A DNA stretch of 64,000 bases from a virus. The position numbers were made by a program, and so were the translations under genes. The DNA lies in the IMG/VR virus record IMGVR_UViG_3300043449_001732, positions 1 to 64,000 of that record; one strand, given 5' to 3'. Positions 1-64,000 of this stretch are shown here, piece by piece. Every line of letters starts with the position of its first letter. Position 1 is the first letter of the stretch. Below the pieces are notes generated by a model. That model was not told the DNA's origin. It searched no databases and worked only from the letters and a program-made list of their open reading frames with translations.

Positions 1-4
1 TAGT

Positions 5-364
5 TTAGATCAAGCCGAGAATCCTAAGCCAGGAGTCGGGATGATCTGGTTCGACTTCGTCTCCACAGGGAGTAAGGCAACAGCTGTCGAACGTCCACTC
101 TTCGATCTCTTCGTTGGTTGGGATGTCGTACCATCCTTCGAGATCTTCCTTGTCCTGCGCTGAGTAGTTGCCACCGGCTGGGATCCAGTAGCAACGGAGG
201 ATTCCACGCTTGTTTCGGTAGACGTTACCAGTGCAGGCGATGGCGCCTTTGGGTGCGTCTTGGAAGTCTGCATAGGCTTGGTACTGTTCTGAAGCTTCGT
301 CTGGACCACAGGGTTCGTAGCCGAAAGCGTCTGCGATGAGCAGTTGTTCAGGTTGAAGAGACAT
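5..364 (-). CDS. hypothetical early phage protein (C-terminal CxTPxGxxVEPD motif)
   Basis: 119-aa acidic ORF with an A/C-rich leader; same strand as its neighbours. Confidence 0.7.
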   Translation of the reverse strand: MSLQPEQLLIADAFGYEPCGPDEASEQYQAYADFQDAPKGAIACTGNVYRNKRGILRCYWIPAGGNYSAQDKEDLEGWYDIPTNEEIEEWTFDSCCLTPCGDEVEPDHPDSWLRILGLI

Positions 365-527
365 GAGATGAGATCTCCGATGAGTGTGATTGAGATTGAG
401 ATGAGCGTGATGATGACAATAACAATGTCGTCAACCGTGTCGAATCGATGTCGATTGACAGTTGTTATAGACATAGTTGACGAGTTGTCATCCCGTCTTT
501 CAGTGCGTTGAGTTGATTTGGTCATGG

Positions 528-731
528 TTAATCACCGTAATGGATTGATGGGTAAACGTAACGCTCATTGTAATGATCGCAGGCATTGCGTTCCTCTACT
601 GAGATGTCGTCAATGCCATCCCAATCAGATTGATTGGATTCACGCATGGCTTGCTCTTGTTCATAGGCAAGGTCTGCCAATGCATCAAGCAAGTCAGCGT
701 TACGTTGTTCGTCAATGAAGTTGATGTCCAT
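528..731 (-). CDS. small acidic hypothetical protein
   Basis: 67-aa ORF preceded by TCAACTCAACC leader and the pseudoknot at 754-781. Confidence 0.7.
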   Translation of the reverse strand: MDINFIDEQRNADLLDALADLAYEQEQAMRESNQSDWDGIDDISVEERNACDHYNERYVYPSIHYGD

Positions 732-753
732 TGGTTGAGTTGAGATGGAACGG

Positions 754-781
754 TGAGCAGTTTAACGTCTTACTCAGGACG
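754..781 (-). ncRNA. candidate H-type pseudoknot in 5' UTR (copy 1)
   Basis: CGTC-ctgagtaa-GACG-TTAAAC-tgctca; loop pairs with 3' tail; covarying second copy at 3636-3660. Confidence 0.5.
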
Positions 782-873
782 TGAGTAGGATCACCCCATT
801 GTGGGGTGATTGATAGTACGGAGGTACTTCTTCTACTTGGAATCCTAATAACCGTTGTTTATCAAGAAAACAA

Positions 874-1089
874 CTAAGGCCTTACCTCCTTAACAGCCAT
901 TATCTGTGGCGCTGGCTGTTGCAGAGGGGGCCGGGGGGTTGTGTTAAAGATGTTGTTGCTAGACCCATGGGGGATACCAATAGTTACATCTGTCCCATCC
1001 TTACGGATGGAGATAATAACCTTGCCATCCCTGGTAATCACTGAGACGTGATCTGGGTTAGCAACATCGAATTGGTTGAGGAGTTCCAT
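874..1089 (-). CDS. hypothetical protein
   Basis: 71-aa ORF with C/A-rich leader. Confidence 0.55.
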   Translation of the reverse strand: MELLNQFDVANPDHVSVITRDGKVIISIRKDGTDVTIGIPHGSSNNIFNTTPRPPLQQPAPQIMAVKEVRP

Positions 1090-1184
1090 GGAGTTGTGTT
1101 AGTGCTGAGTTAGGTTACATGCTGGTTGCTAGCTATGCAACAACGCATGTGGTGTGGTGCTAAAGCGGTACGCTACCTGTGGTG

Positions 1185-1526
1185 TTACCTCAGGTACAAG
1201 TACGATCCTGCATAGTCACAGTTGTGTAAACAGGTTTCAAATGATTGATCATCCAGTAACAGGTACCTGGCATGTTTCGCTGGTGCTTGCCATGATGCAG
1301 GCTTATAGAGAGTCCCTGTTTGCCTTGCGACAAATGCATGGACCGATCTGCCTTCATTCCTGGTACCAGGGTTAGCGACATGGATGATCTTGTAGTACTT
1401 GACGCCGCGCTTAACTTCGAAAGCTATCGGGCTGTTGTACTGTTTGTAGAATTTCTCTTGGAGCGTATCGCAGAGTTCCTGGATACGATCTTCGATAAGT
1501 TTGGTGTTAGCGCTGAGTGTTGTCAT
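1185..1526 (-). CDS. conserved cyanophage-type hypothetical protein (SVHAFV...G.LYKPASW.APAK.ARY)
   Basis: motif recalled from small cyanophage proteins; start moved to MTTLS. Confidence 0.75.
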   Translation of the reverse strand: MTTLSANTKLIEDRIQELCDTLQEKFYKQYNSPIAFEVKRGVKYYKIIHVANPGTRNEGRSVHAFVARQTGTLYKPASWQAPAKHARYLLLDDQSFETCLHNCDYAGSYLYLR

Positions 1527-1704
1527 GGTGTTGGGCAGGAGTTTGGTTGGTGATATCCATGCCGACCACTGCACCTGCGGTGAGTGCGGCAATGATTAGT
1601 GACAGGGCTGCCACGCAGATCTTACTAAGGCGAGTCTCATGAGACGCATAGTAAGAATCAAGGTGGACAAAACGCCCTGGTGCCAAATGTACTATATGTT
1701 TCAT
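1507..1704 (-). CDS. small membrane protein
   Basis: start MKHIV after CTCAACTAC leader; one hydrophobic helix. Confidence 0.6.
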   Translation of the reverse strand: MKHIVHLAPGRFVHLDSYYASHETRLSKICVAALSLIIAALTAGAVVGMDITNQTPAQHHDNTQR

Positions 1705-1728
1705 ATGTAGTTGAGCCGAAGGTTTGAT

Positions 1729-1774
1729 GCAGGATATTGAGTCCTGCAGTGAAGGCCCGTAGGCCCTCAGTGCA
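1729..1774 (-). repeat. intergenic structured repeat family A, copy 1 (cUACGg hairpin + AGGA-ctcaa-ATCCT hairpin)
   Basis: near-identical to 2306-2351; begins a few nt after a stop codon. Confidence 0.75.
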
Positions 1775-1778
1775 AGAG

Positions 1779-1979
1779 TCATAAGGTGCGCTTATCTAAG
1801 CAATAGTATGCGTCGCCTAAAAAGCTACGCATGTATATGAGTTGATGCCCTGGCTTTGCTGGGCATGTCTTGACGTAGTGCTTATTGAGTAGTTGCTGTG
1901 CTCCAGCAGATAGCAGCATGCCTGCTCCTGCGCCCATAACAATGGCAAGCATAGAGTTTTGAAATGTGTTGGAGTTCAT
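1779..1979 (-). CDS. small membrane-anchored protein
   Basis: MNSNTF start; N-terminal hydrophobic helix; two Cys. Confidence 0.6.
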   Translation of the reverse strand: MNSNTFQNSMLAIVMGAGAGMLLSAGAQQLLNKHYVKTCPAKPGHQLIYMRSFLGDAYYCLDKRTL

Positions 1980-2007
1980 GTCAGTAGTGTGATGATGTTG
2001 AAAGAGA

Positions 2008-2280
2008 TTACATGCACTGGAGCTTACGCTCAAGTTCCATGTCGATGGAGTAATGATAGTAGTCTTCCATCTCCATGAGCATCTCCTTCATGCTTGTTGG
2101 CACTCCACTGCCAAGCGTACGTACGTCACGGTCTAGCCACTCTTGCCATTCGGCATCGGTGTCTGGGTCGAATGTATTCCACAGCTTCTCAAAGTGAAGC
2201 TGCGTTGATTCGCCGCCATACCATGTGACACGATACTGTTGCTCGGCGGATGGTTTGTAGACAAGTGCTGGTGTTGTCAT
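2008..2280 (-). CDS. hypothetical protein
   Basis: 90-aa ORF; TCAACTCAACC leader. Confidence 0.7.
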   Translation of the reverse strand: MTTPALVYKPSAEQQYRVTWYGGESTQLHFEKLWNTFDPDTDAEWQEWLDRDVRTLGSGVPTSMKEMLMEMEDYYHYSIDMELERKLQCM

Positions 2281-2305
2281 GGTTGAGTTGAAATGAAGTT
2301 AATAA

Positions 2306-2351
2306 CAGGATGTTGAGTCCTGCAGAAAAGGCCCGTAGGCCCTTAGTGCAG
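2306..2351 (-). repeat. intergenic structured repeat family A, copy 2
   Basis: same hairpins as 1729-1774, with stem changes that mostly keep pairing. Confidence 0.75.
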
Positions 2352-2354
2352 AAG

Positions 2355-2543
2355 TCAGACTTCAGTCTTAGGTGTGATAACGAATGCCATGTCGTTCGGC
2401 ATCATGAGTGCTGCCGCACGGATACGATACTCGATCAGCTTGGCACTGACAGTGGACATGTTAGGTGCCTTGGCATTCTCGATAGCTTTAGCAGAGAGCT
2501 TTAGCAGATCAGCAGTGTTCTTACGCAGGTTGAGTGCAGTCAT
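2355..2543 (-). CDS. hypothetical protein
   Basis: 62-aa ORF; TCAACTCAAC leader. Confidence 0.7.
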   Translation of the reverse strand: MTALNLRKNTADLLKLSAKAIENAKAPNMSTVSAKLIEYRIRAAALMMPNDMAFVITPKTEV

Positions 2544-2560
2544 GTTGAGTTGATTTGTAA

Positions 2561-2627
2561 GCCACCCTCAGTGGGTGGCAATACTGAGTGGAGGGTTCGA
2601 CCCTCCGGCATCACGCCTGGTACTCAG
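2561..2627 (-). repeat. tRNA-like three-way-junction repeat family B, copy 1
   Basis: CTGAGT/ACTCAG closing stem, GGC-GTGAT-GCC hairpin, GGAGG-GTCGAAC-CCTCC T-arm-like hairpin, followed by a GCCACCC/GGGTGGC hairpin. Confidence 0.75.
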
Positions 2628-2815
2628 TTGGTCTTGTAGCTATTGGCTGCACACCAGGCCATGTGGACCTCGTGCGCATCCTTAGGCCAGTCGTGGCTAG
2701 CACATTGCTGTGCAGTTGCTTGATCTAGTTGGTGCAATGTCACTTGGGTGCCAATGCCAATCAAGATCGCAAAGCCACAGATGGTTGGGGCTACGGCTGG
2801 GAATTGATACTTCAT
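2624..2815 (-). CDS. small membrane protein with C-terminal C..HDWP...H..WC motif
   Basis: start MKYQFP after TCAACTCAGC leader. Confidence 0.65.
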   Translation of the reverse strand: MKYQFPAVAPTICGFAILIGIGTQVTLHQLDQATAQQCASHDWPKDAHEVHMAWCAANSYKTN

Positions 2816-2829
2816 GGTGCTGAGTTGAT

Positions 2830-2904
2830 GTGCGGTACCCATCTCCGCTGAGGGTAATTGTTGAGTGGGGGATTCGATCCCCCGGCTCACGCCTTGTACT
2901 TAAC
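2830..2904 (-). repeat. family B copy 2
   Basis: GGGGG-ATCGAAT-CCCCC (covaried stem); GGC-GTGA-GCC GNRA hairpin. Confidence 0.75.
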
Positions 2905-2968
2905 GTTGACCTGCCTTAGCAAGTGCAGCCATAACTGCACATGCGGTCAGGAAAATAACGAATTCCAC
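2900..2968 (-). CDS. 22-aa hydrophobic micropeptide (MEFVIFLTACAVMAALAKAGQR)
   Basis: GTG start with AGGAG upstream; exactly fills the gap between two family B repeats; not in the ORF track. Confidence 0.55.
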   Translation of the reverse strand: MEFVIFLTACAVMAALAKAGQR

Positions 2969-2982
2969 AGGAATCTCCTGTT

Positions 2983-3054
2983 GTGCGGTACCCATCTCCG
3001 CTGAGGGTAATAGTTGAGTGGAGGGTTCGACCCTCCGGCATCACGCCTAGTCAG
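2983..3054 (-). repeat. family B copy 3
   Basis: core identical to copy 1, downstream hairpin identical to copy 2; closing stem weaker. Confidence 0.75.
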
Positions 3055-3242
3055 ATGACCATCTCAACGTCGGACTCCATCATCTCAGCGAATGTGAGAA
3101 GTTGGATGTTGTTAGTTCCCTGGACACCATCGTTCAACTCTGGTGAGTTGTGGATGTAATCCAGTTGTGCGGCGTTCTCTAGCGCTTCTTCCTTGCAGAA
3201 GTAAACGCTGTGTTGTACGCCGTTGAGGATTACGTAGAACAC
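3051..3242 (-). CDS. hypothetical protein
   Basis: likely GTG start (MFYVILNG) after GGAG; 3' part of track ORF 3051..3491. Confidence 0.6.
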   Translation of the reverse strand: MFYVILNGVQHSVYFCKEEALENAAQLDYIHNSPELNDGVQGTNNIQLLTFAEMMESDVEMVI

Positions 3243-3258
3243 GTAAGTGTCTCCGTAG

Positions 3259-3333
3259 TGTGGTGCCCATCTCCACAGGGGGCAAGTGCTGGACCAGGGT
3301 TTGCACCTGGTCACCCGCTTTAACGGATCAGCA
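3259..3333 (-). repeat. family B copy 4 (sequence-divergent, structure-conserved)
   Basis: TGCTG/CAGCA closing stem containing the stop codon, ATCCGT-TAAA-GCGGGT, GACCAGG-TGCAAAC-CCTGGTC, then a TGCCC...GGAGAT-GGGCA hairpin. Confidence 0.6.
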
Positions 3334-3609
3334 TCCAAGCATCTCGTCCACGTAGGACTTGATGACCTGGAGGTGGTCTCGGTTAAGTGTCTGGCTACGG
3401 CCATACTCAAGCAGGTCAAGGACCTGGAGCATGACGTTATCGCCAGCCTCTTCACGAGACGGTACGCCACACATGTCGAAGATCTCATCACGTGACATCT
3501 CAGTGATGTCGACGCAATCGATCTGACGAACGGTGGCGATGGTGGTGATGGTCACGGTGTTACTCCGTAGGGTGAGCTTGGTCTTACACTGCTGGAGTGC
3601 AGCTGCCAA
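3328..3609 (-). CDS. hypothetical protein (start uncertain)
   Basis: acidic ORF whose stop lies in family B copy 4. Confidence 0.6.
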   Translation of the reverse strand: MAAALQQCKTKLTLRSNTVTITTIATVRQIDCVDITEMSRDEIFDMCGVPSREEAGDNVMLQVLDLLEYGRSQTLNRDHLQVIKSYVDEMLGC

Positions 3610-3635
3610 GGTCGTGACCGACCGCCGATATGTCT

Positions 3636-3660
3636 GCTGCGTTTAACGTCCAGCTTGACG
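3636..3660 (-). ncRNA. candidate H-type pseudoknot (copy 2)
   Basis: CGTC-aagctg-GACG-TTAAAC-gcagc. Confidence 0.5.
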
Positions 3661-3851
3661 TTTTAATCCCGACCTTTCACGTCGGGATAGACACATAATA
3701 TCCGGTGGACATTAGCCAACTGTTCTATTTGAACACAGGTGTGCTAAGATGCCGGCGCCCCATATGCGCGGTGAAATAGTACGGAATTGTGTTGATTTAC
3801 ACACATTGAGGGCTATATAAACCCCTGGTTGCCCAGGGGAAGATGTAACCG

Positions 3852-4121
3852 TCAACCAATGCAGGTTGCTTCGATAACTAATGCGTGATCAAATGGTCGG
3901 CGTGTAATCCACACCTTCCATATCACGTCGTTATCCATGTACCGATCGCATTCCTCAAGTTCCTCAAGAAGGAACTTAATCACTCTGCTCGCTGTCCAGC
4001 CACTGGCTCGTAATACACCTGGCTTCATGACAACCTTCTTGCTTGCTCGCAGCGCAAATGCTGCATCGCAAAGCCTGAACGTCATGTCGCGATCGTTGAT
4101 TGTCGTAATAACCGTTGACAT
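3852..4121 (-). CDS. hypothetical protein, first gene of the leftward cluster
   Basis: 89-aa ORF followed by CCCCTGG/CCAGGGG hairpin (3819-3839). Confidence 0.65.
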   Translation of the reverse strand: MSTVITTINDRDMTFRLCDAAFALRASKKVVMKPGVLRASGWTASRVIKFLLEELEECDRYMDNDVIWKVWITRRPFDHALVIEATCIG

Positions 4122-4346
4122 TGAACTAACTTGCGGTGGTATCCTGCGTTCTACGGATGCGCAGCCCCCGGTAAACTTATCTACCTACCACCCATTCTTT
4201 TTTTTCTTCCCACATTTCACTTAGGTTGGGTGTTGTGAGAAGCGTCAGGAAATTTTGTTTCCTATTTTGACCTATATAGGGGCTTTACTTTGAAGTAAAC
4301 TTTGATTTGTGTACGTAAAATACCCGTTTACCCCAAATTTTTACAC

Positions 4347-4373
4347 AAAAAAGCCGGGGTGTTTAGCCCCGGT
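4347..4373 (-). terminator. intrinsic terminator
   Basis: ACCGGGGC/ACCCCGGC stem + T6 on the minus strand after ORF 4396..4608. Confidence 0.7.
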
Positions 4374-4395
4374 AATTTCAAAGTCTCAAAAATTT

Positions 4396-4608
4396 CTAAT
4401 TCCCTTTTTGCCGCTTATATGCCAACGTTGCATTCATCGCTTTTGTGAAGGCTTCCTCGTCGGGAAGCTCATAGGCAAGCTCTTTTTTGGCTTCGGTTAC
4501 AAAATCACGTACCTCAAAAGAGTCGCGGCCTTCACGTGCAAGTGACAAGGCCTTATCTTTGATGGCTTCGAGACCTTCAACTCGTTTTTGCCGTTTACCA
4601 GCGTCCAT
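4396..4608 (-). CDS. hypothetical protein
   Basis: 70-aa helical ORF with its own terminator. Confidence 0.7.
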   Translation of the reverse strand: MDAGKRQKRVEGLEAIKDKALSLAREGRDSFEVRDFVTEAKKELAYELPDEEAFTKAMNATLAYKRQKGN

Positions 4609-4711
4609 CCCTGGTGCAAATTAAAGTTATTCTTTAAATATAGCGTCACTACGTCCGGGATTTGTAAACAATAGAATGACAAAAGATAAAAGACACAAGT
4701 AATAACAGCTC

Positions 4712-7639
4712 ATGGCACTTTCCCCAGCTGATTTTTACGCATACAGCCGTGCCACTGGAGCTCCAGTCCCAGAAGATCCCAGGGAACGGGCCGAAATGGC
4801 CCCTGAAGTACTTGAATTCCGCCGTAATCAGCTCAGAGCCCCCCAACAGGAAGAAGAAGGTGGGTTCAACCTCACCAATTTGCTAGGTATTGGTGCCGCC
4901 GCAGCCGGTCTCGCCGGTGGTACGTTCGGCCTTGTCCGTGCTTTACGTAAAGCGCCCGCAAAAACAGCTGTAGCTCCCTCACCCAAAGAATATGGAGGCC
5001 CTGCGCAGCGTTTGGTGCGTGATTTAGGGCGTGCCGAAGATGTGCCTGCGCCGTCCAAGCCTCCTGCATCTCAAACACAAACGCAAGCACCTGCTGCCCC
5101 TCAGTTCACGCCCCGTTCCTTCCTGGAAAGCAAAGGCGCTGTCTTGCCAGCTGAAGACTTGACTTCTGTGCAAGTTGAGCAGCGCCCTTCGGTTGTTAAA
5201 CAACAGGTTGAGGCAACAGATCCAGGCCTGGATCAAGTTGTTAATAGAGGCGTTGTCATTCCAGAGCAACGTGATGTTAACGCTAATGATTTTGCTAGTT
5301 TTAGTCGCGATGCAGATCGCGTCGAAAGAATCAATGCCGTTGTCAACCAAGTTAAAAACTTTCCTCAAGAAACGGCACGTGCAGCAGACACAGGTAACGT
5401 ATGGGAACTGGAAGAACATCTTGAGGAAATGGGCCGTCAAGCTCAGCAGTACTACGGTGCTCGTTACGAAAGGGGCGGGCGGAGTGTTTCAGATTTAACC
5501 GGTGAGCTGGAACTGTCCCCACAACAAGCCCGTGCAATGCGTGGCGCCAAAATTGGCACTGTATCGACCAAGGCAGGTTTAAGTGCAGGCCGCGCCTTAG
5601 ATCTGAGCACGGTCTCTGATTCTGCTACGTCTCGTGGTCGTTTTACTCCTCAAGAAGTTCTTGAGCGTACGATGGCGGCTGCGTCTTATCCACGGGAGAT
5701 CCGTGATCAGATCCTGAATCCTGCTGTACCCCGCGAGCAGATCCGTGAGTTCCTTGGGACTACACCTAAGATTCGTGGCGGCGCTGTTAGCAGCAACCCG
5801 ACGATGGAGATTGCTGGTGGTGCACGTGCTTCTATGACGGAAGCCCCCATGGAAGAACTACAAACCGCCGGTGTTGGTGGAAGAGGGCTGACTTATGCAG
5901 AAACGGCTGATCTCAAGCAACTAGGTCAAAAAGAAAAACTTGAACAAGCTGGTTTTACTTATGACCCCAACACTGGTAATTACTATCAAGAAATCGATGA
6001 TTATGATATTGACCCAACCGAGGTAATGACTGCCAATCGTGAGATGGGCACTGATTATGGCGACACAGAAGGTGTTGGAAATCTGTTAATTGAAACTGAA
6101 TCCTTCCGTGAGCGCACCAACAAAGGAACAACGCAGATTCCAGGTGTAATTCAACAGGCAACGGGTGCTGTTCCTGGATCTGAGCGCCAGTTACGTTCGG
6201 CTGACGTTGTGGTACCCCTGCGCCGCACTGCAGAAGGAATTCAGACCACAGGCCTTAATGTTGTTTCTACCGACCCCACCAAATCTTTTGGCCAACTTTT
6301 GCGCATGCAAGATGTCGGCTACAAAGGTGGCATGGGTATCGAAACAGCTGATATCAATGTCGGCACCAATAAATTGATTGGTGGTTTTGAAACTGCCGTA
6401 GATGTTGTACCCGACAAAATTACAACTCAACCCGTTGCCAATTGGTCGCCATCCGTGATATATGGCGAGACCATCCGTGGAACTAATATCCGTCGTCCTT
6501 ATAAGCCAACGACAGCACGTATTATCACTGGAGAAGCGCCATTGATCGGTATCAGGCGTACCCCCCTGGCGCAAAATGAGCAACAAGTTGGTTGGACTAC
6601 GTTAAAAACTTCACAACCAGAGCCTGTATCTTTGGATCGTGCCACGATTCAAAATGTTGCAGCACAAGCACAATCAGATTATTTCAATAACCCAAGCGCC
6701 AAGGCTGCTTACTTGCGCGAAAAAAATCCTGATGCATTAAAAGCTGGTCTGGCACAAGGCAAAACCTTGGCTGACATTGGTGAATCTTATGACTATCAAG
6801 GTTTCATTATTAAAGCTGTTGATGATTATCTGATGAATCAAGAAGGGATCGATCTTCCCCTTCTCAAGCCGCAAGTCAGTCAAACCACTGGTAATTCTTA
6901 TTACCCGACAGAGGCTAATGCTTTTGTAATGGGCTTGCTCAAAACAGAGAAAGACACTCCCATTTACGGCGAGCCCATCAAGTTGTCACCCGAAGGTAAA
7001 AAAGTTGTAAAAGGTTTCAATAAAGGTGGTTATCCGATTTACGAAACGGAAGGCACTTCTGGCCCTATCCCTGGACGCTATCAAGTCCGTGGCGAAGGTG
7101 GTATCGATCCAATGACAATTAGCGATGACTATGACGGTGAAAACGTTGCATACTACGCGCCTCGTATTGATACAGCCTCTCAGCGTAAAGTTATGCAAGA
7201 AGGCATGCGCAGTGGTGTTGCACCAGAGGCAATGCTTGGTATGAGTAGTACCCCTACGGGTGCTCAGATGTCTGCTTTACGTTCTCAAATGTCTACACCC
7301 CAAGCTGGCGTAGGCATGCGTGCCGTTCCTGTTCGCAATCCGTTGACAGGACAAAAGGTAGGCACTGAGAGGGTGTCAACGATGAACATCGGTTCTTTTG
7401 CTCGTACACAAAATCCTTACACTGGTCCAGCTGCACCTGCAATGGGTCCTGTAAGTCGTGTGCTATCTGGTAACTACCAGTATTCTCCAGAGCAGTTAGA
7501 GGTAAACCTACCTTCTACCAAGCCTCCGGTCAATGTAGAAACGGTAGAATACTACGAACCAAAGGCATCTAATCTTGGAGCAGTAATGCAACAATTACAA
7601 GCTCAAGCAGGACGCCGTCGCGGAAGCCGTAAAAACTAA
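4712..7639 (+). CDS. large putative internal virion/ejection protein
   Basis: 975 aa; N-terminal GxxxG hydrophobic segment; first gene of the late arm; TAGAAT at 4672. Confidence 0.55.
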   Translation: MALSPADFYAYSRATGAPVPEDPRERAEMAPEVLEFRRNQLRAPQQEEEGGFNLTNLLGIGAAAAGLAGGTFGLVRALRKAPAKTAVAPSPKEYGGPAQRLVRDLGRAEDVPAPSKPPASQTQTQAPAAPQFTPRSFLESKGAVLPAEDLTSVQVEQRPSVVKQQVEATDPGLDQVVNRGVVIPEQRDVNANDFASFSRDADRVERINAVVNQVKNFPQETARAADTGNVWELEEHLEEMGRQAQQYYGARYERGGRSVSDLTGELELSPQQARAMRGAKIGTVSTKAGLSAGRALDLSTVSDSATSRGRFTPQEVLERTMAAASYPREIRDQILNPAVPREQIREFLGTTPKIRGGAVSSNPTMEIAGGARASMTEAPMEELQTAGVGGRGLTYAETADLKQLGQKEKLEQAGFTYDPNTGNYYQEIDDYDIDPTEVMTANREMGTDYGDTEGVGNLLIETESFRERTNKGTTQIPGVIQQATGAVPGSERQLRSADVVVPLRRTAEGIQTTGLNVVSTDPTKSFGQLLRMQDVGYKGGMGIETADINVGTNKLIGGFETAVDVVPDKITTQPVANWSPSVIYGETIRGTNIRRPYKPTTARIITGEAPLIGIRRTPLAQNEQQVGWTTLKTSQPEPVSLDRATIQNVAAQAQSDYFNNPSAKAAYLREKNPDALKAGLAQGKTLADIGESYDYQGFIIKAVDDYLMNQEGIDLPLLKPQVSQTTGNSYYPTEANAFVMGLLKTEKDTPIYGEPIKLSPEGKKVVKGFNKGGYPIYETEGTSGPIPGRYQVRGEGGIDPMTISDDYDGENVAYYAPRIDTASQRKVMQEGMRSGVAPEAMLGMSSTPTGAQMSALRSQMSTPQAGVGMRAVPVRNPLTGQKVGTERVSTMNIGSFARTQNPYTGPAAPAMGPVSRVLSGNYQYSPEQLEVNLPSTKPPVNVETVEYYEPKASNLGAVMQQLQAQAGRRRGSRKN

Positions 7640-7641
7640 TC

Positions 7642-7869
7642 ATGACTAAAGAAAAAAAGAAAGATAAAAAGTGGATTCAAGGTGCCGACATCAAGGAAGG
7701 CGCCTTTACTGCTAAAGCAAAAAAGAAGGGCATCTCCTCTGCTCAGCTACAAGAGAACGTACTTTCCAACCCTGACAAGTACGACGAGAAAACAGTGAAG
7801 CAAGCAAATTTACGCAAGACCCTTGTAGGCTTACATAACAAAAAGAAAACAAAAGCAGCTAACGATTGA
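7642..7869 (+). CDS. small basic conserved phage protein (KKWIQ...GAFT.KA)
   Basis: recognisable motif; Lys-rich. Confidence 0.7.
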   Translation: MTKEKKKDKKWIQGADIKEGAFTAKAKKKGISSAQLQENVLSNPDKYDEKTVKQANLRKTLVGLHNKKKTKAAND

Positions 7870-8540
7870 TGGCGCAAGATCCTCGCCTTGACCTTGGACG
7901 TTACATCCAAAACCCTTTTAACAGACAGGGGCAGATCACAAAACGTCTTGATTTTGATGAGCTGTTCCGCTCTAAACCGGAGACAGGGGAATACCCCTGG
8001 AACCCATCGAGATTTGAGTCTCAAGACCTTCTTAAACGCGGGATGACCCGCAAGCAAACACTTAACCCCTCACTCAACTTCGTAGGTAATGCGCCGTTCT
8101 TTGACGCAAACGTAGAGGTAACGCCTGAGTACGAATTATTTGAAGGCCTTGGTCGTTTCAACCGTCCTAATGATTACGACTTTGAAGAAGGGAGAGCACG
8201 TACAGCTCAGCGTCCCCAAGATCAACCCGACTTCAAACCAGAGTGGATCGAAGCATATAAACTCAGCCCCACGATGAATCCTGGCAAGATTGCCAAGAAT
8301 CCCATGCCCCGCATGAGGAATCCAGATCCCAATGGTTACATCATGGCCATGGCTGAAAAACGTGCAGAAAATGAAGTGGAAGACAAACCGTCTATTGCAC
8401 AGCTCCTGGATCGTAAAGGTGTAGTCAAGTCAATGCCTGTGAAGAAAGAAGAAGAGGAAGGAGAAGTCACCGCAGATGAAAATAGTGTTGAAACAAATGC
8501 TTCCCCTGGTAAAACAGAAGGAAAACCACGAGTAACATAG
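7866..8540 (+). CDS. hypothetical protein
   Basis: 224-aa ORF coupled to the upstream stop. Confidence 0.7.
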   Translation: MMAQDPRLDLGRYIQNPFNRQGQITKRLDFDELFRSKPETGEYPWNPSRFESQDLLKRGMTRKQTLNPSLNFVGNAPFFDANVEVTPEYELFEGLGRFNRPNDYDFEEGRARTAQRPQDQPDFKPEWIEAYKLSPTMNPGKIAKNPMPRMRNPDPNGYIMAMAEKRAENEVEDKPSIAQLLDRKGVVKSMPVKKEEEEGEVTADENSVETNASPGKTEGKPRVT

Positions 8541-8559
8541 AACAATAGGCGCAAGAGCA

Positions 8560-9120
8560 ATGTTAGGCACATTAGGTAAACTAATAACAAGTCAAACGTC
8601 TCGCCAGGCAGCCAAGGCAGCTATCCCTGGGGCAGCACTTAACTTTGGTGTCGGCACACTGACGCAAGGTCCTGTGGCCGGCCTTGCATATGCCGCAGGT
8701 GATTTCCTGCTCAACTATCCGGTTGTTGGCGCAGCACGGAAGATGTTCCCTGGTACACCAGCGGGCACTGCAACTATCGTCACCAAGGGCGGTGAAAAAA
8801 TTACCAAGGAACTGCCATACATGCCATCCAGTATTGAGGGCGGCCTAAACCTTGGCGCATCCTTGGCCTCGATGCCACTCGTTGATGTAGCCACCGGAGG
8901 TGCGCTGTACAACAATCAAAATCCAGTGGAACCGACAAACATATCTCAAGAACAACAAATTTATCAGCAGGCTACCCAGCGTCAGGATATTAACCGCTTG
9001 CAACAACAGGCTTTATCTCCTGGCACCCAATTCCAAATGCAAGGTTTGGAGCATACGTTCCATTACCCAGGCGTAACGCTTCCGCCTGAAACCCTTGCAA
9101 TGTTGCAGAGCGCAGGCTAA
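8560..9120 (+). CDS. Gly/Ala-rich putative internal virion protein
   Basis: hydrophobic Gly-zipper segments; cluster context. Confidence 0.5.
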   Translation: MLGTLGKLITSQTSRQAAKAAIPGAALNFGVGTLTQGPVAGLAYAAGDFLLNYPVVGAARKMFPGTPAGTATIVTKGGEKITKELPYMPSSIEGGLNLGASLASMPLVDVATGGALYNNQNPVEPTNISQEQQIYQQATQRQDINRLQQQALSPGTQFQMQGLEHTFHYPGVTLPPETLAMLQSAG

Positions 9121-10106
9121 TGGCTACCCTTCCTTCTTACATCGGACAAAAAGGCGGCCCTTCCCTGAACGTTAAGGGTTTTAAAGGTGGTTTAGATGTT
9201 GGCCTCGAGGTCATGCGTCAAACTGCCATGGAAGGTGGCAAGTACGCTCCTAGCACATTAAGAGATAAACAATTTAAACAAAGCCTGAAAGATACGGGTA
9301 TTTCAGCCAAGGAAACGCCTGGTGCTTTTCTTGGTGCATACACTGCACGTGTAGCAGGCGATATCATCAATCAAGAAACAAGAAACCTGTGGTGGGCTAT
9401 AAACCATCCCATCGCAATGGCTGATAAAGCAGCCGCCAAGCTAATTGATCCTCAAGGTAAATTACCGCGTTACACATCAGCAGCCATTATTGGTTCTGTT
9501 GTAACCCCTGCTTTTGCTTTGAGCGGTGCATATGACCCCACAAATATTTCAGAGTTAGGTCGTCCAAAAGGCTATAAGCAAAACATACCTGACCCAGAGG
9601 ATCCGACTCAATCCATGGATCCAGCCACGGAAGTTTTTGAGCGTTTCATGCAGGGGCGGCAAGGTCGTCCCCTTGCATACGAAAAAGCAAAAGAAGAAAT
9701 CCCAAGCCTTACCAAGGGACGTTATGCAAACTACATGAACTTTTTGTATAACGAACCTGCTGTCCTTGGGTCTGTCAAGGCGACAAGTGAGAACTTAGAG
9801 GGTGTTCCAGAGGCTCGTGTATTTGGTTATCCCGTAAGCATCCCGACGGTAACAACGTTGGCTGGCGGCATTGCTGGGGCACGTATTGGTTTAGCTACTG
9901 CACCACGGCCTCCCCAGGCGCAACAACTCAATCTGATTCCTGGAGCTAAAGCCACTGATATTGACACCAAGATCAAACCCAAACAACAAGGGCTCCGTGG
10001 TGTTGTTGGTGGTTTAGCAGGTGCTGCAAGTGGAGCAATCCTTGGTGTGTTAACAAACCAGGCATTAGCAGCAAAACAGTTAGACACTCAGCTACCAATG
10101 TCTTAA
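9120..10106 (+). CDS. putative internal virion protein with Gly-zipper helices
   Basis: 328 aa; TAATG coupling. Confidence 0.5.
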   Translation: MATLPSYIGQKGGPSLNVKGFKGGLDVGLEVMRQTAMEGGKYAPSTLRDKQFKQSLKDTGISAKETPGAFLGAYTARVAGDIINQETRNLWWAINHPIAMADKAAAKLIDPQGKLPRYTSAAIIGSVVTPAFALSGAYDPTNISELGRPKGYKQNIPDPEDPTQSMDPATEVFERFMQGRQGRPLAYEKAKEEIPSLTKGRYANYMNFLYNEPAVLGSVKATSENLEGVPEARVFGYPVSIPTVTTLAGGIAGARIGLATAPRPPQAQQLNLIPGAKATDIDTKIKPKQQGLRGVVGGLAGAASGAILGVLTNQALAAKQLDTQLPMS

Positions 10107-10149
10107 ACTAAGGTACTGATAGAATTTAAAAATAAAGGTAGATATAGCG

Positions 10150-11094
10150 ATGGCCGTACCGCTTAACTTTGACCCAAATACAGCTTATCTTGCGTCTGGA
10201 CCTCAACCATTGCCAGGTCCCTATGCGCCTCAAGCAGCAACTCCGGATGCATTTCAGGCATTCATGGCAAGTAGCAAGGAAAAAGGAAAAGAGCTCCTTG
10301 GTAAGGTTGGTCAAACTGCACAGTCTGCGAAGGAAGAACTCCTGAAACCTGGTGGTGTGTTCAAGAACCAGGCAGGTGCTTATCGTGGTGCCGCCGGTGG
10401 TAAGTCTGGTGCGGCTCTTGGTGCAGTAGGCACGTTACTCTCCGGTGATCCTCTTGGTGCTGCGGTCAGTGCTCCCGTGGGTGTACTTGCAGGCATGGGT
10501 GCAAACGCAGCAACCACTGCGTTAACACAAGGCTTGATGGCTGGCCCTCCCGCAGCAAAAGCAGTTGGTCTTGCTGCTCGCTTCTTAGTTCCTGGCTTGG
10601 TTGGCGGCGCTGCTCAACAAGCAACTGCAGGCGCCGTTAAAGCAGCAACAGGCAAAGTAGAAGCTGGTGCCAATGCTCCTGTAGGCGGTACACCGATGTA
10701 CGTCCCTGGCACTAGCATTGCCTTGAACCAGGCTGGTCTTGAGCAAAACCAATTTGAACGCGATCTTGCCAACCGTCTGAAAGAAGCACAGGCGATGGGT
10801 AATTACGATATCGCTAAGACGAAAGAGATTACGGATTACGCTCTCAACAAACAAATTGAATTACAAAAGGGTCTTCTGCCCATCGCTGATCACGAACGTC
10901 GCCAGAACTTAATTGCTGCCCAGCAGCTGCAAGCAAGTCAAGGTGCGATCTACCAAAACCTTGGCCGCCAAGCAGGTATGTTCAAGTTAGCTGGTGGTGC
11001 ACAAGCAGAAGCGGGTGCCACTCTGCGTACCATGATTGCAAATAATCCGTATGCAAACGCAACTCTCTCCGCTCCGTCCATCAGCTTTGGTTGA
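10150..11094 (+). CDS. putative DNA-ejection (pilot-like) protein
   Basis: Gly/Ala-rich hydrophobic middle followed by Gln-rich coiled coil. Confidence 0.5.
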   Translation: MAVPLNFDPNTAYLASGPQPLPGPYAPQAATPDAFQAFMASSKEKGKELLGKVGQTAQSAKEELLKPGGVFKNQAGAYRGAAGGKSGAALGAVGTLLSGDPLGAAVSAPVGVLAGMGANAATTALTQGLMAGPPAAKAVGLAARFLVPGLVGGAAQQATAGAVKAATGKVEAGANAPVGGTPMYVPGTSIALNQAGLEQNQFERDLANRLKEAQAMGNYDIAKTKEITDYALNKQIELQKGLLPIADHERRQNLIAAQQLQASQGAIYQNLGRQAGMFKLAGGAQAEAGATLRTMIANNPYANATLSAPSISFG

Positions 11095-11597
11095 TCATGG
11101 CACTAACAGTTCCTCCTAATATCACGAAGGGTGCCGCCAAGTTTGGCTGGGATAAGGGAGTAGATCTTTCAAGCCCTGGTATTGGTGCAGCGTTTACACC
11201 AGGTAGTGGGGCTACTCCAGGAGGCTTCCCTGCTGCCGAGGGCCCCCAGTCAGACCTAGCAACCCTTACAAACTATTTGACCCAGGCACGAAGAGAAGAC
11301 AGAGCAGCCAACACGCTAGAACGAGCCGAAGAAGAAGCTCGTCAATTGCGTCAAGCAAAGGAAAGACAGCTGCTAGGCAAAGAAAGCCTAGGTATTGCTT
11401 CCATGTATAATCAAATCAACAAACTACCAGATAAAATTGCAAGTGCATTTGGTGGCGCTGGTGATCTACAGCTGATGCTTGGTACCTACGGAAACATTCC
11501 TGCAATTGTTTCTGAAACCTACCGTACGTTCCCTCAACGTACAATCCAACCAGTTGGCAGTGCTGTACCTAACACCCAATATTTTGGGCGTGGCTGA
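11091..11597 (+). CDS. hypothetical virion-associated protein
   Basis: 168-aa ORF with coiled coil. Confidence 0.55.
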   Translation: MIMALTVPPNITKGAAKFGWDKGVDLSSPGIGAAFTPGSGATPGGFPAAEGPQSDLATLTNYLTQARREDRAANTLERAEEEARQLRQAKERQLLGKESLGIASMYNQINKLPDKIASAFGGAGDLQLMLGTYGNIPAIVSETYRTFPQRTIQPVGSAVPNTQYFGRG

Positions 11598-11637
11598 ATA
11601 CCTGTATTAAAATAAAAACAAATAATAGGTCGAACGT

Positions 11638-12132
11638 ATGGCTGCATCAGATTTTTGGTCAGGGGCTGGCGGACCGCTTGCGTCGGCCGGCCTAGGGCTT
11701 ATTGGCCTTCCTTTTCAGATTGCTGGTCAGCGTCGGCAGCAAGACATTATGCGTGCAGGGCTTGAGGCCCAGCTTCGTGCACAGAATTCTGCCCTGGAAA
11801 CCAATGCAATGCTCAGCAGGGAGGGCATGTACGGTCAGCTGGGCGAAAGCCTGGGTGCCAGGGTATTTGGTCAAACTGCAGCCGACCTAGAGTTTGGCCG
11901 TCAAAAAGAAGCACGTAAATATGAATTGGGTCCCCTGGCGGATAAACAGCTTGGTTATCTTTCAGATCTCTCAAGGCGAGAACGATCTGCCGCTATCAGC
12001 CCGGAAAAGCAACAAGCTTTGCGTTTTGAAAATCTGTTAGCCATGAAGAGAGAGCAAGCGCGGGCAGAAGCGCCAATGGCTGCAATGTTTGGGCGTAAAG
12101 CTCCGACAAATGTTAGCTCTATGGTTATTTAA
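11638..12132 (+). CDS. putative internal virion protein
   Basis: N-terminal Gly-rich hydrophobic helix + Q/R coiled coil. Confidence 0.5.
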   Translation: MAASDFWSGAGGPLASAGLGLIGLPFQIAGQRRQQDIMRAGLEAQLRAQNSALETNAMLSREGMYGQLGESLGARVFGQTAADLEFGRQKEARKYELGPLADKQLGYLSDLSRRERSAAISPEKQQALRFENLLAMKREQARAEAPMAAMFGRKAPTNVSSMVI

Positions 12133-12174
12133 TGGTCTCAAATTGCTACACTGTTTTTAACTGTATCAATTTCA

Positions 12175-12639
12175 ATGAGCACCGAGCAGGAGCGCAGGGA
12201 GACATACGAACAAACAAAGCATGTTCTTTCTTATATATGTGAGGACAATGCAGAAGCCAAAGAATATTTAGAGCTTCTTTTGCGGTGCTTGAGAATAATT
12301 GACGATGTGCATGACGAAGATTATCCGGTAAGCAAAGAAGATTTGCTTTTTGTTTTTGAGGTCCTTTTTGTAAGGCTGCCGATGAACAAATTTTTTGTTG
12401 TTCATCGCGATTTTCTGCTATCACAGCATATGGTTACCTGGAACACGTGGGAGATTAGCAACCTTCTGCGTTCTCAACCAGAAGATTTTCACCGAATGTA
12501 CGGCCAAGTCTTGAGTGGTTATATCCATGAACTTTTGCCACTTGTCGCCTTTTTAATAGGTGGTTATCATAAAATGAAAGAAGTTAATGGGTTAATAAGA
12601 ACCCTATATCAAGATAAGTTGGAGGACGAACATGGTTAG
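12175..12639 (+). CDS. helical DDxxD protein (isoprenoid-synthase-like fold)
   Basis: IIDDVHDED motif in an apparently all-alpha protein. Confidence 0.5.
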   Translation: MSTEQERRETYEQTKHVLSYICEDNAEAKEYLELLLRCLRIIDDVHDEDYPVSKEDLLFVFEVLFVRLPMNKFFVVHRDFLLSQHMVTWNTWEISNLLRSQPEDFHRMYGQVLSGYIHELLPLVAFLIGGYHKMKEVNGLIRTLYQDKLEDEHG

Positions 12640-13540
12640 ATGGGTAGGTGGTGGTAGTACCACGATTAATTATCAACCCCCTCAGATTCAAAGGGATGAT
12701 TCTTTTGAGAAATTTTTAAACTATCAACGCGAACGTGAACAAGCAGCTGACGAGCGTGCGGCAGCTGAAAGGGCTGAAAGCAAGCGTGACGCCGATGCAC
12801 GGAAAGCGGCAGGTGCAGCAGGCTATGCTGGCTTAAGGGCCGGAGCTGAATCCGAACTTAGGTCTGGCCTGGTTAGTTATCAAGACGCTGCATCTCGTTT
12901 AAGGGATTACGCTGCCAAATACGACTTAACGCCGCCTGAAGCGGATGTTTCCGCACTGTCAGACATCTATCAGAAAGAGGTGCGCCCCGGCCAGCTGCAA
13001 ACAGGTATTGAAGCTACGTATGAAGAGCTTCTTGGTCGGCCGGCTACAGAGCAAGAGAAGAGCACTGCTTTATCACGGTTCGAAAAAAGTTACTATCGTG
13101 ATATCAACGATCTTAAGGATACAGTTCTAAAAGGTTCAGAGTATCAAAAGAAGTTCAACCAGAACTACCTAGATAATTACTACGACACCATGTTCGGTAA
13201 ACAAACTACCGACGAAAAAGGCGAGCGTACAGGCAAGCGTGCATTTACTTTTGCGCAGAACTTACTTCCCCAATATGGAGGTGACTTAGCTGGTCGCACC
13301 AAAATCACAACCCCCGACTTTGGTAGCAGCTTCACTGGAACACCTACTGAAATTGAAGAGCAACAGCAAAATCTCAGGGATACTCGCCAGTATCTGTACA
13401 GCGCTGGTCTTACCAACCTTCAGGGGGAGATCGACAAGGAAACCCAGTCCCTCAAAAACGAAGGCACAAAAGAACTTGCAAAGATTTCCGCACAAGGTGA
13501 CATCTACAAGCAATTGGTTGGTGCATTTAGTTTCTCGTAA
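12632..13540 (+). CDS. putative internal virion protein
   Basis: GGGS N-terminus, coiled coil, YEELLGR.A motif. Confidence 0.55.
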   Translation: MVRWVGGGSTTINYQPPQIQRDDSFEKFLNYQREREQAADERAAAERAESKRDADARKAAGAAGYAGLRAGAESELRSGLVSYQDAASRLRDYAAKYDLTPPEADVSALSDIYQKEVRPGQLQTGIEATYEELLGRPATEQEKSTALSRFEKSYYRDINDLKDTVLKGSEYQKKFNQNYLDNYYDTMFGKQTTDEKGERTGKRAFTFAQNLLPQYGGDLAGRTKITTPDFGSSFTGTPTEIEEQQQNLRDTRQYLYSAGLTNLQGEIDKETQSLKNEGTKELAKISAQGDIYKQLVGAFSFS

Positions 13541-13580
13541 ATGTATCAGTTATAATTAAAACAGCCAATAATTTACGCAT

Positions 13581-13757
13581 ATGTCCGCCACTCCTGTTGG
13601 CCAGGGTACCGCTGACGACTACTTTGATATCAGCAAGTTTGAGCAACTGCTCCAAAAATTAGAGGGTTCCAAGGGTCGTCAACAACGTCAAAAATCCCTG
13701 GAAAGCCGCCGAGACATCTATGCTCAAGGCCTAGCTTCCATGATGAGCAATTTCTGA
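13581..13757 (+). CDS. 58-aa DDYFD micro-protein, paralogue 1
   Basis: MSATPVGQGTADDYFDISKFEQLLQKLEGSKGRQQRQKSLESRRDIYAQGLASMMSNF; TATAAT at 13551; not in the ORF track. Confidence 0.8.
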   Translation: MSATPVGQGTADDYFDISKFEQLLQKLEGSKGRQQRQKSLESRRDIYAQGLASMMSNF

Positions 13758-13789
13758 TTTATAATTAAAATAGTCAACAATGTAATAAC

Positions 13790-13966
13790 ATGGCTGCTAC
13801 TCCCACTGGTCAACCTGAAGCTGACGACTACTTTGATATCAGCAAGTTTGAGCAACTGCTCCAAAAATTAGAGGGTTCCAAGGGTCGTCAACAACGTCAA
13901 AAATCCCTGGAAAGCCGTCGGGATATTTACGCCCAAGGTCTTGCCAGCATGATGAGCAACTTCTGA
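13790..13966 (+). CDS. 58-aa DDYFD micro-protein, paralogue 2
   Basis: identical to paralogue 1 from residue 11; 3' differences all synonymous; TATAAT at 13760. Confidence 0.8.
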   Translation: MAATPTGQPEADDYFDISKFEQLLQKLEGSKGRQQRQKSLESRRDIYAQGLASMMSNF

Positions 13967-13991
13967 TTTTTTCTCGTAGACTTTATAAGCC

Positions 13992-14249
13992 ATGACCAGC
14001 AGTTTTGCCGATGTTCCGGTTGGCCAGTCAAGTGAAGACGACTGGTTTGATCTAGATAAATATCGTCAAGCTGCTGGCGTTGCTTACGAATTCTCTAAGA
14101 AAAAAATGGAGACTGCTGGTGAACAAGAACGTGAAACAATCGGTAAAGGCGCAACCGAGCAGCGCACTGGAGCTCAGCAGCAGCAGGAATTCAAGCAGAA
14201 GGACGAAGAGCGAGACTACGGTCAGGCCCAACGAGCTTATCGATATTGA
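13992..14249 (+). CDS. DDWFD protein sharing the N-terminal motif with the two paralogues
   Basis: PVGQSSEDDWFDLDK versus PVGQGTADDYFDISK. Confidence 0.75.
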   Translation: MTSSFADVPVGQSSEDDWFDLDKYRQAAGVAYEFSKKKMETAGEQERETIGKGATEQRTGAQQQQEFKQKDEERDYGQAQRAYRY

Positions 14250-14736
14250 GATATTTGATGCTTGGGTAGACAACTTAGACGCTTCTACTCAAGAATCATT
14301 TCTTTCTTTTGCATCCGATAACTACTCAACAATTGAAATCTATCTGTATTCAAGATTCCTTGGATACAAAGGTAGTGCAATCCCGTGTGAGCTCTGGGTT
14401 AAGGACCGTTACGTCAAGCCAGATCACCGCAAGAAACTCTTGTATGAAATCGATGAGATGCAAGAGGATATGCGCAAGTTGCGCGAAGACGTAGAGCAGG
14501 GTCTTGTTAAACGGGATGCAGGCGTGGCACGTCTTGCATCCATGCAAAAAGAATTACGTGGCACAATTGCACAAGTAGAAACTTATACCTCCAATAAAGA
14601 TCGCAAGGGCCTCTTGATGGCTGGTGCAGATCGTGCTATTCGAGAACTCCTCTCGATTTTCAAAGATGATCCAATTGAGATTCCCCTGGAAGAAGCGTCA
14701 ATGAGCGTGTGGTCTCGCATGCAATTAGAAGAATAG
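14080..14736 (+). CDS. putative terminase small subunit (start uncertain)
   Basis: helical/coiled-coil protein upstream of TerL; assignment from position only. Confidence 0.4.
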   Translation: MLTNSLRKKWRLLVNKNVKQSVKAQPSSALELSSSRNSSRRTKSETTVRPNELIDIEIFDAWVDNLDASTQESFLSFASDNYSTIEIYLYSRFLGYKGSAIPCELWVKDRYVKPDHRKKLLYEIDEMQEDMRKLREDVEQGLVKRDAGVARLASMQKELRGTIAQVETYTSNKDRKGLLMAGADRAIRELLSIFKDDPIEIPLEEASMSVWSRMQLEE

Positions 14737-14772
14737 CCCGTACTAAGATAGGTTTAAATCCAGTTACCAGGT

Positions 14773-15075
14773 ATGGGCGCAAACGCAAATAATTCGCAGC
14801 TTGCCGGCATGGCACGTCAGCAGCAACAGATGGCTAGCGAAGGTGTCAGCCGTCGTCGTCAGGCAATGGCAACAGCTCCTGCACCCATGGGTAGCCCCAT
14901 GACGGAAGAAGGCGATATTTCCGGTAGCGCAGCGGTATCAGAAGGCTTAACCCGTGGAACACCACCGGGAATTTCTTTTGGTCCCGGCCGCGCAATGCGT
15001 ACTCTTGAAGAAGAAGCCGAAGGATCTCCTGCTTACCAGCAGATGATTGCGCGTATCCGCCAAGGTATGCGTTGA
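14773..15075 (+). CDS. hypothetical protein
   Basis: 100-aa ORF; -10-like TAAGAT upstream. Confidence 0.65.
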   Translation: MGANANNSQLAGMARQQQQMASEGVSRRRQAMATAPAPMGSPMTEEGDISGSAAVSEGLTRGTPPGISFGPGRAMRTLEEEAEGSPAYQQMIARIRQGMR

Positions 15076-15239
15076 TGGCAAAAGGTAAAATGCCTCCGCA
15101 ATTTCTTGAATACCTCAAGAAAAAAGAAGCAAAAAACCAAGACGGGTCTGAGATGTCAGACAAGGAAAAACGCAAGGCTGCTTTAGATAAAGCGCGTAAG
15201 TACCAAGACGAAAAGCGAAAGCAGAAAGAAAAAAAATAG
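15075..15239 (+). CDS. 54-aa Lys-rich protein (MAKGKMPPQFLEYLKKK)
   Basis: TGATG coupling; not in the ORF track. Confidence 0.65.
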   Translation: MAKGKMPPQFLEYLKKKEAKNQDGSEMSDKEKRKAALDKARKYQDEKRKQKEKK

Positions 15240-15271
15240 GGTAGTATTTAAAGATACGTTAAATACTAGTC

Positions 15272-16798
15272 GTGCCTTCGTATCTTCACTTAACACACAG
15301 GCGAAATGCAAAGGCAGCGGCTAAAAATCAACAACTTAGAAAACCAAAAAACGAAGAATCTCTTGCATTAGCGCGAGAAGATTTCAGTTTTTTCTGTGAG
15401 TACGTAGCCGATAAGCCTCCTGCGAAGCACCACAAGGAGTGGCATCGTCATTTTGTTACAGGGGAAGATAGTAACTGCCTGATTAAAATTGCTGGCCCCA
15501 ATATTGACTTATTGGCGCCCAGGGGGAGTGCTAAGTCCACAAGCTTGGGTTTGTTTACGGCATGGGCAATTGGCGTGCATACCACAGCCAAAATGCCTCT
15601 TCAGATTCTTTATCTGTCGTATACGGTTGACATTGCTCGTTCCAAGTCGGCAACCATCAAACGTATCATTGAGAGCAAGCGCTACCAAGAAGTATTCCCA
15701 AAGGTACGTCTTCTCAAGAACGTAACCAGTAATGAGTACTGGTCAATTGATCATCGCTTTGCCGGTATTGAAACCACAGGTGACGAACAATTTACGCTCT
15801 GTGCAGCAGGCCTCAAAGGTTCGGTGACTTCCAAGCGTAGTCATCTGGTCTGCATCGATGACGCCATTAAAAGTTCAGCGGATATCGCAAACCCTGACAT
15901 CAGAAAAATGATGCAGGAGAACTGGAACGCAGTGATTGCGCCAACCATGTTTGAAGGTGGACGGGCCATCTGCCTTGGAACCCGCTTCCGACATGATGAC
16001 ATTCACGCAACCACATTCAACGAACAAAACAACTGGACGCAGATTGTTCTATCTGCAATCCAAAATGATCCGGTCACTGGAGATGAGGAATCGTATTGGC
16101 CTGAGATGTGGTCCCTTGATTACCTAAAAGAAAAGAAAAGGCAAGCGCCAATTGCTTTTTCGTTTCAGTACATGAATCAAGTCATCAGACAAAACGAGCT
16201 ATCTCTGGCACCAGAGCTAATTGTTAAAGCTGAAATAGCGACTGAATTTGACGCTCTTGGCATTGGTGTTGACCTGTCTGCAGGCATCAAGGAAAAAAAT
16301 GACTACACCGTAATGGTGCTAGGTGGCCGTGTTGATGATCGTATACACATCATTGATTATCGCCGTATTCGCGTAATGGGCAACCTGGAAAAACTCGACG
16401 CAATGAAAGAGCTGCTCAATGATTGGTCTATTCTTGGCCGCGATGATAACGGGAATTACTTTCCGACTTATTCAACTTGCGATATCTGGTCGGAAGCAGT
16501 CCAGTACCAAGCGTCTTTGGAGGCGGACTTCAAGAGAGTCTGTCTAAGCAACGAAGGTCTTTACAACTTGCTCTGGCATCCAGTTAAAGGATTTAGGGCA
16601 GATAAGTTGGCTCGTTTCCGTGGCATCATTGGCATGTTTGAGGATCGCAAAATTATTTTCAATCGTTACCGCAACTTTACAAATATGTTTGAAGAACTGA
16701 CAAACTTTGGCGTTAGTAGTCATGACGACTGCGTCGATGCATTGGTCTGGCTTGTTAACGGACTTGCACGCAAAGGGCAGCTTCATCTTGATTACTAA
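15272..16798 (+). CDS. terL: terminase large subunit
   Basis: Walker A APRGSAKST, Walker B VCIDD, GTR coupling motif, nuclease GVDL..NDYT and HDDCVDA. Confidence 0.95.
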   Translation: MPSYLHLTHRRNAKAAAKNQQLRKPKNEESLALAREDFSFFCEYVADKPPAKHHKEWHRHFVTGEDSNCLIKIAGPNIDLLAPRGSAKSTSLGLFTAWAIGVHTTAKMPLQILYLSYTVDIARSKSATIKRIIESKRYQEVFPKVRLLKNVTSNEYWSIDHRFAGIETTGDEQFTLCAAGLKGSVTSKRSHLVCIDDAIKSSADIANPDIRKMMQENWNAVIAPTMFEGGRAICLGTRFRHDDIHATTFNEQNNWTQIVLSAIQNDPVTGDEESYWPEMWSLDYLKEKKRQAPIAFSFQYMNQVIRQNELSLAPELIVKAEIATEFDALGIGVDLSAGIKEKNDYTVMVLGGRVDDRIHIIDYRRIRVMGNLEKLDAMKELLNDWSILGRDDNGNYFPTYSTCDIWSEAVQYQASLEADFKRVCLSNEGLYNLLWHPVKGFRADKLARFRGIIGMFEDRKIIFNRYRNFTNMFEELTNFGVSSHDDCVDALVWLVNGLARKGQLHLDY

Positions 16799-16830
16799 GA
16801 ATTAGAATCAATAAAAAAGCATTTGCAGTC

Positions 16831-17124
16831 GTGGGACCAGAGTACTTAGCCCTTGGTTTGACAGCGGTAATTTCCGCACTTACAGGGGGATCTTGGGTCG
16901 CGAATAAAATATTGGGCCGCTCGTATGAGCGTATGAAACAATTACATGACATGTTGATAACGCAAGAGAATAAAGTGACTTCTCTTGAAAATCAAATCAA
17001 CCGCATGCCGCTTGAATACGTTTTAAAAGTGGACTTCCTTAGAGAGATCCAAGAAATGCATGACAACTTTAAGCAGATCAATATTAAGCTTGATAAGCTT
17101 ATGGAAAAGCTTTTGGCAAAATGA
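16831..17124 (+). CDS. single-TM coiled-coil protein (possible holin-like)
   Basis: N-terminal TM helix; C-terminal I..KLDKL. Confidence 0.5.
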   Translation: MGPEYLALGLTAVISALTGGSWVANKILGRSYERMKQLHDMLITQENKVTSLENQINRMPLEYVLKVDFLREIQEMHDNFKQINIKLDKLMEKLLAK

Positions 17125-17303
17125 GCTACATCCTTGAAGTGCAAGAAGATGAAAATGGAGATATTTTTATTTCGTTTCCAGAGGAGATAACAGAAGAACT
17201 TGGATGGGAAGAGGGTGATATTCTCGAGTGGAATTTAAAAGGAAATGGAATTGTATTGAGTAGACTGAATGACATAGCAGGTTACGAAGTATTGGAGGAT
17301 TAA
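17121..17303 (+). CDS. AbrB/MazE/SpoVT-family DNA-binding protein
   Basis: G.IFI.FPEEI.EELGW.EGD.LEW pattern. Confidence 0.8.
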   Translation: MSYILEVQEDENGDIFISFPEEITEELGWEEGDILEWNLKGNGIVLSRLNDIAGYEVLED

Positions 17304-17840
17304 ATGATTCGTTACTATAACGGTACTTATGGCGGCTCATTGGGCAATCAGGCCGGCATGGAAAGTGCTGCTGGCATGCTTGCCGGTTCTCCTAGTTTTG
17401 ATATCAATAAAAGGAGTGGCGCACTGGGCGGACGCTCCGGAGAGCAGCTCAAGCGTTTGTACGAAGGCGGTACGCAACAAAATGAACAGCTAAACGAAGA
17501 ACTGCGGCAACGTGGAATCATGCCTCGTTCTGGTCCGCAGCTGCCCCTTGCTTTTGGTGAGACTCCCTCTATGGGTAACGAAGGTCTTTTTGGGGGGCCT
17601 CAGTATGGACAAGAAGCATCTCTCAATAATTTTGGGGGTATTAACGGGATGGAGCTTGCCCAGGCAAAACCTGCTTCATTTAATTTTTTAAATCCTCTGA
17701 GTTGGTTCCAAGGGCAACCCCAAGAAGCAATTCGCCGTGCAGAACAAGGAATTGCGCCCGCAAAAGGCAGTGGATCTATGACGGAAAATCTATTGCGCCG
17801 TAAAGCGATGGAAGCACAGATAATGAAAGGTTTGCGTTAA
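17304..17840 (+). CDS. hypothetical Gly-rich protein
   Basis: 178-aa ORF abutting the upstream gene. Confidence 0.6.
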   Translation: MIRYYNGTYGGSLGNQAGMESAAGMLAGSPSFDINKRSGALGGRSGEQLKRLYEGGTQQNEQLNEELRQRGIMPRSGPQLPLAFGETPSMGNEGLFGGPQYGQEASLNNFGGINGMELAQAKPASFNFLNPLSWFQGQPQEAIRRAEQGIAPAKGSGSMTENLLRRKAMEAQIMKGLR

Positions 17841-17884
17841 TCTTGTAAACTGTTAAACTAACAGTACAGAAAAGAACCAAATAA

Positions 17885-20245
17885 ATGGCAGGCGACGCTA
17901 AGGCCAGGCTTCAAGAAATTATTAACGCTTATATCGATAAAGACAGTTCCACTGTTGTCGATACTGGCGTAGTTGCCTCGCATTTGGCGCAAATGAAACT
18001 TTTTGGCATCCGTCAGGGTGTTGAATTTTTCCCTGCGCAAGACAACTTCGGTAATCAACGCAAAGACTTTATTGATCGCGTAGTTAAATACAATCAGATT
18101 GACACACGCCTGGATTCAATCTGGGACTATTTCATGTGTGATGGCCAGGGTATCTTTTATATCCGACCCACGCAAAACAACTATCGCCTTTATTATTTTA
18201 GGCGTCATGAGTATCGTTCTTTTTATAACATTGACGGCGAGCTTGACGAAGTTGTAATCATCTATAGCTACAAGGTCCGCCAGGGCCTTGGTTTCCAGCA
18301 GGACATTGCCAGCAACAACCTGACAGGCCCTGCTTATATGGGACAAGGCGGAGCAAAACGTTACATCCGCCTTTCAATCAAACGACGAACAATTGAGGAG
18401 ACTCATTCGGAAGGAGAACTTTCTTTCGATACTGTTTATCAAGCGAACCCAGGGAAAACTAAAACTTTTAAAAATACGCTTGGATTTATTCCCTGCGTTG
18501 AGATCTTTAACAACCCCAAGGGCTTCTCGACTGAAGGCATTGGTGAGTTTGAAGCATTAGCCAACCACATCTGCACGCATGATGAAATGGTCCGCACCAT
18601 GCGGAAGAACGTGCAGTTCTTTGGTAATCCAACCCTTCTTTCGTCTCGGCCCAAGACCGACCTTATGGAGGCTGGCGGCGATGTAGCTGTACAACGTCCG
18701 TCTATTGCAGCCAACTCAGGCTTTGCTGGCATGGGTGGCTTGAGTCAATCGCGGTTCAAAGCAGACCCAATCTCCCGTGGTGTTGACGGTCAAATCCGCG
18801 TGCCAAGAGTGATTGCCAATCTGGAACCCAACGACCGTGTTGGTTACATTGTCCCAGATGCCATCACTGGCGACCAGAATTCCTTCGCACGTCAGTACCG
18901 AGAAGAAATTCGAACAGCTTTAGGCGGTGTTGATGAACTTTCCATTTCTGCTGGTGTGACGGCTACAGAGTACAAGTCTTTGTTTGGACGTGTTTCTGCA
19001 ACATCGAAGAAAAAAGCAAATGCTATTTACACCTATGGTGTCTGCCGTTGCCTAGAGCTCATTATTTACCAGGAAGAACGCTTATTCCGCGAGACGTTGG
19101 CGGCAGCTGCAGGACTAGAGAAACCCCTGGAACTACCGGAGACTGCATCTGACGCAGATATTGCTGCCTATAACGATGCAATGAGTGCGTTTGAAGAGCA
19201 GGTCAAGCAATTGATGATGGCTTGCTTGAAGACTCAGCAGATTCCACCCGGTGTACTTGGGTTGATTCCCGATGGTGATGTCACGATGCAGTGGCGCTGG
19301 CTGGGACCCGTATATGAAGATTCCACTCAAGATGTACTGAACAACTCCATTGTTGTTCGAAATCTGCAAGAATTAGGTGTTGATAGCATTGAAGCACTGA
19401 AGTACCTCTTCCCGTCTAAGACGGATGAAGAAAGGGCCGGGATGCTATCAGGTTTCCCGTTCAGGATGGTGAATGAATTGCAGAGTGCTTACTCTCAATT
19501 TGCTCGCCTGGTGGGTGGAATGATGCAGACCCCCCATCCGCAATCACCGGACTTACCGATGGCTGCAGATCCGCGATTGGATTTAACCCCATATCTGTAT
19601 CGCACTTTAGAAGCTCTACAAAAGGAGATGAGTTATGCAGGACGCTACCGTCCAATCGATCCCACAGACGAGCCAAGCACCAGCGGCCGTCGCTCCGAGC
19701 AGTTACGTGATGGCAGCTCCGGCTCCTCAGGCAACTCCGGCCAGCTACCAGGCGGCTCCAGTGGCTTATCAGGTGGGTACCAGCTACCCCCAAGCGGTAC
19801 CTCAGGCGATCCCCAGCTACCAATCAGCCCCTACGCAGTACGCCCCCCAATCCCAACCGGCGGAATCGACGGGGAACCCATGGGAATCGGCGTTCAACAA
19901 GGTGGTGAACCTGCTGAGCGCTCCAGTTCAATCCCCGTTCCAGGGAGCACCCTCGCAGGCGCCGACAGCGTATACCCCAGCCAATTACGGCCAGATCAGC
20001 GGCCCCAATACGCAACAATCGGTAGCGCCGATCTCGTATCTCAGCCAGGAATCCTCGCCCAACTATTCCCAAACTTCCTCCAGTCCGTCCTTGGCGGAGA
20101 TCGCGGATTACCTGGGGCTGAGCCAGGAAAGCCGGATGGTAATCGACGCGTACGGGGTGGAAGCTCCGGCTCTGCTGAACAACTACGCCCTGAATCTGGA
20201 AGGGATGCTGGACAGCGCCGTCGCGTGGGGAAACCGCGCCGCTGA
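17885..20245 (+). CDS. portal protein with long low-complexity C-terminal extension
   Basis: position between terL and capsid; N.LGFIPCV...N and helical portal-like pattern; tail overlaps the next gene. Confidence 0.75.
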   Translation: MAGDAKARLQEIINAYIDKDSSTVVDTGVVASHLAQMKLFGIRQGVEFFPAQDNFGNQRKDFIDRVVKYNQIDTRLDSIWDYFMCDGQGIFYIRPTQNNYRLYYFRRHEYRSFYNIDGELDEVVIIYSYKVRQGLGFQQDIASNNLTGPAYMGQGGAKRYIRLSIKRRTIEETHSEGELSFDTVYQANPGKTKTFKNTLGFIPCVEIFNNPKGFSTEGIGEFEALANHICTHDEMVRTMRKNVQFFGNPTLLSSRPKTDLMEAGGDVAVQRPSIAANSGFAGMGGLSQSRFKADPISRGVDGQIRVPRVIANLEPNDRVGYIVPDAITGDQNSFARQYREEIRTALGGVDELSISAGVTATEYKSLFGRVSATSKKKANAIYTYGVCRCLELIIYQEERLFRETLAAAAGLEKPLELPETASDADIAAYNDAMSAFEEQVKQLMMACLKTQQIPPGVLGLIPDGDVTMQWRWLGPVYEDSTQDVLNNSIVVRNLQELGVDSIEALKYLFPSKTDEERAGMLSGFPFRMVNELQSAYSQFARLVGGMMQTPHPQSPDLPMAADPRLDLTPYLYRTLEALQKEMSYAGRYRPIDPTDEPSTSGRRSEQLRDGSSGSSGNSGQLPGGSSGLSGGYQLPPSGTSGDPQLPISPYAVRPPIPTGGIDGEPMGIGVQQGGEPAERSSSIPVPGSTLAGADSVYPSQLRPDQRPQYATIGSADLVSQPGILAQLFPNFLQSVLGGDRGLPGAEPGKPDGNRRVRGGSSGSAEQLRPESGRDAGQRRRVGKPRR

Positions 20246-20609
20246 TGCGCTGACCGGTTACGCCAACTTTGCGGTCAACGAGCACCAGGAGAACCTGGCG
20301 TACAACGAGATCCTGACCAACCCCGACGTGCTTAGCGATTACACGCTGAAGTTCTTTGGTCCCGAAGGTCCGTATCCCGTGTACGAAAATGAAGCTCAAT
20401 TAGAGACTCGTGGCTACCCGACCCAGGCCCTGGAACAACCCCAATTTGGTCAGTTCCCTGCACCTCCTGCGGCTGCTGCTCCCCAAGCTCCTGAAAACTT
20501 CTGGGGTTCTTTCGGTGAGCAAATGGCTCGTGATCCCCAGAATGCTTGGCGCCTTCTGAACCAAGCTCAGCCTCAAGTTGTTGCAAACAAACTGTTTGTG
20601 ATGGAGTGA
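19635..20609 (+). CDS. capsid scaffolding protein
   Basis: AAGGAG RBS; P/Q/A-rich acidic protein upstream of the capsid gene. Confidence 0.65.
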   Translation: MQDATVQSIPQTSQAPAAVAPSSYVMAAPAPQATPASYQAAPVAYQVGTSYPQAVPQAIPSYQSAPTQYAPQSQPAESTGNPWESAFNKVVNLLSAPVQSPFQGAPSQAPTAYTPANYGQISGPNTQQSVAPISYLSQESSPNYSQTSSSPSLAEIADYLGLSQESRMVIDAYGVEAPALLNNYALNLEGMLDSAVAWGNRAADALTGYANFAVNEHQENLAYNEILTNPDVLSDYTLKFFGPEGPYPVYENEAQLETRGYPTQALEQPQFGQFPAPPAAAAPQAPENFWGSFGEQMARDPQNAWRLLNQAQPQVVANKLFVME

Positions 20610-20613
20610 GGCG

Positions 20614-21150
20614 ATGCGTCCACTCCTTAAATTAGGTGTACCTGCTGCAGCTGGCTTAGCCACGGGTGGGTACGCCCTTTCTCAAGGTGAAGATCCCGGC
20701 ACTGCTGCTCTTGCCGCAGGTACTGGTGCATTGGGTGGGGCAGCTGGCTTACTCGGCGCGCGTCTTGCTGGTAAATACATGTCTCCTGCCTTGCTTAAAG
20801 CAGGCAAAGAAGGAAAAGTTGCTGCAGAAAAAGCTCTACTTGAATCTGCGGTCACCATGCCTGAAGGCTCCCGGCGCCAGAATGCAATTCTGGGTTTAAT
20901 TGACCGTTCCGCTGGAATCAACATTCCTTCTGAAGAATCTTTTACTCGTGGTTTGGGTAAAGCAACGTCTGCTGGTCTTGTTCCTGCAGGAGCACTTACG
21001 GCAGGTTTAGGCGGTGTCGCCCTTGGCGCTATCCCGGCATCTATGGGTGTACCTGGTTTCCAGCAAGGTGGACCAGTTGATCCTGAGTCCTATGGTTCCA
21101 GCAATTCCGCTGGTGCGCGTTACAAAACGCCTACAATGCAGTACATGTAA
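20614..21150 (+). CDS. Gly-zipper membrane/virion protein
   Basis: multiple GxxxG helices. Confidence 0.5.
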   Translation: MRPLLKLGVPAAAGLATGGYALSQGEDPGTAALAAGTGALGGAAGLLGARLAGKYMSPALLKAGKEGKVAAEKALLESAVTMPEGSRRQNAILGLIDRSAGINIPSEESFTRGLGKATSAGLVPAGALTAGLGGVALGAIPASMGVPGFQQGGPVDPESYGSSNSAGARYKTPTMQYM

Positions 21151-21256
21151 TTTTTTTAAATTACCAACTGCTAAAATTTGTGTTAGATAAGACACACTGA
21201 TGTCTGAATCTTTTACCCGATAAAACACTTCCTGCGATATTGGAGGATAAAACAAA

Positions 21257-22423
21257 GTGTTTCTTGATACCGACTTTCCAAAGATCCTTGGTGCGGAACT
21301 TTACCGTCCCCACCCTGCCTACATTGCCGAGATGGCAGTGGAGCCCGTGGTTGTCCACGACTTCACTCGTCAGCCTGGTCAAACTGTTCAGTTAGACCGC
21401 TATAAGTTCTGGGGTACCCCTGGTACTAAGGACAGCCGTGAGCGTATTGCCGACCAAACCATCGGTACCGCTAACAGCCGTAACATCACCAAGGAGAAAG
21501 TCCTGGTGGTGCTTAAGGAATACACCGGTCCTGCAGACCCGGGTGATCCTACCCAGCCTTCGACCTTCAAGATTGCCCGTGAGACCCTGGTCACCGCTCA
21601 GCGCCTGCTGCTGGACACCGGCAACCTCAACATGTTCCACCAGTCCATCGGCAGCCTGACGCTGCTGGATGACTACCGTCGTTGGCGCGACCGCGTGTTC
21701 ATTGATGAACTCGCCAAAGCCGAAGCCAATGGTGCCGCGTCTACCACCCAAGGTGGTTACTACTTCGCTGGTGGCAAGGTCAAGGATGCTTCTGGCCGTA
21801 TTGCCTACACCTCCACCGAGTACGACAACGAAGTTCAACAGTTCCAGGTGCGTACCGACCTGCTGACCGTTGTTAAGGACCTGCGCAAGCGCAACGTTCC
21901 TACTTACGCTGATGGTCTGTATCGCTGCATCTGCGATCCTACCTTCATGATGCACCTGCGTCGTGATCCCGACTTCCGCGAGATCGCTCGTTACGCTGGT
22001 AATCCTGGCCAAGGCATGTACATGGGCAACCCCATGATGCCTAACAATGCTAGCTTCTTCCAGGGTCCCCAGGCTGGTCAAGCTTACTTCCTGGCTGGTG
22101 AACCTGTCATGCCTACCGGCGTGCAGTTTGAAGGCGTCAAGTTCTTCGAGTCGACCAACTTCCCGACCAAGAGCATCAGCACCTCTTTCAGCGGCACCGG
22201 TGGTACCTACGCTTCCAAGGAAGTGGCTCAGGGTTATTTCTTCGGTCCTCAAGCCATTGGCGTGGGTATCGGCGGCCCGAACGCTCAGGTGCTCATCAAC
22301 AACAACGATGACTTCAGCCGTTTTATTATCTTAATTTGGCAACTGTACGCCGGTTTCGAAATCCTGAACAAGGACTTTGTGACCACCGCGTTCAGCTATG
22401 TGCAAGATGACGGCACCATCTGA
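21257..22423 (+). CDS. major capsid protein
   Basis: 388 aa; GGAGG RBS; strongest codon bias in the window; PG.TV and DDF.R...L.W features of HK97-fold capsids. Confidence 0.85.
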   Translation: MFLDTDFPKILGAELYRPHPAYIAEMAVEPVVVHDFTRQPGQTVQLDRYKFWGTPGTKDSRERIADQTIGTANSRNITKEKVLVVLKEYTGPADPGDPTQPSTFKIARETLVTAQRLLLDTGNLNMFHQSIGSLTLLDDYRRWRDRVFIDELAKAEANGAASTTQGGYYFAGGKVKDASGRIAYTSTEYDNEVQQFQVRTDLLTVVKDLRKRNVPTYADGLYRCICDPTFMMHLRRDPDFREIARYAGNPGQGMYMGNPMMPNNASFFQGPQAGQAYFLAGEPVMPTGVQFEGVKFFESTNFPTKSISTSFSGTGGTYASKEVAQGYFFGPQAIGVGIGGPNAQVLINNNDDFSRFIILIWQLYAGFEILNKDFVTTAFSYVQDDGTI

Positions 22424-22457
22424 TCAATAAACAATAACTAAACTACAGGAAAAATAA

Positions 22458-23261
22458 ATGACTTATTTGTCCGCTAAGAAAATCTATCCCGGCAACTGGG
22501 CTGAGCCCCTGAACGGCTGGTATAAGAACATTGACGCCGATTATGCCGGCACCAATGATGGCTCCAAGGGCGGCCCCACCTCTGTGCTGGCCCTCCCTGG
22601 TTACCGCTACTTCCAGCAGCGTGGTTACGTGGCAGTTACTGCTACCTCTGGTGTTGGCCCTGTTGCTTCTGCTGATGTGATCGTTCCTTCCCCCTACCGG
22701 AATGACGACACCCGTACTGATATCACCGGTATGGTGATCTCTGGTTCCAGTACCCTGCCTGCTTACGTGTATCGCACTGCGATCTCCGTGGCTTCCGGCT
22801 GGGGCGACGGTCGCGTTGCTTCCGGTGTGTATGCAGCTACTGGTAACGTGATCTCGTTCGGTCGCGTGAGCTCCAGCAACCCCACCGCCGCTTCTGGTGT
22901 GGGCGAAGGTGTGATTCAGGCCAACCTGACCTCCACCGTCTCCGGCTCCCAGGCAGGCGAAATCTACTTCGCTGGTGGTACCGCTGGTTATGGCACCAAC
23001 CCCTTCCTGACCATCACCGGCGCCACCGGTGTTGCTCCTGGCACTGTTAACTACGCCGCTACTGTTGCGACCACCCTCAAGGTGTTTGCCAAGGAAACCG
23101 CCAACAGCACCACCACTTCCGGTGGCTTCTACATCTCCAGTGGTGATGCAAACGCTGGCCGCACCGGTTACCTGGTTGTGGAAGTGTGCTACATCCAGCC
23201 CGATGAAGCTCCTGGTTACGAAGACATTGATGGCTACCTGACTGGTCGCACTGTTAGCTGA
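22458..23261 (+). CDS. abundant structural protein (capsid decoration or tail)
   Basis: high-expression codon bias; T/G/S-rich beta protein after the MCP. Confidence 0.6.
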   Translation: MTYLSAKKIYPGNWAEPLNGWYKNIDADYAGTNDGSKGGPTSVLALPGYRYFQQRGYVAVTATSGVGPVASADVIVPSPYRNDDTRTDITGMVISGSSTLPAYVYRTAISVASGWGDGRVASGVYAATGNVISFGRVSSSNPTAASGVGEGVIQANLTSTVSGSQAGEIYFAGGTAGYGTNPFLTITGATGVAPGTVNYAATVATTLKVFAKETANSTTTSGGFYISSGDANAGRTGYLVVEVCYIQPDEAPGYEDIDGYLTGRTVS

Positions 23262-23301
23262 TTAGGGTAAACTAGGACCAGAGATTAACTCCCTGGTCCT
23301 T

Positions 23302-23712
23302 ATGTTGTATCAGCACAGAAAAACAGGCGCTCGCGTCAAAGTTGTAAGTGAGTTCGATAACGGTGATTGGTTCATGGTTGAAGACCAGGACGGACGCCTT
23401 TACACTGCCTACAAAAGCGAGTTACTGCCTGACGAGACAGCCACTAAAACGGTAAAAACTCTTCAGGTAAAAGATAAAGCCGCAAAAGAAGAGCCCCGTG
23501 CTTTTCCTCCTGACAATCGTTTGAATATTAATTCCGCTACCGCCCAAATGATCGCTGATCACATTAAGGGTATCGGTCTTAAAACTGCCCGAGAAATCAA
23601 GGATCTACAGATGTCTTTATCGGGTGAGCGATTCAATAACTTGGAGCAACTCAAACAGATTAAAAGAGTGGACTGGGGAGCAGTTCTTGCGGCTGATCTG
23701 ATTCGAGTTTGA
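23302..23712 (+). CDS. helix-hairpin-helix (ComEA-like) DNA-binding protein
   Basis: LNINSATA..I...IKGIG.KTA.EI......F.NLEQL. Confidence 0.8.
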   Translation: MLYQHRKTGARVKVVSEFDNGDWFMVEDQDGRLYTAYKSELLPDETATKTVKTLQVKDKAAKEEPRAFPPDNRLNINSATAQMIADHIKGIGLKTAREIKDLQMSLSGERFNNLEQLKQIKRVDWGAVLAADLIRV

Positions 23713-23722
23713 TAAACAAAGT

Positions 23723-23748
23723 AAACCCCTGGGAAACCAGGGGTTTTT
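23723..23748 (+). terminator. intrinsic terminator
   Basis: AAACCCCTGG-GAAA-CCAGGGGTTTTT. Confidence 0.9.
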
Positions 23749-23778
23749 ATTTTAAAATTAATACAATGCTTAGTTGAT

Positions 23779-24477
23779 ATGGGCCAGAAATATTACTTTG
23801 GAACAATTGGTTCCACAGGGACTTCAACTGGTCCTCATGGGCACTTCTATGTCAAAGACTTGGCATCTAACAAATACATTGACCCTGGCACCATCAAGAG
23901 TCGCCTGACGGGCTTTCGTGTAGGCGAAAAGGAAATCCCTTTAATCACTGCAAATCAACAAGGGCAATTAGATTTAAATCCCGCTGCTGGCTTAACACTT
24001 ACTTCTAAGTATGGGCCAAGGGCTCAGCCAACGGCAGGGGCATCTACTTTTCACCAGGGCTGGGATCTCGCTGGACCCGAAGGAACACAGCTTAAGTATG
24101 TCTCTGACGGTGGTACGTATGCACCTAAACAAAACCAAGGTGGCTACGGTAATCTTGGCACTTTCATTACGCCTGATCAACGATATGAGATTGGTGTTGG
24201 CCACTTAAAAGACTTGGGGCAGCAAGCTGCAGGCGCACGTTCTACTGCACCTAAGCCGACCGCAAGCACACCATCCAGTGATGCGGCGCTTGAGATGCTT
24301 AAGTCTTTATTTTCAGGAGCACAGAAACCTGAAGAAAAGCAACAGAACCTTGCTGAGCAATTGCTAGGACAGACACTAGGTGATCTACTCACTGGCGCCG
24401 CCAAACGAAAAGCAAGTACGTTTGACCCATACGAAGGTTACACAATTGATTCAAGCGTCTTGGATCAGTTTGCGTGA
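23779..24477 (+). CDS. M23-family peptidase, circularly permuted
   Basis: GSTG.STGPH.HF..IDP precedes H.G.D, GGYGN and GHL. Confidence 0.8.
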   Translation: MGQKYYFGTIGSTGTSTGPHGHFYVKDLASNKYIDPGTIKSRLTGFRVGEKEIPLITANQQGQLDLNPAAGLTLTSKYGPRAQPTAGASTFHQGWDLAGPEGTQLKYVSDGGTYAPKQNQGGYGNLGTFITPDQRYEIGVGHLKDLGQQAAGARSTAPKPTASTPSSDAALEMLKSLFSGAQKPEEKQQNLAEQLLGQTLGDLLTGAAKRKASTFDPYEGYTIDSSVLDQFA

Positions 24478-24516
24478 TTTTATGCATTTATAATTGAATA
24501 ACAAAGGGAAGTAGAA

Positions 24517-24978
24517 GTGCAATTATCGGATTTCGATAAAAGCAAAGTCAGGTACCATTTGGGGTATTTCACCGTATCTGTTCCAGCGGGTGACTACGCT
24601 CGCCTGGAAGAGGCGATGAATACCATTCCCGACTCTTATTTCTACGATAAAATTTCTATTCAACTTGGTCGGTGCGACACAGCTGAAAAGAAAACAGAAG
24701 TAGCCACTTCGCCCTCTACGCGACTCGAAAGTATTGCGGGTGACGTGGATCGTACGATTCGCTCTAGCAATGCCAAAGAAGCGTTAAAGGTTTGGGATGA
24801 GATCTATCTCTACGAAACCAATAGGTTGGCGCAGATTCTTTATGTGCCCAACTATAAAGATCCGTTCCAGGCTCGTTATAGATACGAACGCTCTGGCGCA
24901 GAATTCATCCAGGCTTTACCTGGACCTGCCGACGTTTCCGTAGGCACCCGTATTTACTTACATGAGGCTTGGCGCTAA
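24517..24978 (+). CDS. putative head-tail adaptor
   Basis: K.KVRYHLGY N-terminus; position; function inferred. Confidence 0.45.
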   Translation: MQLSDFDKSKVRYHLGYFTVSVPAGDYARLEEAMNTIPDSYFYDKISIQLGRCDTAEKKTEVATSPSTRLESIAGDVDRTIRSSNAKEALKVWDEIYLYETNRLAQILYVPNYKDPFQARYRYERSGAEFIQALPGPADVSVGTRIYLHEAWR

Positions 24979-25859
24979 TGTCTTTACTTAATAGGCTTCT
25001 TCCCCCGCCCTTAACAAATCCTCTCCTGCAAGGATTAGGTAATGAATTGCGCTATGCCGGTGGACAGCTGTTGCAAGGGCGCACTCCTTATGCAAAACCT
25101 GCAGTGGGCTCGATTCCTCCTAGTGCTAATGGGGAATCTTATCGTCGTGCCGAACTGCGCTTAGGTGACGCTGCCAAAGCAGGTGGTGGTGGCGGGGGCG
25201 GTGGAAACGCTGGATATTCAACGTCTTTTGGCGCCCAGCAAGGCGGTTACTCTCCTGCTGCAGAGCGTGCATATCAGCAGGAAGTCTCACGCGTTGCCCA
25301 GCTGACCGCACAAGATCCAGAACTTCAGCGTTACGAAAAGGCTCGCAAAGAGGCAGTTACTGCTGGCCCTGGTTCTGCCGCTGAGCAATCTGCAGAAGAT
25401 ATGGGAATGCAGATGTGGGCAAAAGCCAATCCCAAACTTGCAGCAAAAGTTAAACCTGGCCAAGCCGGTTACGATGCAATCCAACGTACTATTGGGGCGG
25501 GTCAAATGGGCTCTCCCATGAACTTCCCATTTGATAACAGCTCCCCCCTTGGTACGACACCTCCCGTTTCCCCAGAATCGTATGGTGTTGCAAAGGTTGC
25601 CCAAGGTTTAGGTCTCTCACCTTTACCTGCAAATTCTTTTGCAGGAGCTTCTGCAGCACCTTATGCAGGGTTTAATCAAGGCCAAACTTTACAGAGTGCT
25701 CCCCTCGGCATGCCGACTGAGATGCCAAGTGCTTCTTATGCTGGTGCAACGGGCCTACAGCCTGTAGGGTCTGAGCTTCCGAAGTTTGATCCCAAGGGTG
25801 CAGAAGCTCAAAAGCTTCTTGAAATGTTTAAAGACTCTATCTTTTCTACTCAAAAGTAA
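24969..25859 (+). CDS. hypothetical virion-associated protein
   Basis: 296-aa Gly/Pro/Ala-rich ORF. Confidence 0.55.
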   Translation: MALMSLLNRLLPPPLTNPLLQGLGNELRYAGGQLLQGRTPYAKPAVGSIPPSANGESYRRAELRLGDAAKAGGGGGGGGNAGYSTSFGAQQGGYSPAAERAYQQEVSRVAQLTAQDPELQRYEKARKEAVTAGPGSAAEQSAEDMGMQMWAKANPKLAAKVKPGQAGYDAIQRTIGAGQMGSPMNFPFDNSSPLGTTPPVSPESYGVAKVAQGLGLSPLPANSFAGASAAPYAGFNQGQTLQSAPLGMPTEMPSASYAGATGLQPVGSELPKFDPKGAEAQKLLEMFKDSIFSTQK

Positions 25860-25944
25860 TTCTCTGGCATTGCAAGGCATGTAAGCCCAGCCAACTGGAC
25901 ACAGATCTTTGATCTACGGGGGCCAGTGTTGTTGCTTTAAAACC

Positions 25945-26061
25945 ATGATTCTTTGTCCTAAGTTTGTTAAACGTACTTTGACCTATTTGGCTACGGCCCT
26001 TTCGCTGCAAACCGTATTCATTCCTGGTCTCAAAGCAAGTTCAAACTGGGTAGGAGAATAA
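25945..26061 (+). CDS. 38-aa peptide (MILCPKFVKRTLTYLATALSLQTVFIPGLKASSNWVGE)
   Basis: fills the gap before the muramidase; basic then hydrophobic; not in the ORF track. Confidence 0.5.
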   Translation: MILCPKFVKRTLTYLATALSLQTVFIPGLKASSNWVGE

Positions 26062-26071
26062 GAGCATCATC

Positions 26072-26767
26072 ATGAATGAACGCCAGCTACTGGAACAAAA
26101 AGTCAAAAGCCCAAGCGTGCAGAATGCATTGCGAGTTCTTCGCTTTGCAGAAGGCACCGAAAGGAATGGTCCCGATTCCTATCGGGTCATGTTTGGCGGT
26201 GGCTTGGCGCCAGACCTAAAGCGTCATCCCGACAGGGTTATTAACACCGGTGGGTATGCAAGTTCTGCCGCTGGTGCTTATCAGTTCTTGACGCCAAGCT
26301 GGCAGTCACATGCCAGTGCTCTAGGGCTTCAAGACTTCAGTGCTGCCAACCAAGATATTGCGGCAACCCGTGCGATGCGTAATCGCCTGATGCCCATTGG
26401 TGGCTTGGCTACCCTTGAGAAAGAAGGGTTTAGTCCTCGCGTATCAGCAGCCCTTGCTCCAGAGTGGGCATCTCTTCCTACGGAAACTGGTAGAAGCTAT
26501 TACGGGCAGCCTGTCAAAAAACTTTCTGAATTACAGAAAGTTTATGGTCAGACTGTACAACCGACTACACAAGCTTCAACCCCTTCACCGGAAACTGCAA
26601 AAGCAGTAGAGAAAGGCAATTCACTTGCCGATGCGTTGCTTGGGTATGTTCTCAAGAACAGTCTCAGTGCAGGCGTCACGAATGCAACGATGTCTCCGGA
26701 AGATCTCCTAAAGGCGTCAAATCCATATAATCTGACTCCGCTTGACGCCATGAGGATGTTTGAGTAA
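26072..26767 (+). CDS. lambda-lysozyme-like muramidase/lytic transglycosylase
   Basis: AEGT, Y.V.FGG, S.AAGAYQFL..W, DFS...QD.AA, EWASLP. Confidence 0.9.
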   Translation: MNERQLLEQKVKSPSVQNALRVLRFAEGTERNGPDSYRVMFGGGLAPDLKRHPDRVINTGGYASSAAGAYQFLTPSWQSHASALGLQDFSAANQDIAATRAMRNRLMPIGGLATLEKEGFSPRVSAALAPEWASLPTETGRSYYGQPVKKLSELQKVYGQTVQPTTQASTPSPETAKAVEKGNSLADALLGYVLKNSLSAGVTNATMSPEDLLKASNPYNLTPLDAMRMFE

Positions 26768-27093
26768 TGGCAAGTCTCAAAAACCGACAAACTTATCTCG
26801 GTGCAGATTACACCCCTGGGGAGGTATCTGAACTGCTTAAGGGAGAGCGCTACACATCCTTTGGTGATCTCCCTTATTCTTTTGGTGGCCTGATCGGCAA
26901 GGATCAGCCAACATACACAAGTGTTGGCTTTGATCGCTTGAGTAAGTTCAAGTCGGAACAGAAGGATCCTGGGAGCATGTTCCAGCGTTTCCTTGCGTTG
27001 CAAAATAACCCCACGTCTTTAGTTGAAAGCAAAATGCGCTTGCCGGCGGGTTTCAACCAGGCTTATAACTTAGCTGCATCGGCAAGTTTTTGA
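26767..27093 (+). CDS. hypothetical protein
   Basis: TAATG coupling. Confidence 0.6.
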   Translation: MASLKNRQTYLGADYTPGEVSELLKGERYTSFGDLPYSFGGLIGKDQPTYTSVGFDRLSKFKSEQKDPGSMFQRFLALQNNPTSLVESKMRLPAGFNQAYNLAASASF

Positions 27094-27164
27094 CCGTAGC
27101 ACTTAAAAGTTGCTTGAGCTAGAATTCTTTTAACAAGGATTTTCAAGGCTGAAGGAGTAGGTAA

Positions 27165-27950
27165 TTGAGCTCGACATCCACGAATAAGCAGCCCCTGCTT
27201 GTTGATCGTCCTTTATTTGATACCGTACGAGTCACGACTCAAACGGTAGGCAGTGCTGCAACCAATACTTTGTTTGTGCAAGGTGGTCAGGCACCGTCTA
27301 TCCTCGTGGACATGGACGCCGAATTAAGCGAAGATAATAACAGTGGTGGTGTCGTTGACTCAATTACCATTACACGTAACGACTTCTACCGTTCTCCCGA
27401 TTACACAGTAAATACAACTACCTCTGGCACGCCCATTTCGCTTGTCAGTGGACAGATTGTTTTAATTACAGCAACCGGTTCCTTGACAGGTGGCGGTGCA
27501 CCCTTCAGTGGCTATGGGTATTACACCTACACAGGGGCAGCTACCCTCACTGGAATCAACACTGCACTTAACTATTCCGGTGGCACTGCATCGGGCTTCG
27601 CCTACAACGGTGTTGCCTACGGTTATCAGCAAGCTGCAACCTTTGTGTTTTACCAGACGCGTGGCACAACGACTCCGATTCCTGGTTCTGGTGATTACAG
27701 AATTGTTTTTGCAAAAACGCTTCCTGCTGGCAGTGGCACGATTGATTGTTCTGACGTGATGCCTCAGCTTGCAGTGCCAAATGTAAGCGCTGGTAACGCC
27801 AATGGGCTAGGCCCCACGGCTCCGCTGCGCAATAAAGGCATCTACCTGGAGCGGGGTGACCGACTTTACGTGGGTGTATTCCCTGATGGTCCCAATAGTT
27901 CTGGCTATATTCCTGGCGTGCACGTTGTTGCACAGGGTGGCTTTTTCTAA
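27165..27950 (+). CDS. putative tail protein
   Basis: T/G-rich beta protein ending AQGGFF. Confidence 0.55.
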   Translation: MSSTSTNKQPLLVDRPLFDTVRVTTQTVGSAATNTLFVQGGQAPSILVDMDAELSEDNNSGGVVDSITITRNDFYRSPDYTVNTTTSGTPISLVSGQIVLITATGSLTGGGAPFSGYGYYTYTGAATLTGINTALNYSGGTASGFAYNGVAYGYQQAATFVFYQTRGTTTPIPGSGDYRIVFAKTLPAGSGTIDCSDVMPQLAVPNVSAGNANGLGPTAPLRNKGIYLERGDRLYVGVFPDGPNSSGYIPGVHVVAQGGFF

Positions 27951-27953
27951 GGC

Positions 27954-29513
27954 ATGTCTCCCAAAGGGGGCGATAAATTTGGATCTTTTGTTAAAGCAAG
28001 TGACGCTGATCCTTTTCGCCTAAAACCAATTACAACAGAGTTTTCCGCTGGTGGCGTACCGAACTCACTCACGGTCGTCAACAGAGAATCTGCATGGTCT
28101 AGATGGCGCCGTGGCTACGAAATTGCCACCGCATGTTTCTATGACAACGCATATGAATACCCGTTTAGCTACGTAATTCCAGTCCCAGCTGGGACACCTG
28201 CTTCTGTTGCTGCAGCACAACCGACAATCCCTGGCACATTCATCGGGTTTCCAACTACCAACAAAGAGTTTGGAATGCATTGGGCAGGGACCCGCTTGGC
28301 TGGATCTCTTAGGTGCGACAACCTGGTTGATCGAACTACTGGCACCAGGCTTTACATTGAAATGGTGACGGAGGATTCATCGTACTGGTACGTCAAGCTG
28401 GCCGGTAATTGGAGCACCAGCAATCCACTACCCCCGCCGTTCTACGTGGCCCTTCCAGGCGTTCCTAACGGCCTCAGAGCGATCAACGGGGAGATCCTGG
28501 AGGACCGCGTCATCACCGTTAACGCGCCTCCAATTACCAAAGATACAATTGATCCCACAACTCAAAAGCGTTATGGCTATATACAGGCAGTCATTGTTGA
28601 AACATTTCCATTCACTGGTATTTTGAAGCTTCGTAAGGCGGGTTCAGTTGAAGCAACCCCAGATGCAAACCTTGTTACTCCAGCGACCAAAGGACCAACG
28701 CCAAATAGATATCTAATTACAGGCGCAAGATACTGTTGCTCTTGTCAGGATTTTTCAAGGCGTGACTATACGTTTATGCAAATGCTGGGTGATAAGCCAA
28801 AACGTTTATTTCCAAGGGTAAGTATTGCATCTGTTAAGCCTGGACGATATGAAAAAACAAAGCTAAATGGACGTTTGGACAATAGCGCCATGACAAGTGC
28901 AACGGTAAATCGAAAGATGGATATTATTGCACCTAGTTCTCAGTATACGGTTCCTCCTGAAATCAACACCATATCAACAGTAGAGCCAGGTGCCACAAGG
29001 GATTTTCCTGGAGTATTCCGCGACTTTGGCGCTACCTACACAAGAAGCACAGCAGATCCTTTCATCCCTGGCTCCAGGGCAGAAGGCATGCCTTTATATA
29101 ATGACTATTCTTCAAGCAATGGTCAGATAACATCAATCACTGACTTTTGGTCTCCATTGCTTGATGAGATGCGTTACTGCAAGCATATCTACGCCATGAA
29201 GTTTGGCGAAGGTAGCTTTCCGCCAGAGCCGTCGGACTTCCCTGTGGAACAAGGGAGTATGGCTGCATGGGAGCAAAAACTCGTTGACAAAACTGAAAAC
29301 GAGCAGCAAGAGTTAATGGCAGCCGATCTTTCTCGTCGCTCTTTATCCATGATGGATGTGCCGCCATACAACTGTCAGTCACCCATGATGATGCCAATGA
29401 TGCAAAAGCTGTTTAATATTCCAGCCAACTTTGTAATGATGCAAGGTTTTACAATGTATGACAAGGATGGAACAGCATACAAGCCATCCCTGGGCCAATT
29501 ACCAGCATCGTAA
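27954..29513 (+). CDS. protein with a split SWIM-type zinc finger
   Basis: CSCQDF ... CKHIYA. Confidence 0.6.
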   Translation: MSPKGGDKFGSFVKASDADPFRLKPITTEFSAGGVPNSLTVVNRESAWSRWRRGYEIATACFYDNAYEYPFSYVIPVPAGTPASVAAAQPTIPGTFIGFPTTNKEFGMHWAGTRLAGSLRCDNLVDRTTGTRLYIEMVTEDSSYWYVKLAGNWSTSNPLPPPFYVALPGVPNGLRAINGEILEDRVITVNAPPITKDTIDPTTQKRYGYIQAVIVETFPFTGILKLRKAGSVEATPDANLVTPATKGPTPNRYLITGARYCCSCQDFSRRDYTFMQMLGDKPKRLFPRVSIASVKPGRYEKTKLNGRLDNSAMTSATVNRKMDIIAPSSQYTVPPEINTISTVEPGATRDFPGVFRDFGATYTRSTADPFIPGSRAEGMPLYNDYSSSNGQITSITDFWSPLLDEMRYCKHIYAMKFGEGSFPPEPSDFPVEQGSMAAWEQKLVDKTENEQQELMAADLSRRSLSMMDVPPYNCQSPMMMPMMQKLFNIPANFVMMQGFTMYDKDGTAYKPSLGQLPAS

Positions 29514-29743
29514 TGACAACACCGAACTTTGGAGATGTTGTAGACAGTGCTTTTATTTACTCCGCAGAGCAAGATGATGTACGTAAGTACGGCTTCAGTG
29601 ATATCCAGGTAAGCGGTCGCCCTACCATCTATCACGCAGGAGATGTCGTACACCTGCCTTATGTGTCTGGTGAGATATCAACAATAGAAGCTGTGGGTCT
29701 TGCCTGGTCTGGTTATGTGAATGGCATCCCACCAGAAGAATAG
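29513..29743 (+). CDS. hypothetical protein
   Basis: TAATG coupling. Confidence 0.65.
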   Translation: MTTPNFGDVVDSAFIYSAEQDDVRKYGFSDIQVSGRPTIYHAGDVVHLPYVSGEISTIEAVGLAWSGYVNGIPPEE

Positions 29744-29750
29744 ATAAAAT

Positions 29751-29773
29751 AAAAGCCCCGTCAACGCGGGGCT
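29751..29773 (-). terminator. intrinsic terminator between convergent genes
   Basis: AGCCCCG/CGGGGCT stem with a T tract on the minus strand. Confidence 0.7.
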
Positions 29774-29793
29774 CATGTACTCAAGTGTGTTTA

Positions 29794-30012
29794 TCACACA
29801 GCCAGGGGTTGTTTTTCAAGCTTATCAAGGCGCTTGCGGACAGCAGCAACATTCCAACGATAGCTATCCCTGGAACGGGTTTCAGGAAAAGCAGCGTAGT
29901 GGGGGCCAAGCTTCAGAGTGCCGTCGTCGCGGTACTGGAAGAGGGTCTTGCGGTCAATACCGAGGAGTTCTTCCACACGTTGCGCGGAGACCCATCCAGG
30001 GTGCTTAGCCAT
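29794..30012 (-). CDS. MerR/excisionase-like winged-helix protein
   Basis: WVS...V.ELLGI.RKTL..YR..G.L..G.HY. Confidence 0.75.
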   Translation of the reverse strand: MAKHPGWVSAQRVEELLGIDRKTLFQYRDDGTLKLGPHYAAFPETRSRDSYRWNVAAVRKRLDKLEKQPLAV

Positions 30013-30147
30013 GGCTCAAGAAGCTGTCTACGCCATAAGCTTATCAGCCGTCAAGAGGCCGTCAACAGCTTTAATAAAGTCTTTATCTCTTTATTTTCTC
30101 TTTGAAAAGTGAGGTGAAATTAAAATAGATTAACAGCACACAAGAGC

Positions 30148-30510
30148 ATGTTCAATTGCGAACAGGAACCCCTCGCCCTGCTCATTGAATTAACTCCGAA
30201 GCTCGCTAAAAAACGTTACCGCCAATCCATATACGATGCCTGGGATTCAAAATGTGCTTATTGCGAAGAAGTTGCTACTTCCCTAGACCACATAATCCCA
30301 AGGTTTAAATCTGGGTCTAGCAATAGAAATAATCTTGTGCCTGCATGTAGCAGGTGCAACACTTCCAAGGCCAGTACTAAGGTGAATGAGTGGTTTGAAA
30401 AACAAGAATTTTTTACACAAGCTAAGATGGATAGAATCAACTCTTGGATTAAGCAAGAACCTATCGACGTTTTTGTTTACCAGGTAGATACTTTATCGGT
30501 GGCGGTTTGA
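30148..30510 (+). CDS. HNH endonuclease
   Basis: CAYC..SLDHIIPR..G...NLVPAC..CN..K. Confidence 0.9.
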   Translation: MFNCEQEPLALLIELTPKLAKKRYRQSIYDAWDSKCAYCEEVATSLDHIIPRFKSGSSNRNNLVPACSRCNTSKASTKVNEWFEKQEFFTQAKMDRINSWIKQEPIDVFVYQVDTLSVAV

Positions 30511-30511
30511 C

Positions 30512-33256
30512 ATGGGACTTTCGTATGACCCTGTAGCTAAAAAGTGGAATATAAGCTATGAAAAAGTCGACAACAAAACAGATTATCCTACAAACCTGCA
30601 AACCAATGCGCCTACAAATTTACCAACCAATTTACCCACCAGCGTAACCAAGCAGGTTTTTGTTACCAAGTCAAGGAATGTTCCCGCACAGGAAACGTAT
30701 TCTCAATATGATTCTTGTGCAAGCAGGGATTATAAAGGTGCTTGTCAGCCAGGATTTGTTCAAAGGACAAGAATGGTAACCAAAACTGAATATTATAGTG
30801 AATGGGAAAATCAATATGACGCAGCAATGTCTCAGCAAAATCAAATGATAAATGAAAACAATGCAAAAACAAATGCTCAAAATGCAAAAGCAAATGAAAT
30901 AAATGCAGCCACAAATCAATCAAACATTAAATTAAACAAAGAAAATGCTAATACAAATTTAAATAACACAAAATTAAATCAAGCATATGACAAAACAATT
31001 AGTACCGCCACTGGTACCAAGGGGGGTGATTACGTGCAAATGCGTGATCAAATTCGAAAATTAGATGTAAACGCAACTACAAAAAGCGCACTAGAAAATT
31101 ACTACAAAACCTTCTACCAGACTGAAAAACTACAAAAGTGGGACACAGCACTTGGTGCTAAACCTCAATATGGCACCTTTGATCCCAACTACTACAAACA
31201 ACAAAATCCAACAGTTGAGGCTGCGTGGAAGGCTGCTGTAGCCAATGACGACATTGATATCACTCAACGATATGGTGAGAACGCTTATTATCTGCAGCAC
31301 TACACAGCTCAGGGTAAACGGTCTGGTTTAAGGGGCAACGCTCCAGAGCAAACGTCTGCCGCCCAGGCCTATACAGAAAAGAAGCCTACAGATGCAGACT
31401 TGCAACAGGTTAGAAATCTTCAATTAGGCGTGGACACCAATACACAAACTCAACGCTTGCTCAATATCCCTGAGATTGCAGCTGAGTGGGAAAAGGCTAA
31501 AAACGGAGATCCCTACTGGGCACAACAGGCGAAGGATAAGTATCTAAATCCCGACAAGCCGGATGAATTTGCGGCGTTATTTAGATTGTCTGAGCGTCCA
31601 GAAGACAAGCAAGTAAGTTTGCAATACAACGTAAATGCAGGTTATGGCGTAACGGAATTAGAGGACGCAATCAATGAAGCTGTTGGTGATAAAGCAACAG
31701 TGGATGTCAAGCGGTTTGGTGCTTTAACGCAAGACGCCTTAAAAACAACTATTGCTGAAATGAAGAAAGCAAAAGGCAAAGAGCAAATGCTCAGTCTTTT
31801 GGGAGGATTTGGTGGCTTTAGCGAGGTCATGGACATCAATAAGGAGCTCACTAACAGCATCATGGGCGACTCTGGGGTTGGTGGCATGCTTTCCTTTATG
31901 TCAGGAGGCAAAGCCGAGGAGTCCCTGGAGAAAAGCCTTCAAAATATCACAGGCGTAAAGAACAATGTTACGTATAACTGGCAACAATGGTTTGATGAAA
32001 CACTTAAGAAAAAATATGAACAAGATTTGGAACTTGGCTACACAACAGGGGAAGCCAAGGAAAACGTAAAGATACAAGCAGATTTTGCTCGTAATTTTAT
32101 TGATAAGTATTTAACACCGCGGTTCAACACCTCCCGTTCAATGGATGAGTTTGTTGAATACTTGGATGTGCGCCAAGAAGAGCAAAACCCATTCCAGACG
32201 CAAGACATCTTAAACGCAACGAATCAAGTTGCAAACTTAAGAGCGCAGATGTATTTGGACCAGTTAAAAGCATCTTCTGATCGTTACTTTAACTCAGACT
32301 TTTACTTCAATCCAACCGGAGACAAGGCGAGGACTTCCAACTACGCAGAACAAGCAAAAACCGTAGCCTCTGACTGGGAAGCAGCTAAGAAAGGTAATGC
32401 ATACTGGGCGCGGCAGGCATATCGTTTTGGCGTGAATATTAATGACAAGGACGCTTTTGCGCGCATGCATTTTCAGGTAAAGGGCCAGGGGCGTGGCTAT
32501 GACGGGGCAGAAGACATTCTCAACGCCGGCAAGGTGCAAGATGAGATCTACTCAAAAATTCTTCCGGCTCTTAAAGAAGAAGCTTTGAAACAAGGCACTG
32601 TCTTTGGTCAGTTTGTGACCCCAGAAGAGTTTACCGACGAATTACTGAAGGGCCTGGATCCAGCAGACAAAGAGTCTTGGGATGAGGTTCTTAAACGGTA
32701 CGGTATTACAGACTTCAAGGGCACAATTGATGAGCTCAAAGAGTACGTAACGGAAACACTGCGCACTGGATCAGCGCAAAAAATTAGGGAAGAATTAAAG
32801 TACTTAAACGAAAAGCGCAAGAAACCAACGCAGCAAGTGCTTGGTTTGACTTATATTGAGCGACCCGAAGATTATAAGGACCAGCAGGCAAAGCCATCTA
32901 CCGAGCTGTATAAAACATTTCAATCTGCTGGTTACCAGGGTACAGAGGATGAATTTTATGAAAAGTTTTTCCCTGATCTAGACCGCTCTGAGCAAACGTT
33001 ACTAACGAAAGCAGGCTCTGATTCGGCACTCAAGATACAAGGATTAGACATGAGTGACCCCTTTGCATCCCTTGGAACTATTGAAAGTTTCTTTGGTGAA
33101 GATTCTTCATCTGAAGAAGGAACTAAGACAACGCGAGATACTGATATGGATAGTTATTTTAAACTGGGATTAGATGACGACGAAGATGAAGACTACAAGT
33201 CCAAAACAGGTAGTCAGATTCTCGGTGAGTTCACATCTATGTTTAAGGGTCTCTGA
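30512..33256 (+). CDS. large putative virion protein
   Basis: 914 aa; repeated F(D/N)..(Y/F)Y...H(Y/F)...G..G modules; Asn-rich N-terminal segment. Confidence 0.55.
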   Translation: MGLSYDPVAKKWNISYEKVDNKTDYPTNLQTNAPTNLPTNLPTSVTKQVFVTKSRNVPAQETYSQYDSCASRDYKGACQPGFVQRTRMVTKTEYYSEWENQYDAAMSQQNQMINENNAKTNAQNAKANEINAATNQSNIKLNKENANTNLNNTKLNQAYDKTISTATGTKGGDYVQMRDQIRKLDVNATTKSALENYYKTFYQTEKLQKWDTALGAKPQYGTFDPNYYKQQNPTVEAAWKAAVANDDIDITQRYGENAYYLQHYTAQGKRSGLRGNAPEQTSAAQAYTEKKPTDADLQQVRNLQLGVDTNTQTQRLLNIPEIAAEWEKAKNGDPYWAQQAKDKYLNPDKPDEFAALFRLSERPEDKQVSLQYNVNAGYGVTELEDAINEAVGDKATVDVKRFGALTQDALKTTIAEMKKAKGKEQMLSLLGGFGGFSEVMDINKELTNSIMGDSGVGGMLSFMSGGKAEESLEKSLQNITGVKNNVTYNWQQWFDETLKKKYEQDLELGYTTGEAKENVKIQADFARNFIDKYLTPRFNTSRSMDEFVEYLDVRQEEQNPFQTQDILNATNQVANLRAQMYLDQLKASSDRYFNSDFYFNPTGDKARTSNYAEQAKTVASDWEAAKKGNAYWARQAYRFGVNINDKDAFARMHFQVKGQGRGYDGAEDILNAGKVQDEIYSKILPALKEEALKQGTVFGQFVTPEEFTDELLKGLDPADKESWDEVLKRYGITDFKGTIDELKEYVTETLRTGSAQKIREELKYLNEKRKKPTQQVLGLTYIERPEDYKDQQAKPSTELYKTFQSAGYQGTEDEFYEKFFPDLDRSEQTLLTKAGSDSALKIQGLDMSDPFASLGTIESFFGEDSSSEEGTKTTRDTDMDSYFKLGLDDDEDEDYKSKTGSQILGEFTSMFKGL

Positions 33257-33543
33257 TGTCAGACAAGCATAAAAAGGCAGCCTCTGCTGCAAACCGCTAC
33301 CAAAAAGACAAGATGGCTTGCAACAAGCCTCAGCGTGCGCCCAAGGGTGATAAGCATAAGTATGTTGTCAAGGCTTGTCAAGATGGACGAGAGGGCATTG
33401 TGCGTTTTGGTTTGCGTGGATATTCAGATTATCTTTCGCACAAGGACGAGGGAAGGCGTGCTAACTTCAAGGCCAGGCACAACTGTTCCGAGAAGAAGGA
33501 CAAACTGACTCCCGGATGGTGGGCCTGTAATTACAACTGGTAA
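33256..33543 (+). CDS. conserved basic phage protein (VRFG..GY.D...RR..F.ARH.C)
   Basis: recognisable motif. Confidence 0.75.
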   Translation: MSDKHKKAASAANRYQKDKMACNKPQRAPKGDKHKYVVKACQDGREGIVRFGLRGYSDYLSHKDEGRRANFKARHNCSEKKDKLTPGWWACNYNW

Positions 33544-33548
33544 CAACA

Positions 33549-33674
33549 ATGGCAAAACCAAAGTCCACTGCATTAGTTAAAATTGAATCGCGTCCCAAAC
33601 GCAGCAAACAGGGTGACGGCAAGCACTCCAAACCCAGCCATGGCCGCAAGCTAAGCAGGGGACAGGGCAAGTGA
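33549..33674 (+). CDS. 41-aa basic peptide ending RGQGK
   Basis: fills the gap; C-terminus typical of small phage peptides; not in the ORF track. Confidence 0.65.
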   Translation: MAKPKSTALVKIESRPKRSKQGDGKHSKPSHGRKLSRGQGK

Positions 33675-33693
33675 TTTAAATTATTGTGTATGA

Positions 33694-34377
33694 TTGGGAG
33701 TAACAATAGTTGCTCCCATGTCAGATCTTTCTCGTGCGATTAACTTAATCCGCAAGTACGAAGGCTTTAACGAAAAAGCCTACCCAGATCCGATTACGGG
33801 CGCAGAACCTTACACAATTGGATACGGAACTCAATTCTATCCAGATGGATCTGCCGTTAGACGCGGGCAGTTCTGCACCATGGAAAAAGCACTGGAATAT
33901 CTATTCAATGAAGTCAGTATTATCGAAACACAGTTAGATAAATTAAACCTTGGCCTTGACAACGTGATGCGTCAGGCGTTGATCTCGTTCGTTCATTCGA
34001 TTGGCTGGGAGCCTTTCCTTTATAGTCACGTAATTGACTGCGTTGAAAACGAAGACTTCTGTGCGGCAACAGAAGAGATGGGCCAATGGATTTTTGATGC
34101 CGACCATCACGTCGTTGGCAACCTCCTAGACCGACGCAGGGAAGAAATCAATTTGTTCCTGGAAGACTTGGATGAACACCCTTGGCCCTCCAGTGAAATC
34201 CTCCTTGGCGCCTTTAGGAATTATTCAGCTTCTCAGCATGAGATCAACGCGATTCGGAAGCTGGAAGAACGGATCAGTCCTTATATCCTTTCTGAATTTG
34301 CCAATGAGTTTTGCAGCGGTAACAACCAATGGTTAGACAATCCTGCAAAGGACTACGATTCCGTCTTTAGCAGCTAG
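33694..34377 (+). CDS. GH24 lysozyme
   Basis: I.KYEG....AY.DP....TIGYG; L..RR.EE..LF; start probably MSDLS. Confidence 0.85.
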   Translation: MGVTIVAPMSDLSRAINLIRKYEGFNEKAYPDPITGAEPYTIGYGTQFYPDGSAVRRGQFCTMEKALEYLFNEVSIIETQLDKLNLGLDNVMRQALISFVHSIGWEPFLYSHVIDCVENEDFCAATEEMGQWIFDADHHVVGNLLDRRREEINLFLEDLDEHPWPSSEILLGAFRNYSASQHEINAIRKLEERISPYILSEFANEFCSGNNQWLDNPAKDYDSVFSS

Positions 34378-34388
34378 GCTTAGAATAA

Positions 34389-34703
34389 ATGAAAGAAAGC
34401 ATGAACAGCCGAATGGAGCGTTCAGTTGAACCACGGGAATTTGAACTTCCCTTAGAGCTTCAGTTCTCCATGCGTAAAGCTGAGCTTGCTGCTCAAGAAA
34501 TGACATGGGATGATCTGTACGCAGCCCTGTTGAACCTCTACCATCAACGCCTGATGGAGTGGTATGCGGTCAAAGAGATCATGGCGTCTGAAAATATTGA
34601 GATTGACTTTGACATCCCCACTGACTTGGAGCTAGCAGAACTCGCCGCCGCATGTGTATACGACGACGAGGATGAGGATGAAGACGATCTTCAGCCGTTC
34701 TGA
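34389..34703 (+). CDS. nblA: NblA-like phycobilisome degradation protein with acidic tail
   Basis: L.LE.QFS.R......EM..D.....L..LY.Q.L matches the NblA pattern. Confidence 0.65.
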   Translation: MKESMNSRMERSVEPREFELPLELQFSMRKAELAAQEMTWDDLYAALLNLYHQRLMEWYAVKEIMASENIEIDFDIPTDLELAELAAACVYDDEDEDEDDLQPF

Positions 34704-35185
34704 GTTTCGTTGACAGTAATTAGGCGGTCCAAGTACCACTGTGCTTTCTTAAGGTCTTGCACACCGCCTTTGTTTCGCCAGCGCCACGTGTACTTGACGC
34801 AATTACCGCGCAGATAACCCTGGAACTCCTCTGCGGTTAGTTGTGCTTCAATCGCATCGATGCATTCAATAGCGGAATCTGCGTAGTGAGACGGATGGTT
34901 TACCAGATCCTCCTGGACCACAGGAGCAGTTTCTTTTGTTGCCCAGGGAACTGGGCAAACACCATCCTTACACTCAGTCAAGTCGCTAATTATCGGCGCA
35001 AACCACGGCGAAGACGAGACTGTTCCATCAGCTCCTCGTTCGGCTTCCCCAGATCCAGCACTAATGCTTTGGGTTTCGGTGATGCTCCCATCTCCAGACC
35101 CTGTTCCATTGTTGGAATATAGCCCGTTGCTCCAGGCCGTCCCCCCTCGAGTGCCAAGTTTGTCCGTTCCCTTCCGTCCTGACAT
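34691..35185 (-). CDS. DUF3310 (T7 gp1.7-like nucleotide kinase) protein
   Basis: VNHPSHY..IECID..GN..KY.WR...K.G..DL.KA.WYL. Confidence 0.85.
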   Translation of the reverse strand: MSGRKGTDKLGTRGGTAWSNGLYSNNGTGSGDGSITETQSISAGSGEAERGADGTVSSSPWFAPIISDLTECKDGVCPVPWATKETAPVVQEDLVNHPSHYADSAIECIDAIEAQLTAEEFQGYLRGNCVKYTWRWRNKGGVQDLKKAQWYLDRLITVNETQNG

Positions 35186-35331
35186 AGGGTTAACCCTCTG
35201 TTGTACATATCCATTAAGGGTACATCATTTTCTTCATTGGCGAGAGGTGCGCCAAAATCATCTTCATCAAGACAACGACACTGCAGTTCGTCTTGAACAA
35301 AGCTATCTAAAAAACCAGCGGCTCCATGCAT
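34990..35331 (-). CDS. hypothetical protein
   Basis: 113-aa ORF overlapping the DUF3310 ORF. Confidence 0.55.
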   Translation of the reverse strand: MHGAAGFLDSFVQDELQCRCLDEDDFGAPLANEENDVPLMDMYNRGLTLCQDGRERTNLALEGGRPGATGYIPTMEQGLEMGASPKPKALVLDLGKPNEELMEQSRLRRGLRR

Positions 35332-35345
35332 GGTAGTATCTGGGC

Positions 35346-35747
35346 TTGATTTATTCCTACTACAATCATACTATGGCAGATTTATTTAACTCTAATTACG
35401 ATCCTCGCCAGCTATCAGGAACTTCAGGGGCTGAGGTATCAGACTTGCGTCCTGAGCAAGCTTATGACACTGACCTCAGGCGTGTAGACGCGAGTGAAAG
35501 GAGTTCAGCAGAATCTTTAAACGACAATCAAAATCGTGTAGCCAAGTACATGCGTGCTGCCAAAAGCGCAGGCAAGTTTCGGCAAAGTGCTGGTATTGAT
35601 GAGCCAAGCATCCGAGGTAAAACGCCACGGTCAGAAGCGTCTATCAATGGGACAGTGCTGCCAAGCCTAGGAGATTCAGGTGGGCGCTCCGGAAGCACCG
35701 GATACGCCCGTAAGCCTCAACCACAGTTCGGCAAACCGTTTGTTTAA
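35346..35747 (+). CDS. hypothetical protein
   Basis: start probably MADLF. Confidence 0.6.
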   Translation: MIYSYYNHTMADLFNSNYDPRQLSGTSGAEVSDLRPEQAYDTDLRRVDASERSSAESLNDNQNRVAKYMRAAKSAGKFRQSAGIDEPSIRGKTPRSEASINGTVLPSLGDSGGRSGSTGYARKPQPQFGKPFV

Positions 35748-36343
35748 ACCTGGCTGTACACAACCTCATAGGGTTGATTCTGGTACTTACCCTTGCGATC
35801 TTGATAGCTTGTCTCGCAGGGCTCGCCACGATAAAACAAAAGCTGCGTAATACCTTCGTTGGCGTAGATGCGGTTGAACAAACCGGTACAGTTGCTGATC
35901 TCAAGTGTCAGGTGACCCTGCCAAGCAGCTTCTGCAGGCGTAATATTCACCAAGATACCCGATCGTGCATACGTAGATTTGCCGACTGCTACTACGGTCA
36001 CGTCGCGAGGCAGCTTAATGTGCTCCATTGCCACACCCAAGCAATAGCCATAAGGAGGGAGAAGGAAATACTCGCCCTTCTCATCTTCTAGTAACTCGGC
36101 AGGTTTCAGGATGTTTTCGTCAAAATTTTTAGGGTCACAATCCCCCGCTTGAATTTTGCCAAAAATTAAACATTGCTTGGGAGACAGGCGAATGTCATAC
36201 CCGTATGAACTCAGGCCATAGCTCAAAAGCTTCCTGCCCTCCTCTTTGCTGATCAAGCGATCAACAAACGGCGAAATCATGTCATGCTCTTCGGCAAGTT
36301 GTTTGATTTCCCAGTCAGCAAGGACGCTCATGGTGCTCAGCAA
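35744..36343 (-). CDS. dcd: dCTP deaminase
   Basis: SYGLSSYGYDIRL, GKSTYARSG, TP.E..W.G.LTLEI.N, YANEGI.Q, Y.DRKGKYQ. Confidence 0.95.
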   Translation of the reverse strand: MLSTMSVLADWEIKQLAEEHDMISPFVDRLISKEEGRKLLSYGLSSYGYDIRLSPKQCLIFGKIQAGDCDPKNFDENILKPAELLEDEKGEYFLLPPYGYCLGVAMEHIKLPRDVTVVAVGKSTYARSGILVNITPAEAAWQGHLTLEISNCTGLFNRIYANEGITQLLFYRGEPCETSYQDRKGKYQNQPYEVVYSQV

Positions 36344-36364
36344 TCGTTCTTTAGTATACGGAAC

Positions 36365-36952
36365 CTAAGAAAGGATATGACCCTTTTCAGCGTACAAGTC
36401 AATAAACTTTTCTACGGCGGCACCAGAGCTGTCCACTGGAGGCAGGTATACAACAAGTGACGTGCACGTAGGTTGTTGCTTAACTTCATCACCAACGACT
36501 TTTAGCAGCTTTGGCGCGGTTCGCAAGATACATATCGGAAAGCTAAAGATTCGTGGGTCGTAACGAATCATGTCAGGGCAGTTGGTAAAATACAGGCCCT
36601 GCTTAATTTCCTTACTGAGCCAGGCATTGTACATGCGTTTAAACCAAACAGCATGTGACGATCTAAGAGTAGGGGAAGACCCTCGCGTAAACTTCCAGCG
36701 TTCGTTTGGTTTGTCCCAGTAATACGTGCCATTAGGTGGGAATAGATAGGCGTTCCCGTGCCATTGCTGGGCATTTAGTCCGTCATCGCTAGGAGTAAAA
36801 AACTGTGTTGCCCCCACATACTCATTTGCAATCTTGGAACTCGCCACATCAAGATCAATGCCACCCATAAGGGCATGTGCTGAAGCCACCAAGTCTGGGC
36901 TTGTGATCAGCTCATTGTTTTCTGTGTAGCCAGGGCGGAATGTTTTCCCCAT
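36365..36952 (-). CDS. phage Dam-like N6-adenine methyltransferase, degenerate catalytic motif
   Basis: IDLD.ASS..AN, DDGL...W.G..YLFPPN in place of NPPY. Confidence 0.7.
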   Translation of the reverse strand: MGKTFRPGYTENNELITSPDLVASAHALMGGIDLDVASSKIANEYVGATQFFTPSDDGLNAQQWHGNAYLFPPNGTYYWDKPNERWKFTRGSSPTLRSSHAVWFKRMYNAWLSKEIKQGLYFTNCPDMIRYDPRIFSFPICILRTAPKLLKVVGDEVKQQPTCTSLVVYLPPVDSSGAAVEKFIDLYAEKGHILS

Positions 36953-37338
36953 CAGCTCTCTGTAGTTTTCTGGTAATCAACTTCAAAGTAACGCATGCCG
37001 TCCTTGTCATTAATGATGTAACCAGCTTTTTCTAATGGGTTGATTTTTTGCGCAGCGGCAAGAATGCGCCTAAAGCTTTCGGCCATGTCCCCATCATTCT
37101 CACGTTCGCACTCCTCCTGGGCAGAGTGAATCTCTTTGAGCGTCAAAAAGAACATAGAACGGGATTTGTCCTGGGGCTGGAACACCATTACACCAGGACC
37201 CTCGGTATCCCAAAATTTGCAATATTGTTGCCCCAAGTCACCAAGAATCAGCTTTATGGTGGCATCAAGCATCTTGGCTTTTGTATCGTCAGCCTCCAGG
37301 CCAATGACTGAAGCAATTAATTTTTCACGACGATTCAT
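36952..37338 (-). CDS. hypothetical protein
   Basis: coupled ORF in the leftward operon. Confidence 0.7.
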   Translation of the reverse strand: MNRREKLIASVIGLEADDTKAKMLDATIKLILGDLGQQYCKFWDTEGPGVMVFQPQDKSRSMFFLTLKEIHSAQEECERENDGDMAESFRRILAAAQKINPLEKAGYIINDKDGMRYFEVDYQKTTES

Positions 37339-37796
37339 GGTTTAATCAATCCTTGGCGAGAAAGTGCATCAATAAGCTTGGGCAAAGGCTTGTAAATTAC
37401 GACAAGCTTTCCAAGGATGCCACGTTTTTTTACCAGCTTACCCCGTTCGTCACGTAATTTGTCAAATTCCCCTGAACGAATGAGGTATTCAGCTACGCAG
37501 CGAAGCCTACGTTTCAAAGGCAGCTCAGCAAGCGGAAATTTACCACAAATTGTATCTGGAACCATGTCCTTAAACGCCATGCGCAAGCGATTGGCAAGTG
37601 TCATGTTTGAATTCTCATCTTCTTCTTCATAATTTTTTAAGATCTCCAGGTACCTTCTCAGGCACTTGTCATCAAATGAGCCTTCGGGTGGCAAGAAGAT
37701 TGCAACCTGATTAACCAATGACTCCGGCAAAACCTCTACGTGGTTTGCAACCGTTACTTTCTTGATTTCAACATTGGCAAAGCGGTGTGACATCAC
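37335..37796 (-). CDS. hypothetical basic protein, possibly winged helix
   Basis: coupled ORF. Confidence 0.65.
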   Translation of the reverse strand: MMSHRFANVEIKKVTVANHVEVLPESLVNQVAIFLPPEGSFDDKCLRRYLEILKNYEEEDENSNMTLANRLRMAFKDMVPDTICGKFPLAELPLKRRLRCVAEYLIRSGEFDKLRDERGKLVKKRGILGKLVVIYKPLPKLIDALSRQGLIKP

Positions 37797-38209
37797 TGAA
37801 ACTCCTTAAACCGCTCGGGGATTTGGTATAAGCGTGCGTCTTTGCGGAGATCCAGGATATCAACTTTTTTATTCTTGGCAAATGCTTGGATCAAATGGTT
37901 CCACGGGATACGAATCACCGGTTTTTTCATGTCGCCAGGGGCGATATTCACATAATGAATACCCTCTTCCCACCCTTTGTCCACATTTTTCTTGCCAACG
38001 GTAATCCAGTTTCTAATCGTTTGATCGGATATGTTTAGACGCCTTGCACACTCCTCTGTAGAAATGTATTCATCTGCGTATGCCTCTGGATTTAGCATGT
38101 CCGTTTCTCCTTTGGAATAACGACTGTGCCATAGGGACGCAAGGATATTTCGAATCCCTTTCAGTTCCCATGCAATGTCTTCAAGACCTTTCCTAATACC
38201 GTGGGTCAT
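37793..38209 (-). CDS. helix-turn-helix (excisionase/MerR-like) regulator
   Basis: YISTEECARRLNISDQTIRNWI...EGIHY. Confidence 0.8.
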   Translation of the reverse strand: MTHGIRKGLEDIAWELKGIRNILASLWHSRYSKGETDMLNPEAYADEYISTEECARRLNISDQTIRNWITVGKKNVDKGWEEGIHYVNIAPGDMKKPVIRIPWNHLIQAFAKNKKVDILDLRKDARLYQIPERFKEFQ

Positions 38210-38230
38210 ACGTCAATAATCTTTAAGTAG

Positions 38231-38548
38231 ATGCTAGTGTGTGGAGAAAGCATTTGCATCATGGAAGAGCAGGTAACTCCCAGTCAGCAACCTATGCCTA
38301 GTCAGATTACTGCCGAGCAATTGGCAGAGATGAAAGCAAGGGCTCGCGACATGGCCATACAGCAAACTATTACACAGCAAGCAGCTGTTCCCCAGCAAAG
38401 GCCCCAGGTTGTTTACGTGCGGCGCAATTTGACAGTGGCAGAGTTGTTGGTGGTATTCCTTATTTCATGTGGACTTGTCACAGGAGTGCAAGCTGCATGG
38501 CACTTCGCCGCAACTACATTGCCTCGCCTTGAAATCAAGGTTAAGTAA
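38231..38548 (+). CDS. small membrane protein
   Basis: C-terminal TM helix; start probably MEEQV. Confidence 0.6.
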   Translation: MLVCGESICIMEEQVTPSQQPMPSQITAEQLAEMKARARDMAIQQTITQQAAVPQQRPQVVYVRRNLTVAELLVVFLISCGLVTGVQAAWHFAATTLPRLEIKVK

Positions 38549-38601
38549 CTGGCTAGGCTCAGAGAAACTATAATTGATTTAGGAGTACCTGTGCGTATAC
38601 A

Positions 38602-40578
38602 GTGGCCAATCGTCGTATTTCTGAACTTCCGCTCCTAGCTGGGGCGGATGTAGCCGAGCAGGATCTGCTGACGATGGTCCACGTATTCGAAGTGGACCCT
38701 ACCCTTAAAAATAAAAAGATCACAATCTCTGGTTTTGGAGATTACCTCTCAACTAAATACGTAACAACCACTGGTGGCACAGTAACCGGCAACGTCTTAG
38801 TACAAGGGGACTTAACTGTAACTGGCGTTACTGTTGTCAATGCATTCACTAGTAGTGGCCTTGGAACGTTTAGTGGCGTCTTAGTTCAAAACAACCTGAC
38901 CACAAGTGGTACGATTAGTGGTCAAACAATTACGGGCCAGGCGCTTCAATCTGTAACACTCAACTCGGCAACAGGTACATTCACTACGGTTACTGGGGCA
39001 ACTTCAAACTTTGTAAGTGGGAATTTTAGTACCCGACTCTCGGGTGCAACCATTACCGGTAACACGCTTCAAGCAACGTCCGGACAATTTAGTTACCTGA
39101 GTGGCGCCACAATTACAGGTGGTTTGGTCCAGGGTGTAAGTGGTGTTTTTGGCACGCTTGCTACGCCTGTTCTTGATGTAAGTGGTAACTTGTCCGTTGC
39201 GAGTGGACTGACCGTTACTGGCCTTGCTCAATTTGCATCAGGCGTACAAGTCACTGGCACGTTATCAGGAACAACCGTCACTGGGACAGTGGCACGTTTT
39301 ACTAGTGTTACTGGTGTAACGGGTGTATTTACAACTACGTTGTCAGGTGCATCCATTACTGGGACAATTGTTAATGCAACATCAATCACTGGTGTATCTG
39401 GCACTTTTACATCAAGGGTATCGGGGGCAACCGTAACAGGTAACGTAGGGTCCTTTGGCTCAGTCAGTGGCATTTCAGGTGTATTTTCCCAGGTTCTTTC
39501 TGGTGCTGTAATTACCGGAGATGCTGGTCAGTTTGCGGTAATCACCGGTGTTTCTGGTGTATATACCAATTTATCTGGTGCCACGGTCACTGGTGATATT
39601 GTTGCAGCCACAAATGTATCGGGTGTTTCCGGTGTATTTACTAGCCGTATCTCAGGTAATACCGTTACCGGCACCACTGCAGCTTTTACAACCATTACAG
39701 GTGTCTTTGGTGTATTCACTACTCAGGTATCAGGAGCAACCATCACTGGTACCAGTGGTCAATTCACAAATGTAACGGCAGGCACTGGGGTATTTACTCT
39801 TGTTTCTGGTACTACTGTCACGGGTAATACAGGTGCGTTCACTAACCTCACTGGTATTGCAGGTGTCTTTACCACCAGTGTGTCAGGTGCAACCGTAATA
39901 GGTACAACAGTTACCGGTGCGACAGGCATCTTCACTTATGTAACTGGTACCACGATTACCGGCATAAACGTTAACGCTGCTACTGGTGTATTTACCACTC
40001 TTCAAGCAACAAACCTTAGTTTTACTAACACCACAATCTCGGGTGACTTAAACGTTGTTGGCTCTGGTTTTATTGGTTCTGGTTTATCTGTAACCGGAAC
40101 TATCAGCGGGCAAACGGTAACCGGTACAACGGCAGCTTTTACTTCAGTCACTGGAGTGTCCGGTGTCTTTACCACGCGTTTATCGGGTGCAACAATTACG
40201 GGTAACACAGGATTATTTGCAAATGTAACAGGTGTTTCTGGTGTATACACTTATCTTTCAGGTGCAACCGTTACAGGTGATACGGCTAATTTCAGTAATG
40301 TAACTGGTGTTAGTGGCACATTTACAACACATTTGTCGGGTGCAACCATTACGGGTAACACTGGACAGTTCAGCAACATCACAGGTGTTTCCGGCACGTT
40401 TACAAGCACTCTTTCAAGTGCAAATATTTCCGGAACCAACGCAACTATCACCAACATCACCGGCGGTACACTCGCGATTACAACCCCGTCTGGCGATACT
40501 CCCGCCATTGTCTGCTCAGGTGTTGTTTCTGGTAGCGCCAGTGGTTTTATAATCAAAGGCCCCTTGATTATTCTTTGA
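38602..40578 (+). CDS. tail fibre with ~25-aa T/G/S-rich repeats
   Basis: MANRRISELP N-terminus; TGVSGxFTxxLSGATITGN repeats. Confidence 0.8.
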   Translation: MANRRISELPLLAGADVAEQDLLTMVHVFEVDPTLKNKKITISGFGDYLSTKYVTTTGGTVTGNVLVQGDLTVTGVTVVNAFTSSGLGTFSGVLVQNNLTTSGTISGQTITGQALQSVTLNSATGTFTTVTGATSNFVSGNFSTRLSGATITGNTLQATSGQFSYLSGATITGGLVQGVSGVFGTLATPVLDVSGNLSVASGLTVTGLAQFASGVQVTGTLSGTTVTGTVARFTSVTGVTGVFTTTLSGASITGTIVNATSITGVSGTFTSRVSGATVTGNVGSFGSVSGISGVFSQVLSGAVITGDAGQFAVITGVSGVYTNLSGATVTGDIVAATNVSGVSGVFTSRISGNTVTGTTAAFTTITGVFGVFTTQVSGATITGTSGQFTNVTAGTGVFTLVSGTTVTGNTGAFTNLTGIAGVFTTSVSGATVIGTTVTGATGIFTYVTGTTITGINVNAATGVFTTLQATNLSFTNTTISGDLNVVGSGFIGSGLSVTGTISGQTVTGTTAAFTSVTGVSGVFTTRLSGATITGNTGLFANVTGVSGVYTYLSGATVTGDTANFSNVTGVSGTFTTHLSGATITGNTGQFSNITGVSGTFTSTLSSANISGTNATITNITGGTLAITTPSGDTPAIVCSGVVSGSASGFIIKGPLIIL

Positions 40579-40625
40579 ATATAAGTTTTAAAAAGCTAGA
40601 ATCGTAAAAAGGATTTGTTAAAACA

Positions 40626-42215
40626 ATGCCATACGGTGAAATTCGGGTTGATACTATTACCTTTACCAACGCGGGCGTCGATAAAAGCATTACCGTTTCT
40701 GGGTTATTTGCGTCTACTTCTGGTAATTTAACTGTTACTGGAACTATTTCAGGTACCACGTTTACTGGTACAACCGCAAACTTTACCAGCGGTAACGTCA
40801 CCACGTTTAGCGGTGGTACATGCACTATTACTTCAGGCGTATTTGCCTCTGGTACGGCAACAAATCCATCAATCAGTTTCATTACAGATTCAAATACAGG
40901 TCTTTACTCCCCCGGCGCAGACCAGCTTGCCATCAGCACCGGCGGCACGGGGCGGTTGTTTGTTGACAGTGCCGGCAGAGTGTTGATCGGACAAACAACA
41001 ACAGGACTGCAAGCCGTTAGATCGATGGCTTGGCAGGGAAGCGGCGAGGGAACGTTATACATCAGCCACTCCACCGCCGACGGTAATGGCGATCCATTCA
41101 TAAAGTTTGGCTATAACGCAGGCGAGATTGGTTCCCTGCGTCAAGCCGGCCTTACAGGTGTTGGCTTGTTTAGCGCTGATTATTTGAATTTCGGCTCAAG
41201 TAATACCGAGCGCATGCGCCTGGACGCTAGTGGCAGCTTCCAGTTCAAAGGCGCTGGTACCGCAGGTGTCACCCAAGCCGTTAGTTTTAATGGCAGTGCA
41301 CCTGTTAATAGCCTTGTCATCGACAGCTCTGGCAGGCTGTTGGTGGGGACGAGTACAGGGCGTAACATTGCCGATGCAGCGCAAGGCCGTATTCAAGTTG
41401 AAACTACTAATTATGGCGGTATTTCAATTACTAACAACATAGCAGACCCAAGTTGTGCAACTTTAGCGTTTGGCAAACAAAGATCTGGGGCGGTTGGTGG
41501 AAGCACGATTGTTCAGAATGGCGATTTGCTTGGTGCGATATTCTTTGGCGGCGCAGACGGTACTGATATTGAAACTCAAGGCGCAAGAATTGAAGCAGCT
41601 GTAGACGGCACCCCCGGCGCTAACGACATGCCGGGCCGCCTGGTTTTCAGCACCACCGCCGACGGAGCGAGCAGCCCGACGGAGCGGATGAGGATTACGA
41701 GTGGTGGGCGCTTCAATAATGTCTCCACAGAAGCCGGCATCTTTTCCGAGACAACACAAACAGCTGGCACTTCTTTTGTTGTCTTCCAAGGTAGGTACGG
41801 TGCTACGGCGGGCAACCCTCTTAGCGGTACTACATCGTTCCAGGTTTTTTCAAACGGAAATGTTCAAAACACCAACAACTCCTACGGCGCCATCTCTGAC
41901 ATCAAGCTGAAGGAGAACATCGTTGACGCCAACTCCCAATGGGACGATTTAAAAGCCCTGCAGGTTCGCAACTACAACTTCAAAGAAGGTCAGACCCACA
42001 CCCAAATCGGCCTTGTCGCCCAGGAGGTTGAACTTGTCTCCCCCGGACTCGTCACCGAATCCCCCGACCGCGACGCAGAAGGCAACGACCTCGGGACCGT
42101 CACCAAAAGCGTCAACTATTCGGTGCTCTACATGAAGGCAGTCAAGGCGCTGCAGGAAGCAATGGAGCGCATCGAAACCCTCGAGGCCAAAGTTGCAGCC
42201 CTTGAGGGCGTGTAG
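40626..42215 (+). CDS. tail fibre with C-terminal intramolecular chaperone (peptidase S74)
   Basis: ERMR.D/T repeats; SD.KLKENI, IGLVAQEVE, terminal coiled coil. Confidence 0.9.
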   Translation: MPYGEIRVDTITFTNAGVDKSITVSGLFASTSGNLTVTGTISGTTFTGTTANFTSGNVTTFSGGTCTITSGVFASGTATNPSISFITDSNTGLYSPGADQLAISTGGTGRLFVDSAGRVLIGQTTTGLQAVRSMAWQGSGEGTLYISHSTADGNGDPFIKFGYNAGEIGSLRQAGLTGVGLFSADYLNFGSSNTERMRLDASGSFQFKGAGTAGVTQAVSFNGSAPVNSLVIDSSGRLLVGTSTGRNIADAAQGRIQVETTNYGGISITNNIADPSCATLAFGKQRSGAVGGSTIVQNGDLLGAIFFGGADGTDIETQGARIEAAVDGTPGANDMPGRLVFSTTADGASSPTERMRITSGGRFNNVSTEAGIFSETTQTAGTSFVVFQGRYGATAGNPLSGTTSFQVFSNGNVQNTNNSYGAISDIKLKENIVDANSQWDDLKALQVRNYNFKEGQTHTQIGLVAQEVELVSPGLVTESPDRDAEGNDLGTVTKSVNYSVLYMKAVKALQEAMERIETLEAKVAALEGV

Positions 42216-42261
42216 TCCTATTAATTATTCCCCCTGGTAAAATAAAAGAAAACTATTTGTT

Positions 42262-42585
42262 ATGGCTAACACTGTTTGGGATATTGCCAACATGGAACGT
42301 CATCTTCCCGATGGCGAAATTTGTCCTGATGGCGCCATCTACACTGTCCACTGGACTGCATCCCTGGAAGAAGACGGCGAAACAGCAGGTGCATACGGCA
42401 GCATTGGCCTTGGCGATCCCGACCCCGACTCCTTCGTTCCGTTTGATCAGCTGACCAAAGAAGAGGTCGTTGGTTGGGTGCTGTCGGCACTTGGTGTTGA
42501 TCAGGTTGTTTCTATTGAAGAGGCACTGCACAACCAAATTCAACAAAAAATTCATCCCACTTCGGCCACTGGTGTTCCTTGGTAA
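42262..42585 (+). CDS. tail-fibre-associated protein
   Basis: F.PF..LT...V.GWV ... G.PW; follows the fibre gene. Confidence 0.65.
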   Translation: MANTVWDIANMERHLPDGEICPDGAIYTVHWTASLEEDGETAGAYGSIGLGDPDPDSFVPFDQLTKEEVVGWVLSALGVDQVVSIEEALHNQIQQKIHPTSATGVPW

Positions 42586-42611
42586 TTACTTGCTATACTT
42601 TTTGAAGTCAC

Positions 42612-42797
42612 TTGTTTAACATGGCTTGCAAAAAGTCTGATCTTATTTCGGCAATTAATTCCTTTGGTTCTGCCCGTGCTACCGGCGATGGCAACCTCAT
42701 TGCTTTTGCCGGTAACTTGATTGGTCAACTCCTGGATACCCTTGAGTTTGAGCCCGAAACCCCGGAAGAAACCACTGAAACTGAAGTCGTAGAGTGA
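42612..42797 (+). CDS. hypothetical protein
   Basis: start probably MACKK. Confidence 0.6.
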   Translation: MFNMACKKSDLISAINSFGSARATGDGNLIAFAGNLIGQLLDTLEFEPETPEETTETEVVE

Positions 42798-42839
42798 TTT
42801 GGTACACCTGATTTAGAGTTAGTAAAAAGCTCTAGGTCG

Positions 42840-43952
42840 ATGTCCATAAAACTTGTTGAAGCGGCTCGGTACTTCAAAGAACAACCACATCAAGTTGATG
42901 CGTGGAATTGGCTCCAGGCTCAGATACCCTCTGAGACCCTGGAGTCTTTTGCTATCAAATACCGCACAGCGCCAAAACCTGTGGAAACCTACCCCAATAC
43001 TTGGGAAGGTGTGATGAAAGCAGGTAAGGACGCTGGTGCAAAATACCCTGAATGCGTTGCTGCTCAATGGGCACTTGAATCAAATTGGGGTAAGGACACC
43101 TCAGGTACTCATAACTACTACGGGCTTAAAGGGTCTGGCACTACGGTCAACACACAAGAATTCATCAACGGTCAATGGGTAACAATCAAGGCTGGATTTA
43201 TTGATTTTCCCGACCTTTACACCTGTACTTGTTACCTGGTTGACCGCTGGTACAAAGACTATGGCACATACAAAGGTGTGAACCGTGCAACAAGCAGGAA
43301 CAACTGCGCGCAATTATTGGTTACAGAAGGATACGCTACAGATCCTGGTTACAGCACCAAGCTGATCCAGATTATGGATAAACAACTTGGTACGCCAGGA
43401 GGTAATACCACTGATGCGACAACATCTAAAACACTGTCCGTACCTTACTTTTATCAACTTGACAACCAGTCTGGTACGGGATATCGCGAGTGTTTTTCTT
43501 CGAGTTGTGCTATGGTAGCCGGTTATTACAACTTGGTAAAATCGGATGACGAATACAATAAAATCCGCGCCAAATACGGAGACACGACCAGCAAAGATGC
43601 TCAGCTTGCAGCTTTGCGTTCCCTGGGACTCAAGGCAACATTCATCACCAACGGTAATGCAGCCCTCCTAGAAAATGAAATTCGCAACGGCAGGCCAGTA
43701 GCTGTTGGTTGGCTGCACCAGGGGAACATTAATTACCCGACTGGTGGTGGACATTGGACGTGCTGCATCGGGTTTACGCCAGATACATTTGTACACAACG
43801 ATCCAAATGGAGAAGCCGATATGTTAAACGGTGGTTACGTCAGTAATTCTGCAGCGCGTGGCAAAGGTGTAAAGTACAGTAGAAAAAATTGGTTGCGTCG
43901 CTGGGAATGCGACGGTAATAATACAGGTTGGGCAATTCTTGTATCAAAGTGA
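42840..43952 (+). CDS. endolysin: GH73 glucosaminidase + C39-like peptidase
   Basis: AAQ.ALES.WG, NYYGLK, GYATDP.Y; L.VPYF.Q, C, GGHW, NDP. Confidence 0.9.
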   Translation: MSIKLVEAARYFKEQPHQVDAWNWLQAQIPSETLESFAIKYRTAPKPVETYPNTWEGVMKAGKDAGAKYPECVAAQWALESNWGKDTSGTHNYYGLKGSGTTVNTQEFINGQWVTIKAGFIDFPDLYTCTCYLVDRWYKDYGTYKGVNRATSRNNCAQLLVTEGYATDPGYSTKLIQIMDKQLGTPGGNTTDATTSKTLSVPYFYQLDNQSGTGYRECFSSSCAMVAGYYNLVKSDDEYNKIRAKYGDTTSKDAQLAALRSLGLKATFITNGNAALLENEIRNGRPVAVGWLHQGNINYPTGGGHWTCCIGFTPDTFVHNDPNGEADMLNGGYVSNSAARGKGVKYSRKNWLRRWECDGNNTGWAILVSK

Positions 43953-44110
43953 AACGTAATAAAGATTTAAAGATTCGAGTAAATATTTGTTGGGAGGTTG
44001 GCGACGAAAAAAAATGCGCAACCCTCAGTAAAGAAGAGGCTTACGCAACAAGAAAATGGGTTGAAGACAACAATGGTGTTGTGTTCTGGAGTCAGGTCTT
44101 GCCTGATTAA
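43928..44110 (+). CDS. hypothetical protein
   Basis: short ORF; start probably GTG at 43949. Confidence 0.5.
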   Translation: MGNSCIKVKRNKDLKIRVNICWEVGDEKKCATLSKEEAYATRKWVEDNNGVVFWSQVLPD

Positions 44111-44856
44111 TCAGCGTTCTTTAAATACTGAATAGCATTTTCCAAATTAGAAATATCATCAAAGAACAATCCCAGTCCTGTATTGCAATGTGAACACAAC
44201 AATCCCCTTACTTTATTTGTTTCGTGATCGTGATCAACACACAAGATGCCAGGAGAAGCTCCAACGCCAGGAGCCCGAGCTGCTGGTACGCCACAAATTT
44301 TACATTTATAATTTTGCTTATCTAACAAATCAAAATAACCATCAAGAGTTAGGCCGTACTTTTTAAGATTTGCACTTCGAATTTTATCTTTGTATACAGT
44401 TTTATTTTTTAAACTACAACACTGTTTACACCAAGCTCCTACTTTTCCGATTTTTCTTCCATTAGGTTCAGGCGGAAAATTTTCAAACGGCTGAATTAAA
44501 TTGCAGCTGCCACATATTTTGACATTGTCCTGAGCTAGTGCATATTGAGTCTTATACCTTACTGCATTAATTTGTTCTTTTGCGCATTTTCGACAGCCTT
44601 TGCCGGCAAGATGGTTTGTTGCCAACTGTTGAAATTCACCGTGCCTTGAACAAATGATCGTAACAGCGTTTTGCTGTCGACTAAAAGTTGTGGGTACTAA
44701 AGAATAATCGTAAAGGTCACCGTGAATCCCCCTGGCCCTATCGATGAAATACTCGGCTCGCTGTTGCCGACTTGCACCCCTAGGGAGTTGTTGTTTATAC
44801 TTGGTCATGGCCACACATGTCCTGTGGTTATTTGGCAGTGATGTTTGCGGCATCAC
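44107..44856 (-). CDS. free-standing endonuclease VII-family homing endonuclease
   Basis: HG..YDYS..C..HG.F zinc motif; YG.T..Q...C.IC..VDHDH...VRGLLC..CN.GLG; AT-rich. Confidence 0.85.
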   Translation of the reverse strand: MMPQTSLPNNHRTCVAMTKYKQQLPRGASRQQRAEYFIDRARGIHGDLYDYSLVPTTFSRQQNAVTIICSRHGEFQQLATNHLAGKGCRKCAKEQINAVRYKTQYALAQDNVKICGSCNLIQPFENFPPEPNGRKIGKVGAWCKQCCSLKNKTVYKDKIRSANLKKYGLTLDGYFDLLDKQNYKCKICGVPAARAPGVGASPGILCVDHDHETNKVRGLLCSHCNTGLGLFFDDISNLENAIQYLKNAD

Positions 44857-44874
44857 TGCTTTTTATTTTAACAA

Positions 44875-45039
44875 TTAACGATCCTTGGCGCGGCCCACAA
44901 GTAAACCGCCGATTTCAATAAGACGATAAACCTTGCGCAAAAACCGGTCATCACGCGGGTTGGGAGTCAAAGCGCAAATAGCAGAACATGCTGCATGAAT
45001 GGCAAGAGCCACTTCAAGGTACTTGTTAAAATGTGCCAT
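44875..45039 (-). CDS. 54-aa holin-like membrane peptide (ALTP.P.DD)
   Basis: MAHFNKYLEVALAIHAACSAICALTPNPRDD...; near the endolysin; not in the ORF track. Confidence 0.6.
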   Translation of the reverse strand: MAHFNKYLEVALAIHAACSAICALTPNPRDDRFLRKVYRLIEIGGLLVGRAKDR

Positions 45040-45057
45040 GGATTTATCCTGTTTCTT

Positions 45058-45483
45058 TTATTCTACGAGACTTGATTTGTAAAAGAAAAAAGATTTGTGT
45101 TCATCAGAGATTTCCCACTTGGAATTCTCATGGCGCATAAACCATTTCTTCCACACTTGAAACTGTTTATCTGGCAACGCACACTCACATTTCAAACATA
45201 TTGAATCTCCTGCTGGCAACTCAATAATCCATTGACGAACTTGACGAATGGCTAAAGCTTGAGTCTTGGGGCCAAACTTACCGGTCAAAGATGAATCCAT
45301 CTGGCGCACTCGTTTGTTCTTGCGCCTGTTCATCCAATCGTTGAGTTGCCTCCCAGAACGGGACACTGCCATGCTGGCTAACCACACACAACCATTCGTC
45401 GTCTTGATCCAAGGGATCAAACGCAGTTTTAGGCGCATTTTCTGGGCTAAAAAAATCGTCCCAATCTTTTTGCGTCGCTTCAT
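45058..45483 (-). CDS. hypothetical basic protein
   Basis: 141-aa ORF. Confidence 0.6.
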   Translation of the reverse strand: MKRRKKIGTIFLAQKMRLKLRLIPWIKTTNGCVWLASMAVSRSGRQLNDWMNRRKNKRVRQMDSSLTGKFGPKTQALAIRQVRQWIIELPAGDSICLKCECALPDKQFQVWKKWFMRHENSKWEISDEHKSFFFYKSSLVE

Positions 45484-45610
45484 AAATAGCCATTAGTCTT
45501 CGTAGATACGGCACTCTCGCGCCCAAGGATTATCTTGACAGTAAGTAGCAAAAGCTTTGGTGGGGTTGTGTTTTTTCTTCAGTAAGTGCAAAATAAATTT
45601 GAACATTTTG

Positions 45611-46507
45611 TTACGGGCGGTCAACAAGAGGCAGGAAAATTTCAGGTAGACGTGCATCGGGATCTCTTTCGCGTTTCCATGCATCGGACCATTCCGCTAA
45701 TGAATGTTCATGTTCTACATCTGTAGTGTAGCTGTCACTTGGCTCTAATTCAAATTTGTCATCAGCTTCTGGTGACATAAAACCAATAAACCAAGTTGAT
45801 GTGGCTGGTATTGTTACCGTTGCACCACTATCAATGGATGCTGCACTAAACGTATATGCATTAAACCCTATCGGTATTGAGTAGTTAACATTGAAGTTTG
45901 GTCCAATAACAATAGTATTGGACAAGTCAAGTGTAGTCTCTGCAACCAAGAAGCTTCCATCTAGGTCTTCCAGTAAAATAAAAGAATCCAGGGCGGGAAA
46001 TTCAACAACTAACCCCAGGGAATAATCAAGCGGTTCGTTCCTAGTACTAGAAATACAGAGTAAATAACTGCCCGCTTCTAAGATGAAGTAAAGATCGTCT
46101 CCTTTATTTAACGTGTAAGAGTTAAAGGTGTTTGCCAGATCAGAACCGGCCCCCATTGTGTGGCCAAGATAGGGATAAAACTTTTCTCCGTCCGCATTAG
46201 TTGTTGAAACGCTGTCCGCTTGAAAGATCATGCGGCCTTCAATTGGAGTCTTATTTAGGTCGTATGTAGAAACCTGGATATAGTTAGGACGCGGTCCGCC
46301 TTTCTGTGTAATAATCCAGGCTGGGCTAGTAACGTTGAGCTGAAACCAATGGTTCATGGTGCCACCACCATAACCATTCAAACCCACTATATTTTTAGGC
46401 CCTAGTTTTCCCGTTAGATAGCGAAGTGATGTTTCGCTGAACGTACCCAGAACAAGGGGATTATCTTGGGTACGTTGCCGCTGACTTGTATTAGATACTC
46501 TGCTCAC
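45611..46507 (-). CDS. hypothetical beta-sandwich protein, possibly structural
   Basis: 298 aa; L.AG.YLL.IS pattern. Confidence 0.55.
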   Translation of the reverse strand: MSRVSNTSQRQRTQDNPLVLGTFSETSLRYLTGKLGPKNIVGLNGYGGGTMNHWFQLNVTSPAWIITQKGGPRPNYIQVSTYDLNKTPIEGRMIFQADSVSTTNADGEKFYPYLGHTMGAGSDLANTFNSYTLNKGDDLYFILEAGSYLLCISSTRNEPLDYSLGLVVEFPALDSFILLEDLDGSFLVAETTLDLSNTIVIGPNFNVNYSIPIGFNAYTFSAASIDSGATVTIPATSTWFIGFMSPEADDKFELEPSDSYTTDVEHEHSLAEWSDAWKRERDPDARLPEIFLPLVDRP

Positions 46508-46551
46508 TGCATGATACTAACTCCGTATATCCATTGTACTCGGAGCGTGTT

Positions 46552-47616
46552 TTAGGCATCCTCGTGGTAATCAGGGACATCATTGACTTCACAAGGATGC
46601 GCAATAGAAGGTTTGTAATCACGTTCAATTAACTCCTGGGTTTTTTTCAGGCGTATCGCACTGCTTGCCGCCATTAGTTTTTGTGCATCAAAGTGTGTGT
46701 CAAAAGGTTCCAGGCGTTTTGGTGGCAGCCCGCGATTCCAACGAGAGAACATATGAAGGGGGTTGCCGCACCAAGGGTTACCGCACAGTCTGGTCACTGA
46801 CAAGAAGCCGACATCTCCCCATGCACACTGGTAGAGGAGCTTATGGAAGTTAACGTTCTCAGAAGTCTGGTCACTGTAAAACGCCCTGTAGGAAGGGAAG
46901 CACACACGGCGGGGACTGACTTTCCCTGGGGCATTAATCTGCCAGCACTCGTCTGGATGGCCGATCTCAACTTTCTCCCACAACCGAAAGTACTTGTACT
47001 TATACCGTTCGTTTAAAAAGTTAATGTCAAAGCCACATACGTTGGATTGAATTTTGATTGCACAGTGGTAGCACCAATGCTCTTGACTGTTTCTGATGGT
47101 ATGCCCATGGGCACATGGATACCCCTTGTAGTAACCAAGTGTTTTTAACTCTTCTTCTGATAGGGAGTCAATGCCCTTGACGTAAGTAAAGAGTCCAGAC
47201 GCAGGTGGCTCGACGGAAGCGCCTATCAACTCGGGATCAATCATGGGCTCTAGCTCGACAATAGTAGTGTTTTTTGATTTCAGTAGGCATGACTTGAGTC
47301 CTAGGCGGTTGTCCTTGTCCTCATTGGCTGTCGTATGGACAACGGCATGCTCATCAGGGCATAGACCGGTACGTAGATAGTAGACGATCCGGTGAGCCTG
47401 GTACTCCTGCCCGTCAATACAGACAATGTAGTGACCGGTTTTCTTGTGGATGCGCCCCGCTGGATCCCCCTGGTTGTAGCCAGCTTTGTCAACGAGCCAT
47501 TCAAGGCCACTAGGGTACCGGACGGAAAGCTTGTACAGGCTTTCCAGGTACTGGATGGGGGGCATTTCCTTGTAGTTGCGTGGCATGGGTGGGATGCGTA
47601 CTCCGGAATCATACAC
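46552..47616 (-). CDS. double HNH-like/zinc-finger protein
   Basis: AHRIVYY...DNR; C.HGH..C..C; DECW...HK....LCGN..C.NP.H. Confidence 0.7.
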   Translation of the reverse strand: MYDSGVRIPPMPRNYKEMPPIQYLESLYKLSVRYPSGLEWLVDKAGYNQGDPAGRIHKKTGHYIVCIDGQEYQAHRIVYYLRTGLCPDEHAVVHTTANEDKDNRLGLKSCLLKSKNTTIVELEPMIDPELIGASVEPPASGLFTYVKGIDSLSEEELKTLGYYKGYPCAHGHTIRNSQEHWCYHCAIKIQSNVCGFDINFLNERYKYKYFRLWEKVEIGHPDECWQINAPGKVSPRRVCFPSYRAFYSDQTSENVNFHKLLYQCAWGDVGFLSVTRLCGNPWCGNPLHMFSRWNRGLPPKRLEPFDTHFDAQKLMAASSAIRLKKTQELIERDYKPSIAHPCEVNDVPDYHEDA

Positions 47617-47640
47617 GAGAAATGGTCCAAAATCCAGGGC

Positions 47641-47953
47641 TGCAAAAATCTTCAGAATAAGGTTAAATTCTTTTTGGTATAGGGAAAAATGACACTTTTG
47701 CCATCTTATACGGAATCACTGGCTGCTTCTTTGTGCATCTGTCTTATTTGTATCTCACCATAAGACGTTCCGTATAAAAAGCAAAAAGTGTCATTAATCT
47801 CTACATCAAAAAGAAAACAACCTTATCCTGAATTTCTCTGCAAGTCTTAGTCGTCTCAGCCATGTCTTACTTGAGACGTTCCGTATAAAAGCGCAAAAGT
47901 GTCATTTTTCCCTACATCAAAAAGAAAGCGACCTTATCCTGAATTTTTCTGCA
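47641..47953. repeat. three ~75-bp repeats (one inverted), candidate replication origin
   Basis: 47641-47715 (inverted), 47768-47842 and 47879-47953 share TTCCGTATAA, AAAAGTGTCATT, CAAAAAGAA, ACCTTAT.CTGAA, TGCA. Confidence 0.8.
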
Positions 47954-48001
47954 CGTACAAATACTCTCTCCTGGGTCTCAACATGAGACATGGTTGCCAG
48001 T

Positions 48002-48028
48002 AAAAAGCCCCCGCCGAAGCGAGGGCCT
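48002..48028 (-). terminator. intrinsic terminator
   Basis: GC stem with cTTCGg loop and T5 after the glycosyltransferase. Confidence 0.7.
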
Positions 48029-48041
48029 GATTCCACCCTGG

Positions 48042-49325
48042 TCAGGCTACTGCGCCTACCAGTCGCTTCTTGCGTTTTTCTTTTTTCTTCTCCTTCTTGC
48101 TTACCGGTTCTTCCGCCTGAGTCGAGTGCGCATCCCCATAGGCGCCCTCTAGGACCTCCTGGAACAGCCCTGCAAACTGAGGTGCGATGTTGTCCCAGTC
48201 GTAGCAGGGAGAGGTGGCACGCTCGTAGCAGAGGCGTGCAGTCTCATCAAGCTTCTCATGGTTCTCATATAGATCCGTCAAGATTTCGGCAAGGTGATCT
48301 GAGGACGGGCAGGGCATTTCCCGTGCGTAGTTCGTATCCACATCTACGTGATCACAACGGATCAGGCGACCAGCACCCTCAAAGATCTCCTTAGTACTGG
48401 TGTGGTCAGGCACCACCTGGGCAACACGGCAACCCGCATGCTCATGGTTGACCAACCCGTGGCCCTCACCCTTGCAAGTGTTGACGCCGACATCAGCCGC
48501 GTTATAGATCGCATTCAGGAAGTCCACCTCCACGTTCGGAGGTCCTTCTGTTTGCGCAGTAAGGATGATGCGTCCGTTGGGGTCTAGCCCTTCGCGATTC
48601 ATTGCCCTGGCAAACAACGGCATCAAGTCCCAACCTTGATCTTTGAGTCCCATGTGTAAATACAGTTGCGTATCCGGTTTGTCTTTCGCAAACTTGGCAA
48701 AAGCCTCAACCGTAATGTCGATGCGTTTACGGAACTGGTTGCGGTTGCCGTTGAACACCACAAAGATGTCATCCGACAGACCAAGCCGCTTACGAGCCTC
48801 GCTCTTATCCATGGGATAGAACTGACCCTTGGTGATACCGTGAGGAATCACAGCGATGGGCTTCTGGTAGCCAGCAGCCACCACCTCTTTTGCACCAAAT
48901 TCCGTATAGCAGATGGACGCATCCCACTCATTCATGGTGTCAAGGATGCACCCAGTCCAGCCGTAGCTGTCCATGGGGTAGTAGCCAATGAACTTGAAGG
49001 CACCAGTCTTATGGATGTCCTGGATCTGACGATACAACTCATTCAGAATCCACAGATCATTCATTATGAAAATGAGATCTGGCTTCTCTTTCTCCACAAT
49101 TTCTCGAATGCGCTGCTCACCAAAGGGTGCGGTCTGGTAGCGGTTGGACGAGGGATAAATGAGGTACTTATCACAGAGTGGATGCGGGTCTCCAAACCAG
49201 TTATTACCGAGCACTACAACTTCATACTCTTCACAGATGCGCTCAAGCACATTTTCCGTGACACGAGCAAACCCGGTCTTGGCAATGATGTCACCGGACC
49301 AGAGCAATTTAGGTTTTTTGGCCAT
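48042..49325 (-). CDS. GT-B (family 4-like) glycosyltransferase
   Basis: TGFARV, NRNQ.RKRID, YNAADV......EG.GL...E. Confidence 0.9.
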   Translation of the reverse strand: MAKKPKLLWSGDIIAKTGFARVTENVLERICEEYEVVVLGNNWFGDPHPLCDKYLIYPSSNRYQTAPFGEQRIREIVEKEKPDLIFIMNDLWILNELYRQIQDIHKTGAFKFIGYYPMDSYGWTGCILDTMNEWDASICYTEFGAKEVVAAGYQKPIAVIPHGITKGQFYPMDKSEARKRLGLSDDIFVVFNGNRNQFRKRIDITVEAFAKFAKDKPDTQLYLHMGLKDQGWDLMPLFARAMNREGLDPNGRIILTAQTEGPPNVEVDFLNAIYNAADVGVNTCKGEGHGLVNHEHAGCRVAQVVPDHTSTKEIFEGAGRLIRCDHVDVDTNYAREMPCPSSDHLAEILTDLYENHEKLDETARLCYERATSPCYDWDNIAPQFAGLFQEVLEGAYGDAHSTQAEEPVSKKEKKKEKRKKRLVGAVA

Positions 49326-49348
49326 TTAATAGAGAACGTCTTGATCAA

Positions 49349-49708
49349 CTATACAGAAACACAAGGAGTTGTTGATCGTACTAATTCTTTTTGTTCGGCT
49401 ATTTCTGCTTTGAGTTTTGTTTTTAAAAACTCAGCTGCCTTATGTGTTTGCGTGGTATCCCCACAGGTGTATAAATCGATGGCACAATAACCAATCTGAG
49501 GCCAGGTATGGATAGACGCATGGGACTCAGACAGTAATGCAAGTAGTGTGACGCCTTGCGGTTCAAATTTTTTTCCTACAATCCGCAGGATATTGGCTTT
49601 TGCTAGAACTAAAGAAGCCTCAAGCAACCGTTGAAGCTCCTCATAGTTATCTAACAACTCTGGGTCACACCCATAGAGATCTAAAATTAAATGCCGACCG
49701 TCACTCAA
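49349..49708 (-). CDS. speD: S-adenosylmethionine decarboxylase proenzyme family
   Basis: GRHLI.DLY.C, F.PQGVT, L.ESH.SIHTWP, D.YTCG. Confidence 0.9.
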   Translation of the reverse strand: MSDGRHLILDLYGCDPELLDNYEELQRLLEASLVLAKANILRIVGKKFEPQGVTLLALLSESHASIHTWPQIGYCAIDLYTCGDTTQTHKAAEFLKTKLKAEIAEQKELVRSTTPCVSV

Positions 49709-52341
49709 AGCTCTGCCTCTGCAGATTCCATTGTCGCATCAGTCTTCTTATCTATGACATCTCCATAGTGAATACGCCATTCTTTTTTGTTCATGCCCAC
49801 TTCAATAATGGACGGGAACTTTGCGTACTTTTGGTCTGATGCCCTGCAGGCAACGTTGACTACACGCATGCCACGTGGATTCTTGAACTTGTAGACGTTC
49901 AAGCCAAGCTGGTGGATACACACGTCCATCAACAAGGTTTCAAAACGGCTACGCCCAAGGATGTTGCTGTTGGATGCACGTGCAAATTCACAGTAACTGG
50001 CATATAACCACGTATCCCAAGACACGTACACGTTTGAAGAACCAGCAGAAGAAGGCTTAGCCAGACCAATAGGAGTAGACACCCCTGGGTCAAATACCAC
50101 ACAATGATCAAGCCAATCCATGATCTGGTTGGACTTAAGGATTTGTTCACGGTGATGCTTAGCAAAGAAGCCAACTTTCTCATTGGTCTCCATCAGATAC
50201 TCACGCATCTCAGCCTCACTCATATCCAAGACCCAGTTGACAAGCCCTGGGAGCAAGGACGCAAATTCACCAAAGGGACGACCACGGTCATCCATATCAA
50301 TCAACGTGCGCTGCTCAGCAGAGTTACCAGTGAACGGTTTGTCGAAAGGAATAGTGAGGCGACGACGTGCAAGACCTGAGGTTGGGTCAGTCGTCTGGAT
50401 GGGTTCGTTAGCCGTGATCATGACAAGGCCATTGAACTTAAACGGCTTCTGGGACCCCGTCTGAAACTTATGTTCGTTACGGATCAAGTCCCGACCGGTA
50501 ATAGCTTTTAACACAGAGACCGAACCGCCATAGCGTTCAACGTCGTTGAAGAGCAATAATTTTTTCTTATATAGGTTGGCGGTTTCAAATCGGTTTTTCT
50601 CAAGGTGCTCAAGGGATGAGATCATTGCGTTGTCATCCCCAACCAAGGCATGTGCCAGGTTCGAGTACGTTGACTTACCAGATTTACCAGGCCCAACAAT
50701 TTCAACAAACTTCTGAATATCAGAGTGACTTAAAAGGACGGCACGCAACCAAGCCCTCAGCACCTGGACGCGACCCCAGTTATCATCTTGTGTGTTCTTC
50801 AGCCACTTGACAATAGGCTCACAAGTTGCCCCTGGGTCATAGTCATAGGGCAGTTGTTGCGTGATGTGCATGCTCCTGTTGAAAGGCAGCAGTTCACGCG
50901 TGTTGACGTTAAGAATACCGTTGGTAAACAGTAGGTGGTCGTTGCCTTCATACCAGTCATCAAAGATGAGGCTGATGCGTAGCTGCTCGTATACATCGTT
51001 GACCAGCGTCATGCTGTAGCCATTCTTAAGGAAGCCCTCCTTGATCAGGTCGAGCTGAGACTTGATCTCACTCTTCATCTCAGTCTCAGACAGACGAGAC
51101 CACAAGCCTTTTGACCTGTGGTGCTCATAGATGAAGAATGCGTTGTGGGCTTGACTAAACTGCAGCCTTCCTCTATAAACCTGCAGGAGTACGTCAGCGA
51201 CTGCGTCAGATGAAGGTCCTCTTGTTTGTTGTTCTTTTCCTTGCCCCCGTCCCTGCCTTTTCAAAGACTTACGATTCCCCTGAGGAAGCTGCACAGTATC
51301 TTCAAGAGATAACTCAGTCTCAATGGTCGGCATCAGTTCAGCCTCAATTTCTTCCAGTTGTTTGGACATGTGCTCAAGTGTCGCATCATCAACACTCATC
51401 GCACGATGGTTCTGGGACATCTCCCAGCCATGCTCACGGGCAATGTGAATAAGGGAACCTAGCCCACGGCCACCGCCTTTACTAAAGGACAACCAACGGC
51501 GGTGGCACTCGCCATCTCGATACTTATCTGATTGCTTGGACCACTCATCCCATTGATCCAGCAACGATTCATCCAGTGAGTGAAGCGATTGTCCAATCGT
51601 GATCCAGATGTCGTAATCGTCACAGGCCTCTGGTGGCAGTGCCCACATTGCTTCTGTTGCTAGCTGCATATCCCGCTCTAGCGAGATCTCTGTGTTCACA
51701 GCAAATGTGGGACCAATTACCCTGGAGATCTCCTTTGCTGGGACACCCTGCTTGACATTTTTGTTAATGATTGCATTCATTAACCAATCAGGGAACTCAG
51801 GCAGGGCGTCAATCCACTCAAACCCCTGGTTAACGCCTGTATAGTAACCTTCGGTCTCAGGGTGAGTGCCCATGAGAACACCCTGGTGCTTACGCCACAA
51901 GATCTCAAGCTTTTCTTTATTTTTTTCTGCGTGCCAAGTGTACTTGTTCCTTACGAAATGCTTATGTTTTTCCCGGTCTACACGATAAAGTTTCCGTTCA
52001 CGCCCTTCTTTACCACTACAAATGGTCAGCGTATCTGGCAGAGCAGTCGCGAAGGTTTGGTCTGACAGTTCTTCGATAAGGTTGTAGACGCTCGGTCCAT
52101 CAACATCAACCCACACCAAACCATAAGGAAGGTTGTAGACAGGACCGCTGAGAAGACCGATGGCCTTACATGATCCCGTGATGATCTCCTCCTCGATCTC
52201 ACAAATACCAAATGGTTTGTTCTGCCAACTCGAGACGTACGGGTCTTTGTTTGCGCCCAACGGCGTGAGCGGCCAATCTTTAGGGATGTAGTCAAGACGT
52301 ACTTCACCGGGTTTTAGGGTTTGTTGTTGCTTGCTTGTCAT
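49705..52341 (-). CDS. primase-helicase (bifunctional prim-pol, PriCT-2, D5-like SF3 helicase)
   Basis: DVD; DY..WI.IG..L..W..WS; GPGKSGKST; MITAN; LARR. Confidence 0.92.
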   Translation of the reverse strand: MTSKQQQTLKPGEVRLDYIPKDWPLTPLGANKDPYVSSWQNKPFGICEIEEEIITGSCKAIGLLSGPVYNLPYGLVWVDVDGPSVYNLIEELSDQTFATALPDTLTICSGKEGRERKLYRVDREKHKHFVRNKYTWHAEKNKEKLEILWRKHQGVLMGTHPETEGYYTGVNQGFEWIDALPEFPDWLMNAIINKNVKQGVPAKEISRVIGPTFAVNTEISLERDMQLATEAMWALPPEACDDYDIWITIGQSLHSLDESLLDQWDEWSKQSDKYRDGECHRRWLSFSKGGGRGLGSLIHIAREHGWEMSQNHRAMSVDDATLEHMSKQLEEIEAELMPTIETELSLEDTVQLPQGNRKSLKRQGRGQGKEQQTRGPSSDAVADVLLQVYRGRLQFSQAHNAFFIYEHHRSKGLWSRLSETEMKSEIKSQLDLIKEGFLKNGYSMTLVNDVYEQLRISLIFDDWYEGNDHLLFTNGILNVNTRELLPFNRSMHITQQLPYDYDPGATCEPIVKWLKNTQDDNWGRVQVLRAWLRAVLLSHSDIQKFVEIVGPGKSGKSTYSNLAHALVGDDNAMISSLEHLEKNRFETANLYKKKLLLFNDVERYGGSVSVLKAITGRDLIRNEHKFQTGSQKPFKFNGLVMITANEPIQTTDPTSGLARRRLTIPFDKPFTGNSAEQRTLIDMDDRGRPFGEFASLLPGLVNWVLDMSEAEMREYLMETNEKVGFFAKHHREQILKSNQIMDWLDHCVVFDPGVSTPIGLAKPSSAGSSNVYVSWDTWLYASYCEFARASNSNILGRSRFETLLMDVCIHQLGLNVYKFKNPRGMRVVNVACRASDQKYAKFPSIIEVGMNKKEWRIHYGDVIDKKTDATMESAEAEL

Positions 52342-52526
52342 GCTTCTGTTTGCTGCTTGATCTCCACTTTAAAGTCCCGCTCAGGGAATACCGTATCCTT
52401 AACCAATATATATGCATGAAAATGCATGTCGGTAGGCAGACAAAAACAATCCCCATCCGCCGCATTCATCATGAGGCTCTGGAGCGTATTCATCCACTCA
52501 CCAACGGAAATAACATGGATTTCCAT
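52338..52526 (-). CDS. hypothetical protein
   Basis: ATGA-coupled to the primase. Confidence 0.6.
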   Translation of the reverse strand: MEIHVISVGEWMNTLQSLMMNAADGDCFCLPTDMHFHAYILVKDTVFPERDFKVEIKQQTEA

Positions 52527-52600
52527 CGGGGGGTTGGGTTGTGTGTTTTCTTATCCTAGGCTGCCCAATCCGAGGGGACCATCAAAATTTTGTTAAATCA

Positions 52601-52783
52601 CTAAGTCTTATTGGACTCATACGAAAAATTCCACGGATTTTTTTCATCGACTTCATCCCACTCGTCCATCAGTCTGTTGTAAACATCTACAGGATCCTGC
52701 CTAGTCTTAATGCAAGACGAAGTTGCGACAGACCAGGCAATACGCTTGCGTCTCTCCATGGGATCATCAGTATTCCAGGGCAT
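52601..52783 (-). CDS. hypothetical protein
   Basis: 60-aa ORF. Confidence 0.55.
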   Translation of the reverse strand: MPWNTDDPMERRKRIAWSVATSSCIKTRQDPVDVYNRLMDEWDEVDEKNPWNFSYESNKT

Positions 52784-52832
52784 AACACTGCTGCTTATGT
52801 GTTAATATCATACACAGCTAGCTGTTGTATTT

Positions 52833-53549
52833 GTGTATCATTACACTTATATGAGTATTGATTCCACCGATGGCCGCATGTATATTGGCAGTCGAACATC
52901 GAAAAACAAACCCGAAGAAGACGTTAATTATTTTGGAAGTTTTTGCGACAAAACTTTTAAACCAGATACGAAGAAAATTTTAAAAATATTTAAAACTCGT
53001 GCAGAAGCTTTTAAGCATGAAGCATATTTGCATTTTGTATTAGATGTTGCTGTAAATCCAATATTTGCAAATAGGTCAAGAGTGACCACTACAGGTTTTA
53101 CATGGCTTGGACAAAAACATTCTCCTGAAACAATTGAAAAAATTCGACAAACAACAAAAGAAAATATGACACCAGAACGAAAAGAAAAACTTAAGGAAGC
53201 AAGCAAAAATAAAAAACTAAGCAAAGAACATATTGAAAAACTTCGTCAATCAAACTTAGGCTTAAAACGAAGTTTTGAAACATGTGAAAAAATTAGATCA
53301 AAAGCACTTGGCAGACAAGTATCCAGTGCAGCACGCAAAAAAATCAGCGTAAGCAACAAAGGCAAGTGGATCAATAGAAAAGATCAAAGCAAACCAATAA
53401 CATTAAAAAATAAAAATACCGGACAAGTTTTATGTTTTGTTTCACAAAAAGAAGCTGTTCGTTCTCTTGGTTTACATCAAGCAGCATTGAACAGAGTGGC
53501 AACAGGCAAGCAGCACTCCACTAATGGATGGATTCTTTTTGTAAATTAA
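52833..53549 (+). CDS. GIY-YIG homing endonuclease with NUMOD3 repeats
   Basis: YTY..MYIG.R..YFGS; HS.ET.EKIR repeats; AT-rich; opposite strand to neighbours. Confidence 0.88.
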   Translation: MYHYTYMSIDSTDGRMYIGSRTSKNKPEEDVNYFGSFCDKTFKPDTKKILKIFKTRAEAFKHEAYLHFVLDVAVNPIFANRSRVTTTGFTWLGQKHSPETIEKIRQTTKENMTPERKEKLKEASKNKKLSKEHIEKLRQSNLGLKRSFETCEKIRSKALGRQVSSAARKKISVSNKGKWINRKDQSKPITLKNKNTGQVLCFVSQKEAVRSLGLHQAALNRVATGKQHSTNGWILFVN

Positions 53550-54400
53550 ATTAAGTCTGCATCATAAACTCCACAGCGTTCTATTTGCGAGTAATATTCG
53601 GAAACCAACTTTAACCAATCAGTTTCAAGAGAGTCTAAAAATTTCCTGGAAATTTTAAATACTTGAGTTCTAATAGGAGTAGAAACAATAATGGCACCTT
53701 GTTGCACACGCATTCCCAAGCTTTGTTCAATTGCAATTGAATACGCACAAATTTGTTTACATGCTTTTTTAAACTTGAGGTGTCCCCCAAGCAAGTCCCT
53801 CCATTCAGGAGAACCTTTTTCCAAGTCTTTTGGCCACTTGCGGCTGTAAGGTTTGACACTGGTCTTAAGGTCGGCAAGCGTCAGCTTGTTCCCTACAACA
53901 CCGATAATGTCAGGTGAACCAACCCATGCTCGTCCCTCCTCATCATGCGCCCATACCCTACCAACACCATCGTCTGACAATGCAAACTGATGCTTGTCTA
54001 GTAAAGGAGTTTCAGCCCACAGTACCTCGTCAAACTGATCAAGAATCCCTGGCATACCCGACCAAAAATCTTGGTAGTCAGGCGGGATTTTAGGGTTTTT
54101 ATCCCCTTTCAGGTAGCACTCCATGCCATAGTGGATAGCTGTACCACGTTCGGCAGCAGCTTCTTTTACACCTGGATTGTTCTTACTCCACATCTCCAGC
54201 TTCCGTTTGTTTGCTTCGGAGGCTGTTTCACTAAGAATAGTTGTTACACTGGGCGCCGGCCCTGTTACAAACGGTGTATGGTAGTGTCGCTTTCCGTTAA
54301 TTGTAATACGGGCGGGGCGGCTGTTCAGCTCCCGCATCAACTCTGGTTGCTCTTGATATTTCAGCGACCATGGATCGCTTGTTTCAATTCTAGCAACCAT
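53546..54400 (-). CDS. PD-(D/E)XK exonuclease
   Basis: PSVTTIL, RGT.IH, G..D, DLKTS, Q..AY. Confidence 0.88.
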   Translation of the reverse strand: MVARIETSDPWSLKYQEQPELMRELNSRPARITINGKRHYHTPFVTGPAPSVTTILSETASEANKRKLEMWSKNNPGVKEAAAERGTAIHYGMECYLKGDKNPKIPPDYQDFWSGMPGILDQFDEVLWAETPLLDKHQFALSDDGVGRVWAHDEEGRAWVGSPDIIGVVGNKLTLADLKTSVKPYSRKWPKDLEKGSPEWRDLLGGHLKFKKACKQICAYSIAIEQSLGMRVQQGAIIVSTPIRTQVFKISRKFLDSLETDWLKLVSEYYSQIERCGVYDADLI

Positions 54401-54553
54401 TGAAGGTTTTGTATATTGCTGTTATCCTAACGTATATGCCTAGCAATTGACAATGGAAAACCAAAGGCGAACAATTATGTGGCTGATTGCCGCTATTGTT
54501 CTTGTCGTAGGGCTTGACGCCTACCTGTTTGCTGCCGAAGTTTTTAAAAACCA

Positions 54554-54793
54554 ATGAACAAAGCAGTGCTTTGGATCCAAGGTTGGTACAACTGCCTGTC
54601 CTGGATCATCCAAGAAATTGTCAGCCGCTACTGCCCAGACCTCAATATCGCAACCTTGCCGACCCACCCTGAGGATTACCTCTGGTACGCCGAGCGTTTT
54701 AATGGTCGCGCCGCCATGCTTGCCGTAATTTTTATCCTGCAATGGGAGTTTGTAACCCACAAATCCATTTGGGAGTTTGTAGGTGTCTATTAA
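54554..54793 (+). CDS. hli: high-light-inducible protein
   Basis: AERFNGRAAML chlorophyll-binding helix motif. Confidence 0.85.
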   Translation: MNKAVLWIQGWYNCLSWIIQEIVSRYCPDLNIATLPTHPEDYLWYAERFNGRAAMLAVIFILQWEFVTHKSIWEFVGVY

Positions 54794-54940
54794 TCTCACC
54801 AGGTTTTATTACGACGTTGACGACGAAGAGCGCACTGGGCTTTTGAATCAATGCGCGGTTGACGACGTTGAAACAATTGAGGCCGATGCGTTTGAATTGG
54901 AGTTACAATCCAAGAATATTGAATACATCCGAGTCGACCT

Positions 54941-55537
54941 GTGACGCAAGCAACTGACTGGAACACGTATTTTTCCACGATCAAACCTAGGCTTGGCGCT
55001 CGGGCTGACGGATTCCAAAAAATTTTCCAACACCTAAATGGGGTCCAAAACCCCATCATTATTGAGACGGGTACGTACCGAGAGGAAGACAACTACACAG
55101 GCGACGGTTGCTCCACTCTCCTTTTTGACGAATACGTTAGTGCCCATGGTGGCCAGCTGATTTCTGTTGACATTGACCCGAATGCTTGCGAGCTAGCCAG
55201 TTCAAGTACCAGCAGCAACACTGAGGTTATTGAGTCGGACTCTGTTGAATTTCTTGGCACCCTGGAGGGGCGCTGCGATCTGTTGTACCTAGACTCGTAC
55301 AACATCACCGATTGGAACAATGATTGGGCACCGGCTGCTCACCACCTCAAAGAGTTGTTTGCCGCCAAGAACATCATCAATCCTGGCACTTTAATCATTG
55401 TTGATGACAACAGAAAATCTTCACAAGGCAAACGGTTGGGTAAAGGACGTTTGATTTACGAACTTATGGAATCCCTTGGCATCCCTAGTTTTATTGATGA
55501 CTATCAAGTGGGTTGGATCTGGGAAGAATTACAGTAA
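54941..55537 (+). CDS. class I SAM-dependent methyltransferase (Methyltransf_24-like)
   Basis: IIETG, SVDID, DSVEFL, DLLYLDS, G.LI.VDD. Confidence 0.85.
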   Translation: MTQATDWNTYFSTIKPRLGARADGFQKIFQHLNGVQNPIIIETGTYREEDNYTGDGCSTLLFDEYVSAHGGQLISVDIDPNACELASSSTSSNTEVIESDSVEFLGTLEGRCDLLYLDSYNITDWNNDWAPAAHHLKELFAAKNIINPGTLIIVDDNRKSSQGKRLGKGRLIYELMESLGIPSFIDDYQVGWIWEELQ

Positions 55538-55609
55538 TCCCTACCATTTTTCTTAACTTATCCACTAGATATGTTAAGAAAAACATGACATACTTAACAT
55601 ATTAGTTAT

Positions 55610-55870
55610 GTGGATAGAATGCCAGAAGTAATTCTTTTACCACGAAACCCCAAAGGTTCTGAAATGACTCTTTCCAACCAGGTCAAACAATCCATTGATG
55701 ATGCCACGGCAAATCTGCGTGAAGCCCTTGCGTTTGCTGCCCGTACCGAGCATCCTGTAACGATCAGCACACTGACCGACATCCTGGTACGCCTAGAGTC
55801 CCTTGAGTCCATCGAGGAAATCATGCACAAGTTTGGTAAACAGCACGACATCCCCACCAACTTTGGCTAA
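55610..55870 (+). CDS. hypothetical protein (LREALAFAAR.E.P)
   Basis: start probably MTLSNQV. Confidence 0.65.
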   Translation: MDRMPEVILLPRNPKGSEMTLSNQVKQSIDDATANLREALAFAARTEHPVTISTLTDILVRLESLESIEEIMHKFGKQHDIPTNFG

Positions 55871-56016
55871 GTATCAACTTCCAACGGAGGCTGAACGCCT
55901 TCAAAATTATTTTTGGGAACTCGAATCAAAGATCCCAAATCCTGGTAAGGACTGGGCACGGTCTGCCAAGGAATGTAAGTGGCTTAAAATATTAAAAGAA
56001 AGAGAACTAAAGTCGA

Positions 56017-56301
56017 GTGGCGCAGGACAATAGCAGATATACAAAACCGGAATTACGTGAGCGCATCAAAGATCGCATCATGGAAAGTTCCAAGGGAGGC
56101 AAGCCAGGCCAATGGAGCGCAAGACGCTCACAACTATTGGCCCAAGAATACGAAAGAGCCGGTGGTGGATATAAAGGTGGCAAGAGTGAAAAACAAAAAG
56201 CTTTAAGTAAGTGGACTGACGAAAAATGGTCCACAAAAGACGAGTACGAGAAACGTTCTAAAGCTAAAGCTGCGGCCAAGAGGTATAAAGATGGCGGCTG
56301 A
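56017..56301 (+). CDS. DUF5872-like protein, N-terminal half
   Basis: YTKPELRERIK..GGKPGQWSAR..Q.LA..YE..GGGY. Confidence 0.75.
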   Translation: MAQDNSRYTKPELRERIKDRIMESSKGGKPGQWSARRSQLLAQEYERAGGGYKGGKSEKQKALSKWTDEKWSTKDEYEKRSKAKAAAKRYKDGG

Positions 56302-56500
56302 TAAAGCAATTCAACCTGGCTACACCAAGCGTTACTTGCCGGAAAAAGCATGGGCCTCTTTATCCAAGGAGGAAAGAGAGGAGACTGACCGCAAGAAACG
56401 CGCTGCCAGTAAGGAAGGAAAACAATTTGTACCTAACACAGAGACAGCAAAAAAAGCTGGCAAAGCAGCCCGTGCATCCAAACGTTACAAAGATAAATAA
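56291..56500 (+). CDS. DUF5872-like protein, C-terminal half
   Basis: RYLP.KAW..LS..E...T.RKKR...GKQFV.N. Confidence 0.7.
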   Translation: MAADKAIQPGYTKRYLPEKAWASLSKEEREETDRKKRAASKEGKQFVPNTETAKKAGKAARASKRYKDK

Positions 56501-56533
56501 CTCGCGTATACTTAATAAAGATTCCTGATTAGC

Positions 56534-56704
56534 ATGGAAAAGAAAAAGGCTATTCCCCCCAAAAAAGCTGTGCCGCCCGCAAAAGGCAAGGCTGCTCCCC
56601 CTGTTAAAGGCAAAGGTGGTGCATCTGCCAAGCAAACTGAAGCCCGCGACAAGTTTAAAGAAATGATTGCGAAGAAAAAAGAGGCTGCTGCCAAAAAGAA
56701 ATAA
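56534..56704 (+). CDS. 56-aa Lys/Ala/Pro-rich histone-like peptide
   Basis: MEKKKAIPPKKAVPPAKGK...; followed by a terminator; not in the ORF track on this strand. Confidence 0.65.
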   Translation: MEKKKAIPPKKAVPPAKGKAAPPVKGKGGASAKQTEARDKFKEMIAKKKEAAAKKK

Positions 56705-56778
56705 GGTATCGCGCTATACTTTCAGTGCTCAATACACACGTCTCGTCCCGTAGGTATTGGCGGTAAGTAATTAGTTTT

Positions 56779-56807
56779 AGTCCTGGTCTGAGCAACCAGG
56801 ATTTTTT
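56779..56807 (+). terminator. intrinsic terminator
   Basis: TCCTGGT/ACCAGGA stem + T6. Confidence 0.8.
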
Positions 56808-56910
56808 ATGCGCCATAAAATTTTATGGCAGCAAAAATAAAAATACTGGAAATATAGACACAAGTTATAATTGACTTATGTGTTTTAATCGTTAGGTTGC
56901 GATTTTAAAT

Positions 56911-57558
56911 ATGTCAACTAGTAAGGCTGCTGAATACGAAAAAGCCAAGGCGGCTGTTGCAAAAGCAGCTGCTTATAAAGCCACTGCAGCACAAAAACCC
57001 GCTGCACCTGCATCAAAACCTACTGCAGAAAAACCTTCTGCACCCACAGCAAAACCCGCTGCACCTGCAAAGAAACCTTGGGTTCATCCTGGGGTTTCAT
57101 CGGGTTACGTTCAAGATCCTAAAGTTCAGTTAAAACAATTTATGGCTAAATCAGGAGCTAAAACTCCAGATGAAGCTTATAGACTTGAAGTAGCTGCAAG
57201 ATTAAAGGACCCTGCTGCTGCACATTACTTAGCAGGTGGTGAAGGGATATATCCTGAACGCAATTCAAACACCAGGATGTATTTAGAAGAGTTAACACAA
57301 GCAGAAAGAGACAAATACGAAAAAGATAAATATAAAACCGATAGGTACGTTGTGCCTCGTGATTACTGGTATGGCATTCCAGAGAAATATCGACCTACTG
57401 ATTGGGAAACACCAGAAGGGAAAACGTGGTTTGAGCCTCAACTTAAAGAATATGCAATGACAAAAGGCAATACTATTCCATTGCCTGCCAGAGGATCTCA
57501 AGAGTTTAAGGACGCGGCAAAGAAAGTTAGATACAGTGCTGGCAGGTGGACGTGGTAG
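56911..57558 (+). CDS. hypothetical protein with N-terminal K/P/A repeats
   Basis: 215 aa; AT-rich. Confidence 0.65.
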   Translation: MSTSKAAEYEKAKAAVAKAAAYKATAAQKPAAPASKPTAEKPSAPTAKPAAPAKKPWVHPGVSSGYVQDPKVQLKQFMAKSGAKTPDEAYRLEVAARLKDPAAAHYLAGGEGIYPERNSNTRMYLEELTQAERDKYEKDKYKTDRYVVPRDYWYGIPEKYRPTDWETPEGKTWFEPQLKEYAMTKGNTIPLPARGSQEFKDAAKKVRYSAGRWTW

Positions 57559-57613
57559 TACAATTAATGCCCTTAAAGTTTTAACTTTTAACTTTTTTGT
57601 GTATAATTAAATC

Positions 57614-57890
57614 GATAGAGGTCAGGTCCCTGCCTGCACACCTGATCCATCTACCTTGCGGTAACCTTGCCGTCCCGCGTTCTTTGATCGCCCCAGGGAG
57701 AAATAGGATTTAAGTCCTGGGTTTCCAGGCCAGGGGGATGGCCTTCCCTGCCCGTTTGATTCTCGGGTGCGCCCTCGACCCAAAAAGCGTGGCCGGAAAT
57801 TCCGTCTACGCTTAGGCAAGCGCAACGAATCAGCAACACCCCCTATGCTTAGCTCCGGGACGCCGGATGATGCACAAACCTGGGGGTCAC
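57614..57890 (+). ncRNA. unidentified structured ncRNA (~270 nt)
   Basis: TATAAT at 57602; GC-rich island with about 10 helices; no credible ORF. Confidence 0.6.
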
Positions 57891-57891
57891 T

Positions 57892-57962
57892 CAACCGGTA
57901 GTCCAGTGGCAGGACACCCCGACAAGGGAGTTAGATAGCTGGTTCGATTCCAGCACGGTTGA
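57892..57962 (+). tRNA. tRNA-like RNA with defective anticodon arm
   Basis: CAACCG/CGGTTG acceptor, T8A9, GTCC/GGAC D arm, GCTGG-TTCGATT-CCAGC T arm; no 5-bp/7-nt anticodon arm; no encoded CCA. Confidence 0.65.
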
Positions 57963-57978
57963 TTTTCAGTTAAATTTA

Positions 57979-58799
57979 TTAGTTGCCTAACGCGGATATA
58001 AAGTCTTCAGGAGAATCTACGGTAGCGTACACGTATTGTTTAGGATCTATTGGTGTTTTAATTTTTTGAAGTCTGGACAAACCTTGTTTTGCAATATCTA
58101 AAGCCATTTGAGGGTCTGTCATTAAAAAATCAGCAACTGCCCCCTGGTATATTTGCGCTTCTTCTTTTAACCCAGCCGCATGTAATCCGTCAGCTACTGC
58201 GCGAGAAATGTTAGCAGCTTTTTGTCTATCTGATCTAATTGGTTCCGATAAACCAAAATCAAGTTGAATAGGTCTTCCCGTCATTTTATGAAACATAATA
58301 TTTCCAGGATGTCGATCAGACAAAGAAACATTATTTAAAGCCAATACACTCATTTGTTTAGCTTGATTTAAATACTGTTGTTTGTTCAATTGGTCGTTTA
58401 AAGAAATATCAGCAGTTCCAGCTGGCGTGTAATTAGTCCTTAGGTCTTGCATTGTTATTTCTCCACGCATTGATGGATTGATACCAGGCTCTAACGGAAC
58501 AACAGTTTGTCCAATCCTTGGAGGCGCTAAAACAACAGACTCAATTGCAGGAGCAATTCCCAACTCAGCAGCTTTAGCCTGTAAGTTAATTTCATTTAAT
58601 AGTTTTTGTTTTTTTTCTAGTGCAATTTCTTTGGTTACTAAACCAGGCGAAGTTGCATATACCTCACTAAATTGGCCACTTCCAATTTTTTTTGTGCTCT
58701 CTTAGCTGCTTCAGCAGCCATTGCACGGACTTCTTCAGGACCAACTCCTGGGCGGACAGGCGGTTTTTTATTTAAAATATTTTTTATTAAATTTAACAC
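57979..58799 (-). CDS. protein-kinase-like protein, frameshifted at A8 (58686-58693)
   Basis: IGSGQFSEVY, VTK, NE, DRHPGN, DFG; kinase frame has TAA at 58702-58704 just upstream of the Gly-rich loop. Confidence 0.75.
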
Positions 58800-58834
58800 T
58801 TTATTGCTGCACTTGTTACAATTATAAACTAACC

Positions 58835-58910
58835 CACCTGGTCCGAGACAATTGGATAGTACGGTCACTGCCGCTGCAGGACGATGTAGGTTCGAATCCT
58901 ACCCAGGTGC
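58835..58910 (+). tRNA. tRNA-like RNA with shortened anticodon loop
   Basis: CACCTGG/CCAGGTG acceptor, AATTGGATA D loop, GTAGG-TTCGAAT-CCTAC; CTGC-cgct-GCAG in the anticodon position. Confidence 0.65.
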
Positions 58911-58939
58911 TTTATATTAAGAAGACTTGAGATGCTCAG

Positions 58940-59605
58940 ATGACAACACTGGTAGCCAACGTTCCACCAGTAAAGGTATGGGTGCGTCGTGAATACTTGC
59001 GTGACTTACATGACGGCCACGGTGAATACACCCCTGGCTATTGGGTAACATGCAAATCACTCACAGGTAGGGCTTTGTATTTTGAGACGTACCTTACCGA
59101 GTATGGTGCACTGTATGACAAGCTTCCCATCAGTGCTTTTCTTGCTTGGGACCCAGATCATCCCACCAAACCACAAGCACCTACACCCGACTTACCTTTG
59201 ACAGATCTTCAATTTTGGAACGGGTTCGACCACGGGCTTACCGTAGTCGAAAAGAACTTAATCTTTAACATGCACTTTGAGGTCTTGACACGCAGCGCAG
59301 GTGTAATAGGTGGCACATATTTGTTTACTATTGACAACTACCATCCTCATCGAAACGAACCCGACTTTTATTTCTCAGAATTTCCTGATGAACATAAATC
59401 ACATAACATTGTGGCTTTGGACAATGGTCAAATTGGTGCTTATCCCAACAATCGCTGCCGGATGGTCGATCCATCTTTAACCAACCATGAATTAAAGACA
59501 CCAGACTTTAAGGTATCTACGCGTTACTTTGATGTTGAACATGCACCTAAGTGGGGAAGGCTTGGTGAATCAGACGAATACTTCTGGAAAACGCCTAACG
59601 AATAG
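58940..59605 (+). CDS. conserved phage protein (VRREYL..HGE..GA.YDKLPISAF..YPNNR)
   Basis: motifs recalled from widespread aquatic phage hypotheticals. Confidence 0.75.
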   Translation: MTTLVANVPPVKVWVRREYLRDLHDGHGEYTPGYWVTCKSLTGRALYFETYLTEYGALYDKLPISAFLAWDPDHPTKPQAPTPDLPLTDLQFWNGFDHGLTVVEKNLIFNMHFEVLTRSAGVIGGTYLFTIDNYHPHRNEPDFYFSEFPDEHKSHNIVALDNGQIGAYPNNRCRMVDPSLTNHELKTPDFKVSTRYFDVEHAPKWGRLGESDEYFWKTPNE

Positions 59606-59635
59606 TTAGATCAGTTATATTTACTGCAGTAATGC

Positions 59636-59893
59636 TTGGCTTTGGTGCCAACTTCCAAGGAAATACTCCAGCGCAATAGACAAAAGTTTCTTGAGTACAA
59701 GAAGACTTTGAATTGCCAGCACTGTGGGTTGAATGATCATCGTGTCCTTGAGTTTCACCACGTTGGTGACAAGGACCATAACATATCAAATATGGTTAAT
59801 CACGGATACGGCTGGCGCCGCATCGAAGAAGAAATAAAGAAATGCATTCCGCTATGCTGCAACTGCCACAGGCTTGAGCACTGGAGTGATTAA
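59636..59893 (+). CDS. small HNH-like zinc-binding endonuclease
   Basis: C..CG..D...LEFHH...EI.KC..LC.NCHR..H. Confidence 0.8.
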   Translation: MALVPTSKEILQRNRQKFLEYKKTLNCQHCGLNDHRVLEFHHVGDKDHNISNMVNHGYGWRRIEEEIKKCIPLCCNCHRLEHWSD

Positions 59894-60444
59894 TTATTTC
59901 TAAGAGTAGCCTTAATTTGCCAAGCAGCTTTAAATGCTTGACCCGTTAAGTCGGCAAGGAAGTTTTGAATATCAATAGCTCCAACTTTAGAAGCAATAGG
60001 CTCTAGTTTTTTGGCTTTCATACCAAGTTCCTCAAGATTTTTGTAGTACACGCCAAGCATGTCAGCGCCCTTGTATGAAGTTACAGCTTGCATGGGAGGA
60101 GCAGCATCCTTAAGTCCACAACCACACATGGGCATCAGATAATCCATGCTGCGAACAAACTCAGCAAGGGTATCAAATTGCTCCAGGTGCGCCTCATACT
60201 GATCTTTTAGGAAGGCATGGACGCCTAAGAAGTTACCGCCCTCGTAGTTCAGGTGGATTAAATGTGACTGGGTCTCCAGTTCCTTGAGGTAAGCACACAG
60301 AGAGATGCACTGCTGGATGAATGCACCCACATCACCACCAGCCTTGGATTTGGCAGGGGCTTTTGGCTTGTCCTGGGGCTGAGGAACAGCTTGAACCTGG
60401 GGCGTTTCAGCAGGTTGATACTGTTGCGGAGCGGGAGCGTACAT
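59890..60444 (-). CDS. dps: Dps/ferritin-like protein
   Basis: H.N..G.NF..VH....QY......D.LAE ferroxidase pattern. Confidence 0.8.
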   Translation of the reverse strand: MYAPAPQQYQPAETPQVQAVPQPQDKPKAPAKSKAGGDVGAFIQQCISLCAYLKELETQSHLIHLNYEGGNFLGVHAFLKDQYEAHLEQFDTLAEFVRSMDYLMPMCGCGLKDAAPPMQAVTSYKGADMLGVYYKNLEELGMKAKKLEPIASKVGAIDIQNFLADLTGQAFKAAWQIKATLRNN

Positions 60445-60485
60445 AAGTCTTGACCAATAGTTCTAGTTTATCAGTCATTAACACG

Positions 60486-61805
60486 TCATCTTGATACCTC
60501 TTCCCAGTCCATAGCAGCTAACACTTGAGCACCGTTATCTTCACTGCTGCAAACCAAAGTTAATTCAGTTGTTGCACCCGTAAAACTATTACGTTCCAGC
60601 TGGAATTTAAACAATGCTTCCTTAAGGATGTCAACCACAGCGGATCCTTGGTTGGAGCCATTGGTAAAACCACTGGCAAGCACACGCCCAGTTCCGAGCG
60701 TAAAGGAAGAAGCATCAATTTTGTATTCAACGGATGAGTCGTCGCCTAAGTTTGACCAGGTGCCACCAGTCGTTGTGCCACCAACAATAACTTTCCAGTT
60801 ATAGCTAGCGTTATTGGTAATACCCATCAAAGATATTGCAGTTAAAATAACAATTGCATCTAGTCGAGTTGATTTAAGGCAAAGCGAAACAATTGGATAA
60901 ACAGTAGGTGCAGTCGTTAATGTATACGGCGTATCGACTGGGGTTCCGACTGCGTTTTGAGCACCCCTTAGCTCATAGCCACCTTCTGAAATAACTGTTG
61001 AACACACTTGTTTTAATGTGCTACTACTTGCAGTAGTACCAAGGTTTTCAATCTCATAACGAACCGGCAGTGATGCCGTTGTCATGTAAGTAGATGTAAT
61101 TAAATTTGCGTGGTGGAATGAATGGCAGTGTACAAATTGCCCATTAATTACAAACCCAGTACGCACAGTGCCAAGACCTAGCCATTCAATATCAGTCCAA
61201 TGAATTTGAGCCTTGGTGATATCAAGAGTAAAACCAGAAGGACCTTGTCCATCCAACGTATCAATATTCCAGTTTGCTTGAGACACTCGAGTCTCATTAA
61301 CAGAACCAGAAACTGAATTACGTTCAACAAAAGATGGCGCACTGGTACCGCTAACTTCTACGTAGATACCATTATCTGTTCCAAAATACCCAACGCGTTG
61401 ACGCAAGTTAGCTTTGCCAGAAGCCATGACAAACGTGTTCATAACCTGCAGGCTTTTCCCTGGCTGGTAAGAACATACCTTTGTCGTTTCCCTTAAAACT
61501 TTTGCACCAGATGCAGTGGTTACATTGAGATTAACTAATCCTTCGCCACTGCTAAATACGTAGGTGCCACCAGTTCCTGTTGAGGTAGCCCACAGACCAT
61601 TGTCTCGATACCGATGACTTGAGTCAAAGAGTGTTAATGGGGAGGATGTACGCAACCTACCAAATGCGTCACCAGCCGTACCCCCTGCTTGTACATATAC
61701 ATTAGTACCGCTAACCGTAGTTACTTCAAGCGGTTGACCACTGCAAGTTTGAACCTTAACTACTTCGTATAACGTGCTCGCATTTACTTCTCTATATACA
61801 GGCAT
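60486..61805 (-). CDS. putative virion structural protein (DAFGRLR.S.P.TLFD)
   Basis: 439-aa beta-rich protein; YQPGK and WLG.G motifs. Confidence 0.65.
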   Translation of the reverse strand: MPVYREVNASTLYEVVKVQTCSGQPLEVTTVSGTNVYVQAGGTAGDAFGRLRTSSPLTLFDSSHRYRDNGLWATSTGTGGTYVFSSGEGLVNLNVTTASGAKVLRETTKVCSYQPGKSLQVMNTFVMASGKANLRQRVGYFGTDNGIYVEVSGTSAPSFVERNSVSGSVNETRVSQANWNIDTLDGQGPSGFTLDITKAQIHWTDIEWLGLGTVRTGFVINGQFVHCHSFHHANLITSTYMTTASLPVRYEIENLGTTASSSTLKQVCSTVISEGGYELRGAQNAVGTPVDTPYTLTTAPTVYPIVSLCLKSTRLDAIVILTAISLMGITNNASYNWKVIVGGTTTGGTWSNLGDDSSVEYKIDASSFTLGTGRVLASGFTNGSNQGSAVVDILKEALFKFQLERNSFTGATTELTLVCSSEDNGAQVLAAMDWEEVSR

Positions 61806-61824
61806 TGAACTATTGAGTAGATAA

Positions 61825-62076
61825 TTACATTTTAGAACACGTAGTTCCCTTCTTTTTTTGTATATGTAACTTGCGCATTTCTTTATGACTCAAGCCACCG
61901 TAGTCCCGTGGTTCTGTCACAGGCAAACTTTTCATACCACATACGCCACAGTTACCTATGTGATAAGTGGCATAGTGACTTGGAGGACCGACGTAAGAAC
62001 TACCCTTGTACCAAAGACCGTGAGTCATCCCACAGTTATCACAAATCCATTCAGGGTAATACTCCTGCATCTTCAT
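61825..62076 (-). CDS. small zinc-finger protein
   Basis: C..CG ... C..CG ..TEPRDYG. Confidence 0.65.
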   Translation of the reverse strand: MKMQEYYPEWICDNCGMTHGLWYKGSSYVGPPSHYATYHIGNCGVCGMKSLPVTEPRDYGGLSHKEMRKLHIQKKKGTTCSKM

Positions 62077-62462
62077 TGTTTTTTACACCGCAGAAGATCA
62101 ACCAATTCTTGAGCTTTGTCATATTCTTTTTTGACCAGCTCAGCATTGTTATGTGCAGCAGTCAAGAAACATTCGAAGAGTTCAGCCCCTGACAGCTCAT
62201 TAAAAAATTCAGCAATTGTGTCAGCAAAATACTCAGTTGCTTTCTTTTTAAATTCAGTGGCATCTAGCTGCATTGAAGTAAGTTTCATCATGGTATCCCG
62301 CCATTCTGGCATGACGCTTGTGACATTGCTTGTATCATGAAGAGACTCACGTGAGTCTTTGGAGACACCCGGAGTATCCATCTCAGCAATCACGCGATTA
62401 GATCGATACCATTCTTGCCATTTGTTAATGGCGTCCATAGGTTCATCCACTTGGTTGTCCAT
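62073..62462 (-). CDS. hypothetical protein
   Basis: coupled ORF. Confidence 0.6.
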   Translation of the reverse strand: MDNQVDEPMDAINKWQEWYRSNRVIAEMDTPGVSKDSRESLHDTSNVTSVMPEWRDTMMKLTSMQLDATEFKKKATEYFADTIAEFFNELSGAELFECFLTAAHNNAELVKKEYDKAQELVDLLRCKKQ

Positions 62463-62525
62463 AATAAAAAAGAACGTACCACTAGTGTGGCACGTTCAAT
62501 AAGTATAAATTGTTCAACTTGAACT

Positions 62526-62876
62526 TCAGGCAGTTGCCTCAAGTTTTTTTTGTTTTTCTATCAGTTCTTCGTATTCTTTGACTGCGGCAAGCATTTCAAA
62601 GTACCGTTCACGCATCGTGGTACCTGCTTCGGTCATACAGAAACGCTGCCACAAACCTGTGTAGCAATGGTTGGTTGGTTTGTAGACCTGGTACAGGCGT
62701 TCCATGAAGTCAGCCTTCTTCTGTTCTTCAACCACGTCCCAGTTACGCAGTTGTTCCTTCAACCAAGGTGTATCGAATGCACCAGTGGTGTTCAGTTTCT
62801 TAAGAAGTTCTTCAGTCATTGGAATCAATTGCGGTGATGGAAGTGAAGACACCTTTGACGGCAGGGCTAGTTTCAA
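62526..62876 (-). CDS. hypothetical protein
   Basis: start probably MTEELL. Confidence 0.6.
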   Translation of the reverse strand: MKLALPSKVSSLPSPQLIPMTEELLKKLNTTGAFDTPWLKEQLRNWDVVEEQKKADFMERLYQVYKPTNHCYTGLWQRFCMTEAGTTMRERYFEMLAAVKEYEELIEKQKKLEATA

Positions 62877-63084
62877 AGAGGAGATCGTCTAGCTCATCCT
62901 GGAGAGCGATGGCAATATCCTGTGCAGTACGACCGCCAAAGCTGTCGTATTCAACCTCAAGATCAACCGCAAACGATACGGTTAGCCGAGGAACAATAAC
63001 GGGTTCCATTACTGGTAGTAAAGACTGAATTACTTTACAGCAACTTCTCCAAAGAGTGCACTTGATTTTGCTGATAGTAACCAA
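62812..63084 (-). CDS. hypothetical protein
   Basis: start probably MEPVIV. Confidence 0.55.
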   Translation of the reverse strand: MVTISKIKCTLWRSCCKVIQSLLPVMEPVIVPRLTVSFAVDLEVEYDSFGGRTAQDIAIALQDELDDLLFETSPAVKGVFTSITAIDSND

Positions 63085-63292
63085 GACGCTCTTGGATCAA
63101 ATGCGTGTAATTGATGGCAGCATCAACCATCTCAGTTGCGTCCATTGATGCAGCAAGGTTTTCATTTGCTAACATCCCTGCTGTTAACGCAGTAACTTGC
63201 CACTCAAGCTTGGTACCCACCAATGCGGGAAGAGGTGTCCCTGCCTGAGTGAAACCCGCCAGTAAATCAACCAGCTTACTTTCATCAGACAT
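63035..63292 (-). CDS. hypothetical protein
   Basis: GAGGTG RBS. Confidence 0.65.
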   Translation of the reverse strand: MSDESKLVDLLAGFTQAGTPLPALVGTKLEWQVTALTAGMLANENLAASMDATEMVDAAINYTHLIQERLGYYQQNQVHSLEKLL

Positions 63293-63327
63293 GGAACACC
63301 TCTTGTATCTATTTATTGTATGGCAAC

Positions 63328-63903
63328 TTATTTATCGCCACGTGCCAGGTAGTACCAGTAGGCACGGGCTGCGTTTTGGTGGAAGCGTTTACCAAGCAAA
63401 AGTTTAAGTTTCTTTTGCTCAAGCTCATCGACCTTATCGTTGTGATAAGGCACGGGCTCATCACCGTCACACAACATCGACATCTCCAGTTCATTCATTT
63501 GGATCTGGAGATTGAAGTCATCAACACTATGGTTGTGACATGACATGCGGATGTGTGCATCCTCGAGATCAGTCGGGGGTTCCAGCTTCTGGTAGAAGTT
63601 CTCCGAGATGTTTGGATGCCTCCAGATCCACTGACTTGTTTGAGAAGATGCGCTGGGAACGGACCGAGTATTCTTGGACAACTTTGACTCCGTGTGGTAG
63701 GTGCTGACCGGCTTGGTAGGCGTTGCGGATGGCATCGAGGTTTGGGAGAACTTCTTGTTTGGTTCGGGGTTCAGTCCTTTCGTCAAGGACTTCTCCTGAC
63801 ATTGAACGTACCACGATTCGTTTGGTTGTGGTTGTTTCTTGCTCAATGCAGAATTTGCTGCGTTCTTCAGTGTCCCAAAACTCTGGGTCTGACGTGATCT
63901 CAA
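63328..63903 (-). CDS. hypothetical coiled-coil protein (start uncertain, overlaps upstream gene)
   Basis: C-terminal ~100 aa look protein-like. Confidence 0.5.
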   Translation of the reverse strand: MRSRQTQSFGTLKNAANSALSKKQPQPNESWYVQCQEKSLTKGLNPEPNKKFSQTSMPSATPTKPVSTYHTESKLSKNTRSVPSASSQTSQWIWRHPNISENFYQKLEPPTDLEDAHIRMSCHNHSVDDFNLQIQMNELEMSMLCDGDEPVPYHNDKVDELEQKKLKLLLGKRFHQNAARAYWYYLARGDK

Positions 63904-64000
63904 CAGTTAACTCCTTCTTACGTATGAGGGTGAATTGATAATTGCGCCCACTGATCTTGTTGGAATCAGATGGCAGTGCACGCCGTAACCAATTTAGCAA
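63569..64000 (-). CDS. Siphovirus Gp157-like protein, 5' end outside the window
   Basis: P.LDAI..A...G..LP.GV.......VR C-terminal pattern. Confidence 0.6.
   Translation of the reverse strand: MLNWLRRALPSDSNKISGRNYQFTLIRKKELTVEITSDPEFWDTEERSKFCIEQETTTTKRIVVRSMSGEVLDERTEPRTKQEVLPNLDAIRNAYQAGQHLPHGVKVVQEYSVRSQRIFSNKSVDLEASKHLGELLPEAGTPD

Follow-up and report, generated by a model that had tools for sequence, protein, structure and literature searches.

A cassette-built RNA locus in a cyanophage: putative toxin-less mimics of host AbiF leader RNAs beside an anticodon-less tRNA-like unit

Phage PhiTE reportedly carries pseudo-ToxI, an orphan antitoxin mimic acting on ToxN, and the anti-DarTG factors are said to be further phage-borne orphan antitoxin mimics. 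Phage T4 encodes the stable RNAs C and D within its tRNA cluster, and there are tRNA-linked small RNAs that RNase P or RNase Z frees. GOLLD and ROOL, large phage RNAs from the vicinity of tRNAs, are described in the available part of an earlier study (PMC5737381). The abiF motif is an RNA antitoxin of the AbiF/Abi_2 HEPN RNases; in the accessible portion of a preprint, RCd22, which contains two abiF motifs, is described as neutralising AbiF by direct binding, in cis as well as in trans (bioRxiv 10.1101/2025.04.15.648962). The accessible portions of two reviews state that AbiFr blocks the HEPN active site and present AbiF as the protein from which Cas13 arose (PMC12737573, PMC13064643). In the literature on the abiF motif, AbiFr and AbiF, we found no account of toxin-less phage copies and none of such copies directly preceding tRNAs. 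Priority may be affected by a 2025 paper in Cell that deals with AbiF and Cas13, and by supplementary material to the 2017 motif paper, the main text of which does not contain the word abiF. The element described here is not mentioned in the available part of a survey of ten thousand viral structured RNAs (PMC10690425).

The window analysed here is a 64,000-nt stretch of IMG/VR virus record IMGVR_UViG_3300043449_001732; the parent record comprises 83,981 bp with terminal repeats and is rated 100% complete. A protein-free RNA locus occupies positions 57602-57963, between an ORF at 56911..57558 (+) and a convergent ORF at 57979..58563 (-). The interval contains short mechanical ORFs and no long one, and its GC content is 0.555-0.58 compared with about 0.40 in the flanks, in agreement with an earlier note on this DNA that had placed a GC-rich non-coding island after a TATAAT element. 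PADLOC assigned a family to none of three flanking ORFs, and the ORF at 57979-58563 showed only weak kinase-like Pfam matches, all under the cut-offs. Tandem Repeats Finder reported a TTTTAAC run at 57579-57596, 5' of the RNA, and no repeat within it. The features of the locus and of its downstream neighbourhood are as follows.

57602..57607, + strand: TATAAT, a putative promoter -10 element, with a T-run and TGTG upstream, from sequence.
57612..57655, + strand: module M0, consisting of GAUAGAGG, a covarying stem and UCCAUC, from stem covariation and model R2.
57652..57711, + strand: module M1, a cassette of unassigned nature, from alignment and cover by a metatranscriptome contig.
57711..57752, + strand: module Mc, consisting of UAAGUCC, hairpin CCUGG/CCAGG, GGCC and hairpin CAGGG/CCCUG, from 21 unique aligned copies.
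57757..57832, + strand: module Md, pseudoknotted, from 11 copies with covariation (fold z -2.53).
57832..57893, + strand: abiF-like module with its core at 57839-57887, from Rfam abiF (23.8 bits) and model R1 (42.1 bits).
57891..57963, + strand: tRNA-like 1, with acceptor, D and T arms and, where the anticodon arm would be, a 3-bp mini-hairpin with a GACAA loop, from ARAGORN and covariation.
58793..58822, + strand: promoter-like TTAACA-18-TACAAT with TG, before tRNA-like 2, with 10/12 matches.
58835..58910, + strand: tRNA-like 2, another tRNA mimic lacking an anticodon, from sequence (fold z -2.52).

The TATAAT element was missing from the list of a simple sigma-70 scan because it lacks a -35 match. 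Its position is taken in relatives by TGTTATAAT or TGTGTATAAT, just 3' of a terminator hairpin, and the RNA is predicted to start downstream of the putative promoter, near 57612-57614. Structured DNA between promoter and tRNA-like unit was found in 14 S-EIVl-like loci in addition to the window. An E-INS-i alignment of 14 of them shows the cassettes present or absent in differing combinations; the window has the order M0, M1, Mc, Md, abiF-like module and tRNA-like 1, and M1 is shared with one other locus only (L030). Three loci (L021, L048 and L068) have zero cassettes, and their tRNA-like unit comes straight after the promoter. In other lake samples, there are DNA contigs that bridge cassettes (57632 to 57866 and 57782 to 57867) and also join 57962 to 58837, skipping the minus-strand ORF and bringing tRNA-like 1 beside tRNA-like 2. 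The latter directly follows tRNA-like 1 in five loci (L008, L030, L031, L047 and L051).

The locus is thus a string of independent cassettes that vary between related phages. The earlier note had read it as one large structured RNA, and the GC-richness of the island, its many helices and the pseudoknot speak for a single ribozyme-like or riboswitch-like RNA of fixed three-dimensional fold. We give this possibility almost no credence, as cassettes come and go across the 14 aligned loci and in environmental DNA contigs. The fold of the whole region is no more stable than that of shuffled sequences (z -0.48 on the plus strand, -1.15 on the minus strand), and no long-range helix closing the entire region was found. 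The long-range CAGGGA/TCCCTG helix, which the earlier note had drawn around two hairpins, did not survive comparison either: where relatives lack the CAGGGA segment, the equivalent of TCCCTG pairs locally in the second hairpin of Mc. Two further helices, AAGCGTGG/CTACGCTT and TCCGG/CCGGA, appear in minimum-free-energy folds and are insertions limited to the window or a few copies.

Most of the helices named in the earlier note, the pseudoknot among them, nevertheless covary in relatives. The stem of M0, previously noted as a GTCAGGT/ACCTGAT helix, changed on both sides in 17, 14, 12 and 6 of 28 sequences at four pairs. For Mc, the 21 copies include compensatory changes in 3 and 9 copies at pairs of the first hairpin and in 4 at a pair of the second. 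Md is closed by a stem (57757-62/57827-32), encloses an inner stem (57765-68/57778-81) and forms a pseudoknot (57769-72/57820-23); a hairpin inserted at about 57785-57813 occurs in the window only. The closing stem, noted earlier as TGATTC/GAATCA, is compensatory at 4/6 pairs. The pseudoknot, previously proposed as TGCGC/GCGCA, is borne out by the alignment: all four pairs are paired in 100% of the copies, with one pair being A-U in 7/11 and C-G in 4/11, and its covariation score of 0.304 compares with 0.153 for shuffles, was reached by 0/500 of them, and exceeds the slid controls (at most 0.105). M1 gave no fold signal (z 0.03).

The cassette that abuts the tRNA mimic belongs to the abiF RNA family (RF03085), with scores above threshold in relatives and below it in the window. 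It comprises P1 (CCCCC/GGGGG), P2 (UGC/GCA) and a 3' bulge (CAAACC), with P1 corresponding to the ACCCCC/GGGGGT helix recognised earlier. Like the family, the window copy has a P1 of 6 bp, a 1-nt gap, a P2 of 3 bp and a 6-nt 3' internal loop CAAAYC, with a single U-U mismatch at the base of P1. Its terminal loop, at 23 nt and containing the hairpin CCGG-GACG-CCGG, departs from the abiF consensus, an 11-nt loop CUCUCAACGAU. In place of the position just 5' of an abiF/Abi_2 gene, the next element is the tRNA-like unit. Rfam abiF scores 23.8 bits for the window copy, below the gathering score of 37 (the best score in the whole phage is also 23.8), and 49.7 bits, above it, in two of the five related loci scanned (L024 and L050). 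The low score of the window copy is explained by the hairpin in its terminal loop.

At the gathering score, Rfam returned zero matches in the 64-kb window. Loose thresholds, applied to 57450-58100, yielded just two matches: abiF at 57839-57887 (23.8 bits, E 0.082) and, over the tRNA-like unit, tRNA-Sec, which was weak. Up to E = 10 there was no match in this interval to tmRNA, RNase P RNA, 6S RNA, group I intron, GOLLD, ROOL, manA or wcaG. ARAGORN likewise found no tmRNA in the window, so both programs agree with the earlier note, which could not assign the RNA to tmRNA, RNase P, 6S or a group I intron. Its description of the locus as a novel RNA needs amending. Its observation was largely right and its interpretation partly so. 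A phage non-coding RNA locus abutting a non-decoding tRNA mimic stands, and this locus is conserved and covarying; the single fold does not stand, and the novelty is partly refuted because a known Rfam family, named beforehand as a finding that would speak against it, is matched in relatives (L024 and L050), with the window copy itself at 23.8 versus 37 bits.

tRNA-like 1 (57891-57963) is the single gene that ARAGORN calls in the whole window, under the label 'tRNA-???' and with an 'anticodon' of 2 bases. The unit had been described before as having good acceptor, D and T arms and no valid anticodon arm, a description that covariation upholds: compensatory changes affect acceptor pairs in 20, 21, 6 and 12 of 38 sequences and T-stem pairs in 15, 14 and 17 of 38. 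A tRNA would have a 5-bp anticodon stem, a 7-nt loop and a 3-nt anticodon; tRNA-like 1 has a 3-bp stem and a GACAA loop at this site, with compensatory changes in two divergent copies (L245 and L306; in the alignment, the L306 row ends at column 77, leaving gaps in the 3' pairs, and its mini-hairpin columns are aligned). The 17-nt core of tRNA-like 1 occurs in 79 viral contigs, of which 55 contain the same element and 24 are chance occurrences in coding DNA. ARAGORN calls an equivalent odd tRNA in S-RIM8 and S-PM2, and the records of S-EIVl, S-RIM8 and S-PM2 have no feature annotated beneath the tRNA-like match. These three were also the named phages returned by a search with the locus, in which only the tRNA-like part matched. 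Among cellular genomes, the same core gave 117 matches, approximately the chance number as estimated by hand. The sole element-like cellular match, on a 413-nt contig of an assembly titled Clostridium sp., was taken as contamination.

The neighbourhood of a tRNA-shaped unit extends to abiF motifs in other viruses. The canonical abiF loop is present in at least 120 viral contigs, and for 60/119 canonical motifs among the matches listed, an ARAGORN tRNA begins 12-18 nt past the CAAA of the motif; 41 of these 60 tRNAs, again among the matches listed, are tRNA-Arg(tct). The remaining motifs of the 119 listed comprise 9 with a T-loop-like motif within 140 nt, 48 classed as 'other' and 2 at contig ends. 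Inspection by eye of the 48 'other' cases indicated about 8 intron-split tRNAs and about 7 tRNAs or tRNA-likes with variant T loops. In a blastn search of an abiF-tRNA-Arg stretch against named phages, mostly the tRNA was matched, and the motif was covered only by S-SRM01. This spacing pattern fits the earlier note's idea that the tRNA mimic would set the 3' end of the RNA, with RNase P releasing it.

The same adjacency could be read in another way, namely that the cassettes are a cis-acting leader or spacer of a tRNA-type transcript, stabilising the precursor or steering RNase E, J or P, with no action in trans. Phage abiF motifs and M0 copies do usually lie immediately 5' of tRNAs or tRNA-likes, the modules are compact hairpins, and three of the five have no counterpart in the host. 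We nevertheless regard this explanation as unlikely: the three cassette-free loci would make the same tRNA-like unit straight from the promoter, free swapping of cassettes is not expected of processing signals, and the homology of two cassettes to the leaders of two Abi_2 subfamilies, described below, is left unexplained.

To search the putative host side, we sampled one cyanobacterial order (that of genome G208, with genomes of 1.4-4.1 Mb), which from its genome sizes and class is probably the Synechococcus/Cyanobium/Prochlorococcus group. Abi_2 was found in 17/401 genomes of this order, and in 20/401 genomes of the cyanobacterial class, 12 of them strong. Rfam abiF lies upstream of Abi_2 in 3 of the 12 strong class loci, with one exceeding the threshold. 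Of fifteen leaders from the host order, 11 are abiF motifs that have a terminal-loop hairpin, two are of the M0 type and two of a third type. The 11 leaders with the loop hairpin are flanked by CAACACC...GGUCAC, and the identical arrangement is present in the window. The two M0-type leaders consist of GAUAGAG, a stem and CCAUC, directly 3' of a TTGACA-18-CATGCT promoter. As observations apart from this sample, Abi_2 occurs in 39/201 genomes of a Clostridium-type order, which has no bearing on the phage host, and Rfam abiF found nothing at the Abi_2 locus of the Clostridium sp.-titled assembly.

Homology between phage cassettes and host leaders was recovered in both directions. Model R1, built from the 11 host leaders only, has one match in the window, at 57832-57893 with 42.1 bits and an E-value, to be taken as rough, of 1.4e-10; it is also the single match in the whole phage, and 30 of the 36 viral loci searched contain a match. 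Conversely, model R2, built solely from the 28 phage copies of M0, recovers M0 as its sole match in the window and in the whole phage (50.6 bits), and gives exactly three matches in 48 Abi_2 loci (155 kb). All three (L339, L357 and L363) are located upstream of Abi_2 on the same strand, at 52-55 bits and E ~1e-13. The host Abi_2 proteins share 24-29% identity between leader types and 68-94% within a type. Since the two leader types front dissimilar proteins, the window RNA would start and end with copies from two AbiF subfamilies.

The other cassettes gave no such counterpart. The Md core pattern was found in 0/401 host-order genomes. The Mc pattern matched 35/151 genomes of the order and was set aside as chance, its reversed control matching about equally often; by eye, hairpin complementarity is absent from most of the matched strings.

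A toxin gene was sought in the phages themselves. Abi_2 was found in 0/6 phage records, including the complete 83,981-bp record of the window, and a home-made Abi_2 HMM detected an ORF in only 2/199 sources (198 viral loci and the window). These counts bear on the suggestion that the modules are left over from, or regulate, an AbiF-type system carried by phages and are not an anti-immunity weapon. They could then be an antitoxin that outlasted its toxin, or an RNA controlling the AbiF of a co-resident prophage. One cyanobacterial Abi_2 locus (L333) lies beside a tmRNA gene, and tmRNA genes are common insertion sites of islands. AbiF systems are, moreover, often phage or prophage cargo, as in C. 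difficile phi027 according to the accessible portion of the preprint (bioRxiv 10.1101/2025.04.15.648962). With a toxin gene so rare among the phage sources, we consider the suggestion very unlikely; the modules are conserved with compensatory changes in many phages, as expected if the orphan RNA is itself under selection.

Metatranscriptome contigs give a weak hint that the RNA locus is transcribed. The 320-nt contig X19 aligns to 57629-57915 with 4 differences in 228 letters, and the 323-nt contig X20 aligns to 57711-57773 and 57833-57880, with another cassette between the two parts. Contigs of the two RNA runs, which cannot give ends, strand or level, are confined to the RNA, with 57143-57628 and 57953-59300 without cover; the uncovered parts do not count as evidence. 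The flanking ORFs are covered by DNA runs. These, too, reach far greater depth over the shared modules than beside them, and the pattern in the RNA runs could therefore be due in part to conservation alone. X19 extends no more than 25 letters past the site of the proposed cleavage and is uninformative on it.

Considering end modules that copy AbiF leaders together with a non-decoding tRNA look-alike at the 3' end, we postulate that the locus most likely provides counter-defence by means of RNA. In this view, an S-EIVl-like freshwater cyanophage has an RNA gene that is driven by a promoter and codes for no protein. The gene would encode a chain of self-folding cassettes, in which M0 and the abiF-like module would be toxin-less copies of two different host AbiF/Abi_2 leader RNAs. 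The phage would most likely flood the cell with these mimics and thereby keep host AbiF off during infection, and the anticodon-less tRNA-like unit would probably signal RNase P where to cut, so that the decoy has a fixed 3' end. We favour this orphan antitoxin-RNA mimicry against host AbiF, with its tRNA-shaped cutting signal, at slightly better than even confidence on the basis of sequence comparison. Several observations weigh against it. The window copy of the abiF-like module stays below the Rfam threshold; Abi_2 is uncommon in the sampled hosts (17/401 and 20/401), a narrow target for an element so conserved; M1, Mc and Md, three of the five cassettes, are without a host counterpart, Md occurring in 0/401 genomes and Mc at chance level; and the conserved D arm and GACAA hairpin exceed the needs of a cutting signal.

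A broader proposal would accommodate the unmatched cassettes, namely that every swappable module (including Mc, the pseudoknotted Md, M1 and both tRNA mimics with their conserved GACAA or other mini-hairpins) is a decoy for a different RNA-binding immune effector, a possibility we consider doubtful. Under it, the tRNA mimics could serve as uncleavable pseudo-substrates for tRNA-cutting nucleases, and phages would shuffle modules as they do anti-defence genes. The modules lacking a host counterpart would then signal undescribed RNA-regulated defences in picocyanobacteria.

The mimicry of host AbiF, if true, would represent an RNA-only counter-defence widespread in lake cyanophages, directed at a proposed Cas13 ancestor, the RNA antitoxin of which had no bench characterisation before 2025. 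It would also supply a search rule for further decoys, namely to look for orphan copies of leader RNAs joined to a tRNA-shaped signal for cutting, and its companion modules may mark unknown host systems. The same reading would explain the conserved 'pseudo-tRNA' in the tRNA clusters of S-PM2 and S-RIM8, which their records do not list.

Compared with described systems, the locus shares with GOLLD and ROOL a phage-associated structured RNA beside tRNAs, but it has no Rfam match to them and is a modular element and not one large ornate fold. The T4 RNAs C and D resemble it as small non-coding RNAs co-transcribed with tRNA-shaped units that would set their ends; there is no sequence relation, and the present unit lacks an anticodon and has a mini-hairpin with a conserved GACAA. 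The abiF RNA of type III toxin-antitoxin systems (RF03085; AbiFr/RCd22) is like the 3' module of the phage in its P1 and P2 stems and CAAAYC bulge. In contrast to it, the phage copy has no toxin gene, has a loop enlarged by a hairpin, is followed by a tRNA-like unit and not by a terminator and gene, and is joined to other cassettes. Pseudo-ToxI and the anti-DarTG factors are similar in principle, a phage carrying a toxin-less copy of a host antitoxin to escape an abortive-infection toxin. The proposed target here, however, is a HEPN AbiF and not ToxN or DarT, and the candidate mimics, unlike the tandem 36-nt repeats of ToxI, are single structured hairpins, of which two different ones would be carried on one transcript.

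The anticodon-less tRNA-like element, characterized by its invariant core and a mini-hairpin with a GACAA loop, is present in 55 of the 79 viral contigs that hold the 17-nt core of tRNA-like 1, the first tRNA mimic of the window. Elements of this kind also occur within tRNA clusters in T4-like cyanophages, among them S-PM2 and S-RIM8, and the records shown annotate no feature for them. Coordinates of two copies that share the core and the GACAA loop are as follows:

L002, 1504-1577: anticodon-less tRNA-like.
L003, 1496-1568: anticodon-less tRNA-like.

The acceptor stem and discriminator base vary between copies, which makes a fixed aminoacylation identity unlikely. An S-PM2-like cyanophage copy also occurs on a tiny contig (NZ_FBWL01000046.1, 413 nt) of an assembly titled Clostridium sp., where it is probably contamination.

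Besides this element, T4-like cyanophages carry recurring modules of the M0 type (GAUAGAGG...UCCAUC), named after the first RNA module of the window, between their tRNA genes (L002 1657-1715 and many L2xx loci). The 3' end of these modules usually lies 2-4 nt ahead of the next tRNA, an arrangement from which we infer that M0, the second type of AbiF-leader mimic, is likewise tRNA-punctuated. Freshwater T4-like cyanophage contigs (L200-L315) display the order small hairpin plus GUAAGUC, canonical abiF motif and tRNA-Arg(tct). By eye, several such tRNAs 3' of the motif are apparently split by an anticodon-loop intron (e.g. L216, L220, L242, L307).

On the host side, M0-type leader RNA remains intact in L363/L364 (G819:C2:63444-64074), ahead of an Abi_2 gene broken by two stop codons, one TGA and one TAG. 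A further Abi_2 leader variant, composed of CCCGCC-AA-GGCUAUGCGAAAGUAUCC-UCAAACUGU-GCGGG, is found in cyanobacteria with larger genomes (L328, L329, L330, L332, L335), and is not reported by the Rfam abiF model at E-values up to 0.1. In one cyanobacterial genome, an abiF motif and its Abi_2 gene directly adjoin the tmRNA gene, suggesting an island inserted at ssrA:

L333, 2292-2670, minus strand: abiF motif and Abi_2 gene.

Within the window, an ORF lies between the two tRNA mimics, and another is found downstream:

57979-58800, minus strand: kinase-like ORF with weak Pfam matches (PI3_PI4_kinase and ABC1), under the cut-offs.
59890-60444, minus strand: ferritin/Dps-like ORF (Pfam Ferritin, E 1.2e-9).

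The kinase-like ORF is an insertion polymorphism; DNA contigs from other samples skip it, joining position 57962 to 58835-58838. Like the window, the S-EIVl locus contains a DNA-binding ferritin-like protein, which in S-EIVl adjoins a sulfate adenylyltransferase.
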